A stretch of 63,974 nucleotides of DNA, counting the filler, from Candidatus Woesearchaeota archaeon (lineage in GTDB: Archaea > Nanobdellota > Nanobdellia > Woesearchaeales > BM511): NCBI GenBank assembly GCA_023266675.1. It is 7 parts of 7 records of this genome, joined end to end, with 100 filler letters (N's around TTAATTAATTAA, not from the genome) between each part and the next. Parts side by side here need not be neighbours in the genome. Positions count along the whole stretch, not along the records: positions 10,400 to 20,134 come from JAHFPP010000050.1; 6 more parts are not named here. One strand, given 5' to 3'. The notes under the pieces are model-generated. The model was not told where the DNA came from. It made no database searches and saw only the letters and a list, made by a program, of their open reading frames with translations. The position numbers were made by a program, and so were the translations under genes. Shown here one piece after another: positions 1-63,974 of this stretch. The number at the start of each line of letters is the position of its first letter. The stretch's first letter is position 1.

Positions 1-5
1 AAAAA

Positions 6-1775
6 ATGGACCACGAAACGCTGTGTGCATCACTGCTCCACGATGTTGTTGAGGATGTAGGCATAACAATTGACACAATCAAAAAAGAGTTTGATGATGA
101 AATAGCAAGCATTGTTCACGGAGTTACAAAAACAGAGAAAGTTAGATTTACAACAAAAGAGGATTATAATGCTGAGAATCTTAGAAAAGTTTTACTTGCA
201 ACTTCAAAAGACACAAGAGTAATGATTCTAAAACTTGCAGACAGGCTTGACAATATGATGACATTGTCTGAGTTTACAGAAGAAAAGCAAAAAAGAATAT
301 CGCAGGAAACTCTTGATATCTATGCACCAATTGCGCATAAGCTTGGAATGTGGAACATTAAAGGAGAGCTTGAAGACCTTTCATTAAGATATCTTGACCC
401 TGAAACATATTTCAAGCTTAAAAAAATGATTAATGAAAAAAGGTTTGAAAGGGAAAACAAAACAAAAGAAATAATGAAGGAGATAACAGGAAAATTTGAG
501 AAATTAAATATTGACGCCAAAGTTATGGGTCGCGCAAAATATTTCTACAGCATCAGCAAAAAAATGCAGGAAAAGGGAAAATCATTTGAAGAGATAAATG
601 ATTTGATTGCACTAAGAATAATCGCAAAGACCGTTCCTGAATGCTACACAATACTTGAGCTTATCAAAAGTATATACACACCAATTCATGACAGGTTCAA
701 GGATTACATAAAAAACCCAAAGAAGAACGGATACCAATCGATACATATCGACGTAAAAACAAGCGACAATAAGATTCTTGAAGTACAGATAAGAACAGTT
801 GACATGCACCACCAGTCAGAAGAAGGCGTTGCAGCGCACTGGCAGTACAAGCAGACTCAAAGAGATAAGATATTTGACAGAAAGATTGGATGGTTAAAGC
901 AGATTCTTGAATGGAAGTCAGAGAGCAAAGGAAGAGAATTTTTAGAAGAGTTAAGAATAGACCTTTTTCAGGACGAAGTTGTTGTCCTGACACCAAAAAG
1001 CGATCCGATAATACTTCCTGAAGACGCTACACCAATAGATTTTGCATACGCAGTTCACACTAATATCGGCGACTCATGCTCAAAAGCAGAAATCAACGGA
1101 AAAATTGTTCCGCTTGACTATAAACTTAAAAGCGGAGATATGTGCAGGATAATAACACAAAAAAATTCAATGCCAAATCGCTCATGGCTAAATTTTGTAA
1201 AAACATCAAAAGCAAAATCAAAAATTAGGGCAAAGCTTGGAATCCACTCAGAGAAGGACCAGAAAGCCGCAAGAATGATGCATGAGATGGAAGGGATAGA
1301 ATTTAACCTTGTAAAATATCTGGAATACAACGGAAAAAAGAATATCAAGATTTCAAAATGCTGCAGTCCTCAACTAAATGACCCAATTATAAGTTTCATA
1401 ACAAAAGACGGAAGCGTTACTGTTCACAAAAAAACATGCCCAAACATCCATACGCTTGAAAAGTCTCAGGAAGTCCAGATAAAATGGAAAGAGGAAGACA
1501 AGTCAATTAAAACAATAATTATCAGTGTCCGTGACAGAATAGGATTAATCAGCGACATACTAAACGTTGCAATACAGACAAAGGTGCCAACGCTTGCTAT
1601 AAACATAAAGACAATAAAACAGAATATCCTAATGACATTAAAAGTCAAAGTCATTGACGACGCAAATCTCAACGCATTTATTGAAAGGATTAGCAAAATA
1701 CAGGACGTGCACTCAGTAAAAATCTACAAAAAACTTTTTCCATTCTTTAATTTGGATGACTTCAAAAAAAATTGA
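6..1775 (+). CDS. rel: Long RelA/SpoT homologue (bifunctional (p)ppGpp synthetase/hydrolase), 5'-truncated by window edge
   Basis: HD motif LLHDVVED, KLADRLDNM, synthetase motifs GRAK/DLIALRII/KDYIKNPKKNGYQSIH/EVQIRT, TGS (TPIDFAYAVHT), ZFD (KCCSP..VHKKTCPN), C-terminal ACT (DRIGLISDI). Confidence 0.95.
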   Translation: MDHETLCASLLHDVVEDVGITIDTIKKEFDDEIASIVHGVTKTEKVRFTTKEDYNAENLRKVLLATSKDTRVMILKLADRLDNMMTLSEFTEEKQKRISQETLDIYAPIAHKLGMWNIKGELEDLSLRYLDPETYFKLKKMINEKRFERENKTKEIMKEITGKFEKLNIDAKVMGRAKYFYSISKKMQEKGKSFEEINDLIALRIIAKTVPECYTILELIKSIYTPIHDRFKDYIKNPKKNGYQSIHIDVKTSDNKILEVQIRTVDMHHQSEEGVAAHWQYKQTQRDKIFDRKIGWLKQILEWKSESKGREFLEELRIDLFQDEVVVLTPKSDPIILPEDATPIDFAYAVHTNIGDSCSKAEINGKIVPLDYKLKSGDMCRIITQKNSMPNRSWLNFVKTSKAKSKIRAKLGIHSEKDQKAARMMHEMEGIEFNLVKYLEYNGKKNIKISKCCSPQLNDPIISFITKDGSVTVHKKTCPNIHTLEKSQEVQIKWKEEDKSIKTIIISVRDRIGLISDILNVAIQTKVPTLAINIKTIKQNILMTLKVKVIDDANLNAFIERISKIQDVHSVKIYKKLFPFFNLDDFKKN

Positions 1776-1842
1776 ATTCATAGAGTTGCATTTGATAGAA
1801 TGCATAGCAATATTTAAATAGAAAAAGAGAATCTTCTTTGTT

Positions 1843-2139
1843 ATGGCAGATGAATTCAAAACTAAAAGTGCAATTATCGGAAAAAAAGGAAAGCTTGAGA
1901 ATGATGACAATTATCCTATTTTTGTAAATCTTTTTGATATCAACGACCCACACAAGGATCCGAACATGGTGCCAAAGAAATTTCTTGAGTACAAAGTGCA
2001 CAAGATAATCACAAAAGGACTTACTGTCGAATATTTATTGATAGGAAAAGACCTTCTCATAAACAATCTGAAAAGTATAAAGTTATCTGTTGAAGACCAC
2101 GGACACCTAGTTGTTGAAGGCGTTCAGGAAAAAGAATAA
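1843..2139 (+). CDS. Hypothetical protein (98 aa)
   Basis: ORF with host-like codon usage and upstream TATA-like TTTAAATA; no family recognised. Confidence 0.7.
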   Translation: MADEFKTKSAIIGKKGKLENDDNYPIFVNLFDINDPHKDPNMVPKKFLEYKVHKIITKGLTVEYLLIGKDLLINNLKSIKLSVEDHGHLVVEGVQEKE

Positions 2140-2252
2140 ATTTCTAACTTTTTTATAAATATTATAAGACTCTAAGTGAGTTACGTTTTTGTTAAACGTT
2201 TCTGTTTTTGAAAATATTTTTAATTTTCAATACTCACTCTGTTTTTGCTCAA

Positions 2253-2281
2253 GCACAAGAAAATTAACTAATTTTCTGTGC
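2253..2281. repeat. Intergenic palindrome (REP-like hairpin)
   Basis: GCAC(A)AGAAAATTA-AC-TAATTTTCT-GTGC, 13 bp stem with one bulge; flanked by further hairpins. Confidence 0.6.
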
Positions 2282-2386
2282 CATAAAAACCATGTTTTTC
2301 TTGGCTTTTTCTTAAAAAGGTTGCAAAACATTTATATAGGAGTAACGCCCTTAATTGTATATTAATTATATAGTGGTGGATAAACT

Positions 2387-3841
2387 GTGTTGAACAAAAA
2401 AAGAATAAGTTTAGTTTTGGCATTAATAATCGTTTTCTTGACACCAATTATTGCAAATGCTGCTAGCACACAGACATTTGACATAGAAATAGTTCCTATT
2501 AAAAGCAGCATAGATGAAGATGATATAGCCCAGTATAATCTTACAATCAGCAATGACGCAGACATTGAAGACACTTTTTTAACACCATACACAAGCGACG
2601 CAGACTGGGTGCTTACAACTGATCCACAGGTATTCAAGGTTCCTGCAAAGTCATCACTGTCATACACAATATTTGTAGATCCAAAAACAGAAGTTATACC
2701 AGGACAGTACGGCTCAACGCTTAATGTTAAATCATCAGTTAGCGGACAGATAAGAAAATCAATGTTTCTAATTTATATCAGACCATTAAACCCTCTTCCA
2801 ATGGGTTATACATCATCAATCGCACTAAATGTTGAAGTGCCAACTGACATAGACCCTACAAAGCAGATTCCGTTAAAAGTTTACATAAGAAACAGGAATG
2901 CAAAAGAATATCAAAACCTAACAATTGAAATAAAAAGCGAACTTATAAACAAAATATACTCGACATATTTTAAAGCACTTGAAGAAAAAACAGAGGAGTT
3001 CTCATTTAATATCGATGCGTATACAAAACCGAAGGATGATAAGTTAACTGTAACATTATATAATGGCAACGAAACAATTAACCAGATAAAAGTTCCAATA
3101 AGAGTTATAGCTTATTCAGATGTCAAAGAAAAAACTTCTGTTGACCAAAGATTTTTGAAAACAAAAACAACAGTCACACTTACTAATTTTGGGAATATAG
3201 AAAACAATAATCCTTACAAATATGAAATAGGATTTTTTCAAAAGATTGTAACAACAACCCTGCCTGCTGGGTATAACTATGTAACCAATGATAAGAACAA
3301 TAGGGAGATGGATTTTCCTCTAAATCTTGGACCTGGAGACTCAATGAGTATAGAGATAACAACAAACTACCGATTCTTAGTATACACGCTAATTATTATT
3401 ATAGTGGCAATAGTTATTTACTACCAGCTTAGAAGCCCTGTAATCGTAAAAAAAGAGGCAATGACACATGAGGCAACATCGCAGGGAGTGTCAGAGTTCA
3501 AAGTAAAAGTATTAATTAAAAACAGGAGTCAAAAGCCTGTTGAAAACATAAAAATAATAGAGGTTATACCAAGCCTTGCCTTGCTTGTAAAGGAAGCTGC
3601 TGTTGGAACAATGGAACCAACCAAAGTTATCCAGAATGAGAATAAAGGAACACTGATAAGATGGGATATAAACTACCTTGAACCATTTGAAGAAAGGATA
3701 ATAACATACAGATTAAAGTCAAAGCTTAACATCGTTGGTGGACTGACTTTACAACCTACAAAGGCAAAGTTTGAAACGTCAACCGGACGAGAAAGAGTGA
3801 CATTCTCAAAAAAACACAAGATAGAAATCAACGAGAAATAG
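2387..3841 (+). CDS. Secreted/membrane-anchored protein with beta-rich (Ig-like) domains
   Basis: N-terminal signal peptide, beta-strand-rich repeats, internal TM helix (FLVYTLIIIIVAIVIYY). Confidence 0.7.
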   Translation: MLNKKRISLVLALIIVFLTPIIANAASTQTFDIEIVPIKSSIDEDDIAQYNLTISNDADIEDTFLTPYTSDADWVLTTDPQVFKVPAKSSLSYTIFVDPKTEVIPGQYGSTLNVKSSVSGQIRKSMFLIYIRPLNPLPMGYTSSIALNVEVPTDIDPTKQIPLKVYIRNRNAKEYQNLTIEIKSELINKIYSTYFKALEEKTEEFSFNIDAYTKPKDDKLTVTLYNGNETINQIKVPIRVIAYSDVKEKTSVDQRFLKTKTTVTLTNFGNIENNNPYKYEIGFFQKIVTTTLPAGYNYVTNDKNNREMDFPLNLGPGDSMSIEITTNYRFLVYTLIIIIVAIVIYYQLRSPVIVKKEAMTHEATSQGVSEFKVKVLIKNRSQKPVENIKIIEVIPSLALLVKEAAVGTMEPTKVIQNENKGTLIRWDINYLEPFEERIITYRLKSKLNIVGGLTLQPTKAKFETSTGRERVTFSKKHKIEINEK

Positions 3842-3909
3842 ATTCTAAAGAAATTAAGTAATAATAAAACAAAAACTTATTTAAACATCCCACAAATCCA
3901 TATAATTAT

Positions 3910-4073
3910 CCCCCCTTAGCTCAGTCGGTAGAGCGTTCGGCTGTAGATAAAATCGCCAACTGACTAACGCATCTAATGCAAAGGAATGAAGGTTGGACAG
4001 CTGATACCGAAAGGTCCCCGGAAGTTTGTAAGTGAAAGCTTCAGACTGGGAAATTCGAGTCTGGGAGGGGGGA
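3910..4073 (+). tRNA. tRNA-Tyr(GTA) with two introns (3947-4005 at 37/38; 4022-4053 at 53/54)
   Basis: Removing both inserts gives CCCCCCT TA GCTC AGTCGGTA GAGC G TTCGG CTGTAGA CCGAA AGGTC CCCGG TTCGAGT CTGGG AGGGGGG A, a complete cloverleaf with C1:G72 and A73 (archaeal Tyr identity). Confidence 0.92.
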
Positions 4074-4700
4074 TTTTATTTTTTTAAGATGCTTAGGATT
4101 TCTAAATCCAATATGTTTCATCCATAACTCAAAATTTTTATGCCCATTAATGTCAAGTTCATATGTTATGCATGGTGAATCATTTCTCTTTCTGTTCCTT
4201 AGGTATGGACCTGCAAAGTTTATACCTATTTTACTTAGAGTATTACATATATCATCCACCATATTCTTTGATTTCAAATCAGCAGTTATTCTTGGATATG
4301 ATTGTTTTATTTTTCTAGATTTGAATACCAGACTAAAATCTGTATCGGCGACCCCTCTTAAAAAAGCACATGATAAGATAATATCATTCTTTATCCATTC
4401 AGGCATTCTTACAATATCTGATTTTCTGCCAACAGGAATTCCTAATCCTTCAAAGAAGATTAATGTATGTTTAGAATAAGACCTTAATTCACCCCATTTT
4501 GCTTCATAATCAACTAATTTAACTTCTGATTTTTGAAATAATTCTTTTAAAATTTGAAAATATTCTTTATCATCTTGTTTATGACCTGCAATTACTAGCA
4601 TATAACTTGTTCTTTTTTTAGAAATGTATCTGCTTAAGTGCCCGTCGCCTGCGACAATGCCGCACATTTCTGCAATTTCGGGAGTTAATTTTAAATTCAT
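4041..4700 (-). CDS. Free-standing double-motif LAGLIDADG endonuclease-family protein
   Basis: Motif 1 EMCGIVAGDG, motif 2 AFLRGVADTD, C-terminal IGFRNPKHLKK; 3' end overlaps tRNA-Tyr antisense. Confidence 0.85.
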   Translation of the reverse strand: MNLKLTPEIAEMCGIVAGDGHLSRYISKKRTSYMLVIAGHKQDDKEYFQILKELFQKSEVKLVDYEAKWGELRSYSKHTLIFFEGLGIPVGRKSDIVRMPEWIKNDIILSCAFLRGVADTDFSLVFKSRKIKQSYPRITADLKSKNMVDDICNTLSKIGINFAGPYLRNRKRNDSPCITYELDINGHKNFELWMKHIGFRNPKHLKKIKSPLPDSNFPV

Positions 4701-4850
4701 GCTTAAACCTGGTTTGGAAATTCAAAATTAATGAGTGAAATTAGATTTATAAACATTTGTCGCATACCTGTCCAATTGTCCAGTGGATAAACCTTCCAAG
4801 TATTATACAGACTCTATAAATCCTAATTTTCTTCATAATAAAGCGATAAG

Positions 4851-4873
4851 TTTTTAAATCCCCCCCAATTTCT
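4851..4873 (+). promoter_or_regulatory. TATA box plus C-rich element upstream of the tRNA-Asp/tRNA-Lys/RNAP locus
   Basis: TTTTTAAATCCCCCCCAATTTCT; 21/23 identical to the rpl1-operon upstream element (28882-28904, minus strand). Confidence 0.6.
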
Positions 4874-4879
4874 CGTGAT

Positions 4880-4995
4880 GTTTGCAGATAGTATTTCGAC
4901 GAGTGGTATGGTGAAAAACATTATTAGGGGAGACAAATTTTTTTAAACAGTAAAAAAACATCTTAGCCACAGCTATCTAAGTCAATAAAGCAAAA
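4880..4995 (+). ncRNA. Candidate structured RNA ahead of tRNA-Asp
   Basis: Nested stems TTTGC/GCAAA, AGATAGT/GCTATCT, GTGGT/GCCAC plus two internal hairpins, starting ~25 nt after a TATA box; no known family recognised. Confidence 0.35.
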
Positions 4996-5034
4996 ATGTT
5001 ATTCGAGGATGAATATCATTTGGAAAAAAGAGTT

Positions 5035-5107
5035 GCTCTGGTAGTCTAGTGGCCTATGATGAAGCCCTGTCGAGGCTTCGACCCGGGTTCGAATCCCGGC
5101 CAGAGCG
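5035..5107 (+). tRNA. tRNA-Asp(GTC)
   Basis: GCTCTGG/CCAGAGC acceptor stem, AAGCC-CTGTCGA-GGCTT anticodon arm, TTCGAAT T-loop, G73. Confidence 0.97.
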
Positions 5108-5204
5108 TATTTAGAATAACGAAAAAAGGATCAAAACCTAGAAAGCTAGGTGAATTCAACTCGTTGAATTCGCCGTGTTTTAGTCAAGGTTTTCCTAAAA
5201 CGTT

Positions 5205-5278
5205 GGGCCGGTAGCTCAGCCTGGTAGAGCACTCCACTTTTAATGGAGTGGTCGCGAGTTCAAACCTCGTCCGGCTCA
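5205..5278 (+). tRNA. tRNA-Lys(TTT)
   Basis: GGGCCGG/CCGGCTC acceptor stem, CTCCA-CTTTTAA-TGGAG anticodon arm, TTCAAAC T-loop. Confidence 0.97.
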
Positions 5279-5385
5279 TAATCAGAAAAAAACGAGTGGT
5301 TAAAGCATGCTTTAACTCACTAAGTTTTTAACCGACGTTTAGCGTTGGTAAGTATTATTATTTTAGTTTATCAAAAGGTGACCTC

Positions 5386-5625
5386 ATGGGAAAAACAACA
5401 AAAACATATAACAACCACATTCTTGTTCCAAAACACGAAAAGATTTCAGAAAAACAAAAGCAAGAACTTCTAAAACTGCATAACTGCAAGGAATCTGACC
5501 TGCCAAAAATGAAGATAAATGACATCGCTATTGCAGAAATGTCACCTAAAGCTGGAGATGTTTTTAAGATTACAAGAAAAAATGAAGGCTCATCAGTCTT
5601 TTACAGGGTGGTTGTAGATGAATAA
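5386..5625 (+). CDS. rpoH: RNA polymerase subunit H (Rpo5)
   Basis: HILVPKHE..LPKM..D..GDVFKITR..YRVV; first gene of RNAP operon; SD AGGTGA. Confidence 0.97.
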   Translation: MGKTTKTYNNHILVPKHEKISEKQKQELLKLHNCKESDLPKMKINDIAIAEMSPKAGDVFKITRKNEGSSVFYRVVVDE

Positions 5626-7111
5626 ACAGGAATTATTACTCAAAAAATACTTTGAAGAGAACACGTTTGTAAGTTCTAACATAGAATCATTCAACAAGTT
5701 CATTGAAGAAGAACTTCAGAATGTCATTGACGAAAACAGGGACATTGAACCAACAATCATCCCTCACAACATCGACGAATTCAAGATAAGGCTTGACAAA
5801 ATTGTTGTAAAAAAACCGGAAATAACAGAAGCTGACGGCTCAAAAAGACCAATTTACCCAGCAGAAGCACGACTTCGAAAAATAACATACGCTGCACCAG
5901 TTTACATCACAGTAAGCGCACACATCGACGGCGTTCAGCGAGAAAGCTTTGAAACACAAATCGCGCACCTGCCAATAATGCTAAAATCAAAGCACTGCCA
6001 CTTATTTGGCCTATCCAAAGACGACCTAATAAAACAAGGAGAAGATCCAAACGACCCAGGAGGATACTTCATAATTAACGGAACAGAAAAAGTAATAATC
6101 AACATCGAAGACCTCGCATCAAACAGACTTATTGTTGAAAAGAACAGCATAGGGCCTTCAGAATACACAGCAAAATTATTCTCAGAATACGGTTCATTTA
6201 AAATACCGCACTCACTTGAAAGGCTTAAAGACGGAATATTTTACCTGACATTCACAAGGGTAAAAAGAATCCCAGCAGTTCTATTAATCAAAGCGCTTGG
6301 ACTTGTAAAGGACGAAGAAATAATGAAATTTATCTCGATAGACGATCCTAACCAAGTCTACATAAACCTGTATGAGTTCATTGAAACAAAGAATGATGAA
6401 GAAGCAATAGACTTAATCGCAAAGAAGATAGGAATAACACAGACTAAAGAAGTCCGAGTCGAAAGAATGGCAGAAATAATGGACAAATACCTTCTTCCTC
6501 ATATTGGAACAAAGAAAGAAGACAGAATCCTAAAAGCATACAACATATGCAAAATGATAAAAAAGCACATCGAAGTCTCAACAGGAAAGCTTGAAGAAAG
6601 CGACAAAGACCACTACGCAAACAAGAGACTGAAAATGTCAGGAGACTTACTTGCAGACTTATTTAGGGTAAACATAAAAGTGTTGATTGGAGACATGCTT
6701 TACAACTTCCAGCGAATTGTAAAAAGAGGAAAATTCCCATCAATAAAAGTTATAATAAGAGACAAGCTATTGACATCAAGGATACACTCATCCATGGCTA
6801 CAGGAAACTGGGTCGGCGGACGAAAAGGTATTTCACAGAGAATACAAAGGCTAAACTTCCTTGAAACACTTTCACACCTCCAAAGAGTTGTGAGCCCACT
6901 GTCAGCAAGCCAGGAAAACTTCGAAGCAAGAGCACTTCACCCAACACACCTTGGACGACTTTGCCCGGTTGAAACACCTGAAGGAACAAACATCGGTCTA
7001 AGAAAAAACCTTTCACTTCTAACAAAAATATCACAGGGAAGCAATGAAGAAGAGCTGATGCGAACAATGCTTAAAATAGGAGTAAAACCTGTACAGGTGA
7101 AACAAAAATGA
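5618..7111 (+). CDS. rpoB2: RNA polymerase subunit B'' (Rpo2N)
   Basis: PAEARLRKITY, DPGGYFIINGTEKV, LCPVETPEG motifs. Confidence 0.97.
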   Translation: MNKQELLLKKYFEENTFVSSNIESFNKFIEEELQNVIDENRDIEPTIIPHNIDEFKIRLDKIVVKKPEITEADGSKRPIYPAEARLRKITYAAPVYITVSAHIDGVQRESFETQIAHLPIMLKSKHCHLFGLSKDDLIKQGEDPNDPGGYFIINGTEKVIINIEDLASNRLIVEKNSIGPSEYTAKLFSEYGSFKIPHSLERLKDGIFYLTFTRVKRIPAVLLIKALGLVKDEEIMKFISIDDPNQVYINLYEFIETKNDEEAIDLIAKKIGITQTKEVRVERMAEIMDKYLLPHIGTKKEDRILKAYNICKMIKKHIEVSTGKLEESDKDHYANKRLKMSGDLLADLFRVNIKVLIGDMLYNFQRIVKRGKFPSIKVIIRDKLLTSRIHSSMATGNWVGGRKGISQRIQRLNFLETLSHLQRVVSPLSASQENFEARALHPTHLGRLCPVETPEGTNIGLRKNLSLLTKISQGSNEEELMRTMLKIGVKPVQVKQK

Positions 7112-8910
7112 GCGAGATCTACTTAAACGGAAAATTCATAGGAACATCTGACAATACAAAAAACCTAATCGAACAGTTCAAAGAAGAAAGAAGAAAAGGA
7201 AAAGTAAAGCAGGATGTCAGCATTAACTTCAACGAGAAATCAGACGAAGTACACATTGAAAGCTCAAAAGGAAGAGTAACACGGCCACTTATAGTAATTA
7301 AGGAAGGGAAACCTCTTTTAACAGCAAAACACCTTGAACAGCTTGAGAAAAAAGAGATAACGTACTCAGACTTAATTCTTCAGGGAATAGTCGAATACCT
7401 TGACGCATCAGAAGAAGAAAACATGCTTGTAGCGTTTACAGAAGAAGAGCTTACAGTAAGACACACACACATGGAACTTATGCCATTATCAATGCTTGGA
7501 CTTGCAACTAGTTTAGTTCCATTTGGAAACTACAACGCTTCGACAAGATTAAACGCTGGGTCAAAAAACCAGAAACAGGCAATTGGATTTTACGCAGCAA
7601 ACTACAACGTAAGAATGGACATGGACGTAAACCTACTTCACACACCACAAGTGCCAATCGCAACAACAATCACACATGAAATATCCGACTACGACAAACA
7701 CCCAGCAGGGCAAAACGTAGTAGTAGCAATCATGAGCTACGACGGATACAACATGGAAGACGCAATAATCCTAAACAAGGGATCTGTAGACAGAGGCCTA
7801 GCAAGAAGCACATACTACAGGCCAGAACTTGCAGCAGAACTAAGATACCAGGGAGGACTTATTGACGAAATAGGAATCCCAGACAAAGAAGTTCGAGGAT
7901 ACAGAACAGAACACGATTACAGGATGCTTGAAGAAGACGGAATAATCTGCCAGGAAGCAAGAGTAGCAGAAGGTGACGTAATAATAGGAAAAACTTCGCC
8001 GCCAAGATTCTTATCGTCTTTAGACGAATACAACCTGACACAAAGCCAGCGACGTGAATCATCAACATCAATAAAACACGGCGAGCGAGGAATAATCGAT
8101 TTCATACTAATAACTGAAAACGAAGAAGGAAACAGATTAATCCAGCTAAGACTGCGAGACCAAAGAATACCGGAAATCGGAGATAAATTCACATCACGAC
8201 ACGGACAAAAAGGAGTTGTTGGACTAATAGCACCATTTGAAGACATGCCATTTAGCGCAAACGGAATAGTTCCTGATATATTATTTAACCCTCACGGAAT
8301 CCCGTCCAGAATGACAGTTTCTCACCTGATTGAAATGGTAGGCGGAAAAGTTGGCGCACTAAACGGACGATTCATTGACGGCACAACATTTACATCCGAA
8401 AAAGAAGGAGACTTACGTAAAGAACTTCACAGCCTAGGCTTCTCTGAAAACGGAACAGAAACAATGTACAACGGAAAAACCGGAAACGCGTACCAAGCAA
8501 AGATATTCATCGGAAACATGTACTACCTAAAACTAAAACACATGGTAGCAAACAAGCTTCACTCAAGAGCAAGAGGACCAATCCAGCTATTGACAAGACA
8601 GCCAACAGAAGGACGAGCAAAAGAAGGAGGACTGCGACTTGGAGAGATGGAGAAAGACACGTTTGTTGCACACGGAGCATCAATGCTTCTAAAAGACAGA
8701 TTTGACTCTGACAGAACAATCGTTCCAGTATGCGAAGAATGCGGACTAATAGCAATCCACGACGAATTTAAGAACAGGAACTACTGCCCTGTATGCGGAG
8801 ACACATCAGTGATATCAAACATCGAGATATCATACGCATTCAAATTGATGCTTGACGAACTAAAAACATTAGGTGTATACCCTAAGGTAAACCTAAAGGA
8901 CAAGTACTAG
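7108..8910 (+). CDS. rpoB1: RNA polymerase subunit B' (Rpo2C)
   Basis: GYNMEDA, GDKFTSRHGQKG, RQPTEGRAKEGGLRLGEME, C-terminal Zn ribbon. Confidence 0.97.
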   Translation: MSEIYLNGKFIGTSDNTKNLIEQFKEERRKGKVKQDVSINFNEKSDEVHIESSKGRVTRPLIVIKEGKPLLTAKHLEQLEKKEITYSDLILQGIVEYLDASEEENMLVAFTEEELTVRHTHMELMPLSMLGLATSLVPFGNYNASTRLNAGSKNQKQAIGFYAANYNVRMDMDVNLLHTPQVPIATTITHEISDYDKHPAGQNVVVAIMSYDGYNMEDAIILNKGSVDRGLARSTYYRPELAAELRYQGGLIDEIGIPDKEVRGYRTEHDYRMLEEDGIICQEARVAEGDVIIGKTSPPRFLSSLDEYNLTQSQRRESSTSIKHGERGIIDFILITENEEGNRLIQLRLRDQRIPEIGDKFTSRHGQKGVVGLIAPFEDMPFSANGIVPDILFNPHGIPSRMTVSHLIEMVGGKVGALNGRFIDGTTFTSEKEGDLRKELHSLGFSENGTETMYNGKTGNAYQAKIFIGNMYYLKLKHMVANKLHSRARGPIQLLTRQPTEGRAKEGGLRLGEMEKDTFVAHGASMLLKDRFDSDRTIVPVCEECGLIAIHDEFKNRNYCPVCGDTSVISNIEISYAFKLMLDELKTLGVYPKVNLKDKY

Positions 8911-8921
8911 GAGGCAAAAAA

Positions 8922-10299
8922 ATGGAAGAAAACATCCCAATTTACAAGAAAGTAAAGTCAATATCATTTGGCCTCATATCACCAAAACTGATAAAAAAGA
9001 TGGCATCAGTAAAAATAGTAACACCAGAACTTTATGATAAAGAAGGATACCCAGTTGACGGAGGTCTCATGGACATCCGAATGGGAGTCATTGACCCTGG
9101 TTTAAAATGTAAGACATGCGGTTCAAAACTAAAAGAATGTATTGGACACTTTGGATACATTGAACTAGCTAGACCAGTAATCCACATAAACTTTACAAAA
9201 ATAATTCTTGACACACTAAGAAACACTTGCAGAGAATGCGGCAAAGTTCTTGTAACATCAAAAAAGAAAGGAGAACCAATAATAAACCTTGTTGCTGAAA
9301 CAAGCCTTTCAGATGATGACGAAGTAAAAGAAGATGCATCAGCACCAAAAGTCGCAGCACACGCGCCGACAGAAAGCAAAGCAAAAGCAGCAATGAAATG
9401 CCCGCACTGCAGCGCAAAACAGTACAAGATTCAGATTGAAAAACCAACAACTTATGTTGAAGACGGAAAAAGAATCTCCCCAATCGAGATAAGAACACGA
9501 CTTGAAAGGATACAGGATAAGGAACTTGAAAAACTTGGAATGAACCCTGAAATAGTAAGACCTGAATGGGTTGTATTGACGCTTTTAGCAATCCCTCCAG
9601 TAACAATAAGACCTTCAATCACACTAGAAAGTGGAGAAAGAAGCGAAGACGACTTAACACACAAGCTCGGAGACATCGTAAGAATCAATCAAAGATTATT
9701 TGAAAACATAAACGCAGGAGCGCCAGAAATTATCATCGAAGACTTATGGGACTTATTGCAGTACCATATAACAACATTCTTTGACAACGAAGTTCCTCAG
9801 CTACCGCCAGCAAGACACAGAAGCGGTCAGCCACTAAAAACAATAACTGAAAGAATCAAGTCAAAAGAAGGAAGAATCAGGCACAACCTTGCAGGTAAAA
9901 GAACAAACTTTTGCGCAAGAACAGTAATCTCACCAGACTCAATGCTCGCGCTTGACGAAGTAGGAATACCAAAAGAAGTCGCAATGAAGCTAACAGTTCC
10001 TGAAAAAGCAACAAAATGGAACATGGACTTCCTAAAGGAATTCATAAAAAGAGGACCAAAAGATTACCCAGGTTCAAACTATATGATTAGGCCTGACGGA
10101 CGAAAAAAGAAAATAACTGACGAAACAAAAGAACAGTTAATCGAAGAATTCCAGCCAGGATATGTAGTTGAAAGACACATAATGGATGGGGACATCGCAA
10201 TCTTTAACAGACAGCCATCACTTCACAGAATGAGCATGATGTGCCACAAAGTAAGAGTACTACCAGGACTAACATTTCGACTAAACCCTGCAGTATGCG
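8922..10299 (+). CDS. rpoA1: RNA polymerase subunit A' (Rpo1N), 3'-truncated at contig end
   Basis: CIGHFGYIEL, GKRTNFCARTVISPD, NRQPSLHRMS, ends at LNPAVC before the gap. Confidence 0.97.
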
Positions 10300-10399
10300 N
10301 NNNNNNNNNNNNNNNNNNNNNNNNNNNNNNNNNNNNNNNNNNNTTAATTAATTAANNNNNNNNNNNNNNNNNNNNNNNNNNNNNNNNNNNNNNNNNNNN
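10300..10399. other. Artificial contig linker
   Basis: N-run + TTAATTAATTAA (stops in all six frames) + N-run, 100 nt. Confidence 0.99.
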
Positions 10400-10715
10400 C
10401 TGCAATAGTATAATCTCTGTTTCTTGGAATATAAACTCCAAAAAAAGGAGTGCTAGTCATCGCTCTTTGTTCAAGTGAGTTATCAGTTTCCATTATTATA
10501 AGTGAATTAAATAAAATAACAGATATTTAAGTATTACTATGATTTAGTAGATATGTTATGAGATAAGATTATTCTAATAATATTTAGTTGAAGATTTATA
10601 GTAATCAGGGTTAATGATGTTATTTCAGTTTAATAAATATAATATAGCAATATGTATACTGCAGTAGATAGATTTAAATATATTGTAGATAATACTATAC
10701 TAATAGGGGGAAATT

Positions 10716-10998
10716 ATGGCAAGAAAAGACTTTGATGAGCTGCTCGATTCCCAAAGAATGCTGCAGTCAAGGGTTGTGCGCGACCAGGAAATGGATGAAA
10801 CTATTGATATCCTTGCAATAATCANNNNNNNNNNGCGAAATCGCACCGTACCCTGACCAGAAACTCCAGAAAGAAGCTGTGTTTATTGAGGCTGAAACCA
10901 AAGGTATTGGACACGAGATAACTCAGAAAGTTTTTGAAAAGCTTATCCATGACAGGATAATATTTGAGCCTGAAGAAGGGTTCATACAAAGAAGATGA
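10716..10998 (+). CDS. Small winged-helix-like protein (MCM C-terminal WH-like), spans a 10-N scaffold gap
   Basis: Manual translation MARKDFDELLDSQRMLQSRVVRDQEMDETIDILAII/EIAPYPDQKLQKEAVFIEAETKGIGHEITQKVFEKLIHDRIIFEPEEGFIQRR*; AGGGGG SD-like element upstream; missed by ORF track because of the gap. Confidence 0.7.
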
Positions 10999-11002
10999 TT
11001 TT

Positions 11003-11446
11003 CTAAGTAAACGTTTCAAAAATTAATATTAATAAAAATACAACATAAAACTTAACAATAAACTTGTCTCTAATCTTTGAATAGTTTATAAGAGAATTAA
11101 ATGCTGACTCCAATTCTTTGCTATTTTGTTTTTTTATCAATTCCATATTATATGCCTTATTAAAATAATTGTCTGACTTGGGTTTTGACAGCGCTTCAAA
11201 AAGAATGAATCGTTTAAGTGTTGATTTTACAAATTCATGGTTTTCTTTGTACCATTTAGAAACATCTTTTTTTCTTATAAAAGCAGGAATCTGTCTTTGT
11301 AAATTTGGATATTTTAAGTTCATGAATTTCCAGAGTTTCATAATTTTAACGCTAGTAATTGTGATGAATATCACTATTAAGAAAAATATTATTATGAAAA
11401 GTGAAAATAAGGTTATTCCAATTAATTCTGTTAAGTTGTATATCAT
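11003..11446 (-). CDS. Hypothetical membrane protein
   Basis: N- and C-terminal hydrophobic helices. Confidence 0.6.
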   Translation of the reverse strand: MIYNLTELIGITLFSLFIIIFFLIVIFITITSVKIMKLWKFMNLKYPNLQRQIPAFIRKKDVSKWYKENHEFVKSTLKRFILFEALSKPKSDNYFNKAYNMELIKKQNSKELESAFNSLINYSKIRDKFIVKFYVVFLLILIFETFT

Positions 11447-11538
11447 TAATTAACACCAATCGGATTATTGGCCAGAGTCTATAAATAAGTTTCTATTAGA
11501 ATTAAAAGAAATATAAAGTAAAAAAATATTTAAAAAGA

Positions 11539-12873
11539 TTATCTTTGTGAACCTTCGCCACGTGTTGGGCGCCGTCCAAAGCTTCTTTGGCCTGAAAATC
11601 CGCCACTTCTTGGTCTGTCTCCGCCACTGCTTCCGCCGCCAAATCTTCTAGGTGCTCCTTCCCCTTCCCGTCTTGGTCCTCTGTCGTTTCTTCCTTCACG
11701 GTTTCTGTCGCCAAACCTTTTTTTCTGGAATCCGCCAGAGCCGCCGCTTTCATTTTTGAAAGGAATTTTTTCATAAGATTCAAGCGTTATCTTTTTTATC
11801 TCGTTTCCTCTTACTCTCATTATTCTTCCAAAGTTTTCGTGGTCAAAGTCGCATACTATGGAAATTGAGCTTCCCAATTTTCCTGCTCTTGCTGTTCGTC
11901 CGATTCTGTGAGTGTATGTTTCAGGCGTATCAGGCAAATCATAGTTATATACGTGTGAGATATTCTCGATATGTATTCCCCTTGCTGCAACGTCTGTTGC
12001 AACTAAGATGTTTATTCTTCCTGATTTGAACTCGTCAACTACCCTGTCTCGCTGTCCCTGGCTCATGTCGCCGTTTAGCGCTTTAGCTTTTATTCCCTGC
12101 TTGTACAGGTTTTTGCTTAGGCTGTCTGTCATTCTTTTTGTTTTGCAAAAGACCAGGCATGTTTCTGATGTTTCCTTTTTTAGGAAGTGCAAAAGCACTG
12201 AGAACTTGTCGCTTTGCCTAACATCGCAGTAGTATTGCAGAAGTTTTCCTTTTTCAATTGTTGACGCCACTGAAACCTTTTTTGGATTTACTAAATATTT
12301 TTTTGCTATATCCCTTATTTCTGGCGGGTATGTTGCTGAGAAAAACATTGTCTGCGGTTTTTTTGGCACTGAGCGAAATATTCTTTCAATGTCATTGACA
12401 AATCCCATGTCAAGCATCCTATCAGCTTCGTCAAGAACTATTACTTTTATGTTTGCAAGTTTTAACTCATTTCTCTTTAATAGGTCAAGTATTCTTCCAG
12501 GTGTTCCTACAACTATATCTGTTCTGTGAAGCTCCCTTATCTGAGCACCAATTGACGCTCCGCCGTATACTGGAAGAACATATATTTTTTTTCCTTTTGA
12601 GAATTTATGGAATTCATCAGTAATCTGCCGTGCAAGTTCCCTTGTTGGCGCAAGAACTAATCCCTGGATTCCTTTTCCTCTCTCAAATTTTTCAATCATT
12701 GGTATTGCAAAAGCTATTGTTTTGCCTGAACCTGTCTCTGATTGGGCCTGCACATCGTGGCCTTTGATTGCGTCAATTATGACTTCTTTTTGTATGTTTG
12801 TTGGAGTTACTATTCCGTGTCTTGTTAACTCTAAAAGTGTCTCGCTACTTATATTCATATCTTTAAATTCCAT
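11539..12873 (-). CDS. DEAD-box RNA helicase (CshA/DeaD-like)
   Basis: TGSGKT, PTRELA, TPGR, DEAD, SAT, HRIGRTAR; R/G-rich C-terminal tail. Confidence 0.97.
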   Translation of the reverse strand: MEFKDMNISSETLLELTRHGIVTPTNIQKEVIIDAIKGHDVQAQSETGSGKTIAFAIPMIEKFERGKGIQGLVLAPTRELARQITDEFHKFSKGKKIYVLPVYGGASIGAQIRELHRTDIVVGTPGRILDLLKRNELKLANIKVIVLDEADRMLDMGFVNDIERIFRSVPKKPQTMFFSATYPPEIRDIAKKYLVNPKKVSVASTIEKGKLLQYYCDVRQSDKFSVLLHFLKKETSETCLVFCKTKRMTDSLSKNLYKQGIKAKALNGDMSQGQRDRVVDEFKSGRINILVATDVAARGIHIENISHVYNYDLPDTPETYTHRIGRTARAGKLGSSISIVCDFDHENFGRIMRVRGNEIKKITLESYEKIPFKNESGGSGGFQKKRFGDRNREGRNDRGPRREGEGAPRRFGGGSSGGDRPRSGGFSGQRSFGRRPTRGEGSQR

Positions 12874-13344
12874 TTTAGTTTTCCTCGCTGTTTAGAGAAA
12901 ATATTCAACTAGTGATTCCACAAAAGATCTTTATGTTTTTTATTAAAAAACGATGTCTTTATGGTTTATTTATTTTTTCACATTAGTTCATATCAAAGAA
13001 AAAGTACGCATACTGTGATGCATTCATAATCCCTAAAACGTGAAATAATCTTTTAAATTTTGATTTTCGAGTTAGACAGTCTTATTGACTGCTAGGGGTT
13101 ATTACAACCTTCTTTGAGTTTATTCTCTTATATATATATGGAATTAGCGGTGGTTTATAAATGTTGGGATGATTAAATATATAACCAGAATAAAAATATG
13201 AAAGTAAGTCTTCGTTAATCATAATTTAATAAGAGTTTACTTGATTAATGTTTTAAAATGATAAATTTTATTAATGGATGCATATCCATATATAGTCTAG
13301 ATATAATAAAGTAGTATATTAAAAAAGATATAGCGAGAAGAAAT

Positions 13345-14448
13345 ATGAAAGAAACTGTTCAAAAAATACTTGATGACGCTGATGTAAAAATCAATGGAGA
13401 TAGAGATTGGGATATCCATGTTCATAATCCTGATTTTTATCAGAGAGTTCTTGCCCAAGGCTCGCTAGGCCTTGGCGAATCATACATGGAGGGATGGTGG
13501 GAAGTAAAAAAATTAGATGAATTCATATTCAGACTTATGAAAGTCGAAATTGACAAAAAAATTATTTCTCCGCTTTTTGTTTATCATTTTATCAAAGCAA
13601 AAGTTGTAAATGTACAGACAAAAACAGGGTCAAAGAAGGTTGCAGAGCTTCATTATAACCTTGGAAATGAATTCTACTCTGATATGCTTGACAAAAGAAT
13701 GCAATATACATGCGCTTACTGGAAAGATGCAAAAAATCTTGATGAAGCACAGGAAAAAAAACTTGATATGATATGCAAAAAACTTGAGCTTAAGCCAGGC
13801 GAGAAGGTTCTTGAACTTGGCTGCGGATGGGGTGGTTTTGCAAAATACGCTTCTGAAAAATATGGAGTTGAAGTTACTGCTTACAACATTTCAAAAGAAC
13901 AGGTAAAGTATGCAAGAGATATAACAAAAGGACTTAAGGTAAAAATAATTGAAAGCGATTACAGGGACGCCAAAGGAAGATATGATAAAATAGCCTCAAT
14001 AGGTATGTGTGAGCATGTCGGATACAAGAATTATAGGATATTTATGGAACTAGCAGATAAATGCCTAAAGGATAACGGGTTATTCCTGATTCATACTATA
14101 GGCGCAAACAAATCTAAAACGCATACTGACCCATGGATAGATAAATATATTTTTCCAAACTCAATGCTGCCATCAGCAAGACAGCTAACTGAAGCTTTTG
14201 AGGGAAAATTTGTTCTTGAAGACTGGCATAATTTTGGTCCTGACTATGACAAAACACTTATGAAATGGTTTGAGAATTTTGATAAAAATTGGCACAAGCA
14301 CAAAATGAAATATGATGAAAAGTTTTACAATATGTGGAAGTTTTATATTTTGTCAAGCGCTGCTGCATTTCGGGTGAGAAATATTCATCTTTGGCAGATT
14401 ATTCTTTCAAAAGGACGACGACCAGGAACATATAATTCTATAAGATGA
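13345..14448 (+). CDS. cfa: Cyclopropane/methylene fatty-acyl-phospholipid synthase (Cfa/TmpB-like)
   Basis: LGLGESYMEGWW, HYNLGN, QYTCAYW, LELGCGWGG, GMCEHVG, PWIDKYIFP motifs. Confidence 0.93.
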   Translation: MKETVQKILDDADVKINGDRDWDIHVHNPDFYQRVLAQGSLGLGESYMEGWWEVKKLDEFIFRLMKVEIDKKIISPLFVYHFIKAKVVNVQTKTGSKKVAELHYNLGNEFYSDMLDKRMQYTCAYWKDAKNLDEAQEKKLDMICKKLELKPGEKVLELGCGWGGFAKYASEKYGVEVTAYNISKEQVKYARDITKGLKVKIIESDYRDAKGRYDKIASIGMCEHVGYKNYRIFMELADKCLKDNGLFLIHTIGANKSKTHTDPWIDKYIFPNSMLPSARQLTEAFEGKFVLEDWHNFGPDYDKTLMKWFENFDKNWHKHKMKYDEKFYNMWKFYILSSAAAFRVRNIHLWQIILSKGRRPGTYNSIR

Positions 14449-15806
14449 CACTAACACCAAAACATGCATACTTTGCAAAAAAGAACTCTGTTAGCAAAGA
14501 ACTTAAGAATGTTGAAGGACAGATTTCTATTAAAAAGAAAACGTCTAATCTTTTTGGAAACCGTGTGCTTCACACAAGGGATGGTCTTGACCTGCGCAGT
14601 TTTAATTCAATCATTTTTATTGATGAAAAAAAGTTAACTGCTGAAGTTGAAGGACTTGTTACATACGAAGAGTTAGTGAAAGCCACACTGCAAAAAGGCC
14701 TTGTGCCAACAATAGCTCCGGAATTGAAAAGCATTACTGTCGGCGGCGCATATGCAGGCGTTGGAATAGAATCATCCACATTTCGCTACGGATTTATGCA
14801 TGAGACAGTGCTTGAAACAGACATCATAACAGGAAAAGGCATAATTACTTGCAATGCAAATGAAAACAAGGATTTATTCTTTGCATTTCCAAACAGTTAT
14901 GGCACACTTGGTTATGCCATCAGACTAGTTATTAAACTAATTCCTGCAAAAAAATATGTGAAGATTGAGCGTGAACGATTTGATGATATTGATGAATACA
15001 CATCACGTATGGGAAAACTCACCAAGCAAAATCAACCGAAAGGACCGCTTGATTATATTGATGGGCTTATTTTTGGAGAACATGAAATGTATGTTATCAA
15101 AGGAACTTTCACTGATACGCCAAAATTTGTGAGTTCGTACACTGGAATGGATATATATTACAAATCTGTTCGCACAAAGACAGTTGATTATCTTACAACA
15201 TTTGAATATATTTTCCGCTATGACACGGATTGGTTTTGGAATTCAAAAGCATTTGGACTTGAAAACAAATTCCTGCGTGCTTTAGTTCCAAAAAGCCTTA
15301 TGCGCTCAGATGTTTACTACAAGATTATGCGCTTTGAAAACAAACATAAAATCTTTAATCCAATAAAGCATTTTTTTGGAGCTAAAAAAACAGAGCAGGT
15401 AAGCCAGGATGCGGAAGTTGTAATAGAGAAGGCGCCTGAATTTGTTCGTTTTTTTCTTAAAGAGATATGCGATGATATCCCTTTAGTATATGCTCCAGCA
15501 AAAGCCTATAATCCAAAAGCAAAATTCGCACTTTGGCCAAACTTTGGAGACGAGATTCGTATGAATATAGGGTTTTATGCGCCGATTCCAACAACACACC
15601 CGAGTGGATACTTTAACAGATTATATGATAAAAAAGTTATTTCGCTTAGCGCATTTAAGATGCTTTACTCAGATGTATATATGACATCAAAAGAGTTTTG
15701 TAGCATGTTTGACAAAAAAACATATGATGAAGTGAAGAAGAAGTATGACCCAAAAAAGCAGTTTAGAGATTTATATGAGAAGTGCACAAGCAGACAAATA
15801 AAATAA
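14445..15806 (+). CDS. FAD-binding oxidoreductase of BfaA/TmsA/TmpA (Rv3719-like) type
   Basis: TSNLF, ITVGGAYAGVGIESSTFR, FPNSYGTLGY, YTGMDIYYKS, RYDTDWFW, LYSDVY..KYDP..DLYEK; ATGA overlap with cfa. Confidence 0.85.
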   Translation: MTLTPKHAYFAKKNSVSKELKNVEGQISIKKKTSNLFGNRVLHTRDGLDLRSFNSIIFIDEKKLTAEVEGLVTYEELVKATLQKGLVPTIAPELKSITVGGAYAGVGIESSTFRYGFMHETVLETDIITGKGIITCNANENKDLFFAFPNSYGTLGYAIRLVIKLIPAKKYVKIERERFDDIDEYTSRMGKLTKQNQPKGPLDYIDGLIFGEHEMYVIKGTFTDTPKFVSSYTGMDIYYKSVRTKTVDYLTTFEYIFRYDTDWFWNSKAFGLENKFLRALVPKSLMRSDVYYKIMRFENKHKIFNPIKHFFGAKKTEQVSQDAEVVIEKAPEFVRFFLKEICDDIPLVYAPAKAYNPKAKFALWPNFGDEIRMNIGFYAPIPTTHPSGYFNRLYDKKVISLSAFKMLYSDVYMTSKEFCSMFDKKTYDEVKKKYDPKKQFRDLYEKCTSRQIK

Positions 15807-15819
15807 AAATTCAGATTTC

Positions 15820-16149
15820 TTATTGACTAAAGTTTTCCATTTTTTTAAAGAGAAGATAATTCATCCATGTGAATAGTATTCCTAATACTATTGACAATAT
15901 TATCATCAACTTTTTATCCATCTCTTTTTCAGTTATTTTAGAGTTACATAATTTTGAGATTAACCAAGGACTTAAAACCAGCCAAGTAAAAGCAATCATA
16001 ACTTCAAAAAAGAGTGATAAGAGAAATAATTTTTTCTCAAAATAATAAGCAAAAGAAAAATACGGATTCAAAGAATAAAAGAGAAAATTTAAAAAAATAA
16101 TAATAGCAAACGGAAGGAAGAAATACAAAATGTTATTTTTAATGTTCAT
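15820..16149 (-). CDS. Hypothetical membrane protein (3 TM)
   Basis: Three hydrophobic segments. Confidence 0.6.
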   Translation of the reverse strand: MNIKNNILYFFLPFAIIIFLNFLFYSLNPYFSFAYYFEKKLFLLSLFFEVMIAFTWLVLSPWLISKLCNSKITEKEMDKKLMIILSIVLGILFTWMNYLLFKKMENFSQ

Positions 16150-16195
16150 AGAATCTTAATAATTTTATTTATTCATAAATCTTTTGCAAAAAAAA

Positions 16196-18493
16196 TTAGT
16201 ATCCAAACAAAGTCTTTTGCGTCTGGCCTTTGATTAAGTCATCGAAGTTCTGGTCAAAGAACACAAGCACTGCGTCAGCTAGAGGCTTAACCTGCTTATC
16301 TATATAATGGTCGTAATCTATTTTGGCCTTAATTTTCTGTATAGGTTGCGGTCCGTCAATAGTCATAACATAAGATATTATATATGAATCAATCTTGTCA
16401 AGCATCCTTGCAGCCTTAACATGCGGAGGCGTGGTTTTTGTGTACGCAGTCTCATCTTTTCTTAATGATTTTCTGTAAACAAGTTTGTTGTCAAGCTTCC
16501 CTGCCTTTATGTCTTTGACATACTGCTTGACGTATTCAGTGATTTCTTTTTTGTGAAAAATCCTGTCAAATATTTCTAGCTGGAAATCCTTTGCAAGGTC
16601 AGTCCAGTCACGGCGTACAAACTCCATGCCTGTAAAATCTATCTTTTCCTTGCCATCTTTCATCAGCAGGCCTGCATATCTCTTTTTGCTTCCTGCGTCG
16701 CCGTGCCTGACTTTTGGCATCATGAATACTTTGAACGTTTTTTCAAACTGGATTTCAAGGAAATTTTTTCTATTGTAATTTTTAACATAATTAGTGAAGA
16801 ACTCGTTTACGCTGACTGCAACTTTTTCGCCTATCTTTTTTGCATCATCATAACTTTCTGCATTGCTTTTTACAAAAATAGAATCTGTGTCTCCATAGAT
16901 TACTTCGTATCCAAGTTTCTTGGTTTCTTCTGTTGCCATTTTTATTATTGCCTGGCCAAAGTGAGTTATTGCGTTTGCCATTTTTAGCGAAAAGAATCTG
17001 CATGTAGGATTTGCAAGCACTCCAAAGAAGCTGTTCATGTGAATTTTTATTGCCTGGCTTGCAAGAGGATTCTTTTCAAGTTTAGCCTTATCTCTTTGGT
17101 CCCATAGTTGCTGTAAAATCATTGGAAGTATGCCGTCCTGATTCCTGAAGCACGCTCCGTTTGGTGCAGTAATAAGATTTTCTCCCTTGCAGTCTTCAAC
17201 AAATGACCATGGGTCGATATTAAACGTTCTCATGATTGAAGGATACAGACTTTTAAAATCAAGCACAAGAATGTAATCGTATATTCCCGGTTTTGATTCC
17301 TGCACAAATCCTCCTTTTATCCTTGTTTCATCATCTCCTTTCTTTGCTGAGTATGCAACGTAGCCTCGCTTTCTTAATTCCCGAAGGTACAATGAGTCAA
17401 GAGATGCAATACTTGACTTTACTTTATCAAGCTGCATACCAGTCAATAATGAACGCTGTATTGTAAGGTCAATGACTTTTGTCTTATCTATTATGTCAAT
17501 TACAAGCTGCGAATCTTTAAGATTGTAATCAACTAGAAGCTGCTGGTTATTTTTGTACGCATTTTCTATGTCTTCACCTTTTGATGCCTCACCGATAAGT
17601 TTTTCTTCGCCAAGGAATTCCTCTGCTGCTGTTGCAAGCTTATAATCGTCAAGCTTTATGAATGAAGATTTCATTAGGTGTATTCCGTCAAGCAGCATCC
17701 TTCCCGGGAAATCCGCTGATGAATCTTTAAAGAAGCTTGCTTCAAGACGAAGACTGCATGGCCATTCTGTTCGTCCTAAGTCAAATGGTATTTTATATGA
17801 CTTAAATTTTGCTTCAATAACCTTGAAATCAAAATCGATAAGGTTCCATCCTGTTATTATGTCAGGGTCAAGCTCCTTAACTTTTTCCCTGAAAGTCTCT
17901 ACAAGTTTTTTCTCTGAGTCAACAACTATTGCGTTGTTTAGATTTTTATCTGACTGAATTATTACCTGTTTAAAATCGTCGCACACCATTGATATTGAGA
18001 AGAGTTTTTCTGCCTTCATGTCTGTTTCTATGTCTAGCGACAAAACCTTTAGTTTTGGGAAATATGCTGCAGGAGTTAGTTTAGGATTTTCGTAAATTCT
18101 GTCAACATAATTACCTTTCTTATATTCCCCGTCAATATCCGTTGACCCAAGAATGCCATTATCCATCATGAAAAGCATTACAAACCTTAAGTCTGCTTCG
18201 TAGCAAACAATGCTTTTGTCCTCAAACTTTCTTCTCGCGTCCCCAATTTGTTTTGGAAAATTGAAAATTATCTTTACAAGTTCAACATCATTGAAATCTT
18301 TTTTAACTCCTTCTTCAACTATAAAAGTTTCAAGTTCAAGCGCCTTTGCGACGTCTGACTTTTTTATGTAAAAATAAGGCTTATAATCGTGTATTGATAA
18401 GAAGCTCTCGCCGTTTTCAAGGCGCCCAAAGAGGTAAACCTTTGTAACGTCTTCAACTATCCTGTAAGTTGGATACACTATGAATGCTTTCAT
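16196..18493 (-). CDS. polB: Family B DNA polymerase, bacterial Pol II-like
   Basis: Exo I SLDIET, Exo II GWNLIDFD, DFKSLYPSI, KIHMNSFFGVL, YGDTDS, GSKKRYAG, PPHVKAAR. Confidence 0.95.
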   Translation of the reverse strand: MKAFIVYPTYRIVEDVTKVYLFGRLENGESFLSIHDYKPYFYIKKSDVAKALELETFIVEEGVKKDFNDVELVKIIFNFPKQIGDARRKFEDKSIVCYEADLRFVMLFMMDNGILGSTDIDGEYKKGNYVDRIYENPKLTPAAYFPKLKVLSLDIETDMKAEKLFSISMVCDDFKQVIIQSDKNLNNAIVVDSEKKLVETFREKVKELDPDIITGWNLIDFDFKVIEAKFKSYKIPFDLGRTEWPCSLRLEASFFKDSSADFPGRMLLDGIHLMKSSFIKLDDYKLATAAEEFLGEEKLIGEASKGEDIENAYKNNQQLLVDYNLKDSQLVIDIIDKTKVIDLTIQRSLLTGMQLDKVKSSIASLDSLYLRELRKRGYVAYSAKKGDDETRIKGGFVQESKPGIYDYILVLDFKSLYPSIMRTFNIDPWSFVEDCKGENLITAPNGACFRNQDGILPMILQQLWDQRDKAKLEKNPLASQAIKIHMNSFFGVLANPTCRFFSLKMANAITHFGQAIIKMATEETKKLGYEVIYGDTDSIFVKSNAESYDDAKKIGEKVAVSVNEFFTNYVKNYNRKNFLEIQFEKTFKVFMMPKVRHGDAGSKKRYAGLLMKDGKEKIDFTGMEFVRRDWTDLAKDFQLEIFDRIFHKKEITEYVKQYVKDIKAGKLDNKLVYRKSLRKDETAYTKTTPPHVKAARMLDKIDSYIISYVMTIDGPQPIQKIKAKIDYDHYIDKQVKPLADAVLVFFDQNFDDLIKGQTQKTLFGY

Positions 18494-18566
18494 AAGAAAA
18501 ATGAAAGAATTTCTTATATATAAGCGTGATGGAGAAATATATTTTAAAATTTGGTTATCGGGATAA

Positions 18567-19178
18567 TTATCCGTAAGAATGATTTAGACCAGTAATTAGA
18601 GGATTTGATGAGTTTTCCTGTTTTGCTTTACCTCCATTATTAGAAGGCATAAGACATAATATTCTGCCATTCCCTTTAGGTGTTACTGTTAAAATTGGAG
18701 CGTTTGTCAAGTTTTCTCTTTCTAAATCATGCATATACATTTCAAATATTCCTACCTTTTTATATGCTTCACAATAAGTTGACCATCGGAGCATTTTTTT
18801 AGATAGTAAAGTGCCAGAGTCCATAATTGAAAGTCTGGCAACATCATCAACTGAATCAATGGGTCGAAAAGGTGTTAATTTATCTTCAGGATTATCTGCC
18901 ATTTCAGGCGTTATCAAAGCCCACAATAAACCATATCTTATCGGTTTTTCTTCATTAATAAAATCCTGACAAAACCAGATACCAGGTAATGTTGATAAGT
19001 CTACTTTGTAAAATTGTTTTGTTTCAAAATGAGGAACCCAAAGTTCGTTTCCAATAAATGAGTAATGTGATAACCCCACCCGTTCCATATAAGGATAGGA
19101 TCTTATTTTATGTGTTTTATAATTATTAATAATTCTGCCAATAACTTTTTCAAGAAATTCATTCATAAAAAAGAACAC
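18567..19178 (-). CDS. Hypothetical protein (orphan)
   Basis: 203-aa ORF with its own TATA upstream; no family recognised. Confidence 0.65.
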   Translation of the reverse strand: MFFFMNEFLEKVIGRIINNYKTHKIRSYPYMERVGLSHYSFIGNELWVPHFETKQFYKVDLSTLPGIWFCQDFINEEKPIRYGLLWALITPEMADNPEDKLTPFRPIDSVDDVARLSIMDSGTLLSKKMLRWSTYCEAYKKVGIFEMYMHDLERENLTNAPILTVTPKGNGRILCLMPSNNGGKAKQENSSNPLITGLNHSYG

Positions 19179-19265
19179 TGATAAAGTTATTTATATAACT
19201 ATTGCTAAATGAGAACATAAACTAATTTATTAATACAAAAAAAATTAAAAAAATAATTTAAAGTT

Positions 19266-20134
19266 TTACACTATTGGTATTGCGCCTGTCTTGTCAACTA
19301 GTTCAAGCTTGTTTACGCTGCTTAAGTCATCGATTTTGTTTATTCTTAACAATCCTGATGATTTTGTGTATAAAAGCTCGTTTATGTATAGGCTTCTTTC
19401 GACGAGCGGTCCGTAATAGTTGTTCCCGCTTCCGCTGCTGTGGTCAATTATTCCTCGTAGTGTAATTCCGTTTTTTGTTATGTTAAAGACCATTGCGCCG
19501 TTGTATTCCTGACCTTTGGTGTTTCCAGTGTAATCATAGTTGTAGTTGTATGCTGGGATTACAAGGAGATTTTTTTCTTTTGAAAAAAGGAATGCCTTAT
19601 GCTCCCATTCTGCTGTTGACTGCGCGTATTTTTCTGTTGTTACAAAACTTGCCAGTGTTTTTGGATTCTCTACATCAGTAACATCGAACAATGAAATCTT
19701 TAATCCTTCGGTTCGTCCATTATCAGTCGCATCGCGTCCAATACCTATTATTGTGTTTTCATCATATGGATGAAGGTATCTTGAGAATCCTAGAAGCTTT
19801 AACTTTCCAAGCTCCTTAATGTTTGACGCGTCTGACAAATCTATTACAAAGAATGGGTCAACCTGCTTGAAAGTCACCATATATAATCTGTCACCGATAA
19901 ACCTTGTTGAATAAATCTGTTCACCTTTTGCAAGCCCTTTTAGGCTTCCAAGAATCTTAAGATTTTTATCAAGTGTATATACTTGGTTTTCTGACTCGGT
20001 TACATCATTTCTTGGCAGAATGCTTGACGCTGCCATCTTTGCATCAGAGGCAACTGTTTCTGTAGCTACTCTTTTTGCATAATAAATTGGCAGCCATCTC
20101 TGGCTTATTGTTGTTGCTATCCTTAACACGTCAT
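19266..20134 (-). CDS. Beta-propeller domain protein (secreted type), 5'-truncated
   Basis: LRIATT, GEQIYSTRFIGDRLYMVTFKQVDPFFVIDLSD, GFSRYLHP, GLKISLFDV. Confidence 0.88.
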
Positions 20135-20234
20135 NNNNNNNNNNNNNNNNNNNNNNNNNNNNNNNNNNNNNNNNNNNNTTAATTAATTAANNNNNNNNNN
20201 NNNNNNNNNNNNNNNNNNNNNNNNNNNNNNNNNN
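20135..20234. other. Artificial contig linker
   Basis: N-run + TTAATTAATTAA + N-run. Confidence 0.99.
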
Positions 20235-21220
20235 GCATTGGCCTCACTATTGAGACAAGACCTGACTTTGGACTTCTTAATCACGGAAATGAAATGCTTG
20301 AGTACGGCTGTACACGTGTTGAACTTGGAATTCAGGCAACTGACGACAAAATATTGAAATTTGTAAACAGAGGACATGGAGTAAAAGAATCTGTTTAATC
20401 AACAAAGGTGCTTAAGAATTTAGGCTTTAAAATAAATTACCATATGATGCCAGGCCTTCCACTATCAAACAATAAAAAAGACTTACAGATGCTAGTTGAG
20501 ACGCTTGAAGACTCAGATTTTCGCCCTGACATGTACAAGATATACCCAACAATGGTTATGAAGGGAACAGCTCTTTACAGGCTATGGAAAGCTGGAAAAT
20601 ATTCTCCTTTATTACGGGAAGACGCTGCTGACATAATTTCAGAATTTAAACGAAAAATACCTTACTGGATAAGAATAATGAGGGTGCAAAGAGACATACC
20701 AACACACGTCACCGAGGCTGGCGTTGACAAGACAAACCTTCGCCAGTACGTTGATAAAATGCTTACTTTAAAAAACATAAAATGCAAATGCATACGATGC
20801 CGCGAAGCAGGGCTAATGTCGCTTAAGCAAAAAATCAGTCAGGAAAAAATTAAACTTTTTACAGAAGAGTATTTCGCGTCAAAAGGAAAAGAATACTTCA
20901 TATCATTTGAAGATGATAAACGAGAATTCTTGTTTGGATACTGCCGCCTAAGGTTCCCGTCGCAGTTTTTGCGAAAGGAAATAACAAAAGATTCTGCGCT
21001 TATTAGAGAGCTTCACGTTGTTGGCACAGCAATTGGAATTGGCGAGGAAGGAAACATGCAGCACAAAGGGTTTGGAAAAAAACTTTTACAGAAAGCTGAA
21101 GATATTGCTAAGAAAAATAAAAAGAAAAAAATTGTTGTAATATCAGGAGTTGGTGTCAGACCATATTATAAAAAACTCGGATACAAATTAGAAGGACCAT
21201 ATATGGTTAAAGAGATTTGA
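20235..21220 (+). CDS. elp3: Elp3 (tRNA U34 carboxymethyltransferase; radical SAM + KAT), 5'-truncated, in-frame TAA at 20396-20398
   Basis: IGLTIETRPD, TRVELGIQ, NRGHG before the stop; HMMPGLP, RVQRDIP, CIRCRE, RELHV, QHKGFGK, ISGVGVRPYY after it, same frame. Confidence 0.92.
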
Positions 21221-21274
21221 GTTTCTTTTTTAAGTGATTTTGTTGCCAAACATTTTTAATAACAATGAGTTTTC

Positions 21275-22231
21275 GTGATAGTTATGGAAAGTTTGATTAG
21301 CGTTGATAAGGTAAAGATTAAGCCGGGGTTTGAAAAGAGATACAGATGCCTCTGCGGCGATGATTATGATAACTTCATCAAGTATTCTCTTGCATTCATC
21401 AAGCGAAGTTTAAGGGTCAATACACTAAAGATTACAGTTGAGGAAGCTAAAATGCGTCTTAATGATAAAGGATGGCGTTTAGAGCAGATTCCGTGGTGCA
21501 AAGAAGGATTTTGGATAGAGCATGACACTGGACGGCGTGATATTGGCAATACAACTGAGCATGCGCTGGGATATATCTATGTGCAGGAAGCTGCGTCGAT
21601 GATTCCGCCAATGGTTCTTGAGCCAAAACCAGGCGACACAGTTCTAGACATGTGTGCATCCCCAGGTTCAAAATCTTCGCAGATAGCTGCAATGATGAAG
21701 AATACCGGGATTCTTGTATGCAATGATTATAAAGGAGACCGTGCAAAGCCGCTTGGCATAAATTTACAGAGAGTTGGCGCAACAAACTCAATAGTTACAA
21801 TGAGCAATGGGCAGCGAATTAAAGGAAGGGAGTTTGATAAAATTCTAGTTGACGCCCCATGCTCAGGCACAGGAACAATAAGAACGAGTCTTAAGACGCT
21901 TTTAATTTGGAATGAACGCTCAATAACAAATTTGTCTGTTCCTCAAAAACAGCTTCTTGACAAAGCATTCAACCTTCTAAAACAAGGGGGAGTGCTTGTG
22001 TATTCAACGTGCTCACTTGAGCCTGAAGAGAATGAGGGAATAGTTAGTTATCTTCTTGAAAAATATCCAAACGCAAAAACGCTTCCAATAACGCTTGACA
22101 TTAAAAGAGGAGAAACGGTGACAGAATTTGAAGACAAAACATACCATGAAGGCGTAAAAAACACGCTAAGAATCTGGCCTCAGGACAACAATACTGAAGG
22201 ATTTTTTGTTGCGAAGATACAGAAAAACTAG
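21275..22231 (+). CDS. RsmB/NOP2/NSUN-family RNA m5C methyltransferase
   Basis: YVQEAASM, LDMCASPGSK, LVDAPCSG, VYSTCS, GFFVAK. Confidence 0.95.
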   Translation: MIVMESLISVDKVKIKPGFEKRYRCLCGDDYDNFIKYSLAFIKRSLRVNTLKITVEEAKMRLNDKGWRLEQIPWCKEGFWIEHDTGRRDIGNTTEHALGYIYVQEAASMIPPMVLEPKPGDTVLDMCASPGSKSSQIAAMMKNTGILVCNDYKGDRAKPLGINLQRVGATNSIVTMSNGQRIKGREFDKILVDAPCSGTGTIRTSLKTLLIWNERSITNLSVPQKQLLDKAFNLLKQGGVLVYSTCSLEPEENEGIVSYLLEKYPNAKTLPITLDIKRGETVTEFEDKTYHEGVKNTLRIWPQDNNTEGFFVAKIQKN

Positions 22232-22291
22232 AAGATTTATACCCTATATTAAATCATAAACTTTATATAATAATACGACTTTTTAGTAGTA

Positions 22292-23659
22292 ATGACAAAT
22301 AATAATGGAATTTCGGAAGTTGTCAATGATTTTCTTGATGGAAAATCAAACGAGAGCGAAGTTGATAATCTAACTAGAGAATTGATTGCTCAGGATGACC
22401 CAGAACAAGCAGATGGGCAATTAAATGAACTCATGGATTTAGTTTCTCAAAAGAGAGCAGATGGTTTAGCTGAAGACCGTTCCAGTGCAATTATGGGGCT
22501 TGCGTATGCTTTGGATTTTAGGCTCACAGATTTTGATAGGCTAGTTGGGAAAAAAAGCGCACTGGAAATTAATAAACTGTCTACGTCTGAATTAACAGAT
22601 AATGATTATATTGATATCGAAACTGGAAAATGGATTCGACTTCATGAGCCATTTAAGCCTATGCAAGATTTATATGGTGCTAAATTCCTTAATTCATGGG
22701 AGATTGATAGGGTTATAGAATCTGCCTTTGAAAAATATATAAAAAATCCAGGACAATACCTTGTAAGAAGTAAAGGAGAATCTGATGAAAGTATGCCTAA
22801 AATTGAATTCTTTTCTCCTTTCTCAAATAATGAAAAAATGGTCTCACAATATAATGACTATCTTACTTATCTTGCAACAAAAAAAACTTTAGAAGAAAAA
22901 ATAAAGTCTGCAGGGAAAACTTTATTTAGTCTTAGATGGGATGAAAATCATAAAAGAAAGAATAATGCAGTAGAAGAAGTTTATTCTCAGTTGAATGCAA
23001 CGCAAATTCCGCTGTTTTCTGAAAATATAATTTTATATGGACAGGTGGGAAAGGATAATCCTGCATCATTATTTGCAGCATATAGCGAATTATTCTCGCA
23101 AAACCAATTAGTTGGCTTATCAGATGTGCTTAAAAGCTTTGTCGGAAGAGTACGAACAACTGAGCTTGAAGAATGGCAGATTAAAGTAATTTCAAATTAT
23201 TTTCAAGATAAATTCAGGGAGATAAAAGGATTTGATACGCCAACAAAACTATCTCATTCACAAAGCTACAATTCAAGGTACATTGCAGCAGATATGTATC
23301 AGGACATCGGGCAGGTGTTAAAAGGAGAATTGACAGGTATAAGGCAAACTGAAGCGCTTACAAAAATAGTTAGGAATGTTGAAGCGATAAATACAAACAC
23401 TGCAAAAGCGTTAGGATATTTATCTTCAATTGGTAACACGCTTGAAAGAATGGAGAGGCAGAATCATGAATTTCAGCAGGAATCTTTGAATATGCAATTT
23501 GAAACTCTAAGAGGGATTTACGCGCTTGGAAGAGTTATGTCTTCATTTAGATTCGAACATCATACTCTTTTAACAGACACTTATGCAGGACCAAGACTTT
23601 CTTTTGACAATGCTATAAACGGATTAACATCTGATTCTCAAGCAACACGACTTAATTAA
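22292..23659 (+). CDS. Hypothetical protein (orphan, helical/coiled-coil C-terminus)
   Basis: 455-aa ORF, TATA (TTTATATA) ~25 nt upstream. Confidence 0.75.
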   Translation: MTNNNGISEVVNDFLDGKSNESEVDNLTRELIAQDDPEQADGQLNELMDLVSQKRADGLAEDRSSAIMGLAYALDFRLTDFDRLVGKKSALEINKLSTSELTDNDYIDIETGKWIRLHEPFKPMQDLYGAKFLNSWEIDRVIESAFEKYIKNPGQYLVRSKGESDESMPKIEFFSPFSNNEKMVSQYNDYLTYLATKKTLEEKIKSAGKTLFSLRWDENHKRKNNAVEEVYSQLNATQIPLFSENIILYGQVGKDNPASLFAAYSELFSQNQLVGLSDVLKSFVGRVRTTELEEWQIKVISNYFQDKFREIKGFDTPTKLSHSQSYNSRYIAADMYQDIGQVLKGELTGIRQTEALTKIVRNVEAINTNTAKALGYLSSIGNTLERMERQNHEFQQESLNMQFETLRGIYALGRVMSSFRFEHHTLLTDTYAGPRLSFDNAINGLTSDSQATRLN

Positions 23660-23726
23660 AAATCTTCTTAATCAATTTTTAATTAAATTTTATAATAAAA
23701 AATATTTTTTTAAAAAAAAAGAAAAT

Positions 23727-23954
23727 TTATTTTACGATTGACCTGATTTTGAATTTCTTGCCAAGTTTTGCAGGAATAACATTGTATGTTCCTTCTTTTA
23801 GGTTAAGCTTCTCAGCTGCCCATTTATTTGCGCCTTCAAGTGTTTTAAAGGTTCGTTCGCCTTTCTTTGCGACCTTGCCGCCTCTAAAGAAGTTTGTCCA
23901 ACTTTGTGAGCTGTTAAGCTTGAATTTTCTTTTCATTCTTGTGTGTATTTTCAT
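23727..23954 (-). CDS. Small, highly basic protein
   Basis: 75 aa, 21 K/R vs 4 E; strong SD AGGTGA; own TATA. Confidence 0.8.
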   Translation of the reverse strand: MKIHTRMKRKFKLNSSQSWTNFFRGGKVAKKGERTFKTLEGANKWAAEKLNLKEGTYNVIPAKLGKKFKIRSIVK

Positions 23955-24061
23955 AATTTCACCTTAATATACTGAAAAGAATTAGGGGCTATTTTTAAAG
24001 CTTTTGGATTTAATGAGTCATTAAGCCATATCTTTAAAAACCACATCAAATAATTTTTAAT

Positions 24062-24928
24062 ATGAAATTACCTGACGAAAGAATTGGAAGTATTATGATA
24101 TTTTTTGAAGCTTTTCTTTGGAGCCTTTTTCCAATACTAACCCTCCTTTCATATAAAACGCTTTCACCGCTTTTTACCTATTCGCTTATAATGCTCTTTT
24201 CAGGACTCACACTTACCTTAATAATTACTTTAAGAAAAAAATGGCACGAATTAAGAGAGTGGTCAGCTATCAAATACACTTTAATCTCGACTTTTTTTAT
24301 AGGTTTTCTTTTCTATTTTTTAATTTTTATCGGATTAAAATATACTACTTCTGGTAACGCTAGTATTGTGGCATTAATGGAAATATTTTTTTCATACATT
24401 ATATTCAACCTATGGTACAAGGAAAAACAGAAAGGATTACACCTACTTGGCGCATTTTTAATGGTTTTTGGCGCATTATTCATACTTTTCCCTGGTAAAA
24501 TACTCTTCAATAAGGGCGATATCTTAATTCTTATCGCAACGATTTTTCCGCCTATAGGAAACTATTTCTCGCAAAAAGCAAGAAAGATAATAAGTTCAGA
24601 GATGATGCTTTTCTTAAGGACGATGGTTGTTGGGATAATATTTACTGCACTCTCATTTATGTTTAGTACAACACCATCATTTAGCGATTTTAATAACGCG
24701 CTTCCATGGATATTAATCAGCAGTATATTCCTGTTTACAATATCAAAGATTTTGTGGATAGAGGGGATACACAGGATTCCTGTAACTAAAGCGATATCAT
24801 TAAGCACAATCTCGCCAGTTTTCACGCTTTTCTTTGCCTATCTAATTTTCCATGATGTGCCAACACTCTGGCAGGTTTTAGGCTTTATTCCAATGGCGAT
24901 TGGTGTTTTTCTGATATTGAAAAAATGA
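24062..24928 (+). CDS. DMT/EamA-family transporter
   Basis: ~10 TM helices in two repeats, GLKYTTSGNAS motif. Confidence 0.9.
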   Translation: MKLPDERIGSIMIFFEAFLWSLFPILTLLSYKTLSPLFTYSLIMLFSGLTLTLIITLRKKWHELREWSAIKYTLISTFFIGFLFYFLIFIGLKYTTSGNASIVALMEIFFSYIIFNLWYKEKQKGLHLLGAFLMVFGALFILFPGKILFNKGDILILIATIFPPIGNYFSQKARKIISSEMMLFLRTMVVGIIFTALSFMFSTTPSFSDFNNALPWILISSIFLFTISKILWIEGIHRIPVTKAISLSTISPVFTLFFAYLIFHDVPTLWQVLGFIPMAIGVFLILKK

Positions 24929-24967
24929 AGAATTAATAATAAAAAAATAAATATGCTTAAAAGCTAT

Positions 24968-25207
24968 TTAGCAGCAGTTTACTGTTATTCTTATAGGCTG
25001 TGCTTCTAGGTGTTTTTCTGAAACTTCCATTTTTGGAGCAGATGATAATTTGTAGCTTCCGTTTTGTCTGTCTCTAAGCTCTGCTTTCTTTGAGTCGTTC
25101 CAGTTCTCTATAATGCTGTAGTATCCTACTACTCTGCTCATTCCGTATACGTTTGTGCTAAGGCAATTTGGGCACTTTGCCGAATGTGTTGTTGTTTCTT
25201 TTTGCAT
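24968..25207 (-). CDS. Stand-alone NrdD C-terminal (glycyl-radical loop) protein
   Basis: CPNC..SRVVGYY..NWNDSKKAELRDR matches the class III RNR C-terminal tail; SD AGGTGA. Confidence 0.85.
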   Translation of the reverse strand: MQKETTTHSAKCPNCLSTNVYGMSRVVGYYSIIENWNDSKKAELRDRQNGSYKLSSAPKMEVSEKHLEAQPIRITVNCC

Positions 25208-25262
25208 GGGTTCACCTTTTATTTAATTTCTCTTTCTCTATATTCCCCTAGAACCACTATAA

Positions 25263-25280
25263 ACCACAACATGTTGTGGT
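25263..25280. promoter_or_regulatory. NrdR-box-like operator
   Basis: Perfect 18-bp palindrome ACCACAACATGTTGTGGT between the TATA (~25319-25327, minus strand) and the NrdD-tail gene. Confidence 0.75.
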
Positions 25281-25478
25281 CGATACGTTTTCTTTATACA
25301 AAATACGGGTATAACTCATTTATATACTTTTTGATTTTGAAAATTATATTTTATGAATTATAGTTTAGAGAATATACTTATTTTAGGTGTTTTAAAGACG
25401 ATATTATTGTTTTCTTATCAAAATTAATACTAACTATAAGATAGTAAATTAATTAAATAGTTAGTATTATCCTCTTTT

Positions 25479-25949
25479 ATGGATGTTTCTGCAATGGCAA
25501 ACGAAGAGGTTTGTAAAGCAATTAATACTCTTGAGGATTTAGTAATAGGTTTAAGTTTTTCAATACCTCCTTTAATCAAACAGGGAGGGAGTGATCTTGT
25601 CTATTTAGCAAATGAATCTCTCGATAAGGCTTTAAAACGTCTTTCAGATTATTATATCTTAAAGGGGATAGTTTCAAAAAAATTGGAGAAAAACGATGTT
25701 TATGAAACATGCATTTACAGGGCATTAATTCTAAATCCAAGTATAAAGATTAAAACAGAATATATATTGTTTGTTCCTTCTTTTGAAATATATGGTTCTA
25801 GCAGCTCAAAAGTCTCAGTCCTTCAGTCTCAATCAATATTCACAATTGAAATATTAGACATAACTGAAGATAGTGCATTTCTGAACAGTGCCAAAAATGT
25901 TTTTGTTGAATCGCCAGAAAAAGCTTTAGAATTATGCAAATATAACTAA
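25479..25949 (+). CDS. Hypothetical protein (orphan)
   Basis: 156-aa ORF; no family recognised. Confidence 0.6.
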   Translation: MDVSAMANEEVCKAINTLEDLVIGLSFSIPPLIKQGGSDLVYLANESLDKALKRLSDYYILKGIVSKKLEKNDVYETCIYRALILNPSIKIKTEYILFVPSFEIYGSSSSKVSVLQSQSIFTIEILDITEDSAFLNSAKNVFVESPEKALELCKYN

Positions 25950-25987
25950 AAGTGTATGTATCTTAATAATTCTAGATGTGACCCTAC

Positions 25988-26878
25988 TTATTCATCAATG
26001 CTTTGAAGAATTCTTATGTCATCAGTTGTGAGTTTCTCGCCTTTCTTTAGCTTTTCTTCGACTTCTCTTTGTTTTTCTTTGAGAGTCTTATTCTGCCTTT
26101 CTTTTCTTTCGTCCGCAGCGTCAGCTCTTTGGCGTCCTTGCTCATCTTTAATCTTTCCAAGCTCAGCGAGTTTTTCTGATAGTTTCTGACTTACTTCCTG
26201 GTATGCTTTTTTTTCTTCAAGAAACTTTGTCTGCAAGTCTTTTTCTTCTTTACGCAGGTCGTCGATGCTTTTTGATGTCTTTATCATTTCTTCGTGAAGC
26301 TTTTGACTCTCGCTAGCGTCGTCCTGTATTTTTCTGTGAATATCATTAGCGTCTTTCTTTAGAGGTTTAAGCTCTTTGTGGATGCTTTTTAGATCGTAAT
26401 ACGCTTTGTATTTCTTCTCTGCTTCAGCTAGCTGCTTTTTCATTGAGTTTATGAGCTTCATTGTCTTTTTTTCTTTTTCAAAGCTCATGCCTTCAGTTTC
26501 AATCTTGTATTCAAGTGATTTAATATTTTTCTTGATTATCTGAGGTGACATGTCCCCTTCGTTTCTTTTTGGGGCTTCTTCCTCTTTCTTAGGAACAGTT
26601 TTATCTATTTCCTGTATTTTTCCTTTTATCTCTTCGTTGAGTTTCTGCCTTTTTTCCTTTTCTTCTTTTACTGATTTAGTCTTCTCGTCTCTTTTTTCTT
26701 TGACGTCTTTGACTTTTAGAATCATTTCGCGTATGTTTTTGATTACTTCGCTTTTCTTATTGAAGGTTTCTTCTTTAACAGAATTAAGTTTATTCATTTC
26801 TTCTCTAAGAACTCTAGTTTCCTCATACAGGGAATTCAATTTTTCTGATAACTCCTTTTTTCCTTCGCTTTCATCCAT
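25988..26878 (-). CDS. Archaeal coiled-coil protein (COG1340-like)
   Basis: K/E-rich heptads, LEYKIET..FEKEK, C-terminal KLKKGEKLTTDDI. Confidence 0.8.
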   Translation of the reverse strand: MDESEGKKELSEKLNSLYEETRVLREEMNKLNSVKEETFNKKSEVIKNIREMILKVKDVKEKRDEKTKSVKEEKEKRQKLNEEIKGKIQEIDKTVPKKEEEAPKRNEGDMSPQIIKKNIKSLEYKIETEGMSFEKEKKTMKLINSMKKQLAEAEKKYKAYYDLKSIHKELKPLKKDANDIHRKIQDDASESQKLHEEMIKTSKSIDDLRKEEKDLQTKFLEEKKAYQEVSQKLSEKLAELGKIKDEQGRQRADAADERKERQNKTLKEKQREVEEKLKKGEKLTTDDIRILQSIDE

Positions 26879-26943
26879 TTTTTTGCCTTTAATATTATTT
26901 AATAAAAATAATAATAAAAAAAATTTATTTTTTTAAGAAGTGT

Positions 26944-27240
26944 TTATCCGAATAGTGAGCCAAGGCCGGCTGCAGCGTCTTCTTCTTTCTTCTCTTCTTT
27001 CTTTTCAGCTTTTTTCTCTGCTGGTGCGTGAGCTGCTTGTGGTGCTGCTGCAACTGGTGCTGCGACTGCTGCTTTTTGTATTGCTTCTTCGATGTTTACT
27101 CCATCAAGGGCAGCTACTAGAGCTTTGATTCTTGCTGTGTCAGCTGCTACTCCTGCTGCTTCAAGAACTTTTTTAACGTGTTCTTCTGTTACTTTTTTTC
27201 CAGCTTTGTGTAAAAGCATTGCGGTGTATACGTATTCCAT
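26944..27240 (-). CDS. rpl12: Ribosomal stalk protein P1/P2 (aL12)
   Basis: [11 protein letters not shown], Ala-rich hinge, GLGSLFG C-terminus. Confidence 0.98.
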
Positions 27241-27304
27241 TTTCTTTTCTCCTCCGTTGAGTGTGTTTTTTTATGTTTTTTTTATTTTATATAATGCGTA
27301 ACTA

Positions 27305-28150
27305 TCAATTAGGTATCATTTCTTTTAGTGCGTTCATCTGTCTTTCTGCTTTTGCAAGGACGTCGCCTACAACTTCTGCTGCAAGTATATTAGCTTCGAT
27401 TGCAACTGCTCTTGTATTTCTGTGGGCTTTGACTACCATGTATTCAATTGTTGCTTTGTTGTATATTCCTGCTTCAATTGCCAAGTTGAATGACCATGTG
27501 TGAGCCTGTGCAATGTTTTGTATGTATTCTTTTTCATCAATTCTTAGCAGCTGTTTTGTGTATATTTCGCCGTCTTCGTATGCAGCGACTATGTTAAGTC
27601 CTATTTCCATTGGCTCAATTTTTAGTCTTGTCAGAATTGCTGCGACGTTTGCTTTTATGACCTGTCCTTCTTTTACGACGACTGAGTCTGCTTTGATTAC
27701 GACTTTTCCTGCGTCAATTCCTGCCTTGATTCCTATTTGTCCAAGTTCTCCAATGATTGGTCCTGGTGCAAATCCTGTTGGTCCTGCTGGAACAACGATG
27801 TCTTTTGGAGCTATCTGTCCGCCTTTTGCAGGTGCTGATGACTTGTTTTTCTCAAGGTTTTTGAATAGTACAAAAGGGTTGTCTTTTGTGAATATCAATG
27901 CTGGGTGTCCGATTAAGTATGGGACCAGTTTTTCAAGGTTTTTTTTGCCTGCTGATTCCAAAGCTACTTTTAAGACTCTTTTCTTTGTCATTTTAAGCAC
28001 AATGTTTTTGCTTCTTAATTGCGCTCTCATTGTCTGAAGCTGAGGTGTTGGAAGTCCTTCCATGTCTACAGCTATGACTATTGGGTACGTTTGTGCGAGT
28101 TTTTTGAATTCTGCTGCTATTTTCTTTTTTTGTTCTGATACGTGAGCCAT
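27305..28150 (-). CDS. rplP0: Ribosomal protein uL10 (P0)
   Basis: QLQTMR, AKGGQIAP, GPTGFAPGP, LKIEPMEIGL. Confidence 0.97.
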   Translation of the reverse strand: MAHVSEQKKKIAAEFKKLAQTYPIVIAVDMEGLPTPQLQTMRAQLRSKNIVLKMTKKRVLKVALESAGKKNLEKLVPYLIGHPALIFTKDNPFVLFKNLEKNKSSAPAKGGQIAPKDIVVPAGPTGFAPGPIIGELGQIGIKAGIDAGKVVIKADSVVVKEGQVIKANVAAILTRLKIEPMEIGLNIVAAYEDGEIYTKQLLRIDEKEYIQNIAQAHTWSFNLAIEAGIYNKATIEYMVVKAHRNTRAVAIEANILAAEVVGDVLAKAERQMNALKEMIPN

Positions 28151-28161
28151 TTTGGTTTCCT

Positions 28162-28815
28162 CTACTCTATCTTTACTGGTTTACCCATTGTAAATTTTAA
28201 GTAAACTCCCTTGACGTTGTCCTGTTCGCTTGGCAGGTGGTGTATTAGTTGGCTGTAGAGTGTTTTTATGTTGTCTACAACTTCTTTTTCATCCTGTTTT
28301 TCGTTTCCTACCATTGTGCTGATTGCAAGTTGTGTTTTTGCCTGCATTTTGACCATTGTCTGTAATTTGTCGTATAACGGCTTTAGCGCTGCTTTTGGCG
28401 GAACTACGCAGCCTGCTTTAGGGTTTGGCATCTTTCCTTTTGGTCCAAGAACCTTACCAAATGTTGCAGCAACCTGTGTCATTATATTAGCCTGAGCGAT
28501 AAAGAAATCGTATTCTCTTGCAAGTTTTTTTGCCATTTTCTTGTCTGCCTGATATTTTGCAAAGTCAGTCTGTGTGATTGCCTTGTCGCAGACTTTTTCT
28601 GCTTCAGGGTGAAGTTCTAGTCCAGTGAACGCTGCAACTTTTATTTTTTTACCTGTAGGGTAATGCAGTGCTGCAAAGAAATCTACCTGCTGGTCAGGTT
28701 TTTTTAAGTCTAAGTCTTTTAGAATAAAGATTGCATCGATTTTCTGTTCGAAGTTTCTTTTTTTTGATTCCTGCTTTAATTTTTTAAGAGCTGTTATTAT
28801 ATTTTTTTCTTCCAT
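28162..28815 (-). CDS. rpl1: Ribosomal protein uL1
   Basis: KRNFEQ, GKVLGPKGKMPNP, KFTMGKP. Confidence 0.98.
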   Translation of the reverse strand: MEEKNIITALKKLKQESKKRNFEQKIDAIFILKDLDLKKPDQQVDFFAALHYPTGKKIKVAAFTGLELHPEAEKVCDKAITQTDFAKYQADKKMAKKLAREYDFFIAQANIMTQVAATFGKVLGPKGKMPNPKAGCVVPPKAALKPLYDKLQTMVKMQAKTQLAISTMVGNEKQDEKEVVDNIKTLYSQLIHHLPSEQDNVKGVYLKFTMGKPVKIE

Positions 28816-28881
28816 GTTGCCTCTACCCTCCTACTCACAATCATTGCAGTAGTACATCGGGATTTTGCTTTGAATACGGAT

Positions 28882-28904
28882 AGAAAATTGGGGGGATTTA
28901 AAAA
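28882..28904 (-). promoter_or_regulatory. TATA plus C-rich element upstream of rpl1 operon
   Basis: TTTTTAAATCCCCCCAATTTTCT on minus strand; near-identical to 4851-4873. Confidence 0.6.
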
Positions 28905-28923
28905 GATTATGGTTTTATTGCTC

Positions 28924-29172
28924 TTAGTCATAAATATTTTTTCTGTGCCCGATTTCAACAACTAATATCATTAACTTGTCGCCTTCAATGTTTAGTAGTA
29001 GGCGGTAATCGCCGACTCTTAGGCTGTAGAATGGTGAATTTATAAGTTTTTTTACGTGCGCGTGAGGTATTACTTTGCATCTTTCTAAAGAAGCAACTAT
29101 TCTATCTTGCAATGTCTTCTCTAATTTAAAAAATTGCTTTTCAGCAACTTTTGAGAATTCAACATTATACAA
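28924..29172 (-). CDS. relE: RelE/ParE-family toxin
   Basis: YNVEFSKVAEKQ..YSLRVGDYR..VEIGHRKNIY. Confidence 0.93.
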   Translation of the reverse strand: MYNVEFSKVAEKQFFKLEKTLQDRIVASLERCKVIPHAHVKKLINSPFYSLRVGDYRLLLNIEGDKLMILVVEIGHRKNIYD

Positions 29173-29386
29173 GTTTCATCTTCCTCTTGATTTCATCCAA
29201 TGAAACTGTTCTGCCTGCTTTAAAGTCAGCAAGAGATTTTTCTATATTCTTCTTTGTTTCCTTTGAAAGTTCCATTCTATCCTCAAGTATATCCCAAATT
29301 ATGCTTTCATAACTTTCTTTCTCATGCATCCTCATTGATTTTAGCTTATCAAGAAGCTCACTGCTTACCTGTATTGTGGTTGCCAT
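29165..29386 (-). CDS. Cognate antitoxin (RHH-like N-terminus)
   Basis: MATTIQVS..ESYESII..GRTVSLDEIK; overlaps toxin start. Confidence 0.85.
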   Translation of the reverse strand: MATTIQVSSELLDKLKSMRMHEKESYESIIWDILEDRMELSKETKKNIEKSLADFKAGRTVSLDEIKRKMKLV

Positions 29387-29454
29387 AAAAATTCCTCATT
29401 AATTTTTAGGGCTCAAAGGAAAATATTTCCTTGAGCAGAAAATCATAAAATTTT

Positions 29455-29554
29455 NNNNNNNNNNNNNNNNNNNNNNNNNNNNNNNNNNNNNNNNNNNNTT
29501 AATTAATTAANNNNNNNNNNNNNNNNNNNNNNNNNNNNNNNNNNNNNNNNNNNN
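29455..29554. other. Artificial contig linker
   Basis: N-run + TTAATTAATTAA + N-run. Confidence 0.99.
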
Positions 29555-29711
29555 ACATTGTAAATATTGAACTTGAGAAATGCATAGCGTTAAATGATTA
29601 ATTATTCCTAAAAGCATCAAACTCTAAAGTTTTGCCTAAGAAAACAATTCAGAATATAATTGACGAAAAAGAAAGAATATTTGAAAGCCTGAAAAAAGAG
29701 ATTAATAAAAA

Positions 29712-31412
29712 TTAAGCGCTTTCAAAAGCATTGTTTAAAGCTTCATGAACCACATTTTCATCAAATCCCTGTTCAATAAGCCTTTGCTTTGCTAGTTCCA
29801 TATCAACTCCGCTGCTTTTGATTCTTATGAAGAATTGTTCTATAAGTTTTGTATTTTTTTCTTCATTATAAACATAGTTGAAAGCTTCAGAAACTTTTTC
29901 CTTGTTCCATCCCTGTTCAATCAGTCTTTGTTTGGCAAGTTCAAGATTTACTCCATTTAATTTTGCTTTTTCAAAGAAAACTTCTAAGATATGGATATTG
30001 TTTTCTTCTTCTGGAATCTGATTGAAAAAGCTGTGCCTGTATTTTACGCCAAAAAACAGCAATGCTGAAGAGATTATGATGGCTAAAAGTATAAAAGTAA
30101 ATGAGGAGTTATTGTTTTGAATCTTGTTAAGAGTGATTGATGATATTTTTGGTGTAGCGGCTTCTTTTTTACTGTCTGTTGATTTTTGGTTTATGTTTTG
30201 AAGTGTTGCGATTTCAGGAGTTTTTTCAAGTGTAGATGGTGTTTCCACTGCTGGTGAAGATTTTTGCTGTAGTCCCGATATCTTAAAATAGCTAAATCCT
30301 GGAGTTATTGCCTGAAAGTATACATAATCATTATCTTCATTGATTATTGATGTTGAAAGTTCATCCCACTTGGTTGTGAATCTTGATAATCTGACATTAT
30401 TTTTATCAATATTATTTTGCGTGAGCCATGACTTTTCTATTTTAAACTTCAAGTTTCCTTCGTTCACTTTATCCTTGTTTGATGACATATTGATTTCTAT
30501 GTATTTGAAAATCTGCTCATTTTCAGTCTGTGAAGGAATGTTTTCAGGAATCGTATTTACAACAAGGAATGTTATTTTTATATTTTGAAGAGATTCAACT
30601 ACGCTTATTGATGCTTCATATAATCCAATTGATGGATTGTCTATTGTTACTATTGATGGAACCCCAGGGTTCATTTCTGAGAGTATTGTTGCGCTTGAAA
30701 TTACAGGTGTTTCTGCGCTAACGCTTGATGAGCACGCTTTTTCTTCTGTCTCTTCTGTTGTGCCATCATTTAGGTAACATGTTCTTTCCCTTGAATGTTC
30801 CATTTTTCCTGAACTGCATGATCCAAAAGAACCAAATGCTCCATAAGAATTTGTACAATCATCCAGTGTTGATAAATTTACAGCGTTTGTTATTGCACTT
30901 AAATTTTCATTTCCTACTTTGTCTACTGCGGTGAGTACATAATAATAATTTGTGTTTGAATTCTTCATTGAACTATCAGTCCATGTTAATAGATTTATAT
31001 TTGAAGCTACTTTAATTGTTGAGTTTACCGGAACAGTTATGTTTATTGTTTTTCTGTATATATTATAAGTTGAAACGTCTTCATGCGTATCATTATGCCA
31101 TAAAAGGGTTATTGACCCGTCAGTGTTGTAAACAATTGAGAGATTTACTTTTGTGCTGTTTATTATTGGCGCAGTCACGTCAACGTAAGTGTAATTTAAA
31201 AATCCGGTTCTTTGGTTGTATGTTTGTGTTGTTGATACTCCATTTGGTCCCTGACCGCCGTTTGTTCTTACACTAGAACTTGACAAACTGGCATTTGCGC
31301 TTAACATATCTGTTTTTGATGAAACATTGTAAGATGCTGTTGTGCCGCTAAATGCGATGGATGTATTTATTAAGATTAAAAATATAAAAATTGAAACAAA
31401 TATTTTTTTCAT
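29712..31412 (-). CDS. Cell-surface protein with FN3-like and PGF-pre-PGF domains
   Basis: Signal peptide, YYYVLTAVDKVGNE, F.IEKSWL..YFQAITPGFSYFKI, TM helix, duplicated cytoplasmic repeat (AKQRLIEQG). Confidence 0.85.
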   Translation of the reverse strand: MKKIFVSIFIFLILINTSIAFSGTTASYNVSSKTDMLSANASLSSSSVRTNGGQGPNGVSTTQTYNQRTGFLNYTYVDVTAPIINSTKVNLSIVYNTDGSITLLWHNDTHEDVSTYNIYRKTINITVPVNSTIKVASNINLLTWTDSSMKNSNTNYYYVLTAVDKVGNENLSAITNAVNLSTLDDCTNSYGAFGSFGSCSSGKMEHSRERTCYLNDGTTEETEEKACSSSVSAETPVISSATILSEMNPGVPSIVTIDNPSIGLYEASISVVESLQNIKITFLVVNTIPENIPSQTENEQIFKYIEINMSSNKDKVNEGNLKFKIEKSWLTQNNIDKNNVRLSRFTTKWDELSTSIINEDNDYVYFQAITPGFSYFKISGLQQKSSPAVETPSTLEKTPEIATLQNINQKSTDSKKEAATPKISSITLNKIQNNNSSFTFILLAIIISSALLFFGVKYRHSFFNQIPEEENNIHILEVFFEKAKLNGVNLELAKQRLIEQGWNKEKVSEAFNYVYNEEKNTKLIEQFFIRIKSSGVDMELAKQRLIEQGFDENVVHEALNNAFESA

Positions 31413-31420
31413 TGTTTAGT

Positions 31421-33820
31421 CTAACATGTTGCTGATGAATTTTCAAACTTCACCCAATTGCTGCTGTTGCAAAAGCATGGAAGATTCAAGCTGTCATCCA
31501 TGTAAAATGCCCCTTTAGTAGTTGCGTCGCATGTTCCCGGTATGTCAGTTGGAGTAATCATCATCAGACCATTAACATGCAAAGTTGCATTTGGTGAAGA
31601 AGTACCGATACCTACGTTGCCATTTTCTTGAATCCTGAATAATTCTGTACCACTGCCAATTATATTTGAATTCTTGGTAATTTTGAATATGCTAGTTGTA
31701 TCATCATTATTGCCATCAAGATTTATACTATAACCAAACGAGGATACCATTCCTTGCTTGCCATATAAATCTCCTGTTGTACCTAAAATTAAGACGTCAG
31801 ATGTTCCGACAGTTATATTCCCTACAACTTCTAATTTGCTTTGAGGATTTGTCGTTCCAATTCCAACATTTAACATTGTTGAAGTATTTTGTGAATTGTT
31901 AGTCCATCCACCTGTTCCGTCCCCTGCACCGGCAGCTGTTTGGTCTGTTATACATTGTACACCTATTGCAGTCACGTTCTGTACAACTTGTCCAGCTGCA
32001 CAAGTTCCTACTCCAGCTTTTGATAAATTAAGTGCATCAATTGTTGCCTGCTGCGCTGTTGAAACTGGTTTATTAGTGTCTGCGGTGTTGTCGACATTGT
32101 TTAAGCTTAGGCTTGTTTTAAATCCTGAATAATCAGATGCTCCAAGTAGAGTCTGGACATTTGCTGAAGGTGTAATGCCTGCATAAGTTGTTAAGTCAGC
32201 ATCGTATGCCTGAACATCTGTTCCTATAGCAAGTCCTAAGTTGTATCTTGCATTTGCTATAGTTGTTGATGCAATAATTTCTCTACCTATGGCTGTTAGG
32301 TTTGTTTCAGTCCACGTATGTGCAGAAGTTGTATAAAGTGTTTTATCAGAGTTAGTTCCCCATCCAGAGATGCTTGTTAAATCAGCATTAAGTGGTTGTT
32401 TGTTATTTATTGCTATACTATCATTATATCTTTGGTCTCCAATTGCCAAATATAATATGTTAAGTTGAGATGTTGTATTATAATTTACACTGACAGCTGA
32501 CCAGTTTCCAATACTTATGATTTGATTTTGTAGATTGTTATCAGCTGTTCCTCTTGTTGATGTCTCGGTTATCAAAGAAGTATTGACAGAATCTACTCTG
32601 TTATTAAGAGTGGTGTCAGCATTAGCTCTGTTTGTAATCTCTAAGTTTAAAGAACCATTTACATCACCAATTAATGAATTAAGAGCTGTGTCTGCATTTG
32701 CTCGGTTTGTAGCTTCAGTGCCTATTGTAACAGTGTCGTTGTATCTTTGGTCAGCTGCTGTAAGCCAAGGAGAATTTTGAATATAACTGGCGTTTAGATT
32801 ACCAAAGAAAGTTACTGAGTATATATTATTCCATTTGGCTGACGAACTCCCCAAATTAAATATAGAATCAAGTGAAGGATAAGATGAGCCGTTAATATAA
32901 TTATTTGACACGGTCATATTTACTACACTGCCTATTACGTCTAAATTTCCATTGATTAATAAATTTCCATTTAATGTCTGTGAGCCTGTATTTTTCAGTG
33001 TTGAACTGTTTAATGAATCTATTCGCGTGTTTGATGCGTCAATGTTATTCTGTAAAGTTGTATCTGAAGAACCTCTATTGGTTATTTCAGAATTCAATGA
33101 AGAATTTACAGCGTCAACTCTTGAATTAAGAGTTGTGTCAGCATTACCTCTATTTGTAGCTTCAGTGCCTATAGCTGCAGTATCATTGTATCTTTGGTCA
33201 GTTGTGGTTAACCAGGGGGCATTCTGAACATAACTGTAATCAATGTTTCCTAAAAAGATTGATGCGGTTACATTTCCACTCGCATTAATATTTCCGGAAG
33301 TGTCTATATTTCCTGTAACACTTAATTTTGCAGATGGAGTATTTGTGCCTATTCCAACATTTCCTCCATTAATTATTAAGTCTTCAGAAGTTAATGTTAT
33401 ATTTTTTATTACGCCTGTCGTTGACTGAAATATCTGCCTGTCATTTCCATTGAACACTGTATTTTCACCATTTATTATAAAATCCATATAGTAATTTTTT
33501 CCGTATTCAAGGGATAAACTTACACTTCCGCTTCCAAGCATTATATCATATTGTGAATTAGTTATTGTATCGTAAAAATCAGATGAAGAATTATAGATAA
33601 GTGTGCCACCACTTGGCGCATCATATATTAGTACTGTTAAATTTCCATTGACAAGATTTCCGCTGTTAGTATAAATGTTTCCCTGTAGTGCCATAAGATT
33701 ATTTATGGCAAGAGAGCTTGCGCTAAGTATAATTGTAAGCAGGGTTATGAAGAACATATTAATTAATAATCTATGATTTACTGATTTACTTTTTTCCAAG
33801 ATTCCCACCCTAATATACAT
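31421..33820 (-). CDS. Secreted fibrous adhesin-like protein with tail-fibre-like repeats
   Basis: Signal peptide, three (G)NVGIGT..P..L.V.G repeats, ExxxRxxADxxL coiled-coil repeats, many N-x-S/T sequons, C-terminal Cys module. Confidence 0.75.
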   Translation of the reverse strand: MYIRVGILEKSKSVNHRLLINMFFITLLTIILSASSLAINNLMALQGNIYTNSGNLVNGNLTVLIYDAPSGGTLIYNSSSDFYDTITNSQYDIMLGSGSVSLSLEYGKNYYMDFIINGENTVFNGNDRQIFQSTTGVIKNITLTSEDLIINGGNVGIGTNTPSAKLSVTGNIDTSGNINASGNVTASIFLGNIDYSYVQNAPWLTTTDQRYNDTAAIGTEATNRGNADTTLNSRVDAVNSSLNSEITNRGSSDTTLQNNIDASNTRIDSLNSSTLKNTGSQTLNGNLLINGNLDVIGSVVNMTVSNNYINGSSYPSLDSIFNLGSSSAKWNNIYSVTFFGNLNASYIQNSPWLTAADQRYNDTVTIGTEATNRANADTALNSLIGDVNGSLNLEITNRANADTTLNNRVDSVNTSLITETSTRGTADNNLQNQIISIGNWSAVSVNYNTTSQLNILYLAIGDQRYNDSIAINNKQPLNADLTSISGWGTNSDKTLYTTSAHTWTETNLTAIGREIIASTTIANARYNLGLAIGTDVQAYDADLTTYAGITPSANVQTLLGASDYSGFKTSLSLNNVDNTADTNKPVSTAQQATIDALNLSKAGVGTCAAGQVVQNVTAIGVQCITDQTAAGAGDGTGGWTNNSQNTSTMLNVGIGTTNPQSKLEVVGNITVGTSDVLILGTTGDLYGKQGMVSSFGYSINLDGNNDDTTSIFKITKNSNIIGSGTELFRIQENGNVGIGTSSPNATLHVNGLMMITPTDIPGTCDATTKGAFYMDDSLNLPCFCNSSNWVKFENSSATC

Positions 33821-33916
33821 TATACTATACTCTTATGGATTTACAGGTTTATAAATGTTTCGTTAAAGGCAAAAATAAGATAAGATATTAAATAAGAAGT
33901 TGTTATTTGTTGACTG

Positions 33917-35023
33917 ATGTTTAGAATAAAAGATGAATCTGGAAAAGCAAGAACAGGAAAACTAAGACTGAGAAGTGGAAATGTGAACACTCCTTTTTTC
34001 ATGCCTGTAGGCACAAAGGCGAGTGTAAAAAACCTTTCTCCACGCCAACTTGAAAAGACAGGGACTGAATGCATTATTGCAAATTCATTTGTTTTGTCTT
34101 TAAGACCTGGTGCTGAATTAATTGAAGAGCACGGCGGAATTCACAAATTCATGAATTGGGAGAAAGGGATATTCACTGACAGCGGCGGTTTTCAGGCCGG
34201 TTCAAAAGATTTCTTGATTGGAATAAAAGATGATGGAATAAGGTTTAGAAATCCTTATCTTGGAAAAGAGGAATTGTTGACTCCTGAGAATTCTGTTAAA
34301 ATTCAAGAATCTTTGAGAAGTGATGTTGCAATGATGCTTGATGATATGCCAATTCCAACTGCACCAATCAATGAAGTAAAGAAAAGCGTTGAGCGAACTC
34401 ACGCTTGGGCAAAGAGATGTCTTGAAGCTAAGTCTGACAAAAAACAGTTGATGTTTGGAATATCGCAGGGTGGAGTGTATAAAGATTTAAGGAAACTTAG
34501 CGCGAAAACAATCAATTCAATGGAATTTGATGGTCTAGCAATTGGTGGCCTAGCAATTGGAGAGACAAAATCTCAGATGTTTGATGCACTAAAAGTTACT
34601 TTGCCTAATTATGATAAGAGCAGACCGCGTTATATGATGGGGCTTGGCTCACCGGAAGATATTATACTTGCAGTTGAGAACGGAGTTGACTGCTTTGACT
34701 CGATTTTTCCAACACAAAATGCAAGACGTTCAACACTATTAACGTTTAATGGACCTGTGCACTACAAAACTTCAAAGTATGCAAAGGATTTTTCACCGAT
34801 TGAAGAAGACTGTGATTGCTACGCATGCAAAAATTTTACTAAAGCATACGTTCATCATCTTTTGAAGACTTATGAAAACTTTGGACTAACTCTTGCAACA
34901 ATACATAACATAAGGTTCATGCAAAGAATGATTGATGAAATAAGGACTGCGATAAAAGAAGATGATTATGAAAAATTCAGAAAAGAATTTTTAAAGAATT
35001 ATACAAAACGAAAAATTGATTAA
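33917..35023 (+). CDS. tgt: tRNA-guanine transglycosylase, bacterial (G34) type
   Basis: TPFFMPVGT, LRPG, FTDSGGFQ, GISQGG, IGGLAIGE, CDCYAC..H Zn site; 368 aa with no PUA tail. Confidence 0.93.
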   Translation: MFRIKDESGKARTGKLRLRSGNVNTPFFMPVGTKASVKNLSPRQLEKTGTECIIANSFVLSLRPGAELIEEHGGIHKFMNWEKGIFTDSGGFQAGSKDFLIGIKDDGIRFRNPYLGKEELLTPENSVKIQESLRSDVAMMLDDMPIPTAPINEVKKSVERTHAWAKRCLEAKSDKKQLMFGISQGGVYKDLRKLSAKTINSMEFDGLAIGGLAIGETKSQMFDALKVTLPNYDKSRPRYMMGLGSPEDIILAVENGVDCFDSIFPTQNARRSTLLTFNGPVHYKTSKYAKDFSPIEEDCDCYACKNFTKAYVHHLLKTYENFGLTLATIHNIRFMQRMIDEIRTAIKEDDYEKFRKEFLKNYTKRKID

Positions 35024-35511
35024 GAAAAATATTTGCTTGCAAGACCCGCTATAGTTCCTGCAATCACAGAAACCTGCATTAATTTAGATGTAGCTTGGCA
35101 AGTGTTATAATAGTTAATTCTCGGTAATCTTCCTAATCCATAATTCATAAGATTCATATAAATCGACATTATTGGAAAATCTAAATCGGCTTTATCCATA
35201 AGAAGATTATCTATCGCTCCACAACCAAAACCTACAGCAAACATTACTGGATTCATTACTAATTCTACAATGTTATTTTCATCAAAAGGTTTTTGATATA
35301 TATTTTTTATGTCATATTTAAGACATGTATAGAATGGCACGTTGTTTAGAATATCCCAATCTTTCCTTATATTTTCAATTGAATCATAGAAAGGAAATTC
35401 CATTTGCCCTGACAGTTTATGCTCACGTTCCCTAGATTCCAATCCTCTAACCATTCTCTCAATTTCATCTCTGTTTTCTAAAATTTGTTCATATACTCTT
35501 TCTTCCAGCAT
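35020..35511 (-). CDS. Hypothetical protein (orphan)
   Basis: 163 aa, hydrophobic C-terminal segments; SD AGGTGA. Confidence 0.65.
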   Translation of the reverse strand: MLEERVYEQILENRDEIERMVRGLESREREHKLSGQMEFPFYDSIENIRKDWDILNNVPFYTCLKYDIKNIYQKPFDENNIVELVMNPVMFAVGFGCGAIDNLLMDKADLDFPIMSIYMNLMNYGLGRLPRINYYNTCQATSKLMQVSVIAGTIAGLASKYFS

Positions 35512-35607
35512 TTTATCACCTTATAATGGTGTTATTTCTGATTATATAATCTTAAGTTGTTATTTAATATAACAACATTTAAATAAAGAGAGGAAGTATT
35601 AATTTGT

Positions 35608-36318
35608 ATGGAGACGATTTTAGAAAAACTGAAGAATTCAGGGCTTACAGGAAATGAATCAAAAGTCTATTACGAATTATTGTCAAAAGGCGAATTATCT
35701 GCAAATGATATAGCAAAAAACACATCAATTGACAGAACATTATCATATAATCTTTTAAAGAATCTTGCAGAGAAAGGGCTTGTAAGCCATATTACAAAAG
35801 AGAACAAGAAATATTTCAAGGCATCAGATCCAAGCAATCTATTGAACAGCATAAAGGAAAAAGAGGCGTATGTAACTGATATAATAGCGACACTCAAAAA
35901 AATAGAAAAAATAAATAAATCAGAAAATGAAGTGAATGTTTATGAGGGAAGAAAAGCGATAAAAACATTTTTCTCTGAATTTAGAAAATATAAGAATGCT
36001 TGCTCTTTTGGAGCCACTGGAAAAGCGTATAATGCACTTTATGAATCTCCACATCTAGCAAAAGAATTTCAAAAATTAGGTATAACCTTAAGGATAATAA
36101 CAAATTTGGAATATAAGAATCATCCAATGACTAGCATAAGAAATATTGAAACAAAATACTTGGATTTGAAAAGTAATGCAACAACAACTATTTTTAAGGA
36201 TAAGATATCAATACATCTCATGATTCAAAACCCAATGATTATAATTATAAAAAGTCGTGAGATTGCAGAAAGTTATCAAAATTATTTTGAAGTATTATGG
36301 AATGCGGCAAAGAAATAA
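35608..36318 (+). CDS. TrmB-family transcriptional regulator
   Basis: GLTGNESKVY..LSANDIAK..YNLLKNLAEKGLV HTH; YFEVLW C-terminus. Confidence 0.9.
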   Translation: METILEKLKNSGLTGNESKVYYELLSKGELSANDIAKNTSIDRTLSYNLLKNLAEKGLVSHITKENKKYFKASDPSNLLNSIKEKEAYVTDIIATLKKIEKINKSENEVNVYEGRKAIKTFFSEFRKYKNACSFGATGKAYNALYESPHLAKEFQKLGITLRIITNLEYKNHPMTSIRNIETKYLDLKSNATTTIFKDKISIHLMIQNPMIIIIKSREIAESYQNYFEVLWNAAKK

Positions 36319-36343
36319 ATTTCTAAAGTATACAAAACGTAAA

Positions 36344-36802
36344 TTAAGCTGATTCTATTTTCTTGTAGATAGTATAAAGTATGCATGCTATCAGGTAATT
36401 CCATAATAATACAATGAATACGCTTAGTAGTGTTAGTAATATTGAGAATGATATGTCTGATACTTGTATCTGATTTTTAAAAATAAGTATTGGAAAATTT
36501 ATTATAAAGCCAAACTGCACAAACCCTTCCGCAAAGAGGTTGTACTCGCTTAATGGCTTAAAGAAAACAATGTTATATACAAGCATTGAGATGTAAATCA
36601 GGACAGTTAACATAACTTTTGGATTATTAATAAGTAAAAACCTTTTTACTTTTTTAAAAAAATGCTTGTTTTCCTCAATTGTTTCAATGCAGTTGTCGCA
36701 GTATATGTCGGTACCTATCAGCTTATGAGGTATGTATATTGGTTTTTGATGAGGGTCAAAAACTTCAACTATCTTGTGGCATCTTGCGCATCTAAGCGGC
36801 AT
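36344..36802 (-). CDS. Hypothetical membrane protein with N-terminal CxxC..CxxC
   Basis: CARC/CDNC followed by three TM segments. Confidence 0.65.
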   Translation of the reverse strand: MPLRCARCHKIVEVFDPHQKPIYIPHKLIGTDIYCDNCIETIEENKHFFKKVKRFLLINNPKVMLTVLIYISMLVYNIVFFKPLSEYNLFAEGFVQFGFIINFPILIFKNQIQVSDISFSILLTLLSVFIVLLWNYLIACILYTIYKKIESA

Positions 36803-36975
36803 AAATTAGACATGGTTAAGTTATGTTTAAATATTTTCGCATGAAAAGACGCTATTGAATAATGATGATAATTAAAAGGATAGTTACGAGAATATTTATT
36901 GTAAAAAATAATGTATCTACTTTTTAATAGTATATAAACAAAAAGGTTTATAAATTTTAAGTTAATTCTTATTAT

Positions 36976-38385
36976 ATGGATTCAGTAGAAGCAATTACTC
37001 CTATCGATGGGAGATATAGAAGAGTTACAGAACCTTTAGCAGAAAAATTTAGTGAAAAAGGATTAATCGGATACAGGCTACGCGTTGAAGGGGAATATTT
37101 GATAGCATTATCAAGACATCCAGAAATTGGCGTCAGGGATTTTTCTGACCAAGAAATAAATTTGATTAGAGGTCTTTACAATATTTCTACTGAAGATGCT
37201 AAAATTGTTAAAGTAATTGAAGTAAGAGGACATGGCAACATAAAGGCTACAAATCATGATGTAAAAGCTGTAGAATATTTTATGAAAGAAAAATTAATGG
37301 GAACTTCACTTGAAGATTCTCTTGAATGGGTACACTTTGCACTTACATCAGAAGATACAAATAATTTGGCATACGGACTAATGCTTTCTGAAGGAATAGG
37401 ACAAATAGTTTTGCCTGCGGCACAGAAATTATATGAAACAATTGATGACTTAGCAGTTAAGCATAGCGATGTGCCAATGCTTGCAAGAACTCACGGTCAA
37501 CCAGCGTCTCCGACAACATTTGGAAAAGAGTTTAAAGTTTTTGCTTCAAGAATGCAAAGACAGTTAGCTCAAGCGGCAGGATATGAAATTCTTGTAAAAC
37601 TAAATGGAGCAACCGGAAATTATAATGCTCATCATGTTGCTTATCCAAATGTAGACTGGATGAATTTTACAAAAAATTTTATTGAAGAATTAAATAAAGG
37701 TATACCATTAAAATTAAAACCGAATATGTTTACTACTCAAATTGAGCCGCATGACACTTATGCAGAATTATTTCAAAATATTATGAGATTAAATACCATT
37801 GTTGTTGATTTTAACCAGGATATGTGGAGATATATCAGTGATGATTGGATAAAGCAAAAACCTGTTGAAGGAGAAGTCGGCTCATCAACAATGCCTCATA
37901 AGGTAAACCCAATAGATTTTGAAAACAGCGAAGGAAATTTGGGAATAGCAAATGTACTTCTTGGTTATTTCTCGGCAAAACTGCCAAATTCAAGACTTCA
38001 GCGGGATTTGTCAGACTCAACAGTTGAAAGAAATTTTGGTACAGCTTTTGCGCACAGTTTAATTGGATATAACTCAACATTAAAAGGACTAAACAAAAGC
38101 ACTGTAAATGAACTAAGAGTGATAGAAGCGATTGAAAATCATCCTGAAATCATATCAGAAGCGATTCAGACAATTCTAAGAAGAGAAGGAGCAGAAATGC
38201 CATATGAACAATTGAGTAAGCTCACTAGAGGAAGAAAAGTTACAATGGAGGATTTTGGAATATTTATTGATGGTTTGGATGTTTCTGAGTCAGTTAGAAA
38301 AGAATTAAAACAAATTACGCCAGAAAACTATACTGGAATTGCAAAGCTTCTGGCAAAGATAAGTTCTAAACAAAATAAAAATTAA
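36976..38385 (+). CDS. purB: Adenylosuccinate lyase (E. coli-type)
   Basis: TNHDVKAVEY, RTHGQPASPT, GSSTMPHKVNPIDFENSEGN. Confidence 0.97.
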   Translation: MDSVEAITPIDGRYRRVTEPLAEKFSEKGLIGYRLRVEGEYLIALSRHPEIGVRDFSDQEINLIRGLYNISTEDAKIVKVIEVRGHGNIKATNHDVKAVEYFMKEKLMGTSLEDSLEWVHFALTSEDTNNLAYGLMLSEGIGQIVLPAAQKLYETIDDLAVKHSDVPMLARTHGQPASPTTFGKEFKVFASRMQRQLAQAAGYEILVKLNGATGNYNAHHVAYPNVDWMNFTKNFIEELNKGIPLKLKPNMFTTQIEPHDTYAELFQNIMRLNTIVVDFNQDMWRYISDDWIKQKPVEGEVGSSTMPHKVNPIDFENSEGNLGIANVLLGYFSAKLPNSRLQRDLSDSTVERNFGTAFAHSLIGYNSTLKGLNKSTVNELRVIEAIENHPEIISEAIQTILRREGAEMPYEQLSKLTRGRKVTMEDFGIFIDGLDVSESVRKELKQITPENYTGIAKLLAKISSKQNKN

Positions 38386-38392
38386 TTTTATT

Positions 38393-38756
38393 TCATCGTT
38401 CTATTATTCCATAAGGAGCCAAGGCTTCAATAATTTCTGTTCTTGGATCTTTTATTTCAGGAACTGGCTGTCCTGTGATTCTTTCAGCGAGTGTAATATA
38501 AAGGTTGCTTGTCTTTATGAATACTTCGTCTGGAACTCTAAATGTTTTTGCAAGCTCAAATCTTTCATCCATTCTGTTTTTATTAAGCAATACATCCCTG
38601 TCAGGAACACTTTTTAAAAGCTCTTCTCTGAAATATTCTTTTGATTCTTCAACTGTTCTTCCTTTTTGGTATTCTGCTTTATTCCAGTATCTTGATGAAT
38701 CCGGAGTTCCAACTTCATCCATATATATCATGCTAAAGCTTCCATCTGGATTTTTT
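38393..38756 (-). CDS. purC: SAICAR synthetase, 5'-truncated
   Basis: DEVGTPDSSRYW..SKEYFRE..Y..LAERITG. Confidence 0.9.
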
Positions 38757-38856
38757 NNNNNNNNNNNNNNNNNNNNNNNNNNNNNNNNNNNNNNNNNNNN
38801 TTAATTAATTAANNNNNNNNNNNNNNNNNNNNNNNNNNNNNNNNNNNNNNNNNNNN
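38757..38856. other. Artificial contig linker
   Basis: N-run + TTAATTAATTAA + N-run. Confidence 0.99.
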
Positions 38857-39085
38857 ATTCAGTAGTTAGTATGTCTTCTTCAAATGCTTTTTTTATGCAT
38901 TTAATTAATGTTAATACTCAAAACTTAGCTGATAAAATATTAAAAGCTAAAACATTAATTTAAATTTAATATTTATCAATTTCTTATTTTTAATTTCGTT
39001 CTGATAATATTATAATTGCAAAACTTATTATTATATGTCTCTACAATACAAAGCATTTTTAAAACAATTATCAATCCTAAAATAA

Positions 39086-40978
39086 ATGATAAGCGAGGAT
39101 AAGCGTAAAGAGCTTCTTTTTCCGTATGAATCTGTTCGTGATTCGCAGAATCGGCTTTTACTAAAGATTGATTGGATAATAAAAAACAAGAAAAATCTTG
39201 TAGTTCACGCGCCAACGGGCCTTGGCAAAACCGCAGCATCTTTGGGTCCAGCATTAGCATATGCAATTGCAAACGATAAAACCGTGTTTTTTCTAACTTC
39301 ACGACACACTCAGCATAAGATTGCAATTGACACTTTAAAACTTATTAAGCAAAAATATAATCTTGAGTTTGATGTAGTTGATATAATAGGCAGAAAAGCA
39401 ATGTGTCTTGTTCCTGGAATCGAATCTCTTTATTCTCAGGAATTTACTGAGTACTGTAAAAATGTTAGAGAAGATGAGAAATGCGAGTTTTATACAAATG
39501 CGCGCTCAAAATCAAAAATAACCGTGAAATCAAAAGATGCAATAAGCAGACTAAAAAATCTTATGCCGATGCACGCAGAGGATTTATACTCATTTTGTTC
39601 TGATGAACGCCTCTGTCCATATGAAATCTCAATGATGCTTGCAAAGAAGGCAAAAGTCGTAGTCGGTGACTATTATTATATATTCCACCCGACAATCAAG
39701 GAAACATTCTTCTCAAAAGCGGAAAAAGTCATCGAAGACTGCATAATCATAATTGACGAGGGACACAATCTTCCGTCAAGAGTCAAAGATTTGGCGTCAC
39801 AGAAGCTTACAAACGTCATATTAAAAAGAGCAGTTACAGAAGCAAAGAAATACCAGCTTGAAGTGTTATCTGAATATGCTGAGAAAATACATCTTATCTT
39901 CTTGAATTATTCAAAATTATTAACAAGACAAAATACTGAAATATTAATATCCAAAGATGATTTTGTAAAAAAAATAAATGAATTCACTGACTATGATATC
40001 TTGATTTCACAGTTTGAACTTGCAGCAATAAACATTCGCGAAGAGCAAAAACAATCATATCTTGGAAGCATCTCGGCGTTTCTTGAAAGCTGGCAGGGAG
40101 GAGATGAAGGGTTTGTAAGGATATTCTCAAGCAAAGAATCCAGAAAAGAGGACATATTAACTCTTTCTTATAGGTGTCTTGACCCTTCATTAATCACTGG
40201 AAATATTATCAACCAGTCTCACTCAACAATCTTGATGTCTGGAACGCTCACACCAACTGATATGTACACTGAGCTTTTGGGAATCAAGGATGCAGACGAA
40301 GAAGTTTTTGATTCTCCATTTCCAATTGAGAACAAGCTTAACATGATAGTGCCTGGTGTTTCAACAAAATTCACGCAGCGTAGCGAAGCCGAATTTAAGA
40401 AGATTGCAGAGAATTGCGCAAAAATTGTGAATGCAATTCCAGGAAACACCGCAATATTTTTCCCAAGCTACTCAATGTTGTCAATTGTTTCAAAAACTTT
40501 TGACACGCTTTCAGAAAAGACAGTAATAAAGGAATCACCAGGTCTTTCAAAATACGATAAAGCAGAGATACTCGAAAAATTCAAGGAATACAAAAATGTC
40601 GGAGCAGCACTTCTTGGTGTAATCTCAGGCTCATTTGGTGAGGGGATAGACCTTCCAGGCGACTTCTTGAAATGCGTTGTAATCGTCGGACTCCCATTAT
40701 CGTCTCCAGACCTTGAAACAAAATCATTGATAGAATATTACGACAGGAAGTTTCATAAAGGATGGGAATACGGATATAATGCGCCAGCATTCAACAAGGC
40801 GTTTCAATGCGCAGGACGCTGTATACGAAGTGAAACTGACAAAGGAATTGTAATTTTTCTTGACGAGAGATACAAATGGGGCAATTATTTCAAATATTTT
40901 CCAAAAGATTGGAACATGCAGGTAACACTTAATCCTGAGGAGAAAATAAATGAATTTTATGAAAATAACAATTCTTAA
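39086..40978 (+). CDS. xpd: XPD/Rad3-family Fe-S DNA helicase
   Basis: APTGLGKT, four Fe-S Cys, DEGHN, SGTL, GEGID, QCAGRCIR. Confidence 0.93.
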   Translation: MISEDKRKELLFPYESVRDSQNRLLLKIDWIIKNKKNLVVHAPTGLGKTAASLGPALAYAIANDKTVFFLTSRHTQHKIAIDTLKLIKQKYNLEFDVVDIIGRKAMCLVPGIESLYSQEFTEYCKNVREDEKCEFYTNARSKSKITVKSKDAISRLKNLMPMHAEDLYSFCSDERLCPYEISMMLAKKAKVVVGDYYYIFHPTIKETFFSKAEKVIEDCIIIIDEGHNLPSRVKDLASQKLTNVILKRAVTEAKKYQLEVLSEYAEKIHLIFLNYSKLLTRQNTEILISKDDFVKKINEFTDYDILISQFELAAINIREEQKQSYLGSISAFLESWQGGDEGFVRIFSSKESRKEDILTLSYRCLDPSLITGNIINQSHSTILMSGTLTPTDMYTELLGIKDADEEVFDSPFPIENKLNMIVPGVSTKFTQRSEAEFKKIAENCAKIVNAIPGNTAIFFPSYSMLSIVSKTFDTLSEKTVIKESPGLSKYDKAEILEKFKEYKNVGAALLGVISGSFGEGIDLPGDFLKCVVIVGLPLSSPDLETKSLIEYYDRKFHKGWEYGYNAPAFNKAFQCAGRCIRSETDKGIVIFLDERYKWGNYFKYFPKDWNMQVTLNPEEKINEFYENNNS

Positions 40979-41109
40979 TCAATTTTAAACTTAGTCAATA
41001 TACATAAATCACAATTAACGTTTTTTTCTACATTCTCTAAATTAGTATACTAAATCATAACATTTATATATTAAAAAAACCTCTTTAATATATTTTAGGG
41101 GGGATTAGT

Positions 41110-41532
41110 ATGGTAATACTGTTTGATCAGTTTAATATGCCTGATGATATATATGAAGTAATCTTTGCTACCGAGCAGCAGGTTATTGTCGCTAGGCTTT
41201 TAATTGAAGAGATGAAAATCAAGGAAAATGAAATTGGAAAGACCGAGATGTCACTCTTTGCAATGGGTCTTCATGACGGAAGAATAATTGAATACGTTGA
41301 CAAGTCAGGGCCTGTTCCTATAAAAAAGAAGATAAAAATATCATACAATAAAAGACAGTTTTATGATAGGATTCTAACTCCGTTAAAATCAATGGGAATC
41401 ATTGACTACGACCTGTACAAGAAAACTTATAAAATTTCTGACAAATTCAACAAGAACATGATGAGAATTGGCCTATTATGGGTTCAGGAATTAAGAAAGC
41501 CTCCGTTATCGCACATGATAACAAAGCAATAA
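41110..41532 (+). CDS. Hypothetical protein, possible winged helix
   Basis: FYDRILTPLKSMGIIDYD..TYKIS pattern; G-rich SD. Confidence 0.7.
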   Translation: MVILFDQFNMPDDIYEVIFATEQQVIVARLLIEEMKIKENEIGKTEMSLFAMGLHDGRIIEYVDKSGPVPIKKKIKISYNKRQFYDRILTPLKSMGIIDYDLYKKTYKISDKFNKNMMRIGLLWVQELRKPPLSHMITKQ

Positions 41533-41562
41533 TTTTTTTTAATATTTTTTTATAATACTTAT

Positions 41563-42786
41563 TCAAAACTTTCTATGTTTACTCTTTTTTCTTTTTATTA
41601 ATATTATCATTACAAGAATTCCTATTATTATAATTATTAATGCGTACCATACATACATATTATTTTTACTCGTAGCTGTTACTTCTGCAAAATTCACATT
41701 TATAACTGACGCTTTTTGTGTTGTAAGCTTGTTGTTGAAATACACTTTTCCATTGACAAAATATTGGCCGGCGTCTGTAGGTCTAAAAAATGTTTGTAGA
41801 GATACAATCTCTCCTGGCGCAGCGTCAATTGAATCTGTATCAATTATCTTTACAACTTTATTATTGAATAATATCTCTCCTTTTAATTTTGCAGAAACCG
41901 TTCTTTGCCCATCATTTCTAAACACTCCTGTTATCGGTATAATTTCATCAACTAGTGCCCACGGTTTGTTTTCGATTCTGATAAGCTCGCCTTTATCACT
42001 GATACCACCTTTTTCTACAACATTAAAAGTTTGCGTGTTTCCACTATTACATTCAGGAATCTTAATCTCTGCCCAGTATTGATCTTCATTTAGGTTCGTA
42101 GTTAATTCTTTTATCATATCAATAGTGTCTGTAGGCAGTATGCTGTCTGATTGTAAAACTCCTGAATATACTATCTGTGTCTGGTATTTATCCCATACAT
42201 TCACAAAAATTTGAGGCGTTATTCTGACATTTCCTTCATTTTTTATGCTTGAAGTTATTGAAAGAGGATAACCCTTTTCTATGTCAGAAACACTTATTCC
42301 TCCTCCTGAACATTGCCTGATTTCTGTTCCGGTTACTTCAACAGCAATGTTTACCATAAAAGCTGCCTTTACAGAACTTCCAATGCCTGTTTCAGGGTCT
42401 ACAAGTTTATCAGTAATAATCCTTAATGCACCAGAATAATTTCCGTTTGCAGTATCAAGCGGCGGTTCAATTATCACTTTTATAAGCCGCGGGGAATTTC
42501 TGCTGACTGTAACATAGGATAGATTATTTTCTACTCTTAACCAATTTTTGATATCTCCATCAACTTCAAAAAACATACTCAAATTTTGGGTTGTGTCCGT
42601 GCTCAAATAAACATTATTCTGAGAATAACCTCCTTTTAAAACATTACTGAATACCAACTGTGAAGGGCTTACTCCAAGACCTATGGCATTCACATTTATT
42701 GAAAAAATTATTAATATAAGGGGTATCAAAATTATCTTGTCTATTTTATTATTCATTTTCGTGTTATAACCAGCAAATTCAGCCAC
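41563..42786 (-). CDS. Secreted Ig-like-domain protein with C-terminal TM anchor
   Basis: Signal peptide ending AIGLGVSP, NEGNV motif, C-terminal TM + basic tail. Confidence 0.75.
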   Translation of the reverse strand: MAEFAGYNTKMNNKIDKIILIPLILIIFSINVNAIGLGVSPSQLVFSNVLKGGYSQNNVYLSTDTTQNLSMFFEVDGDIKNWLRVENNLSYVTVSRNSPRLIKVIIEPPLDTANGNYSGALRIITDKLVDPETGIGSSVKAAFMVNIAVEVTGTEIRQCSGGGISVSDIEKGYPLSITSSIKNEGNVRITPQIFVNVWDKYQTQIVYSGVLQSDSILPTDTIDMIKELTTNLNEDQYWAEIKIPECNSGNTQTFNVVEKGGISDKGELIRIENKPWALVDEIIPITGVFRNDGQRTVSAKLKGEILFNNKVVKIIDTDSIDAAPGEIVSLQTFFRPTDAGQYFVNGKVYFNNKLTTQKASVINVNFAEVTATSKNNMYVWYALIIIIIGILVMIILIKRKKSKHRKF

Positions 42787-42933
42787 TTCTAACTTAAATG
42801 TTAATGTAGTTTAAAAAAATTGCTATTTTGTTATATTATTCGTTTATTTCTTTTCACAAAGAATATATACTAGTTTTAACAATAGTATTATCTATTGCTT
42901 TTTATTGTTTAGTATAACTACGCTGGAGGAATC

Positions 42934-43560
42934 ATGGGTAAACAAATAAAAGAAAAAAATCTGCTTAAACTGAAAATCAATTTTGAAGGTTTTAAGCTTG
43001 AAGTTATCTCAAGCGACCCAAATAAGACTTTGTCTGAACTTAATAATCTTATAAAATCAAAGAAAGAACTAATGGATTCAATAATCTTTTCAAGGGAAAC
43101 TCTTGATTATCCTGATGGTGTTGACGGAAATGACTTCGGATTTGATGTTGACATTAGGCAATTCACTAAAGAGCTTGCATCAAATAAGAAATCTGTGGAT
43201 ATTATAAGGGAGCTGTCCTTAAGAAACAAGAGTTTTATCTACAGGTCTGAACGTGTTGACTTAAAGAAAGAATTAGACTTTACAAATAACCGTTTTACAG
43301 TAATTATTGATAAGAAAGAGATAAGCATACTTATCAAAAAGCTCCTGTTTGACATAAATCTGTCTAAACTAAAACATGTTTTTATTCATGTAATCTCTGA
43401 CAATTTCAATAAGGAGCATCAGGAAATGTTTCTGGATGAACTTAAGAAAAAAGCCAGTTTTGCAGATACAACTTTTCTATTTACTCCTAAAAAGCTTAAT
43501 GGGGTTGTTTTTGCTGAAACATTGTTTTTCGGGGATTTTCCTCCGCAATATGAAGACTAG
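42934..43560 (+). CDS. Hypothetical protein
   Basis: 208-aa ORF with GGAGG SD. Confidence 0.7.
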   Translation: MGKQIKEKNLLKLKINFEGFKLEVISSDPNKTLSELNNLIKSKKELMDSIIFSRETLDYPDGVDGNDFGFDVDIRQFTKELASNKKSVDIIRELSLRNKSFIYRSERVDLKKELDFTNNRFTVIIDKKEISILIKKLLFDINLSKLKHVFIHVISDNFNKEHQEMFLDELKKKASFADTTFLFTPKKLNGVVFAETLFFGDFPPQYED

Positions 43561-43631
43561 CGATAACTTTACTATCTATAAGTGATAACAAAACCAAAAG
43601 GTTTAAATAGCCAGGAACCTTACTATCTTCT

Positions 43632-44231
43632 ATGTCGGGAAACAACTTATTTGAAAAGATAGTAAACAGGTTAGACAACTCAATAATTTTCATTATTGAA
43701 CGCTTCAAATACTTTGCAATAATTCTATTAATACTTCTTATTGGCTTTGCAGGAGGAGTTTTTGCAAACATCACTTATGATACTCCTCAAAAACAGCTTA
43801 CAATAGGAGAAAGCAACATAACTGAAATGTTAAGTTTATTATCTTTAAACACTGTTTCAGATGAAAAACCATCACCTCTTGAGAGAGTAAAGGAAGACCA
43901 GATTCACGTTTATAAGGACAGAATAATAATTGACTTAAAAGATGCAGAGTGGGCAACATTTACAGATACAAATTCAATGGACCCTGTAATCGATTCAGGT
44001 TCATATGCAATAGAAATTGTTCCATCAACACCTGATGACATCACGGTTGGTGATATCATAAGTTACAAATCAGATTACGCTAGCGGAATAATAATACACC
44101 GTGTTTTAGAAATTGGAAAAGATGCAGACGGATGGTACTGCAAAACAAAAGGAGACAACAACAAAGATGTAGACCCAGGAAGAATAAGATTCTCCCAGAT
44201 AAAGAGAGTCGTTGTCGGGATAATATACTAA
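43632..44231 (+). CDS. Signal peptidase I-like protein (Ser-His type)
   Basis: TNSMDP, GDIISY, IIHRV, TKGDNN. Confidence 0.85.
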   Translation: MSGNNLFEKIVNRLDNSIIFIIERFKYFAIILLILLIGFAGGVFANITYDTPQKQLTIGESNITEMLSLLSLNTVSDEKPSPLERVKEDQIHVYKDRIIIDLKDAEWATFTDTNSMDPVIDSGSYAIEIVPSTPDDITVGDIISYKSDYASGIIIHRVLEIGKDADGWYCKTKGDNNKDVDPGRIRFSQIKRVVVGIIY

Positions 44232-44367
44232 TAATTAGTAAAAGACAAAAATAACACATAAAATTGTTTTGTCTTTTATATTTAGTTAGCGAAACTATCT
44301 ATTTGAAACTATTGTTGATAACTAAATATTAAAAAGATTTTTAAATAACCTTTTTTCTAGTTTATTT

Positions 44368-45246
44368 ATGGACGCAGAAATTCAGCAAAAATACCTTACT
44401 GCAGGCAAAATAGCTGCAGAGGCGCGTGAGTTTGGAAAACAAAAGATAATAGTCGGCGCTTCAGTTCTTAAAGTCAGCGACGAAATTGAGGATAAAATAA
44501 AAGAGCTTGGCGGAGGCCTTGCGTTTCCTGTACAGATTTCTTTTAATAATACAGCTGCGCATACATGCGCAGAGCCTGATGACGATACGGTCTTTAAGCA
44601 AGGGGATTTGATAAAGCTTGACCTTGGTGTGCACATCGAGGGATACGTTGCTGATACAGCAGTTACAGTTGACTTAGGCGACAACAACAATCTTGTTATG
44701 GCGTCACGTAACGCACTTGAAGCTGCATTAAAACTGGCAACTCCTGGGAGAAAAGTTTCTGAGATTGGGAAAGTCATTCATGATGAAATCGTAAAAATGG
44801 GGTTTTCACCAGTTAAAAACTTATCAGGCCACGGCGTTGGACGGTTCATAATCCACGGACCTCCATCAATACCTAATTATGAAGCTTATGAAAATGTTGT
44901 CCTAAAAGAGGATATGGTTATTGCAATTGAGCCTTTCGCGTCAAAAGGAATAGGGGCAATTCATGAGACTGACAACGCAAACATTTTCATGGTTGTTAAT
45001 AAAAAGCCTGTGCGAAGCCAGATAACACGTGATGTTTTAAAAGAAATTTCAACTTATCAAGGGCTTCCTTTTACAACACGATGGCTAGTAAAAAAATTTC
45101 CTGCGTTAAAAGTCAGAATGGCTTTAAGGGAATTATTGGATCTAGGGATAATTCACGCATACCCACCTCTTCCAGACAAAGGATTAGTGTCTCAGGCAGA
45201 GCACACAGTCATCGTCAAAGACGTTCCTATTGTGACGACAAGATAA
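44368..45246 (+). CDS. map: Methionine aminopeptidase type II
   Basis: AAH, KLDLGVHIEGYVADTA, NLSGHG, IEPF, SQAEHT. Confidence 0.97.
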   Translation: MDAEIQQKYLTAGKIAAEAREFGKQKIIVGASVLKVSDEIEDKIKELGGGLAFPVQISFNNTAAHTCAEPDDDTVFKQGDLIKLDLGVHIEGYVADTAVTVDLGDNNNLVMASRNALEAALKLATPGRKVSEIGKVIHDEIVKMGFSPVKNLSGHGVGRFIIHGPPSIPNYEAYENVVLKEDMVIAIEPFASKGIGAIHETDNANIFMVVNKKPVRSQITRDVLKEISTYQGLPFTTRWLVKKFPALKVRMALRELLDLGIIHAYPPLPDKGLVSQAEHTVIVKDVPIVTTR

Positions 45247-45272
45247 TAATATCTATATTTATTTGTAATTTA

Positions 45273-46511
45273 TTATTTATGATTCTTTAGAAAGTTTATA
45301 GCATCGTCAATTGGCATTTCTTCTTCTTTTCCTGAAATCATATCTTTGACTTTCACGACTCCGTTATCAATTTCTTTTTGTCCTACAAACAATGCGAATG
45401 GTATTCCAACTGAATTTACATAATCAAGGTTTTTTGAGATTCCGCGAGACATTAAATCAATTTCTGCATTTATTCCCTTATGCCTTATTATCTGGGTAAT
45501 TTTTAGTGATGCTTCAAATGTTTTTATCGGTATAACAAAGACTTTTGTGTTCGTTTTTCTCTCTTCCTTTTGCTGCGTTTTGAAATGCTCAGTAATTGGT
45601 TCAATCCCAAACGATATTCCAACTGCTGGAAGTTCCTTGTTTCCATAAAGTCCAATCATGTTGTCATATCGCCCTCCGCCGCAAATTGATGAAGTTATTT
45701 CTGATTTTTTAAAAAATCCTTCAAAAACAGTTCCTGTGTAGTATGTAAGCCCTCTGGCTAGCGACGGATTGAAAATAACATCTTCGCTTCCAATTAATAA
45801 TAAAAGCTTGTCAATGTTTGATGTGTCAACAATTTTCTTTACTTTTTCTTTGTCTTCAAAAATTTTGACAATTTCGTCACAGTGAGTTATCCCGATTTTT
45901 TTTAGTTCTTTTGCTACTTCATCTCCTCCTATCTTTTTTAACTTATCAATTATTATTATTGCCTCTTCATGCTTGTTTTCAGGCACTTTTGAGTGGCTTA
46001 AAATTGCATGTAGGACTTTTCGGTCATTAATCTCAACATAAGCGTCAATTTCAAGTTTCTTGAAAACTTCAAGCGCTAGGAGTATTAACTCAGCCTCGGC
46101 TTCAATCCCGTTGACACCAACGGTATCTACATCGCACTGGTAGAATTCTCTGTAACGTCCAAGCTTTATTGGACCATCCCTATAAACTTTTCCTATCTCA
46201 TATCTTTTAAATGGTATCTTGACATTAGGATTCTCTGCAACATACCGCGCAAGCGGAACTGTCAAGTCAAACCTTAGTCCAAGATTTCTCTCTCCCTGGT
46301 CTTTGAATTTGAATATCTCTTTAGACGCATCTGACTCTTCTCCTGCAGCAAACTTTGCAGTCAAAACTTCAAGCCGTTCAAATACTGGCGTTTCAAGAGG
46401 CAAAAACCCGTAGCACTCAAACGTTTTTTTAAGTTTCTCAATTACTTCATCTCTCACTATTTTTTCGCTTGGCGAGAAATCTCTTACTCCTTTGGCAGTT
46501 TCAATTGACAT
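45273..46511 (-). CDS. hisS: Histidyl-tRNA synthetase
   Basis: KGVRD, LRFDLTVP, GRYREFYQCD, LARGLTYYTG, GGGRYD. Confidence 0.98.
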   Translation of the reverse strand: MSIETAKGVRDFSPSEKIVRDEVIEKLKKTFECYGFLPLETPVFERLEVLTAKFAAGEESDASKEIFKFKDQGERNLGLRFDLTVPLARYVAENPNVKIPFKRYEIGKVYRDGPIKLGRYREFYQCDVDTVGVNGIEAEAELILLALEVFKKLEIDAYVEINDRKVLHAILSHSKVPENKHEEAIIIIDKLKKIGGDEVAKELKKIGITHCDEIVKIFEDKEKVKKIVDTSNIDKLLLLIGSEDVIFNPSLARGLTYYTGTVFEGFFKKSEITSSICGGGRYDNMIGLYGNKELPAVGISFGIEPITEHFKTQQKEERKTNTKVFVIPIKTFEASLKITQIIRHKGINAEIDLMSRGISKNLDYVNSVGIPFALFVGQKEIDNGVVKVKDMISGKEEEMPIDDAINFLKNHK

Positions 46512-46580
46512 AATCTTAATTTAACTAGGTGCTTTTTAAATATTTTGGAAGAATTCGTGTTAATATTAGGTTTTATCATC

Positions 46581-47066
46581 TTATACAATTCTATTATGTG
46601 CAATATACCTCTCAATTCTTTCTGCATGATTTTTATCAGCACCATTTAATTCTTGAAATATTTTAAATACTCCCGAATAGTCATGTTCAGGAGGTATATT
46701 CATTAATGTTTGATAATGCTTTTCTGCAGCAGACTGCTCTAATCTTAAAGCAATTTCTAAAGCTTCTTTTCGTGATGGAATATTCCTTTGATAGTTTGTT
46801 ATTAAACTCAAAATGTCTCTATTGGTTTTAACTAAATCATCTAAATCGCCAATTGGCCAGTTATTTGGAAAATCTCCTATTTTTAAGAAATCTATCCCAA
46901 CATTAACCAATGAACTATGAGTTATTTCCTCTTCCGCTAGTTGGTTCCAAAAATTATAATCTATTGGGACTTTGTCTGCAAAACACATGTAGAGTCTTCC
47001 AATATTAATTTCAAGAGTCATAGATTCTTCAAGTATGCTCATAATTTCTTTGCTGTTCTCTTGCAT
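46581..47066 (-). CDS. Ferritin-like/rubrerythrin-family protein
   Basis: LE..IGRLY, LAEEEITH, ALRLEQSAAEKHY, DKNHAERI. Confidence 0.8.
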   Translation of the reverse strand: MQENSKEIMSILEESMTLEINIGRLYMCFADKVPIDYNFWNQLAEEEITHSSLVNVGIDFLKIGDFPNNWPIGDLDDLVKTNRDILSLITNYQRNIPSRKEALEIALRLEQSAAEKHYQTLMNIPPEHDYSGVFKIFQELNGADKNHAERIERYIAHNRIV

Positions 47067-47172
47067 GATTTTTAGGAAATTATGTCCCTTTAAAAATTTA
47101 CTCCATTAATTAATATGCAATGCTCTTAACATTATCTTTATATAGAACAACGCTATTAATTAAAAAAAAGAG

Positions 47173-47865
47173 GTGTGTCTTGTAATGGATTCTTTGAAGA
47201 GGTCATGGAAGCGAGAAATAATCAGTAAAGTCTTTTCTGTTGGAGCAATTGACTGGGACAGAAAATACTTTGATGAAATAATAAGTCTTCCTGACGGAAC
47301 AAGCTATAATTCTTACCTCATTGAAGGAAGCGAAAAAATTGCATTAATAGACACTGTTGACCCAAGCAAAAGAGATTTACTCTTGGAACATCTTGAGTCT
47401 GTAAACAAAATAGACTACATAATATCAAACCATGCAGAACAGGACCATTCAGGCTCAATTCCTGATATACTTAAAAAATACCCAATGGCAAAGTTAGTTA
47501 CAAATGAGCTTTGCGCAAAGATGCTAAATGACGAGCTTGAATTATCACAAGACAGAATTATAATAATAAAAGACAATGATGAGCTTTCGCTTGGAGACAA
47601 GACTTTAAAATTTATATTTACACCATGGGTACATTGGCCTGAAACTATGTGCACATTTCTAAAAGAGGATAAACTTCTTTTCACGTGTGATTTTTTTGGC
47701 TCGCATCTTGCGACAAGTGACCTTTACGCTTCTGAAATATCAATAGAACCTGCAGCAAAGAGATATTATTCAGAGATAATGATGCCGTTTGCAAATATCA
47801 TCATAAAAAATCTTGAAAGAGTGAGAGAGTTAAATCTTCATATGATCTGTCCAAGCCACGGACCT
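47173..47865 (+). CDS. fprA: Flavodiiron protein (FprA), 3'-truncated
   Basis: GTSYNSYLI, HAEQDHSG, HWPET, FTCDFFGSH, ICPSHGP. Confidence 0.93.
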
Positions 47866-47965
47866 NNNNNNNNNNNNNNNNNNNNNNNNNNNNNNNNNNN
47901 NNNNNNNNNTTAATTAATTAANNNNNNNNNNNNNNNNNNNNNNNNNNNNNNNNNNNNNNNNNNNN
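47866..47965. other. Artificial contig linker
   Basis: N-run + TTAATTAATTAA + N-run. Confidence 0.99.
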
Positions 47966-48593
47966 TAGAAGTAATAAAATAAGATAAGTCTTCATATCTC
48001 TTTTTTGTATCAAATTTGTCTAATTTAGAAGTTGTTGTAGGTAATTTCATAATTTCTTGTTTAGGTTTATTAACTTCTTCTTTTATGTAATATTCTTTCA
48101 AATGTTCAAGTAAGATTGGAAATAACGATAATAGTCCCATTAAAAAACCTATGAACCCTGTTATTGCAAAAAGAAAAACAAGTCCAATAACAATATATGA
48201 TGCAAATTTTGGAAGCATCTCAATAGGGATATACATTGCTGAATACAAAAATAAAAAACTAATTGCAGATGCTAAAAATGTTAAACTTGATACGAACAAT
48301 CGTTTAAGAATAACAGGTGATTGATTTAGATTCTTTTTCTCAAAAATTGCCCCTATAAGTGTAAACCCGAATAAAGTTAAACTTATCTCGGCATATCGCA
48401 TAAAAAATGAGTAATCATGCCCATTGAAACTTTTTGCAATTTCAGATATCATACCTACAAACCAAATTAGTGCAATTGTTGGACTAATCACTCCCAAAAT
48501 CCAGACAGAGGCATTAATACATTTAACCTTAAAATTAGAAGTTTCTCCAATTAGATTATTATTATCGACATTAGTTTTTTTTCTCTTTGGCAT
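47966..48593 (-). CDS. Multi-TM (about 4) membrane protein, 3'-truncated
   Basis: Four hydrophobic segments then a soluble tail running into the gap. Confidence 0.65.
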
Positions 48594-48626
48594 CTTGCTT
48601 TCTCTTTAAGTTTAACATTTAAAAAA

Positions 48627-49037
48627 TCATCTTCTAAGTATCTCAAAATCTTTATATTGTTCAAATCCTTTTTTTCTAATAACAACATTATATTTCCCTT
48701 TGTGTTTTCCTTCTTTTGTTGTCTTACGCCATAATTTTTTAAAATCAACTGAAGGAATGATATAAAATTCATCTTGTTCTTCCACATAAAATATGAAATA
48801 ATAATTATCTCTTAAATCAACATTTAATCCTCCGAAATTGCGTCCTTGAGTAGCAGTCTTAGAACTTGCTTTTATTTGAATATCTAGATATTTTGTAGAA
48901 TCAACTCGAATTACACAATCTATTCCTTGATCATCCACTAATGTTTGATATACATCAAAATTTCTCTTCATCAATTCTGCTATAACTGCATATTCATTTC
49001 TTTTTCCAAAAGAAGCATTATTTCTAAATACTCCCAT
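48627..49037 (-). CDS. Small PD-(D/E)XK nuclease-fold protein
   Basis: GKRNEY (helix Glu), DDQGIDC, DIQIKA. Confidence 0.8.
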   Translation of the reverse strand: MGVFRNNASFGKRNEYAVIAELMKRNFDVYQTLVDDQGIDCVIRVDSTKYLDIQIKASSKTATQGRNFGGLNVDLRDNYYFIFYVEEQDEFYIIPSVDFKKLWRKTTKEGKHKGKYNVVIRKKGFEQYKDFEILRR

Positions 49038-49096
49038 TAGTTAAAACCTCAGTAAATTTTCATTAACTATTTTCATTTCACATTCTCATACTTGAT

Positions 49097-49579
49097 TTAT
49101 TCTTTTGATAGTGCATATATCAATAATCCAATAACACCAACAGCAACTACTGCCTGTAAGTTTTCCTTTTTCTTTGAATTTTCAGCTACATACTGGAGCA
49201 GTTTAGGCATTTCTTGATTTCTTTTCTGTTCATCATATAAGGATAGGTAAGTTATTCCTGCTAACAAAGCATCAGGTTTTGCTTCTACATCGAGAAGAAT
49301 TGGGATTATCATTTTGTTATTGCCTTTTGCCACACCTATCTCTTGTTGCACATAAGTGGATTGAATCGAATTTTTACTATATAAAACAATAAACAAGTCA
49401 CACGCCATTATCCTTTGAATTATGTTAACGCTTAATTGACCAAAAAGAGTTTGTGATTCAAAAAGAAATATTTGAGTGTTAGTTATCTGTTTAAAATATG
49501 AGTCTAATTTTCGAGCAGTTTCACTATCTTTAATGCTGTAACTTATGAAAATATTAAAAACCATAACTCTTCTCCTCAA
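49097..49579 (-). CDS. TIR-domain protein with C-terminal hydrophobic tail (probable ATG at 49564)
   Basis: IFISYS, CDLFIVLYSKNS..S.YVQQEIG (catalytic Glu), IIPILL. Confidence 0.9.
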   Translation of the reverse strand: MRRRVMVFNIFISYSIKDSETARKLDSYFKQITNTQIFLFESQTLFGQLSVNIIQRIMACDLFIVLYSKNSIQSTYVQQEIGVAKGNNKMIIPILLDVEAKPDALLAGITYLSLYDEQKRNQEMPKLLQYVAENSKKKENLQAVVAVGVIGLLIYALSKE

Positions 49580-49756
49580 TTTTAAATTCTTTTTTCGTTT
49601 CCATTATTATACTAAATCATAACTCCTTGAACATCCATATTAAACTTGTTATTTATAAGTTTAATCCAAAATTCTGAAGTTTTTAATAAAACTCGGTTTT
49701 CTCGTATCTCTTTTTTTCCGAAAGATTTTTAATATAAGCACAAGTTTGTGTAGATA

Positions 49757-50362
49757 ATGGATTTGAAAAAGGTTAAAAAGCATGCAAAGAATGCTTGGCA
49801 CTTCATCTGGGAGGACGATTCTGCGCTTTCATGGGTGCTAAATGTTGTTATAGCGTTTATATTAATCAAATTTATAGTCTATCCGGGACTCGGGTTTATC
49901 TTTGGTACAAATTATCCTATAGTCGCTGTTGTCTCAGGCTCAATGGAGCATGACGAGAATTTTGACGGCTGGTGGGATATTCAGAAGGATTTTTATCTTG
50001 AAAGAAATATAACAAAAGAAGAGTTTAAAACATTCAGATTTAATAGCGGATTTAACACTGGCGACATAATGGTGCTTTTTGGAACTAAACCCGAAAAGAT
50101 AAAAGTTGGAGACGTGATTGTGTTTTCAACGTCAACAAGGCCTGACCCGATAATCCACCGAGTTGTGAGAGTATGGACTGAAAACAACGAGCTGTTTTTC
50201 CAGACAAAAGGTGACCATAACGACGCAATCAACACATACGTCAACGAGGGGAAGATATCAAAAGACAGATATATAGGACGCTCAGTGTTTAGAATACCAC
50301 TGCTTGGGTGGATAAAGATATACGCAGTAAATGTTATAAATTTTGTAGGTTCAAAGATATAA
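49757..50362 (+). CDS. Signal peptidase I (Sec11-type)
   Basis: VVSGSME, GDVIVF, PIIHRV, TKGDHN. Confidence 0.92.
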   Translation: MDLKKVKKHAKNAWHFIWEDDSALSWVLNVVIAFILIKFIVYPGLGFIFGTNYPIVAVVSGSMEHDENFDGWWDIQKDFYLERNITKEEFKTFRFNSGFNTGDIMVLFGTKPEKIKVGDVIVFSTSTRPDPIIHRVVRVWTENNELFFQTKGDHNDAINTYVNEGKISKDRYIGRSVFRIPLLGWIKIYAVNVINFVGSKI

Positions 50363-50404
50363 AAAAGAAAGTATTAAGTATATGATATAATGAGGTAATT
50401 TAAA

Positions 50405-50725
50405 ATGATATTTTGTCCAAAATGCGGCTCACTACTGATGCCAAAAAAAGAGAAGAACACGACTGTGCTTTCATGCAAATGCGGCTATACAAATAAGAAA
50501 GAGTCCTTTGCTGCAATTAAGGAAACCATGGTTAATGACAGCAGGAAAATCGAGATTGTCGGAAACGAAGAGGAAAAAACACTTCCTTTGACTGAAGGCG
50601 AATGCGGACGCTGCGGTCACAAAAAAGCATATTACTGGACTGTGCAGACGAGAGCGTCTGACGAGCCTGAGACAAAATTCTTAAAATGCCAGAAATGCGC
50701 ACATACGTGGCGTGACTACGCATAA
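50405..50725 (+). CDS. tfs: Transcription factor S
   Basis: FCPKCG..C.C and C-terminal ribbon with QTRASDEPET. Confidence 0.96.
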   Translation: MIFCPKCGSLLMPKKEKNTTVLSCKCGYTNKKESFAAIKETMVNDSRKIEIVGNEEEKTLPLTEGECGRCGHKKAYYWTVQTRASDEPETKFLKCQKCAHTWRDYA

Positions 50726-50731
50726 GGTTTT

Positions 50732-50974
50732 ATGGATATTACTAAATACCTAAATAACGGATTCTTAAAGATAACTGTTAAAACTGGCTCTCCAAAAACA
50801 GAGATTATAGGCTATGACGAGTCAAAAAAGGCGTTAAAGCTTGGAGTCCACGCGCCGCCAACAGAAGGAAAAGCAAATCTTGAGATAATAAAATTTTTCT
50901 CAAAAACACTCAAGAAGAAAGTTGAGATTAAGTCAGGAAAGACGTCTAAGGAAAAACTTTTGAAAATCAATTAA
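50732..50974 (+). CDS. DUF167/YggU-family protein
   Basis: APPTEGKAN..I.SG.TSKEK. Confidence 0.92.
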   Translation: MDITKYLNNGFLKITVKTGSPKTEIIGYDESKKALKLGVHAPPTEGKANLEIIKFFSKTLKKKVEIKSGKTSKEKLLKIN

Positions 50975-51410
50975 GTGTATAAGATGAAGAAGGTAGTGGC
51001 TCGCTTCCTTTTGTTTTTAGCAGCATTGACGCTATCTCTTCACCATTCCATCCGGAATGTTTCATGAAAGCGTTCATTGCAGGACCATGCCTGTTTGGCG
51101 TTTGGTATAATACTTCGATTCTGTCTTCTGCTTTCAAAGACTGCCGAAGTCCAAGATCAGCAACTGCTGCGCAGCGCGCCATATATTCAAGTGCGTTTAT
51201 CTGCACTTGAGCTGTGATTCCTGCATTATTTTTTCCCAATGCTCTTACTTTAAAATTCACATATGTGTCCACTACTTTTCCAAAAGTTTCTACGTCCCCG
51301 GCTTCTGCTGCTGTTTTTAACACGCATGACACTTCACTAATTGAATATTCAAGTGATTTTGGCTTTCCCATTAAGAATTCAATTAGCTCCTGCGCTGATA
51401 TATCGCTCAT
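50967..51410 (-). CDS. Hypothetical protein (orphan)
   Basis: 147-aa ORF with TATA upstream. Confidence 0.6.
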   Translation of the reverse strand: MSDISAQELIEFLMGKPKSLEYSISEVSCVLKTAAEAGDVETFGKVVDTYVNFKVRALGKNNAGITAQVQINALEYMARCAAVADLGLRQSLKAEDRIEVLYQTPNRHGPAMNAFMKHSGWNGEEIASMLLKTKGSEPLPSSSYTLN

Positions 51411-51484
51411 AAACCAGGATGAAAATAATTTATATTTAAAGATAACTGTTTGTAATCACTAAAGAGAAGCAATTAATAAAATAG

Positions 51485-52486
51485 CTATTGAATTTTTTGC
51501 GCTACAACCACATAAAGTGTTGAAAGAATCCTAATTTCATTAGCGCCAAGATTTCTTGTTAAATCACTGTCAAACCGGCTTTTATCAACACCAATATCAT
51601 TGTGAAAAAGATTAAATTGCGGTCGATTGGAATATTTTCCATTTCTTTGAACATCTGCATATCCATCCTGTTTGCCTGATTCAAGAAGTTTATATCCTGA
51701 GCATGAGAGCGATTCTTCAATTGAATCTTTAAAAAAGTCCAAAAATCTTACTGATTGAGCAGCCACACCAGATGATTTAACAAGTTTGGAATCATGGTAT
51801 AAATTTAATTGAAATTCAGGATTATTAGCTTGACTTGTAAATAAGTTTGCAGGTGAAGCTATATAATGGTCAAAATATTTTACAAGAAACGGATCAGTTG
51901 AAAAATAGGCTTCTCTGACTTTTGGCAAATCGTTTTTATCAACTAGTTGTATTCCTGAAAGACAAGTTTTTCCTGTTATAACATCCGGTTCATATAAGGA
52001 AAATGGAATCTTGCTACTGCCGTTATATTTATGAAATAGCACATTTGCAGATGCTTCTATATCAAGAAAATGAATAAATTTACCGTTTGAAGTTAAAACT
52101 CTTCCAACCTCATTTAATGCAGCTTCTAAATTTTCTAGTGTGTCAAAAGAAGAATAACCTGTTGCAACGTCAAACTCGCCATCAGAAAAAGGTAAATTAT
52201 ACACATTTGCAATTTTCACATTAGAATCAGGATGCAAGGTTTTATTTGCTTCTGCAATTCTTTGACTCTGTTCTGTCTGCTGTATTTGGCTGCGATAGTC
52301 AGGAGCAAGAGTTACTAGCTCTCCAAGCCCGCTTCCAATTTCAATAATCCTGTCCTGAGGACTGACATGATTTCTAAAAACTTTTCTGACTAAATCTGAA
52401 GAAGCTACCCTGAACAGTTCTCTATACGGATCAAAAGCTGTTAAAATATTTTCATGATTCCATCCTGATGTTAAATAATCCTGCAT
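51485..52486 (-). CDS. Class I SAM-dependent methyltransferase
   Basis: IIEIGSGLG, NLPFSDGEFD, EVGRVLTSNG. Confidence 0.85.
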   Translation of the reverse strand: MQDYLTSGWNHENILTAFDPYRELFRVASSDLVRKVFRNHVSPQDRIIEIGSGLGELVTLAPDYRSQIQQTEQSQRIAEANKTLHPDSNVKIANVYNLPFSDGEFDVATGYSSFDTLENLEAALNEVGRVLTSNGKFIHFLDIEASANVLFHKYNGSSKIPFSLYEPDVITGKTCLSGIQLVDKNDLPKVREAYFSTDPFLVKYFDHYIASPANLFTSQANNPEFQLNLYHDSKLVKSSGVAAQSVRFLDFFKDSIEESLSCSGYKLLESGKQDGYADVQRNGKYSNRPQFNLFHNDIGVDKSRFDSDLTRNLGANEIRILSTLYVVVAQKIQ

Positions 52487-52550
52487 AATTAATTTGAAAA
52501 CAAGTCAGGTTTATAAATCTTTCTAATTTGTTACCACTAACAAATAACAA

Positions 52551-53669
52551 TTAATTTACATTCTCAAGCTTGATTCTAAGAAGTATCATGTAAACAACAA
52601 GCAGCATTGCGTAGAATAAAAAAACCGCCCAGAACATATCGTAAAACACAAGCACGCTTGTAAGAAGCAGTGTTGGCACACGACCAACATTTAAGAAGAA
52701 CTCCCTTGTCTTCCAAAATGACAACTCCATTGTTTTGGCGTCCATTGATATAGCAAGCCTGATTGGAAAAGAGAGGTATGCAAGGCCAGTGAATACGCCT
52801 GCGAATATTAAAAGATAAAGCTGGCTTTTAAGAAATATCAGACTGATAACAGACAAGATAAGCAGTGTGAAAAGAATGTATAGGTATCCTTTTCGTTTAT
52901 GGCTCTCGTCAGATTTCTTGGCGATTATAACTGATATTACTAAGCCGATTAGCCCAAGAAAACTTAAAAAAAGACCGTACTCAGTTTCGGTCTTCAAAAA
53001 ATTAAGTGAGTATACTGTAAGCACGATAGGCCCAAAATACTGAAACGCCCCTTCAATTAAAGTGATTGCCTTTAATCCGTCAAACTTTTTTATGCCATCA
53101 TACGACGGCACATCAATTTTCTCATCTGGAATTTTATTATAAAACATGAATATTGAGAGTGTAAAAAGAATTGAGCTTATAATATATAGCCATGAATACC
53201 CATAAAAATTTAATACTAAAAGTGAGATTGGAGGAACAACTACGCCGATTATTCCAGGTATCAACTGGTAAAATGATGAGTTTGTCGCATTGTTATTAGC
53301 AGTTGTGCCCTTGAAGAAAAGATAGTTTATTGTGACCCAAAAAAAGATTTGGTATAACCCTGCCAAAAGAACATAAATGAGGTAGGAATATTTTCCATAA
53401 AAAGCAAATGCAAGCATCATTATTGCCTGAAGAATAACTCCGTAAACAAGGTATCTCCTTGTGGAAAATGAATTGACAAAAAGAATTGTTATTGATGCAA
53501 CAAGAGTGTATAACGCGTAAAGAAGAATTATGAGGTGAAGCGCGAAGCCTTTTTGTTTTAGAAATATCGGCACAAATGAAAATCCAAAAGCCATGATAAC
53601 GCAAAGCACAGAATAAAACAGGTAAAATGAATCTATTTTTTTAAGATACTCGTCAAGTTTTGAAATCAT
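52551..53669 (-). CDS. MFS transporter
   Basis: About 12 TM helices; REFFLNVGR motif. Confidence 0.85.
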   Translation of the reverse strand: MISKLDEYLKKIDSFYLFYSVLCVIMAFGFSFVPIFLKQKGFALHLIILLYALYTLVASITILFVNSFSTRRYLVYGVILQAIMMLAFAFYGKYSYLIYVLLAGLYQIFFWVTINYLFFKGTTANNNATNSSFYQLIPGIIGVVVPPISLLVLNFYGYSWLYIISSILFTLSIFMFYNKIPDEKIDVPSYDGIKKFDGLKAITLIEGAFQYFGPIVLTVYSLNFLKTETEYGLFLSFLGLIGLVISVIIAKKSDESHKRKGYLYILFTLLILSVISLIFLKSQLYLLIFAGVFTGLAYLSFPIRLAISMDAKTMELSFWKTREFFLNVGRVPTLLLTSVLVFYDMFWAVFLFYAMLLVVYMILLRIKLENVN

Positions 53670-53688
53670 GTTTTTAAGGCAAAATTAT

Positions 53689-54213
53689 TTATTTTCTGTA
53701 ATCAAGGTGGTCTATTTCCATTGACGGCTTTGGTATCTGCACAAACTCAACACCTGCTTCCTCAAAAAGCTCAATATAATCGTTTTCTTTTCGCTCCGCG
53801 CATGATACAAAACGTTTTATTCCTGCATTGATAAGAATTTTTGCGCATACAACGCAGCTTCCGTGAGTGCAGTAGACTGTGCCGCCGCGAAGCTCAACGC
53901 CAAACTTTGCACCCTGTATAATCGCGTTTTGCTCTGCGTGAACGCCTCTGCATATATGCTTGTCTTTTCCGCTTGGAATATTTAGCACATCCCTTAAGCA
54001 GTTTCCGTGTTCAAAAGAATCCTTTATGCCTGACGGCGCGCCATTGTAGCCTGTTGTGAGTATATGGTTGTCTTTAACGATTACTGCGCCGACTTTTCGC
54101 CGATAACAGCTTGCACGCTCTGAAACAACGTACGCTATTTTCATGAAGTATTCGTCGTATCCTATTCTTTCTGTTTTTTCCATTTGTTTTGAATCAGTCA
54201 TTTCTTCTTCCAA
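53689..54213 (-). CDS. dCMP deaminase (ComEB family)
   Basis: RKVGAVIV, TGYNG, HAEQNAI, CVVCAK. Confidence 0.93.
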   Translation of the reverse strand: MEEEMTDSKQMEKTERIGYDEYFMKIAYVVSERASCYRRKVGAVIVKDNHILTTGYNGAPSGIKDSFEHGNCLRDVLNIPSGKDKHICRGVHAEQNAIIQGAKFGVELRGGTVYCTHGSCVVCAKILINAGIKRFVSCAERKENDYIELFEEAGVEFVQIPKPSMEIDHLDYRK

Positions 54214-54743
54214 TCATTGATTGCATTTAAGATTTTTGCTTTTAACGCTTTTTTTGTTGAATCATTTATGATTATCATGTCAGCCATCGCCATTGTCCTG
54301 TCAAGCTGCTGGTTTGTGTAAACATCCTTGTTTTCAAGCTTCTCTGCCGCCTTTAATTCCTCAAGCGTTTTGACGTCACCTTTTCTTCCTCTTTTTTTTA
54401 GGCGCAAGAATCTTGACTCAATAGGCGCGTCAATGCCAATGAGGTGAAAATCGCCAAGTGTTTTTAATTCCTCAGCCTCAAAAGGATTTCTTATGCTGTC
54501 AATAACGTTATCGCCGTCCTTTATGGATTCCTTTATTTTAAGCGAAAGAGCTCGCGGTCCAAACTGCTCGCGAAGAAGATTTCCTTTGATTGTCATGTTT
54601 GCGCGTGACGTTGATTTTCCGTCTTTTCTAAGCTCCTCGCGTATGACGTCAGAAAGCGAGTGGTATGAGAAGCCGAGTTTCTTAAGTATTTTAGCAGCCT
54701 CACCCTTTCCTGAGGCAAAATTCCCTGTTAAACCTATATTCAT
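54198..54743 (-). CDS. P-loop nucleotide kinase (dephospho-CoA kinase-like)
   Basis: GNFASGKG, SLSDVIR, IDSIRNP; overlaps the dCMP deaminase start. Confidence 0.8.
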   Translation of the reverse strand: MNIGLTGNFASGKGEAAKILKKLGFSYHSLSDVIREELRKDGKSTSRANMTIKGNLLREQFGPRALSLKIKESIKDGDNVIDSIRNPFEAEELKTLGDFHLIGIDAPIESRFLRLKKRGRKGDVKTLEELKAAEKLENKDVYTNQQLDRTMAMADMIIINDSTKKALKAKILNAINDWKKK

Positions 54744-54866
54744 GTTTTCACAAAAACTAAAAACATGTGAGTATTATTTAAAATTAACTTAAAAGAGAGA
54801 TAGGGAGAGGTAATCAAAAATTAATCACCACTGTCTGATAAGTATTATAAAAAGATTTTTAAATAA

Positions 54867-55280
54867 GTGTATTATTTTAGGATTATGAAAGAACTTACTG
54901 ACATAGTGTATTTTGAATCAAATTTTGGAGATTATGGGCACCCATTTTTAATGTTTGCAAATGATCATAAACTGTCCGGAAGGATTGTACAAACCCTTAC
55001 AGAACTTGAACTTTCACTAAATAAAGATTTATTTGGAAGGGTATACCTTGTCGGCGTTAATGATACCGAGACTGCAGCATATGCAGTTGATATCATAAGG
55101 AATTTTGACCATCGACCGTCAAACATAATCCTTTTTTCAAGAGATTATAAAATGGAACGCATTGCAAGAGAGCTTAATGCAATGCATATGAATAAGAATG
55201 ACGGATTCAGGCAGGTTCTTGATTATGCGAAAGATTATATTGGAAAGATACGGCTTCTTGAGGCACAATTAGGCCATTAA
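54867..55280 (+). CDS. Hypothetical protein, degenerate receiver (CheY)-like pattern
   Basis: IVYFES / VYLVG / IILFS / MHMNK spacing. Confidence 0.5.
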   Translation: MYYFRIMKELTDIVYFESNFGDYGHPFLMFANDHKLSGRIVQTLTELELSLNKDLFGRVYLVGVNDTETAAYAVDIIRNFDHRPSNIILFSRDYKMERIARELNAMHMNKNDGFRQVLDYAKDYIGKIRLLEAQLGH

Positions 55281-55292
55281 AAACGATTTAAA

Positions 55293-55913
55293 ATGGAAAA
55301 CGGATTACTTGACCGCATTAAGGATGCTGAGAAATATACTGTACGAGTATTTGACGAACTTGTCCATAAAGGGATTGACAGGATAGTTGAGCATTACGAA
55401 GAAAAGGGTTTGCCAAGAAATCGTCAGGCAAGAATTCTTAGCGCTAGTTCTGCAATATTTTATATATACAATATAGGGACAGAAACAATCGGTGAAATTC
55501 ATGAGTATATGAGTGGAGCTAAATCCCAAGATTTTTTATCCGCTCATCTTTCTTTTATGAGAGGGTTTGCAGAAATATCTACCCTGAACATATTCATGTT
55601 ATACGAGAAACGAAACCTGAAAAATAACAGACAAAAGAATGATGGAACCGCGCCTGGAAGTGTTGAAGTCGCATCATATAACTCGATTGGAGGCATTGTG
55701 CGCCCATATTTGCTTGCAGGAACATTGTCATCAATAGTTTATGGAATTACTGAGAAGGATTCTGGTTTTTTCTCTTATGGATTTTCAACGTTGCCATTTG
55801 CGCTCTCACTGTATGTTAGGGATGACCAGTCAGGCGGGTTGATAGACAGAATAAAAACAAATATTCAGAATTATTTTAAGAAACCTGCAACGATAGATAA
55901 TCATGCCCAATAA
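55293..55913 (+). CDS. Hypothetical membrane-associated protein (orphan)
   Basis: 206 aa with hydrophobic segments. Confidence 0.6.
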   Translation: MENGLLDRIKDAEKYTVRVFDELVHKGIDRIVEHYEEKGLPRNRQARILSASSAIFYIYNIGTETIGEIHEYMSGAKSQDFLSAHLSFMRGFAEISTLNIFMLYEKRNLKNNRQKNDGTAPGSVEVASYNSIGGIVRPYLLAGTLSSIVYGITEKDSGFFSYGFSTLPFALSLYVRDDQSGGLIDRIKTNIQNYFKKPATIDNHAQ

Positions 55914-55914
55914 A

Positions 55915-56328
55915 TCAGTTCAAGTCAAGCTTTTCATCAATTTTTTCTGCAACAGAAATTAAATCGTCGTATGTTTTATCCATATCCTTTTTCATTTCAT
56001 CCATAATCTTCTTCATTGTCTTTGCGCGCATCTGATACCTATTGTTTTTCTCAACAATTATCCCTGCAGACAAAAGGTTGTTTATATGATGAATTACAGT
56101 TCCTCGCGATAGGTTTAGCTGAAACGCTATCTCGTCACTAGTCAGCGCATTCCCTGTTTTTAAAGCCTTTAGAAGCGTGATAAATACACGGTAGCAGCTT
56201 CTATCCTTGTCTCTAAGCGAAAAAAGCCCTAAAGACGTGCCAAGCCACTGAAGCTCCTGATCAATATTGGTCATCTCAGGCTCTTTATTGAATTTGATTA
56301 TCGTGATTTTATGAAATGAGTATCTCAT
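55915..56328 (-). CDS. Winged-helix transcriptional regulator
   Basis: LTSDEIAFQLNLSRGTVIHHINNLLSAGII. Confidence 0.88.
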   Translation of the reverse strand: MRYSFHKITIIKFNKEPEMTNIDQELQWLGTSLGLFSLRDKDRSCYRVFITLLKALKTGNALTSDEIAFQLNLSRGTVIHHINNLLSAGIIVEKNNRYQMRAKTMKKIMDEMKKDMDKTYDDLISVAEKIDEKLDLN

Positions 56329-56392
56329 AAAATTAAATTGATATAATCTTATTTATATACTTTTACAAGAAAGTTAGATTAAAAAAAAGTTA

Positions 56393-56749
56393 TCACAACA
56401 GTTCAGGTCTGTCTGCGTATCTTACTCTTGGAGAAGGCTCAATATCAGCGTATGCACCGCCATAATGTGTGTCATCAAATATCTTTGCACTTTTACCTTC
56501 GCCTATAACGACTGTTCCGAGAGGGTGGTGGTGAGAGCTTGCGTATGCGTTGAATTCGGCAACTGTTGGAAAATGAGAAAAATATTTTGAATCAAAAAAT
56601 GGTTTGGAAGGAGAATTTCCATTGTGTCTGTTATATAGATTAAGAGGATAATCAAACCCTTTTTTTAAGATAATACCTGCTCTTTCAACTAATCCTGCTA
56701 AACCGGTTTTTGGAGCTTCAAATCCTGAAATGTCTTCAAATGTATGCAT
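56393..56749 (-). CDS. Hypothetical protein (orphan)
   Basis: 118-aa ORF. Confidence 0.55.
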   Translation of the reverse strand: MHTFEDISGFEAPKTGLAGLVERAGIILKKGFDYPLNLYNRHNGNSPSKPFFDSKYFSHFPTVAEFNAYASSHHHPLGTVVIGEGKSAKIFDDTHYGGAYADIEPSPRVRYADRPELL

Positions 56750-56900
56750 TTATTTACCCACTAAAATATACCACAAATGTTTACACATTGAGTATACGCC
56801 TATATAAATGTTGTTATTTATGAAAGGTTATAGAAATTCTATTTGTTCTTTTTTATTAGATTAGTATCGTCAGAATAAGGCTTTGGACCAACGAGGTAGT

Positions 56901-57000
56901 NNNNNNNNNNNNNNNNNNNNNNNNNNNNNNNNNNNNNNNNNNNNTTAATTAATTAANNNNNNNNNNNNNNNNNNNNNNNNNNNNNNNNNNNNNNNNNNNN
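56901..57000. other. Artificial contig linker
   Basis: N-run + TTAATTAATTAA + N-run. Confidence 0.99.
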
Positions 57001-57053
57001 TATAGTTGACAAAATAAAAATACTAAATGAAAAATAGTTGATGTGGTGAAAAT

Positions 57054-58352
57054 ATGAATGACACTCGAAGCCTTAACCTTAAAAAATTTGACCCAGAAGT
57101 TGCAAAATTAATTTCTCTAGAAACAAAACGGCAAAAAGAAGGGCTTGTCATGATTGCAAGCGAGAATTACGCGTCAGAAGCGGTTCTTGAAGCGATGGGA
57201 ACAGCGCTTTCAAACAAATACTCAGAAGGCTACCCTGGAAAAAGATATTATTCAGGAAATGAATACATAGACCAGATTGAAACGCTAGCCATTGAGCGCG
57301 CAAAAAAACTTTTTAATGCAGAGCATGCAAATGTTCAACCGCACTCGGGAAGCTCGGCAAATATGCAGGCTTACTTTGCAACTTTAAAACCTGGCGACAA
57401 AATAATGGGGATGAACCTTTCGCAAGGCGGACACCTTACACACGGCTCACCTGTAAATTTCTCAGGGCAAATGTACAAATTCATTCCTTATGGCGTTGAC
57501 GAAAAAACTGAAATGATAGATATGGATGTTGTACGCCGCCTAGCGCTTAAAGAAAGGCCAAAAATGATAGTGACTGGCGCAACAGCTTATCCGCGGGAAT
57601 TTGATTTTAAGGAATTTTCAGAAATAGCGTCTGAGATTGACGCGTACATGCTGGCTGACGTCTCGCATTTTGTAGGACTCTGCCTTGCAGGCGTTCACCA
57701 AAAACCTTTTCCGTACGCTGACATTGTCACAACAACAACTCACAAGACTTTGCGCGGGCCAAGAAGCGCAATGATACTCTCAAAAATCGAGGACAGGTAT
57801 CAGCAAATATATCATAAAGAAAGCAAATTCAATCTTGCGCAAAGAATTGACAGAGCAGTTTTCCCAGGAACACAAGGAGGACCGCTTGACCACGTCACAG
57901 CAGCAATGGCAGTCATGCTAAAAGAAGCAATGGAGCCTGATTTTTTAACTTATCAAAAACAGATACAAAAAAATGCGAAAATTTTAGCTGAAACACTTAT
58001 GCAAAACGGTGTACGGATTGTTTCTGGTGGCACAGACAATCATTTAATGCTTCTTGATTTACGGGCTCACAAAGTAACTGGTCAGCAGGTTCAGGACGCG
58101 CTTGAAAAAGCGATGATTTTCACAAATAAAAATTCAATACCTTATGACACAGCATCACCATTCAACCCATCAGGTCTACGAATAGGAACGCCTGCACTCA
58201 CTTCACGAGGAATGAAAGAATCTGAAATGAAACTTATTGGCGAAATGATTTCAAGAATTATAAAAAATCCTCATGATAATATTTTATTGCATAAATCAAA
58301 AGAAGATGTTTTAGAACTTACAAAAAAATTTCCTGTTTATCCAAATTTATAG
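57054..58352 (+). CDS. glyA: Serine hydroxymethyltransferase (bacterial type)
   Basis: IASEN, NKYSEGYPGKRYY, GGHLTHG, TTTTHKTLRGPR, GGTDNHL. Confidence 0.98.
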   Translation: MNDTRSLNLKKFDPEVAKLISLETKRQKEGLVMIASENYASEAVLEAMGTALSNKYSEGYPGKRYYSGNEYIDQIETLAIERAKKLFNAEHANVQPHSGSSANMQAYFATLKPGDKIMGMNLSQGGHLTHGSPVNFSGQMYKFIPYGVDEKTEMIDMDVVRRLALKERPKMIVTGATAYPREFDFKEFSEIASEIDAYMLADVSHFVGLCLAGVHQKPFPYADIVTTTTHKTLRGPRSAMILSKIEDRYQQIYHKESKFNLAQRIDRAVFPGTQGGPLDHVTAAMAVMLKEAMEPDFLTYQKQIQKNAKILAETLMQNGVRIVSGGTDNHLMLLDLRAHKVTGQQVQDALEKAMIFTNKNSIPYDTASPFNPSGLRIGTPALTSRGMKESEMKLIGEMISRIIKNPHDNILLHKSKEDVLELTKKFPVYPNL

Positions 58353-58422
58353 TAGTTCTTTCGTTATTATATAATGATAACAATAGCAAACTTTATAAAT
58401 AAATTATTTTCTTTAATAACTT

Positions 58423-59091
58423 ATGGGAAGACCGAGAATGTTATATCACTCTACATCACGAGAGTGCTGTGTTACAACAATGGAAAGATTAGATCCTATT
58501 TGGAATATTGAATTAGATATAACCACCAGAATCGAACTTGGCATTAAAAGCTTTTTATGCATGGCAACTGATATTGCCGATAAGGTAAATGAAGGCTTTA
58601 ATATTTTAAATCTAGATATTGATCCTACAAAAGTAGATGAGGAAGAACGATTTTCAGATTTTGCTGATTCATTAATATCTGAATTTCTTAATACAAACAG
58701 AGAATTAGCTAATATGGGTTCTCACAAAAGAAATATAAGGAATCTTAATGAATCTCAATATGGTTTAGCAATAATAGCCGCGTATGGCAGTATAGATGAG
58801 AACGGGGTTGCATCATATTTTATAGGTAAAAAAAGCCATCCTCTTCAAGATTTGGTTTCTGCTTTAGATAATAGTAAACATAATTCTGGAATAGTCATCC
58901 AACTTTATAATCTTGGACCAAAAGTTGTCCGCTCAGAATTTGATTTAGTAACAAACGAAACACCTCTATTCATCAATGAAACACTCGCACCTTTTAAAAT
59001 GCCTGGATATCATATGGTTGGTGATAGTCATCATTATTCTTATGTTCAAAAAGATCCAATTAAAAGTAATCCCTCTCTTGATTATATATAA
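58423..59091 (+). CDS. Hypothetical protein (orphan)
   Basis: 222-aa ORF; TTTATAAA upstream. Confidence 0.65.
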   Translation: MGRPRMLYHSTSRECCVTTMERLDPIWNIELDITTRIELGIKSFLCMATDIADKVNEGFNILNLDIDPTKVDEEERFSDFADSLISEFLNTNRELANMGSHKRNIRNLNESQYGLAIIAAYGSIDENGVASYFIGKKSHPLQDLVSALDNSKHNSGIVIQLYNLGPKVVRSEFDLVTNETPLFINETLAPFKMPGYHMVGDSHHYSYVQKDPIKSNPSLDYI

Positions 59092-59133
59092 AAAGATAAA
59101 TTTTTTAAATAGCTCCCTTTTTCAAATAATAAT

Positions 59134-60072
59134 ATGGACGAAAAAGAGTATGATGTGATAATTGTAGGCGCAGGCGTAGCTGGCCTTTCTGCAGGAATAT
59201 ATGCAGGACGATACAGATTAAAAACGCTTATCCTTGATGAAATGCCAGGCGGTGTTACAAAAACTGCGCATCTTGTTGAAAATTATCCAGGGTTTGAATC
59301 AATAACCGGTGACGAACTTGCAGAAAAATTTAAAAGCCACGCAGAAAAATCAAAGGCAGTCATTGTCAATGAAAATGTCGTTAACATAAAAAAAGAAGAT
59401 GACAAGTTCATTATATCTACAAACCATTTAAATGAATACAAATGCAGTTTTCTACTTATAGCAACCGGCTCAAAAAGAAAAAGACTTGGAATTATGGGCG
59501 AAGACAGGCTTTATGGAAGAGGAATCAGTTACTGTGCAACGTGCGATGCAGCATTCTTCAAGGATAAAATCGCAGCAGTTGTAGGCGGCGGAAACTCCGC
59601 ATCGATGGCAACTGTTTTATTAAGCGAGTACGCAACCAAAGTCTACATGATATACAGAGGGCCTGAACTTAAAGGAGAACCTGTATGGAACCAAAGAGTA
59701 CTAAACAATCCAAAAATTGAAGTCATGTTCAATACAAATGTTACTGAAGCAATGGGTCTAAAAAAACTTGAGAAAATCAAGCTTGACAACGGACGCGAAA
59801 TAGATTTATCCGGATTATTTGTAGAAATAGGAAGCATGCCTGCAGTTGAAATGGCAAGGGTGCTTGGAGTTGAAATAACCGATAAAGGACTCATAAAGGT
59901 AACAGCTGAGCAAAGGACAAATGTTGAAGGAGTTTATGCAGCTGGTGACGTTACAACAGGCTCAGCAGGTTTTCAGCAGATTGTAACAGCTGCATCTGAA
60001 GGCTCAGTGGCAGCATATGATATATTCAAGAAAAAAAATATGAAGTCAAGAACAGTTCAAACTAATCAATAA
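59134..60072 (+). CDS. trxB: Thioredoxin reductase
   Basis: GAGVAG, VENYPG, CATCD, VGGGNSA, AAGDV. Confidence 0.96.
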   Translation: MDEKEYDVIIVGAGVAGLSAGIYAGRYRLKTLILDEMPGGVTKTAHLVENYPGFESITGDELAEKFKSHAEKSKAVIVNENVVNIKKEDDKFIISTNHLNEYKCSFLLIATGSKRKRLGIMGEDRLYGRGISYCATCDAAFFKDKIAAVVGGGNSASMATVLLSEYATKVYMIYRGPELKGEPVWNQRVLNNPKIEVMFNTNVTEAMGLKKLEKIKLDNGREIDLSGLFVEIGSMPAVEMARVLGVEITDKGLIKVTAEQRTNVEGVYAAGDVTTGSAGFQQIVTAASEGSVAAYDIFKKKNMKSRTVQTNQ

Positions 60073-60090
60073 ATCAAAAGGTGAAAAACA

Positions 60091-60414
60091 ATGTTAAACA
60101 TAACAGCAAGCAATATTGATAAGGAAGTAACGAATTCAACAACCCCTGTAATCGTTGATTTCTGGGCTTCATGGTGCGGACCATGCAAACTTTTAGGACC
60201 AGTATTTGAAGAGCTTTCAAATGAGTATACAGGAAAGTTAAAATTTGCAAAATTAAATACCGAGGAAGATGGAGAGCTTGCAGAAAAATTTGACATAAGC
60301 GGCATACCATGCATGGTTGTTTTTAAAAACGGCGAAGAAGTGGACAGGATAGTAGGCTTTGCACCAAAACCAGCGCTAAAACAAAAGATTGACGCAATAA
60401 TGAAGAATATTTAA
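60091..60414 (+). CDS. trxA: Thioredoxin
   Basis: [11 protein letters not shown]. Confidence 0.98.
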
Positions 60415-60570
60415 ATTTTAATTTTTTTAAACTTCTTCTTTTTTTATAATAACTTAAACCAGAAGGCAATTACATAACTATTCTTACAAACTCACCATCT
60501 TTTTGTTCATCTTTTGTTTATCCTTTAGTAACTTATTGTTAAACATAAAGTATTTAAATAAATATCTAAA

Positions 60571-60620
60571 AATACAATATATTGTATTAAAATAATAAAT
60601 TAACCACAATATCTTGTGGT
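60571..60620. promoter_or_regulatory. Tandem NrdR-box-like operators
   Basis: AATACAATATATTGTATT (60571-60588) and ACCACAATATCTTGTGGT (60603-60620), 32 bp apart, downstream of TATA TTTAAATA (60553-60560). Confidence 0.75.
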
Positions 60621-60660
60621 ATTGGCTGTTTATTTAGGAAATAAAGTTAGGTGGTAAAAA

Positions 60661-61494
60661 ATGATAACAAGTTTCATAATAACTTTTAGGGAGATACTTG
60701 AAATATCCCTTATTATCGGAATAATCCTTTCATATCTTATAAAAACAAATCAGGAAGAGCACAATAATGTAGTTTATGTTGCTATTGCATCAGCTGTTCT
60801 TGCAAGCATTATCGGTGCTTATTTGTTTGAATCCCTTGCAGGCGGATTTGAAGGAACAGCCGAACAGATATTCGAAGGAATTTCTATGATTATAGCATCA
60901 TTCATGCTGACTTTTATGATACTTTGGATGCTTAAGCAAAAGCACATAGCAATAGACCTTCATAATAAAATTGACAAGGTAATCATAAAAAAACATAAGA
61001 CAGGATTATTCTTTTTAGTATTTATCTCAATATTAAGAGAAGGAATAGAACTTGTTTTATTTCTGGGCGCAGCAAGTTTCTTGTCAGCTGAAAACAATCT
61101 CTTTGGAGCCATGGCAGGCATGGTAGTTGCAGCGTTATTTGGATACTTCATCTATGTTCTTGGAAAAAGAATAAATTTAAAAATATTTTTCAATGTCACA
61201 AGTGTATTATTAATTTTATTCGCCGCAGGCATGCTTATGAGAAGCATTGGCGAATTCCAGGAAGCAGGAGTACTTCCTAACCCTATAGATCATGTTTGGG
61301 ATTTAAACCCAAATTTAAATGAAGACGGCTCTTATCCATTGTTTCATGAAAAAGGATATATAGGTTCAATAGCAAAAGGCCTTGTTGGATATTCTGCAAG
61401 TCCATCATTACTTCAGGTTATAGCATATATCCTATATTTAATTGTCATATTTATGCTATACAGAAACATTGAAAAGCTGCATAAAGTAATCTAA
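60661..61494 (+). CDS. FTR1/EfeU-family iron permease
   Basis: Two RExxE motifs (REILE, REGIE), EQIFEG, EFQEAG. Confidence 0.93.
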   Translation: MITSFIITFREILEISLIIGIILSYLIKTNQEEHNNVVYVAIASAVLASIIGAYLFESLAGGFEGTAEQIFEGISMIIASFMLTFMILWMLKQKHIAIDLHNKIDKVIIKKHKTGLFFLVFISILREGIELVLFLGAASFLSAENNLFGAMAGMVVAALFGYFIYVLGKRINLKIFFNVTSVLLILFAAGMLMRSIGEFQEAGVLPNPIDHVWDLNPNLNEDGSYPLFHEKGYIGSIAKGLVGYSASPSLLQVIAYILYLIVIFMLYRNIEKLHKVI

Positions 61495-61560
61495 TCTTTA
61501 TCTTTTCTTTTTTTTCTCTGTTAAACATTAACAATAAATATTAATTTTAAATAGTAGCAG

Positions 61561-62811
61561 TTGTTATCCATTAAAATGAGCTCTGAATTTCATGACAAAT
61601 TAATTACTCGTTTAACAACTTACGCAAATGTTGGGACACAGTCTAAGGAAAACTCAGATAAAAGTCCAAGCAGCGACGAGCAGAAAATACTTGGTTTAAA
61701 GCTAAAAGATGAATTAATTAGTTTTGGCTTAGACGTGAACGTGGATGAATATGGGTATGTCTATGGTAAACTAAAAGGAAGTTTAAACAATGTTTCGTCA
61801 ATCGGTTTTGTTTCTCATCTTGACACAGCACCAGGCGTGCCCGCATTTAATATAGAACCAAGAGTGCATAAAGTAAAACAAGGTGTAGACATAATTCTTG
61901 AAGACGATGTTGTAATATCAGCGAAAGACATCATAAATTATGTCGGAGACACAATTATCACTTCAAACGGCAAAACACTTTTAGGCGCTGATGACAAGGC
62001 AGGTGTTAGCGTAATCATGACTGCAATTGAAAAGATATCATCAAGTTTTAAAGGAGATCACGGAGATATCTATGTGATGTTCAACCCTGATGAAGAGATT
62101 GGTGAGGGAACAAAGAATTTTAATCCAAAAAAATTCCCGGTCAAGTTTGCATACACGCTTGACGGCGAAGGCGTCGGTGAAATTGAATGCGAAACGTTTT
62201 ACGCAGCAAAAGCAGTCATCAGCGTAAAAGGAAGAACTGCGCATCCGGGACAGGGAGGATATCAAAAGCTTGTAAATCCTGTGTCAATAGCGTGCGAGTA
62301 TGAAAACGCAATTCCATCAACAGAAAGACCTGAGTCAACAAAAGGGCGGTTTGGATTTTATTACCCCTCAAACATCTCTGGCAATCCTCATCAGGCAACG
62401 CTTGAAATCTCAATAAGGGACTTTGAAAAAGATGGGCTTACACGAAGAAAAACATTCTTAACAAAACTCGCAGAAGTTCACAATAACACTTATGGGACTG
62501 GCACAGTCACTTTGCAGATAACTGACCAGTACCCAAATATGAAGTCAGAGCTTGACAGGAATCCTGACGCGCTTAATATTGCAATTCTGGCAATGAAAAA
62601 TTCAGGGGTGGAAAAACCAAGTTTTCCATCAATAAGGGGAGGCACTGACGGCGCGATGCTCACAGTCAAGTATGGAATACCGACGCCAAACATCTCTGCA
62701 GGAATGCATAACATCCACTCTGTCAAGGAATTTGCATCAGTAAACGAGATGACTGTTGCAGTAAATTTCATATTAAACACAGTGAAAATAATTTCAGAAA
62801 AATACAATTAA
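61561..62811 (+). CDS. pepT: Peptidase T (M20B tripeptidase; probable ATG 61576)
   Basis: SHLDT, LGADDKAG, PDEEIG, AYTLDG, IRGGTDG, HNIHS..EF. Confidence 0.95.
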   Translation: MLSIKMSSEFHDKLITRLTTYANVGTQSKENSDKSPSSDEQKILGLKLKDELISFGLDVNVDEYGYVYGKLKGSLNNVSSIGFVSHLDTAPGVPAFNIEPRVHKVKQGVDIILEDDVVISAKDIINYVGDTIITSNGKTLLGADDKAGVSVIMTAIEKISSSFKGDHGDIYVMFNPDEEIGEGTKNFNPKKFPVKFAYTLDGEGVGEIECETFYAAKAVISVKGRTAHPGQGGYQKLVNPVSIACEYENAIPSTERPESTKGRFGFYYPSNISGNPHQATLEISIRDFEKDGLTRRKTFLTKLAEVHNNTYGTGTVTLQITDQYPNMKSELDRNPDALNIAILAMKNSGVEKPSFPSIRGGTDGAMLTVKYGIPTPNISAGMHNIHSVKEFASVNEMTVAVNFILNTVKIISEKYN

Positions 62812-63830
62812 CTCTTAGCTCTCATTCTTGCTTTTGTTTTTACAAGTAGTCCGTGGCAGAATCTGCACTTGTCGCAGTCATCGTCGCACGTGCTTAGCAT
62901 TTCAAAGAAAGGTACATTATTTAGCGCTTTGTTGTCAATGTACTCAAAAACTCCCTCTATGTAAGCGGTGTTAAGTATATCAACAAGATTACCGTCGTAC
63001 TCCTGTGCAATGTATGCAATGAGCGTTTTTTCTATTCTGTCGGTTTCAAAATTTCTAGTTGAGAGCTTGAAAATGTCTGTTACGCCTTCATATCTTTTTA
63101 TGTCTTCAGGCCTTATAAACGGGCTTGAGAAAACTTTGTGAGGATGCTTTCCAACAGTTGAGACGCAGAGTGTGTCCATCTCATTTGTGGCATTTTTTAC
63201 CCTGTCAAACTTTTTCCCAAAAGGCAAAATCGGTTTTTCCTCGACGTTTGCAGAGAGCATGTTGTAATGCGCGTATTTGTATATGCAGTTTTTTATGCAT
63301 CCCTCGTTTGCAAGCACTCTTAGCGGCAAAACCTCAGCTAGTTTTTTTAACACAGGTATATCCCTTATTGTTTCGCGGTCTGATGTCATTCTTGAAACGC
63401 CGATTTCCTTGAAATATTTTGCTTCCTGGACTTTTTGTATTCTGCAAAGCGTTGACGCTTCAATGAACATATTTGGAATATCTTTTTTTATCTGAGTGAT
63501 AAGATAAGGGTCAGTTACTGTGACGTGCGCTAGCGATGCTTTCTTATGCAAGTCCTTTGTATATTCAATTACGCTATCAATCTGTGATGATGCCACGATT
63601 GTTGAATTAAGTATCATATAGGGTGTAATTCCTAATTCATTGCATTTTTTTATGAGACTTATTATATCATTCTTGTAGCTTTGTGGCTCGTCAATTATTC
63701 TCCCTGAGCCAAGAAGCTTTTTTGGAGGCGGGAAATAAACAGATTCGATATGCTCCTTGTACTTCTCAATTAATCCTACAAAATTATCGTAGTCAAAATT
63801 GTACCCAACTGAATACTTTGGTTTAAACAT
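62808..63830 (-). CDS. U32 'peptidase' family protein (putative Fe-S hydroxylase)
   Basis: VTVTDPYLI, ASTL, DRE..RD, LANEGC...C, FKLSTR; C-terminal C-x3-C-x2-C-x2-C cluster. Confidence 0.8.
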   Translation of the reverse strand: MFKPKYSVGYNFDYDNFVGLIEKYKEHIESVYFPPPKKLLGSGRIIDEPQSYKNDIISLIKKCNELGITPYMILNSTIVASSQIDSVIEYTKDLHKKASLAHVTVTDPYLITQIKKDIPNMFIEASTLCRIQKVQEAKYFKEIGVSRMTSDRETIRDIPVLKKLAEVLPLRVLANEGCIKNCIYKYAHYNMLSANVEEKPILPFGKKFDRVKNATNEMDTLCVSTVGKHPHKVFSSPFIRPEDIKRYEGVTDIFKLSTRNFETDRIEKTLIAYIAQEYDGNLVDILNTAYIEGVFEYIDNKALNNVPFFEMLSTCDDDCDKCRFCHGLLVKTKARMRAKS

Positions 63831-63857
63831 AAAATAAAAAATAAAGAAATGAGTTTA

Positions 63858-63974
63858 TTAAAGTTTTGTTAAACCTGATTTCATCTCAGCCAGTCCATAA
63901 ATTGTTCTTTTTGTCATGTCAAAACCCATGCATCCGTCTGTCACTGACTTTCCAAGTATGTACGGGTCTCCATT
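63858..63974 (-). CDS. C-terminus of a class I-alpha DAHP synthase (partial, window edge)
   Basis: Manual translation NGDPYILGKSVTDGCMGFDMTKRTIYGLAE..* resembles the AroF/G/H motif G(K/Q)S(I/V)TD(A/G)C(I/M)G(W/F). Confidence 0.75.
   Translation of the reverse strand, partial: NGDPYILGKSVTDGCMGFDMTKRTIYGLAEMKSGLTKL

Follow-up and report, generated by a model that had tools for sequence, protein, structure and literature searches.

By what route short introns come to occupy non-canonical positions in archaeal tRNAs, and for what reason archaeal tRNA genes are disrupted, are the questions raised by a tRNA-Tyr gene of Candidatus Woesearchaeota archaeon (assembly GCA_023266675.1), which carries two introns and meets a LAGLIDADG gene of the opposite strand at its 3' end. 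The host is a tiny groundwater archaeon. The locus lies in the part of the analysed window (63,974 nucleotides, filler included, joined from 7 records) that comes from record JAHFPP010000049.1. The explanations of tRNA gene disruption on offer, as far as PMC3293823 and PMC4390854 present them, are protection against integrating elements, as in the Randau-Soll idea, by which disruption makes tRNA genes resistant to integration, and one integrase-based case, the mobile-element model for tRNA-Thr(GGU) of Caldiarchaeum subterraneum (Sugahara et al. 2012, PMC3293823). Our literature search found no published account of LAGLIDADG cassettes locked to tRNA genes. In this study, we believe that the nuclease gene is probably a tRNA-targeting free-standing homing endonuclease cassette, whose presumed target is split by the neighbouring mini-intron. 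The features of the locus are collected in Table 1.

Table 1. Features of the tRNA-Tyr locus, in window coordinates.
Feature	Position	Strand	Basis or remark
tRNA-Tyr(GUA) gene, two introns	3910..4073	+	by-hand cloverleaf, anticodon GTA; ARAGORN after removal of intron 2
tRNA exon 1	3910..3946	+	
Intron 1, 59 nt, canonical position 37/38	3947..4005	+	ARAGORN i(38,59)
tRNA exon 2	4006..4021	+	
Intron 2, 32 nt, tRNA positions 53/54 (T stem / T loop)	4022..4053	+	removal restores cloverleaf; splice motif
tRNA exon 3 (T loop, T stem 3' strand, acceptor 3' strand, discriminator A)	4054..4073	+	wholly overlapped by opposite-strand nuclease ORF
T run TTTTATTTTTTT immediately 3' of tRNA-Tyr, putative terminator	4074..4085	+	nuclease-coding on the other strand, Lys-rich KKIK
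Free-standing two-motif LAGLIDADG homing endonuclease ORF, 219 aa	4041..4700	-	ORF list, profile, predicted model
Nuclease conserved core, residues 1-209	4074..4700	-	alignment; family motif IGFxNPKHxxK at its end
Nuclease C-terminal tail SPLPDSNFPV and TGA stop, unconserved	4041..4073	-	sequence; antisense of tRNA exon 3 and 3' part of intron 2
TATA-like box TTTATAAA	4746..4753	-	about 46 nt upstream of nuclease ATG; sequence
Tandem CCACTGGACA / TTGGACA motif	4769..4786	-	upstream of TATA-like box
tRNA-Asp and tRNA-Lys, next genes after tRNA-Tyr	5034..5279	+	ARAGORN

The two LAGLIDADG motifs of the 219-aa ORF are GIVAGDGH and LRGVADTDF. In an alignment of 17 homologues, G18, D19, G20 and D121 were invariant, and D119 was kept in at least 90%. 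Some homologues in this alignment have N-terminal extensions. Against Pfam LAGLIDADG_3, the single 219-aa sequence scored 19.1 bits (cut-off 22.5); the profile of the 17 homologues matched I-Tsp061I, PI-PfuI, I-DmoI and intein endonuclease domains in the PDB with E values from 8e-18 to 3e-10. The AlphaFold model of the protein (pLDDT 88.6, pTM 0.87) has the expected order of helices and strands twice, which predicts two alpha-beta-beta-alpha-beta-beta-alpha domains. The best Foldseek matches were 2dch (I-Tsp061I) and 2vs7 (I-DmoI), and the probability was 1.00 for 2dch, 2vs7 and 1dq3, with TM values of 0.58-0.70. These results indicate that the protein is a nuclease of the I-Tsp061I/I-DmoI type, in which the predicted fold of the enzyme and both catalytic aspartates have been retained.

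I-Tsp061I and I-DmoI, the best matches by both structure and profile, are monomeric two-domain enzymes of similar size and belong to mobile elements aimed at conserved archaeal stable-RNA genes. They differ from the present nuclease in that their genes lie in the sense direction within bulge-helix-bulge-type rRNA introns and their targets are rRNA genes, whereas the present gene stands outside the tRNA, is often antisense to it in the family, and has a putative promoter of its own. The introns beside it are also too short to code for anything, unlike those of I-Tsp061I and I-DmoI. Another reading of the same fold is that a domesticated LAGLIDADG protein now serves as a regulator of tRNA or other stable-RNA genes, or as a helper in tRNA intron removal, and is no longer a mobile nuclease. 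LAGLIDADG maturases exist, 2ab5 is among the Foldseek matches, and the N-terminal extensions of some homologues would also suit such a role; against it, 17 diverse members keep both catalytic acidic residues without exception or nearly so.

The TATA-like box at 4746-4753 may act as a promoter, and the same arrangement recurs ahead of most nuclease homologues, as does a motif of the CCACTGGACA / TTGGACA type. Because the ORF has this box of its own, we placed it outside any intein or rRNA intron. The motif CACTGGACA was considered as the left end of the cassette and dropped: it has 35 copies in the source genome, some of them before tRNA and protein genes, and is thus a general promoter-side motif that is not specific to the cassette. 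That an upstream motif is common to tRNA and other promoters is a point in favour of the regulator reading.

At the other end, the conserved core of the nuclease stops exactly where the tRNA-Tyr gene ends (4073/4074). Apart from its tail, the ORF lies outside the tRNA gene, in antisense orientation. Residues 210-219 and the TGA stop (4041-4043) are antisense to exon 3 and intron 2, so that intron 2 contains the antisense of the nuclease stop codon. The tail sequences vary between the 17 homologues, and residues 215-219 have a pLDDT below 50 in the AlphaFold model. Since the cassette lacks its own stop codon and the reading frame continues to the first stop that the tRNA antisense strand provides, the overlap looks like a by-product of how the cassette ends. 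The initial annotation was right about a two-motif ORF with both catalytic aspartates, about its position outside inteins and rRNA introns, and about its convergence on tRNA-Tyr with the last codons and stop inside the tRNA gene. It had also called the ORF interlocked with a tRNA intron; the physical overlap is real, and a functional interlock is unlikely in view of the unconserved, poorly modelled tail.

In the native sequence, the tRNA-Tyr gene was missed by ARAGORN, even with its intron options, and by Rfam at E<=1. After positions 4022-4053 were removed in silico, ARAGORN called tRNA-Tyr(gta) with a 59-nt canonical intron at position 38. ARAGORN accepted nearby cut points as well, and 41 different deletions yielded a call; the exact borders of intron 2 were therefore set by the cloverleaf together with the splice motif. 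The 5' exon agrees with tRNA-Tyr of 19 relatives, all of which (19/19) have an intron at the canonical place (37/38) of this gene. No second tRNA-Tyr gene was present among the 28 tRNAs that ARAGORN called in the assembly, and 11 of these 28 were called with an intron.

No fit of intron 1 to the strict bulge-helix-bulge motif was found by hand. Intron 2 can form a 4-bp helix between exon positions -6 to -3 and intron positions -6 to -3; two 3-nt bulges contain the splice sites, and the inner helix AGUUU/AGACU extends by eye to 6 bp (AGUUUG/CAGACU). Eight of the nine scored pairs form; the ninth, within the 4-bp helix, is a C-A mismatch. As there is no outer helix on the 3' side, the motif is of a relaxed form. 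Introns at 53/54 that likewise end in GGGAAA, followed by TTC of the exon, occur in tRNA-Tyr of two relatives (L115 and L118). The same layout was found in 13 introns at 53/54 of initiator tRNAs, where 115 of 117 pairs form compared with 8-77 of 117 in slid controls, and where 2-5 pair types, that is, compensating changes, occur at 8 of the 9 positions. As judged by these pairings, intron 2 carries a motif that should be competent for splicing. According to PMC5829648, as far as its account goes, non-canonical introns are cut only by the heteromeric and epsilon-2 types of EndA. The source genome has two EndA-domain genes, and the removal of archaeal-type introns by EndA speaks against a LAGLIDADG helper in this step.

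Because ARAGORN and Rfam missed the tRNA-Tyr gene, pattern scanners were written for tRNA detection, and intron positions and several tRNA calls were made by eye. The home-made scanner overlooks tRNAs in which both arms are interrupted or the loops are unusual; false long 'D' calls were cut at 260 nt. For the locus set, the best-scoring matches free of stops were chosen, which gave 99 homologous ORFs, all from the Woesearchaeota-like class of the host. In the automatic scan, a tRNA end lay at -134 to +53 nt from the stop in 73 of the 99 ORFs. Over the same distance range, only 7 of 974 source-genome ORFs of at least 150 aa had a tRNA end, two of them being LAGLIDADG paralogues, so chance adjacency was rejected. 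By eye, 17 further ORFs had a tRNA at the 3' end and 6 had an initiator tRNA just upstream, which brought the tRNA-linked homologues to 96 of 99. Among the 46 convergent cases, the stop was exactly 18 nt into the tRNA in 17.

The link is specific to the type of tRNA. A tree of 73 nucleases needed 20 changes of tRNA class, compared with at least 40 in each of 200 shuffles. The source nuclease clustered (support 99) with those of loci L030 and L037, which both stand beside tRNA-Tyr-like genes. ARAGORN labelled the L030 tRNA His(gtg) with an 88-nt intron; from its acceptor, D arm and anticodon stem, we tentatively read it as tRNA-Tyr-like. Two paralogues in the source genome, with 32% and 30% identity to the 219-aa protein, follow the same pattern, and ARAGORN misses their partner tRNAs too. 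One is convergent with tRNA-Phe(GAA) and ends at a stop codon that lies antisense to the T loop; the other lies about 45 nt upstream of a tRNA with inserts (C83). Brute-force double deletions of the latter made ARAGORN return Ser, Thr, Asp, Phe and others, and we call it Thr-like from its resemblance to intron-less relatives.

At the level of the order, 190 of 301 genomes had a match to the nuclease at E<=1e-10, and in a wider sample that included other orders of the class, 87 of 201 genomes matched at E<=1e-30. The number of matches per genome ranged from 0 to at least 9, with 111 of the 301 genomes having none. This indicates a very large family, of about 600 members, across the Woesearchaeota-like DPANN class, whose nuclease lineages each keep to a single kind of tRNA gene. 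That nuclease clades follow tRNA identity across genome families fits sequence-specific recognition of the tRNA gene. The patchy distribution disagrees with a domesticated protein, which the presence of several paralogues per genome would otherwise suit.

Another view of the linkage is that the nuclease is mobile and uses the tRNA flank only as a safe, conserved landing place or for its transcription signals; the tRNA would then not be cut, and the introns would be unrelated residents of a lineage rich in introns. The agreement of nuclease clades with tRNA identity in different genome families argues against this view, and so do the partner tRNAs, which are nearly always interrupted, with a preference for the arm nearest the nuclease gene. 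A length of at least 90 nt was found in 68 of 73 partner tRNAs and in 17 of 26 other tRNAs of the same loci (p 0.0014); the T arm was interrupted in 18 of 46 convergent and 3 of 27 co-directional cases (p 0.015), and the D arm was unrecognised in 1 of 46 and 8 of 27, respectively (p 0.0011), although all these p-values overstate the case because related genomes are not independent. In initiator tRNAs, a 53/54 intron was present in 6 of 30 loci, and a nuclease gene stood at the 3' end in 3 of these 6 compared with 0 of the 24 others. The partner tRNA is thus interrupted near the cassette.

The landing-place view gains from the frequency of introns in general, as in the 11 of 28 ARAGORN tRNAs of the source genome and the 17 of 26 non-adjacent tRNAs of at least 90 nt given above, and from introns that stand alone. 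In 7 of 19 relatives, tRNA-Tyr has a T-arm intron with no nuclease gene nearby. Searches with tblastn found no nuclease remnants beside the intron-bearing initiator tRNAs of L131, L134 and L136 (E<=0.01) or beside the tRNA-Tyr loci L112, L115, L116 and L118. Five nuclease genes adjoin intron-less tRNAs, four from the scan (L073, L080, L084 and L110) and one by eye (L040). The tRNA-Tyr-like genes of L030 and L037, the loci of the two closest related nucleases, are split in the variable loop and not at 53/54; the intron is therefore no fixed passenger of the nuclease lineage.

The initial annotation had proposed the gene as a vehicle for the spread of tRNA introns and had suggested comparing the occurrence of such genes and non-canonical introns. 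On balance, the comparisons speak for the proposal: nuclease genes and 53/54 introns occur together in initiator tRNAs. T-arm introns of tRNA-Tyr are also found without a nuclease gene. Homologues were far from equally common at other places, since 96 of 99 lie at tRNAs and only five adjoin intron-less ones. The vehicle proposal is thus strengthened by the tRNA linkage, by the match of clades to tRNA type and by leftover tRNA pieces, and weakened by T-arm introns that have no nuclease gene and by an intron that is not fixed.

The gene order around the locus is conserved among relatives as upORF, tRNA-Tyr, tRNA-Asp, tRNA-Lys, rpoH and rpoB. The spacer between tRNA-Tyr and tRNA-Asp is 960 nt with the cassette and 125-310 nt in syntenic relatives without a nuclease gene. 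Nine syntenic relatives have no cassette at this orthologous site, and the site is occupied in G000 and in G042, the latter being from another family; one of the nine, G003, is from the same family and also lacks intron 2. The cassette is therefore present or absent at one orthologous site. An empty site in a relative of the same family is hard to combine with a domesticated regulator or splicing helper, and so is the broken nuclease copy at L019 (there is at least one such copy). Taking these points together with the conserved catalytic residues, we consider domestication improbable. Contigs of four public DNA runs were compared with positions 3000-6000; none spans the cassette, and the cross-matches are tRNA pieces of other organisms that are uninformative on alleles.

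Copies of a tRNA end piece in direct repeat, with at least 15 of 16 positions identical, flanked the cassette in 8 of 98 loci, compared with 1 of 294 mismatched pairings, and clear leftover copies were present in about 8-19% of loci. By eye, the break in the leftover copy coincided with an intron of the functional tRNA in 7 of 15 cases, was a few nucleotides off in 3 of 15, and did not match in 5 of 15. The leftover pieces imply that insertions broke the tRNA gene itself, which the landing-place view does not expect. With this and the co-occurrence in initiator tRNAs, we regard a mere landing place as unlikely. At the source locus, no leftover tRNA-Tyr piece was found upstream of the cassette; a C-run at about 4858-4866 was considered as a remnant of a tRNA 5' part and dropped, as the resemblance was weak.

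Duplicated tRNA ends could also come from integrase-type recombination at att sites in tRNA genes, with the LAGLIDADG gene as cargo or latecomer. Repeats that flank an insert, together with a rebuilt intron-bearing tRNA, match the integrase-element model as described by Sugahara et al. (2012, PMC3293823). What is reported there for Caldiarchaeum is an insert resembling a plasmid, which has an integrase and att sites and was seen at a single locus of one population. The present family differs in that a homing endonuclease is the sole gene of an insert of about 1 kb, and in its extent, with about a hundred inspected loci and matches in 190 of 301 genomes. In the segment between the repeats, only about 1 kb long, the LAGLIDADG ORF was the sole long ORF seen, and no integrase gene was noted by eye. 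An integrase origin also leaves aside that the nuclease lineage follows the tRNA type, and we think it very improbable.

We return to the tRNA-targeting cassette and propose how it would move. It is probably a compact selfish unit, inserted where the tRNA-Tyr gene ends on its 3' side, and consists of a putative promoter of its own and one gene, which encodes a single-chain LAGLIDADG homing endonuclease. The enzyme would cut the uninterrupted tRNA gene, presumably in the conserved stretch of the variable loop and T arm. Repair from a cassette-bearing copy would import the nuclease gene, the adjoining tRNA end piece and the mini-intron. The mini-intron, here at 53/54, would split the target, and the carrier allele would therefore escape cutting. 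Where the cassette enters a place without downstream homology, the old end piece would persist as a decaying copy, and recombination between the two copies of the end piece could later delete the nuclease gene and leave the intron behind.

Phage systems offer a parallel for such movement. For example, MobE of T4 with the defunct I-TevIII intron, and F-CphI beside the psbA intron of cyanophage S-PM2, are free-standing homing endonucleases of intron-less or collaborative homing (PMC2790892, PMC6083498). As these sources describe them, the nuclease gene lies outside the intron and adjoins a gene whose intron form is thought to escape cutting, and gene and intron can move together through repair of the cut. 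The phage systems differ in using HNH or EndoVII-type enzymes, self-splicing group I introns and protein genes, whereas the present locus combines a LAGLIDADG enzyme, a cellular archaeal genome, a tRNA partner and short introns spliced by proteins; a replacement tRNA end piece also seems to travel along. A tRNA gene is also the target of the LAGLIDADG enzyme I-SspI, the endonuclease of a group I intron in cyanobacterial tRNA-fMet. I-SspI differs in being encoded within its self-splicing intron, in the anticodon loop of a bacterial tRNA. A 2010 study on the multiplication of non-canonical tRNA introns reportedly proposed their spread among tRNA genes and named no enzyme; it asked the same question as we do here, without a nuclease gene.

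An abundant, tRNA-type-specific nuclease family joined to interrupted tRNAs would supply that question with a concrete enzyme and with hundreds of natural sites in the filled, empty or scarred state, and thus a testable route for the origin and spread of odd archaeal tRNA introns. We tentatively put forward a wider idea, which may well prove too broad: in Nanoarchaeia-type archaea, and perhaps in archaea generally, tRNA-locked LAGLIDADG cassettes could be a main source both of introns at non-canonical tRNA positions and of tRNA gene fragments, as each invasion swaps one tRNA end for a copy with a target-splitting mini-intron and later loss of the nuclease gene, by recombination of end pieces, leaves the intron. 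If this is true, past homing endonucleases would have left a record of where they cut, in the form of the unusual positions that introns occupy in archaeal tRNAs. The same family offers a large, untapped collection of compact meganucleases whose candidate targets are known and highly conserved. As for annotation, none of the three partner tRNAs of the source genome was picked up by standard tRNA finders, and one of the three is the sole tRNA-Tyr found in the assembly.

Positions 1-10299 of the window form a single contig, the only part continuous with the nuclease and tRNA-Tyr genes. The window links several contigs of a 1.22 Mb assembly with 34% G+C by N runs, as seen over 10300-57000 (13 runs, 538 N in total). 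The tRNA-Tyr gene at 3910-4073 was missed by ARAGORN and Rfam, which called nearby the tRNA-Asp and tRNA-Lys genes alone. By hand reading, a complete cloverleaf with anticodon GTA and two interruptions was found at 3910-4073 (+), and after in-silico removal of 4022-4053, ARAGORN called tRNA-Tyr(gta), placing a 59-nt intron at position 38. ARAGORN found no second tRNA-Tyr gene in the genome; therefore, this tRNA-Tyr is presumably functional, with both introns spliced out. Intron 1 was present in all 19 relatives whose tRNA-Tyr locus was read (L112-L130). Two words are retained in it, one GATGA-like and one, at its end, CAGCYG...CTGA-like, of which CAGCYG is able to pair with tRNA positions 29-34; these words are reminiscent of the box C/D RNAs found in some archaeal tRNA introns.

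Features of the nuclease/tRNA-Tyr locus (window coordinates) and EndA domain genes of the same genome (G000, by contig)
Feature	Position	Strand	Remark
LAGLIDADG ORF	4041-4700	-	219 aa, C-terminal end KSPLPDSNFPV
tRNA-Tyr exon 1	3910-3946	+	hand reading and ARAGORN after deletion
tRNA-Tyr intron 1	3947-4005	+	59 nt, position 38 by ARAGORN
tRNA-Tyr exon 2	4006-4021	+	hand reading and ARAGORN after deletion
tRNA-Tyr intron 2	4022-4053	+	between tRNA positions 53 and 54
tRNA-Tyr exon 3	4054-4073	+	hand reading and ARAGORN after deletion
EndA domain gene	G000:C81:3172-3432		open frame 211 aa
EndA domain gene	G000:C26:24739-24999		open frame 208 aa

The splicing of intron 2 was judged from 13 distinct introns at the same 53/54 site of initiator tRNAs. 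In these, exon bases -6 to -3 pair with intron bases -6 to -3, and the splice site follows the second base of each 3-nt bulge, before a 5-bp inner helix. This layout formed 115 of 117 pairs, versus 8-77 of 117 when the 3' partners were slid, and 8 of 9 positions showed two to five pair types. Intron 2 of the window formed 8 of 9 pairs, and by eye the tRNA-Tyr 53/54 introns of two relatives fitted fully after register correction. Intron 2 thus looks spliceable. The genome has two separate genes for domains of the tRNA splicing endonuclease EndA, compatible with a heteromeric enzyme that could process non-canonical introns.

The ORF listing gave the nuclease ORF exactly as the initial annotation had described it, and the claim that its final codons are antisense to the tRNA also held: the antisense strand of the tRNA 3' exon and intron 2 encodes the ten C-terminal residues and supplies the TGA stop (4041-4043). 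The conserved part of the protein is residues 1-209, and its boundary coincides exactly with the last base of the tRNA. As a single sequence, it scored just under the cut-off of Pfam LAGLIDADG_3 (19.1 versus 22.5 bits); a profile of 17 homologues matched intein endonuclease domains, I-Tsp061I, PI-PfuI and I-DmoI (E 8e-18 to 3e-10). The AlphaFold model (pLDDT 88.6, pTM 0.87; final five residues below 50) showed a twofold helix-strand pattern, and Foldseek ranked I-Tsp061I and I-DmoI first. G18, D19, G20 and D121 were invariant among the 17 homologues, and the C-terminal tails were not conserved. The protein is predicted to be a single-chain LAGLIDADG nuclease that retains its catalytic residues. 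Some family members (L009, L010, L012 and L020) carry N-terminal extensions of 80-90 aa, which by eye resemble a helix-turn-helix DNA-binding module; L012 also has a C-terminal extension and reaches 416 aa.

Two paralogues in the same genome are 32% and 30% identical to the window nuclease. The one on contig C77 is convergent (3' end against 3' end) with tRNA-Phe(GAA), which carries an insert downstream of its anticodon arm; the stop of this paralogue is a TGA in the T-loop antisense. The one on C83 lies about 45 nt ahead of an insert-bearing, Thr-like tRNA, whose identity is tentative. Family members were detected by profile search (E<=1e-10) in 190 of 301 genomes of the order, with up to nine copies per genome among the matches scored; this tally includes five unpublished genomes and possibly some intein domains. 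In a wider sample including other orders of the class, 87 of 201 genomes had it at E<=1e-30. By RpoB, the nearest relatives bear the labels Woesearchaeota, Nanoarchaeota or Nanoarchaeia.

We read 98 loci with 99 family ORFs, all best intact matches: the best 20 of one search, the best 30 of the 301-genome profile search, and 60 more from the latter in rank order, skipping internal-stop rows, contig-end rows, unpublished genomes and duplicates. Nine duplicate loci, L046 (unpublished) and L014 (intein) were dropped, and L057, cut by a contig end, yielded no family ORF. The tRNAs were called by a home-made scanner, which requires one intact arm, and by eye. The scanner placed a full tRNA with its near end within -134 to +53 nt of the stop for 73 of 99 family ORFs, versus 7 of 974 ORFs of at least 150 aa in this genome, two of the seven being the paralogues. 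Among the other 26, inspected by eye, a tRNA adjoined the 3' end of 17, an initiator tRNA with an intron lay just upstream of six in the same orientation, and three were without a tRNA. The homologues do not sit equally often at non-tRNA loci, a distribution that would have spoken against the initial annotation. The automatic cases were convergent (n=46, the stop exactly 18 nt inside the tRNA in 17) or co-directional, with the stop over the tRNA 5' end (n=27), and seven more loci from other orders of the class had the same layouts. Pairing with a tRNA gene is the rule of this family. A frequent partner is a Thr-like tRNA type whose T loop (TGCAAnT) is unusual and whose D loop (GCATAGTAGCTATTGC) lacks GG; it was found at G000:C83:9270-9390 and at L019, L040, L077, L079, L080, L086 and L094, and standard finders miss interrupted ones.

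Partner tRNAs carry interruptions, predominantly in the part nearest the nuclease gene. A length of at least 90 nt was found for 68 of 73 partners versus 17 of 26 other tRNAs of the same loci (Fisher p 0.0014), a non-contiguous T arm in 18/46 convergent versus 3/27 co-directional cases (p 0.015), and an unrecognised D arm in 1/46 versus 8/27 (p 0.0011), these p-values being inflated by kinship among genomes. Among the best 30 initiator-tRNA loci of a DNA search, six had a 53/54 intron; a nuclease gene stood at the 3' end in three of these six versus none of the 24 others, one of which had a LAGLIDADG ORF 246 nt upstream. Several results speak against the link of nuclease and intron expected from the initial annotation: no nuclease remnant was found at the other three intron-bearing loci, 7 of 19 tRNA-Tyr genes of relatives had a T-arm intron (two at 53/54, five in the T loop) but lacked a nuclease gene within 1.5 kb, and five nuclease genes (L073, L080, L084, L110 and L040) lay beside intron-less tRNAs. 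At L076, the tRNA-Phe beside the nuclease gene has by eye an insert of about 31 nt (GGGG...TCG) after base four of the 5' acceptor strand, which would be an intron within the acceptor stem.

In a FastTree of 73 nucleases, with a rough tRNA class taken from the 5' end of the partner, tRNA class changed 20 times versus a minimum of 40 in 200 shuffles, and partner orientation 13 times versus a minimum of 15. Well-supported clades had initiator, Phe, Gln-like, class II and elongator-Met-like partners, each with mixed genome families. On this tree, each nuclease lineage is apparently confined to one tRNA kind. The window nuclease clustered with L030 and L037 (support 99), whose tRNA-Tyr genes are interrupted in the variable loop, not at 53/54, which likewise speaks against the link of nuclease and intron. 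ARAGORN called tRNA-Tyr(gta) at L037 and His(gtg) with an 88-nt intron at L030; we think that the latter is a mis-splice of a tRNA-Tyr-like gene.

The block upORF - tRNA-Tyr - tRNA-Asp - tRNA-Lys - rpoH - rpoB is conserved across the order. Nine of 19 relatives had rpoH or rpoB no more than 1.5 kb from tRNA-Tyr; all nine lacked the nuclease gene. The Tyr-Asp spacer is 960 nt in the window and 125 nt in a genome of the same family (G003), where intron 2 is missing too. Two further relatives have spacers of 156 and 310 nt; a genome of another family (G042) has its own nuclease gene at the same position. Upstream of the ORF, a tandem CCACTGGACA motif and a TATA box are present, as at most homologues. 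We rejected CCACTGGACA as the cassette end: the genome has 35 copies (about 4 expected, roughly, from base composition), some preceding tRNA and protein genes, and the motif is therefore the mark of a shared promoter type.

Some cassettes have, on their upstream side, an extra copy of the abutted tRNA end piece alone; a 16-base window with at least 15 identical was found at 8 of 98 loci versus 1 of 294 mismatched pairings. The copy begins at position 54, the intron site of the working initiator tRNA, at L043, and at 57, the point of interruption of the tRNA-Phe T loop, at L064; at L010, a 5' copy stops in the D loop, the site of the tRNA-Gly intron. By eye at 15 loci, the break matched the intron in seven, lay within a few bases in three and did not match in five. 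The cassette in the window lacks such a copy. The leftover pieces fit a model in which a mini-intron, a replacement end piece and the nuclease gene would enter together at a break inside the tRNA gene. The leftover pieces also suggest a route to losing the nuclease gene while keeping the intron. At L112 and L116, tRNA-Tyr loci without a nuclease gene, the 3' end piece is repeated about 100-130 nt downstream, at L116 with about 22 nt of downstream flank, and this repeat may be the scar of a lost cassette. That the nuclease would cleave the tRNA gene, its target and immunity through the intron are our proposal from sequence comparison. No paper linking LAGLIDADG genes to archaeal tRNA genes or DPANN groups was found in a search for which subscription journals were mostly outside scope; the nearest ideas were a model for Caldiarchaeum tRNA-Thr built on an integrase (PMC3293823), the Randau and Soll protection hypothesis as cited in PMC3293823 and PMC4390854, and collaborative homing in phages.

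This genome also has tRNA half duplications that enclose no nuclease gene, at four class-II-like tRNA genes with inserts (G000:C33:6500-7020, C34:24940-25470, C57:7680-8100 and C31:6500-6840). They share an upstream order of a CACTGGACA...TATATAAA promoter module, a degenerate 5'-half copy of the own tRNA and a second TATA box, and the half copies end approximately where the anticodon-loop intron of the working gene starts.

Follow-up and report, generated by a model that had tools for sequence, protein, structure and literature searches.

Here, we describe an archaeal two-gene operon encoding a Cfa-family SAM methyltransferase and a BfaA-family FAD-dependent oxidoreductase which, on a reading to which we give about an even chance, was gained horizontally and would introduce methyl branches into scavenged ester phospholipids, the product, the reductase step and the source of the substrate being the inferred parts of that reading. 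The argument starts from what the data give directly, namely the identity of the two genes, their coupling, their archaeal location, the conservation of the pairing and the missing lipid genes. The source is a groundwater archaeon of Woesearchaeota type (DPANN) with a small genome, represented by a MAG that is 95.9% complete in 83 contigs (genome G000). The window, that is, the whole stretch of 63,974 nucleotides that was analysed, consists of seven contigs with N44-TTAATTAATTAA-N44 spacers between them, and the gene pair is located on the contig at 10400-20134 (G000:C21).

The original prediction of a translationally coupled pair was confirmed, with both ORFs present exactly at the positions in Table 1 and the ATGA shared between them. 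The AT-rich intergenic region upstream presumably holds the putative promoter of cfa. A scan for sigma-70-type promoters and for terminators, a method unsuited to archaea, found nothing above shuffled sequences; the 22 promoter-type sites, versus 15.8 expected, are no notable excess. One metatranscriptome of the same sample contained no contig on the stretch, which is neutral as to expression.

Table 1. Features of the gene pair and its surroundings (positions in the window)
Feature	Position	Strand	Description
cfa (P0001, 367 aa)	13345..14448	+	E. coli-type Cfa-family SAM methyltransferase; Cys222 before catalytic Glu223
FAD gene (P0002, 453 aa)	14445..15806	+	BfaA-family FAD-dependent oxidoreductase, presumed methylene reductase
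ATGA overlap	14445..14448	+	cfa stop TGA/FAD gene start ATG; read in sequence as ...ATAAGATGACACTA...
AT-rich intergenic region, 471 bp	12874..13344	.	between divergent DEAD-box helicase gene and cfa
Segment absent from relatives' synteny, ~5.2 kb	10999..16195	.	parts small ORF from PolB
u147	11003-11446	-	small hydrophobic protein, no Pfam match
DEAD-box helicase	11539-12873	-	inside ~5.2-kb segment, divergent from cfa
u109	15820-16149	-	small hydrophobic protein, no Pfam match
Small ORF	10717-10998		beside ~5.2-kb segment
Family-B DNA polymerase (PolB)	16196..18493	-	Pfam DNA_pol_B + exonuclease domain; lineage anchor, outside the system

The methyltransferase P0001 matches Pfam CMAS (PF02353) with 277 bits (cut-off 27) and the NCBIfam equivalog NF008686 (cyclopropane fatty acyl phospholipid synthase) with 562 bits (cut-off 400), residues 2-365 being aligned to profile positions 17-381 of 383. 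It further matches the E. coli Cfa structure 6bqc (E-value 1.6e-119, residues 6-361, N-terminal domain included) and is 48% identical to the E. coli K-12 cfa product over its whole length (tblastn), compared with only 27-31% identity to actinomycete BfaB-like proteins. In the phylogenetic tree, P0001 falls within the E. coli-type Cfa clade, and the BfaB-like proteins form a distant clade on a long branch, so that the methyltransferase is not of the BfaB type; given this placement, a 10-methylene or 10-methyl product is put forward here conditionally. The closest relatives of P0001 are found in acyl-lipid bacteria (Nitrospira, Acidobacteria, CPR).

Five bicarbonate-site residues are kept in P0001 (C123, E223, H250, I252 and Y301), as they are in nearly all aligned rows, and they agree in letter with the residues that we take to be C139, E239, H266, I268 and Y317 of E. 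coli Cfa. These residues are non-discriminating because BfaB, according to excerpts of PMC7791843, retains them too. In the Cfa subfamily to which P0001 belongs, a Cys or Thr precedes the catalytic Glu, as it does in 46 of 49 FAD-linked Cfa rows versus 7 of 40 solo rows, and Thr occupies this position in all 11 actinomycete BfaB-like proteins; the signature tracks clades rather than linkage, with only 3 residue changes on the tree. Tests of Cys/Thr against FAD linkage on independent pairs either lacked power or gave no sign of co-variation. No alignment column was found that cleanly splits linked from solo Cfa, and the best one, at the position of F238 in E. coli, marks clades. The closest Cys-type Cfa (L163, 73% identity) is without a FAD neighbour in flanks of only ~700 nt, and other Cys-type Cfa genes also stand without one.

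The sole Pfam match of P0002 is FAD_binding_4 (PF01565; 46.6 bits, cut-off 26.4). The protein is 40-43% identical, over ~420-445 residues, to the products of genes upstream of Cfa-family genes in the actinomycetes Mycobacterium, Rhodococcus, Gordonia and Actinomadura, which are relatives of the tested BfaA; in the case of Mycobacterium yunnanensis, whose gene immediately precedes one of the Cfa family, residues 7-447 align at 41% identity. In a tree rooted on archaeal paralogues, the actinomycete clade (support 100) nests within the P0002 family, to which the actinomycete loci that have bfaA followed by bfaB also belong. By alignment and phylogeny, P0002 can be assigned to the family of actinomycete BfaA-like reductases, in line with the expected match along its length. 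The AlphaFold model of P0002 (pLDDT 84, pTM 0.87) has a two-domain VAO-type fold, for which Foldseek retrieved cytokinin oxidases (E-value 1e-22, TM 0.63-0.65) and DprE1 (E-values 1e-18 to 1e-19). P0002 is a VAO/PCMH-type FAD-binding oxidoreductase, and the label "TmpA-like", given to it at first, had to be dropped, since excerpts of PMC7791843 describe TmpA as a flavoprotein that resembles geranylgeranyl reductases and lacks meaningful homology to BfaA. The tree separates the archaeal FAD genes into at least three groups, but their union in one clade cannot be rejected (p-AU 0.27). No cfa lies up to 4 kb from the closest relative of the FAD gene (L021).

In actinomycetes, BfaA and BfaB (earlier TmsA and TmsB) constitute the pathway to 10-methyl stearate (tuberculostearic acid), and the bfaA-then-bfaB layout, when expressed, yields 10-methyl stearate via the 10-methylene form, as stated in excerpts of PMC5660069 and PMC7791843. 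The archaeal pair resembles this system in being a two-gene operon that joins a Cfa-family methyltransferase to an FAD-binding oxidoreductase with a 4-bp overlap, in the full-length homology of its FAD protein and, presumably, in acting on phospholipid-bound monounsaturated acyl chains. It differs in that the methyltransferase gene, not the reductase gene, comes first, in the E. coli type of its methyltransferase, and in its host, an archaeon without recognised fatty-acid synthesis, for which the product can only be proposed. The likeness to E. coli Cfa (PDB 6bqc; NF008686) extends to overall identity, a score above the equivalog cut-off and the Cys, Glu, His, Ile and Tyr of the bicarbonate site; however, the E. 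coli gene stands alone, beside ribC and punC, its product has Phe238 where P0001 has a Cys next to the catalytic Glu, and Cfa genes of the P0001 clade usually have a BfaA-like reductase gene as neighbour. The order of methyltransferase gene and then flavoprotein gene is shared with TmpB/TmpA of Desulfobacteraceae and Marinobacter, a 10-methyl palmitate pathway in which a Cfa-family enzyme forms the 10-methylene intermediate (excerpts of PMC7791843), although P0002 is set apart from TmpA by description. The same gene family has been reported in the same kind of archaeon, as cfa in Woesearchaeota MAGs from oxygen-deficient zones, published in 2024 (PMC10936187; repeated in PMC11868695); the excerpts of these two papers mention cfa alone, with neither a reductase partner nor a methyl-branched product. 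Cfa proteins in Woesearchaeota and Nanoarchaeota MAGs are also already named as such by NCBI.

The pairing of this FAD family with the Cfa family is far above chance. When loci were collected with the FAD protein alone, a Cfa homologue adjoined the FAD gene on the same strand in 76 of 80 (cfa first in 31, FAD gene first in 45), and 41 of 80 Cfa-anchored metagenome loci had the FAD gene beside an E. coli-type cfa. Homologues of PolB, the helicase, u109 and u147 were found in none of the 80 metagenome Cfa loci. Cassettes of an E. coli-type Cfa, with Cys or Thr next to the catalytic Glu, and a BfaA-like reductase were found in Nitrospira, Acidobacteria, Chlamydiae, CPR and DPANN. All four Nitrospira loci carry a fatty-acid desaturase gene directly before the E. 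coli-type cfa and the FAD gene, a gene order that fits a pathway of desaturation, methylation and reduction. Nitrospira makes 11-methyl palmitate, and a literature search for the genes assigned to its methyl-branched acids yielded nothing usable. The combination of an E. coli-type Cfa with a BfaA-like reductase is a widespread arrangement, of which we found neither a description nor an experimental test of any such pair in the literature.

Across the phylum, the pair is present in 10 of 400 genomes, and a solo Cfa of the same clade in 33 of 43 Cfa-bearing genomes. The distribution within the phylum is patchy and includes none of the three same-family relatives. At three further loci from archaeal MAGs, the neighbours of the pair are archaeal genes, namely those for NucS, Nre and ribosomal protein L10e. 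In one relative, with PolB at 78% and Cfa at 66% identity, both genes may share one 21,322-nt contig.

The lipid genes were inventoried by searching 10 Pfam families against the six-frame translated DNA of the genome. There was no match in this search for PcrB/GGGPS, CarS or ketoacyl synthase (KAS), nor for a PlsC-type acyltransferase, a CDP-alcohol phosphatidyltransferase or a fatty-acid desaturase; a PLD/cardiolipin-synthase-like ORF, one UbiA-family match and one polyprenyl synthase are present. The archaeon seems unable to make its own membrane lipids, and this absence of recognisable lipid-building genes fits the lipid scavenging that was originally proposed. In the proposed mechanism, the Cfa-family methyltransferase, with a predicted lipid-binding N-domain and bicarbonate site like those of E. 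coli Cfa, would attach a one-carbon group at a cis double bond of an acyl chain in a membrane phospholipid. The BfaA-family flavoenzyme would then reduce the resulting exomethylene, so that the chain ends up saturated and with a methyl branch near its middle, like those of tuberculostearic-type lipids. No route to either kind of lipid, archaeal ether or bacterial acyl, was recognised in the genome, and the most likely substrate would therefore be an ester phospholipid from a host or neighbour.

The passing of the NF008686 cut-off for a true cyclopropane synthase counts against methyl-branching. P0001 could form cyclopropane rings only, as Cfa does in E. coli, with the FAD protein oxidising or reducing, for instance, another lipid or a quinone-like substrate in the membrane and being merely co-regulated. 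In favour of this are the profile score, the identity to E. coli Cfa together with the retention of its catalytic and bicarbonate residues, the frequency of same-clade solo Cfa in the phylum, and the finding that the solved structures closest in fold to the FAD protein are oxidases or dehydrogenases (cytokinin oxidase, DprE1). Nevertheless, the FAD family recurs beside a Cfa-family gene in many phyla and in both gene orders, the sole tested class of its members reduces the product of a Cfa-family enzyme (excerpts of PMC5660069 and PMC7791843), and the desaturase-cfa-FAD order of Nitrospira suits a linear pathway. As far as gene content can indicate, the conserved reductase partner argues against a cyclopropane ring as the end product, and we consider cyclopropane formation alone rather unlikely. 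Far less probable still is a role on isoprenoids, with methylation and reduction taking place at the double bonds of polyprenols or of unsaturated archaeal ether lipids that the archaeon imports or makes. That the host is an archaeon, that a polyprenyl synthase and a UbiA-family prenyltransferase are retained, and that the nearest folds of the FAD protein use prenyl-bearing substrates could be taken to suggest such a role, but P0001 matches E. coli Cfa end to end, including the N-terminal domain, its nearest relatives are those of acyl-lipid bacteria, and GGGPS and CarS were not found in the genome. It also speaks against isoprenoid substrates that the known enzymes of the Cfa family use cis-disubstituted olefins and are not known to attack the trisubstituted bonds of isoprenoids; the unsaturated isoprenoids entertained in the original prediction receive no support from the present data.

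A different objection to methyl-branching by an archaeon is that the contig might be misbinned or chimeric, with the pair derived from a bacterium (e.g., CPR) in the same sample. The genome is a MAG in many contigs, this contig contains a 10-N scaffold gap at 10825-10834, close homologues of the pair occur in CPR bacteria, and the FAD gene is present in 0 of 40 same-family or same-order relatives. Against this stands PolB, which lies 390 bp from the pair with no N between and tracks the phylogeny of the genome: its identity is 69% to the same-family genome G001, 55-57% to other relatives and 46-57% across the order, a match is present in 41 of 41 genomes, and the named relatives are each a Candidatus Woesearchaeota or Nanoarchaeota archaeon. 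The contig had been thought to be without a universal archaeal marker; PolB provides a lineage marker on the same contig. The tetranucleotide correlation of the contig with the genome mean is 0.989, and the GC3 z-scores of the two genes (-0.17 and +0.07) and their codon-distance percentiles (43 and 33) are typical of the genome, as the observation that codon style matches the other contigs had implied. In an independent Logan assembly, two samples of a single study yielded contig pieces that span the FAD gene, u109 and PolB at an even depth of 5-7, a 2,015-nt piece bridges 15680-17694, and one piece spans the cfa/FAD gene junction (14106-15295). The pair also lies among archaeal genes in other archaeal MAGs, and it recurs in 10 of the 400 genomes of the phylum. 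Because PolB follows the phylogeny of the genome, and composition, codon use and the Logan bridges agree, the contig with the pair is archaeal, its composition being that of this genome; a bacterial origin by misbinning or chimerism is exceedingly improbable.

The ~5.2-kb segment that contains the pair is probably an insertion or rearrangement that carried it in. In relatives, the homologue of the small ORF is convergent with the 3' end of PolB, at a distance of ~25 bp or less in two loci (L014 and L018) and ~600 bp in a third (L013). Flanking direct repeats, an integrase and a tRNA were sought at the borders of the segment and none was found. The DEAD-box helicase is 42-46% identical to the helicases of all relatives alike and, being similarly distant from all of them, does not reveal an origin. 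A joint that skips 11533-16176 (precisely helicase, cfa, FAD gene and u109) was suggested by a single Logan contig per run in two runs; it was discounted because no more than 22 AT-rich letters match to either side of the joint and the flanking sequence differs from that of the window.

Archaea are partly defined by their isoprenoid ether membranes. An intact operon with native codon usage, whose only known substrates are acyl chains of unsaturated ester phospholipids, in an archaeon without recognised lipid synthesis, is concrete and testable evidence for DPANN cells that hold and remodel bacterial-type lipids, and bears on the identity of the host. DPANN and CPR are two radiations of ultra-small lipid-scavenging symbionts, and it is possible, if doubtful, that they share and exchange one cassette, with a Cys-type Cfa and a BfaA-like reductase, that takes unsaturated ester phospholipids from the host and makes them saturated and methyl-branched. 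If so, this archaeon would have a bacterial-type acyl-ester or mixed membrane, a natural crossing of the lipid divide, a bacterial host would be indicated, and an unassigned groundwater source of mid-chain methyl-branched fatty acid biomarkers would come into view. More broadly, E. coli-type Cfa proteins whose catalytic Glu follows a Cys or Thr form, together with BfaA-like reductases, a large class of candidate methyl-branching cassettes. Present annotation treats these genes as ordinary cyclopropane synthases; should methyl branches be what they make, this annotation misleads the interpretation of biomarkers, and the class could yield new enzymes for the production of branched lipids.

The window consists of seven contigs with N44-TTAATTAATTAA-N44 spacers between them and is not a single molecule; the source genome (1.22 Mb, 83 contigs) is estimated to be 95.9% complete with 0.9% contamination. 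On the second contig, C21, cfa and an FAD oxidoreductase gene, found at exactly the coordinates originally predicted, share the ATGA that ends one and starts the other (read in ...AGATGACA...). The cfa product, P0001, scored 277 bits against Pfam CMAS and 562 bits (cut-off 400) against the cyclopropane fatty acyl phospholipid synthase equivalog of NCBIfam, shares 48% identity with E. coli K-12 Cfa, aligns over residues 6-361 with 6bqc, a structure of E. coli Cfa, and is, judging by sequence, a Cfa-family methyltransferase. The FAD gene product, P0002, contains the Pfam domain FAD_binding_4, and its structure, predicted from a 28-sequence alignment (pLDDT 84, pTM 0.87), appears to adopt a VAO-type two-domain fold with cytokinin oxidases and DprE1 as the nearest folds; no solved structure closer than these was found.

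Features of the window, with positions along its whole length
Feature	Position	Strand	Remarks
RelA/SpoT homologue	6-1775	+	contig 1 (C18)
rpoA'	8922-10299		cut at contig end
Pair-bearing contig C21	10400-20134		9,735 bp, second in window
Small ORF	10717-10998		beside 5.2-kb segment
Scaffold gap	10825-10834		10 N, interrupts the small ORF
u147	11003-11446	-	small hydrophobic ORF
cfa	13345-14448	+	367 aa, P0001
FAD oxidoreductase gene	14445-15806	+	453 aa, P0002
u109	15820-16149	-	small hydrophobic ORF
Family-B DNA polymerase (PolB)	16196-18493	-	ends 390 bp downstream of FAD gene
Beta_propel protein	19266-20134		cut at contig end
Elp3-like radical SAM/GNAT protein	20235-21220		cut at contig end
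Queuine tRNA-ribosyltransferase	33917-35023	+	368 aa
PD-(D/E)XK nuclease-like ORF	48627-49037	-	adjoins TIR_2 protein
TIR_2-domain protein	49097-49579	-

A scan of 185,579 species genomes with an alignment that covered only the FAD protein matched at least 600 stretches, of which the top 80 loci were retained. In 76 of these best 80 loci, the FAD gene has a Cfa-family neighbour on its own strand. The FAD gene comes first in 45, mostly from actinomycetes (Actinomadura, Spirillospora, Rhodococcus, Gordonia, Mycobacterium, Nocardiopsis and Prauserella), where identity is 40-43% between the FAD protein and P0002 and 27-31% between the methyltransferase and P0001; cfa comes first in 31, from Woesearchaeota/Nanoarchaeota, CPR, Nitrospira, Acidobacteria, Chlamydiae and proteobacteria, with methyltransferases mostly 50-66% identical to P0001, or 32-36% in a separate proteobacterial clade.

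The FAD-first layout of the actinomycete loci is that of the published bfaA-bfaB operon, in which, according to PMC5660069, the FAD-binding oxidoreductase gene overlaps the methyltransferase gene by 4 bp and the two together convert oleate to 10-methyl stearate in E. coli. BfaB forms a 10-methylene intermediate that BfaA then reduces with NADPH, and the tmp operon partner, TmpA, resembles geranylgeranyl reductases and is not homologous to BfaA (PMC7791843), so that the "TmpA-like" label of the original prediction does not suit this gene. The BfaA part of that interpretation stands, and the FAD tree, rooted on archaeal paralogues, nests the actinomycete clade (support 100) within the family of P0002. 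P0001 falls in the E. coli-type clade of the Cfa tree, far from the BfaB-like clade, and the gene order of the pair is tmp-like. On these alignments and trees, the pair is a hybrid relative to the described systems, combining a BfaA-type reductase and an E. coli-type methyltransferase in tmp-like order.

A second scan, anchored on Cfa and not on the FAD protein, yielded 80 metagenome loci. The FAD gene sits beside cfa in 41 of them, 39 times downstream on the same strand and twice upstream (divergent in locus L172, same strand in L231); it is absent within flanks of at least 700 nt from 21, and the remaining 18 were set aside as not judgeable for an FAD neighbour. All four Nitrospira loci (L039:1868-2728, L042, L057 and L059) have a fatty-acid desaturase gene directly upstream of cfa and the FAD gene, the order expected for desaturation, methylation and reduction. 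Methyl-branched acids occur in Nitrospira, and the three-gene set is a candidate pathway for them. The literature searched contained no description of a class in which E. coli-type Cfa is paired with a BfaA-like reductase, nor of BfaA-type genes tied to archaea or CPR bacteria, and this wide class, recognised here, appears to be new.

The column that best discriminates linked from solo Cfa is the residue preceding the catalytic Glu (F238 in E. coli Cfa), which is Cys222 in P0001. At this position, the first set of FAD-linked sequences (n = 36) has Cys 25, Met 5, Thr 4, Phe 1 and Leu 1, the first solo set (n = 19) Phe 10, Ile 5, Cys 3 and Val 1, and all 11 actinomycete BfaB-like sequences Thr; in the metagenome sets, Cys or Thr is found in 40 of 41 linked and 4 of 21 solo sequences. 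A joint tree of 89 rows shows only 3 changes of this residue against 7 of linkage, with no co-variation between them among independent pairs; the residue thus marks a usually partnered subfamily and is not independent evidence for different chemistry. The bicarbonate-site residues of E. coli Cfa are all kept in P0001, as C123, E223, H250, I252 and Y301, but, being kept in BfaB as well (PMC7791843), do not tell the product.

Contig C21 is archaeal, an assignment stronger than the original prediction allowed: the caveat that the contig lacks a marker fails, since it carries PolB. A PolB match was present in 41 of 41 genomes searched, with identities of 69% to a same-family genome (G001), 55-57% to the other two family members and 46-57% in same-order genomes with an orthologous copy, so that PolB follows the phylogeny of the genome itself. 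Its named database relatives are labelled Candidatus Woesearchaeota, Nanoarchaeota or DPANN archaeon, with one exception labelled Bacteroidota, and the remaining contigs of the window carry split rpoB, rpoA', L10/P0 with an archaeal insert, TFS and TrmB. Tetranucleotide profile and coverage, proposed as checks with the original prediction, both agree: C21 correlates with the genome mean at 0.989, among the best for its length, and Logan contigs from two groundwater samples of one study cover it at an even depth of 5-7, with single pieces bridging the cfa/FAD gene junction (14106-15295) and the stretch from the FAD gene through u109 to PolB (15680-17694); this support comes from an independent assembler and not from independent data, because the best-matching sample may be the source sample. 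Codon use is native, as had been noted (GC3 of both genes within 0.2 sd of the genome's ORFs; codon-usage distance at the 43rd percentile for cfa and the 33rd for the FAD gene). The pair also has archaeal neighbours at loci of other archaeal MAGs, namely NucS and Nre (L022), Nre and LeuRS (L024) and ribosomal protein L10e (L020). Beside these findings, misbinning of C21 is highly improbable.

Elsewhere in the window, a long RelA/SpoT homologue (HD_4, RelA_SpoT, TGS and ACT domains), cut at the 5' end of its contig, shares that contig with tRNA-Asp, tRNA-Lys, split rpoB and rpoA'; such a (p)ppGpp enzyme is of bacterial type and, in a DPANN archaeon, may likewise have been acquired by transfer. 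The archaeal genome also encodes a bacterial-type queuine tRNA-ribosyltransferase (PF01702, 454 bits), and the TIR_2-domain protein and its nuclease-like neighbour form a possible defence pair.

Among 400 sampled high-quality genomes of the phylum, E. coli-type cfa was detected in 43 (a count that takes in the unpublished G407, excluded elsewhere) and an FAD homologue at E <= 1e-30 in 16, nine with an orthologue at 42-46% identity and seven with only a 31-35% paralogue and no cfa beside it. The pair is linked in 10 of the 400, including three in which it is cut by a contig end, with cfa first in G080, G108, G142, G196, G312, G204 and G116 and the FAD gene first in G072, G357 and G202; the other 33 cfa-bearing genomes have no FAD partner, so the pair is patchy in the phylum. 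No FAD gene orthologue was found in any of 40 family- or order-level relatives, and no cfa in the three same-family genomes. Eight phylum genomes carry, without adjoining cfa, members of a second FAD_binding_4 subfamily that share 31-35% identity with P0002 (loci L109-L116, in G188, G268, G385, G314, G066, G273, G120 and G108). The FAD tree groups P0002 with a Woesearchaeota sequence (support 98) and then with three more archaeal ones (support 92), and its archaeal sequences form three or more groups with CPR bacteria interspersed, although monophyly of the archaeal sequences is not rejected (p-AU 0.27).

In the relatives G002, G003 and G037, a homologue of the small ORF is convergent with the PolB 3' end, which it abuts in G003 and G002 (a distance of about 16-22 bp) and from which it lies about 600 bp away in G037. 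The two are about 5.2 kb apart in the source genome; along with cfa and the FAD gene, this segment contains a DEAD-box helicase and two small ORFs for hydrophobic proteins. Repeats, integrase and tRNA were looked for at the segment borders and none was found, and the composition is native, which indicates that the event was not recent. In each of two runs, a single Logan contig joins 11532 to 16177, at depths of 12.3 and 10.4, above that of C21, and leaves out exactly the helicase, cfa, FAD gene and u109. The fit spans no more than 22 AT-rich letters per side, and the joint may reflect an abundant relative, commoner than this archaeon, with the site empty, or a match by chance.

The lipid inventory comprised ten family searches, and not full annotation, run in six frames across the genome with Pfam models and with positive controls in 14 named genomes. 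These searches found no PcrB/GGGPS, CarS, ketoacyl synthase, PlsC-type acyltransferase, CDP-alcohol phosphatidyltransferase or fatty-acid desaturase in the source genome; they returned one polyprenyl synthase, one UbiA-family prenyltransferase match that may be split into two frames (G000:C46:19179-20091) and one cardiolipin-synthase-like PLD-type ORF with two PLDc_2 domains (G000:C4:33555-34304). With the genome 95.9% complete, this pattern is the usual one for DPANN: neither kind of glycerolipid has a known route, but a few lipid-handling enzymes are present. A Cfa-type enzyme requires cis-unsaturated acyl chains carried by phospholipids of a bilayer, and the simplest reading is that the archaeon acquires cis-unsaturated acyl phospholipids.

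We infer both this lipid source and a product that is methyl-branched, not cyclopropane, and put the chances of the full reading, methyl-branching of acquired ester lipids, at roughly even. A cyclopropane-only product, in keeping with the name of the equivalog that P0001 matches, appears unlikely when set beside the recurrent linkage of cfa to the FAD gene. Isoprenoid substrates seem quite improbable.

The presence of cfa in Woesearchaeota has already been published (PMC10936187, echoed in PMC11868695). A reductase partner in archaea appears to be new, as does the sharing of this pair class among DPANN and CPR organisms, and the interest of the pair comes from its role being directly open to expression and lipid analysis.
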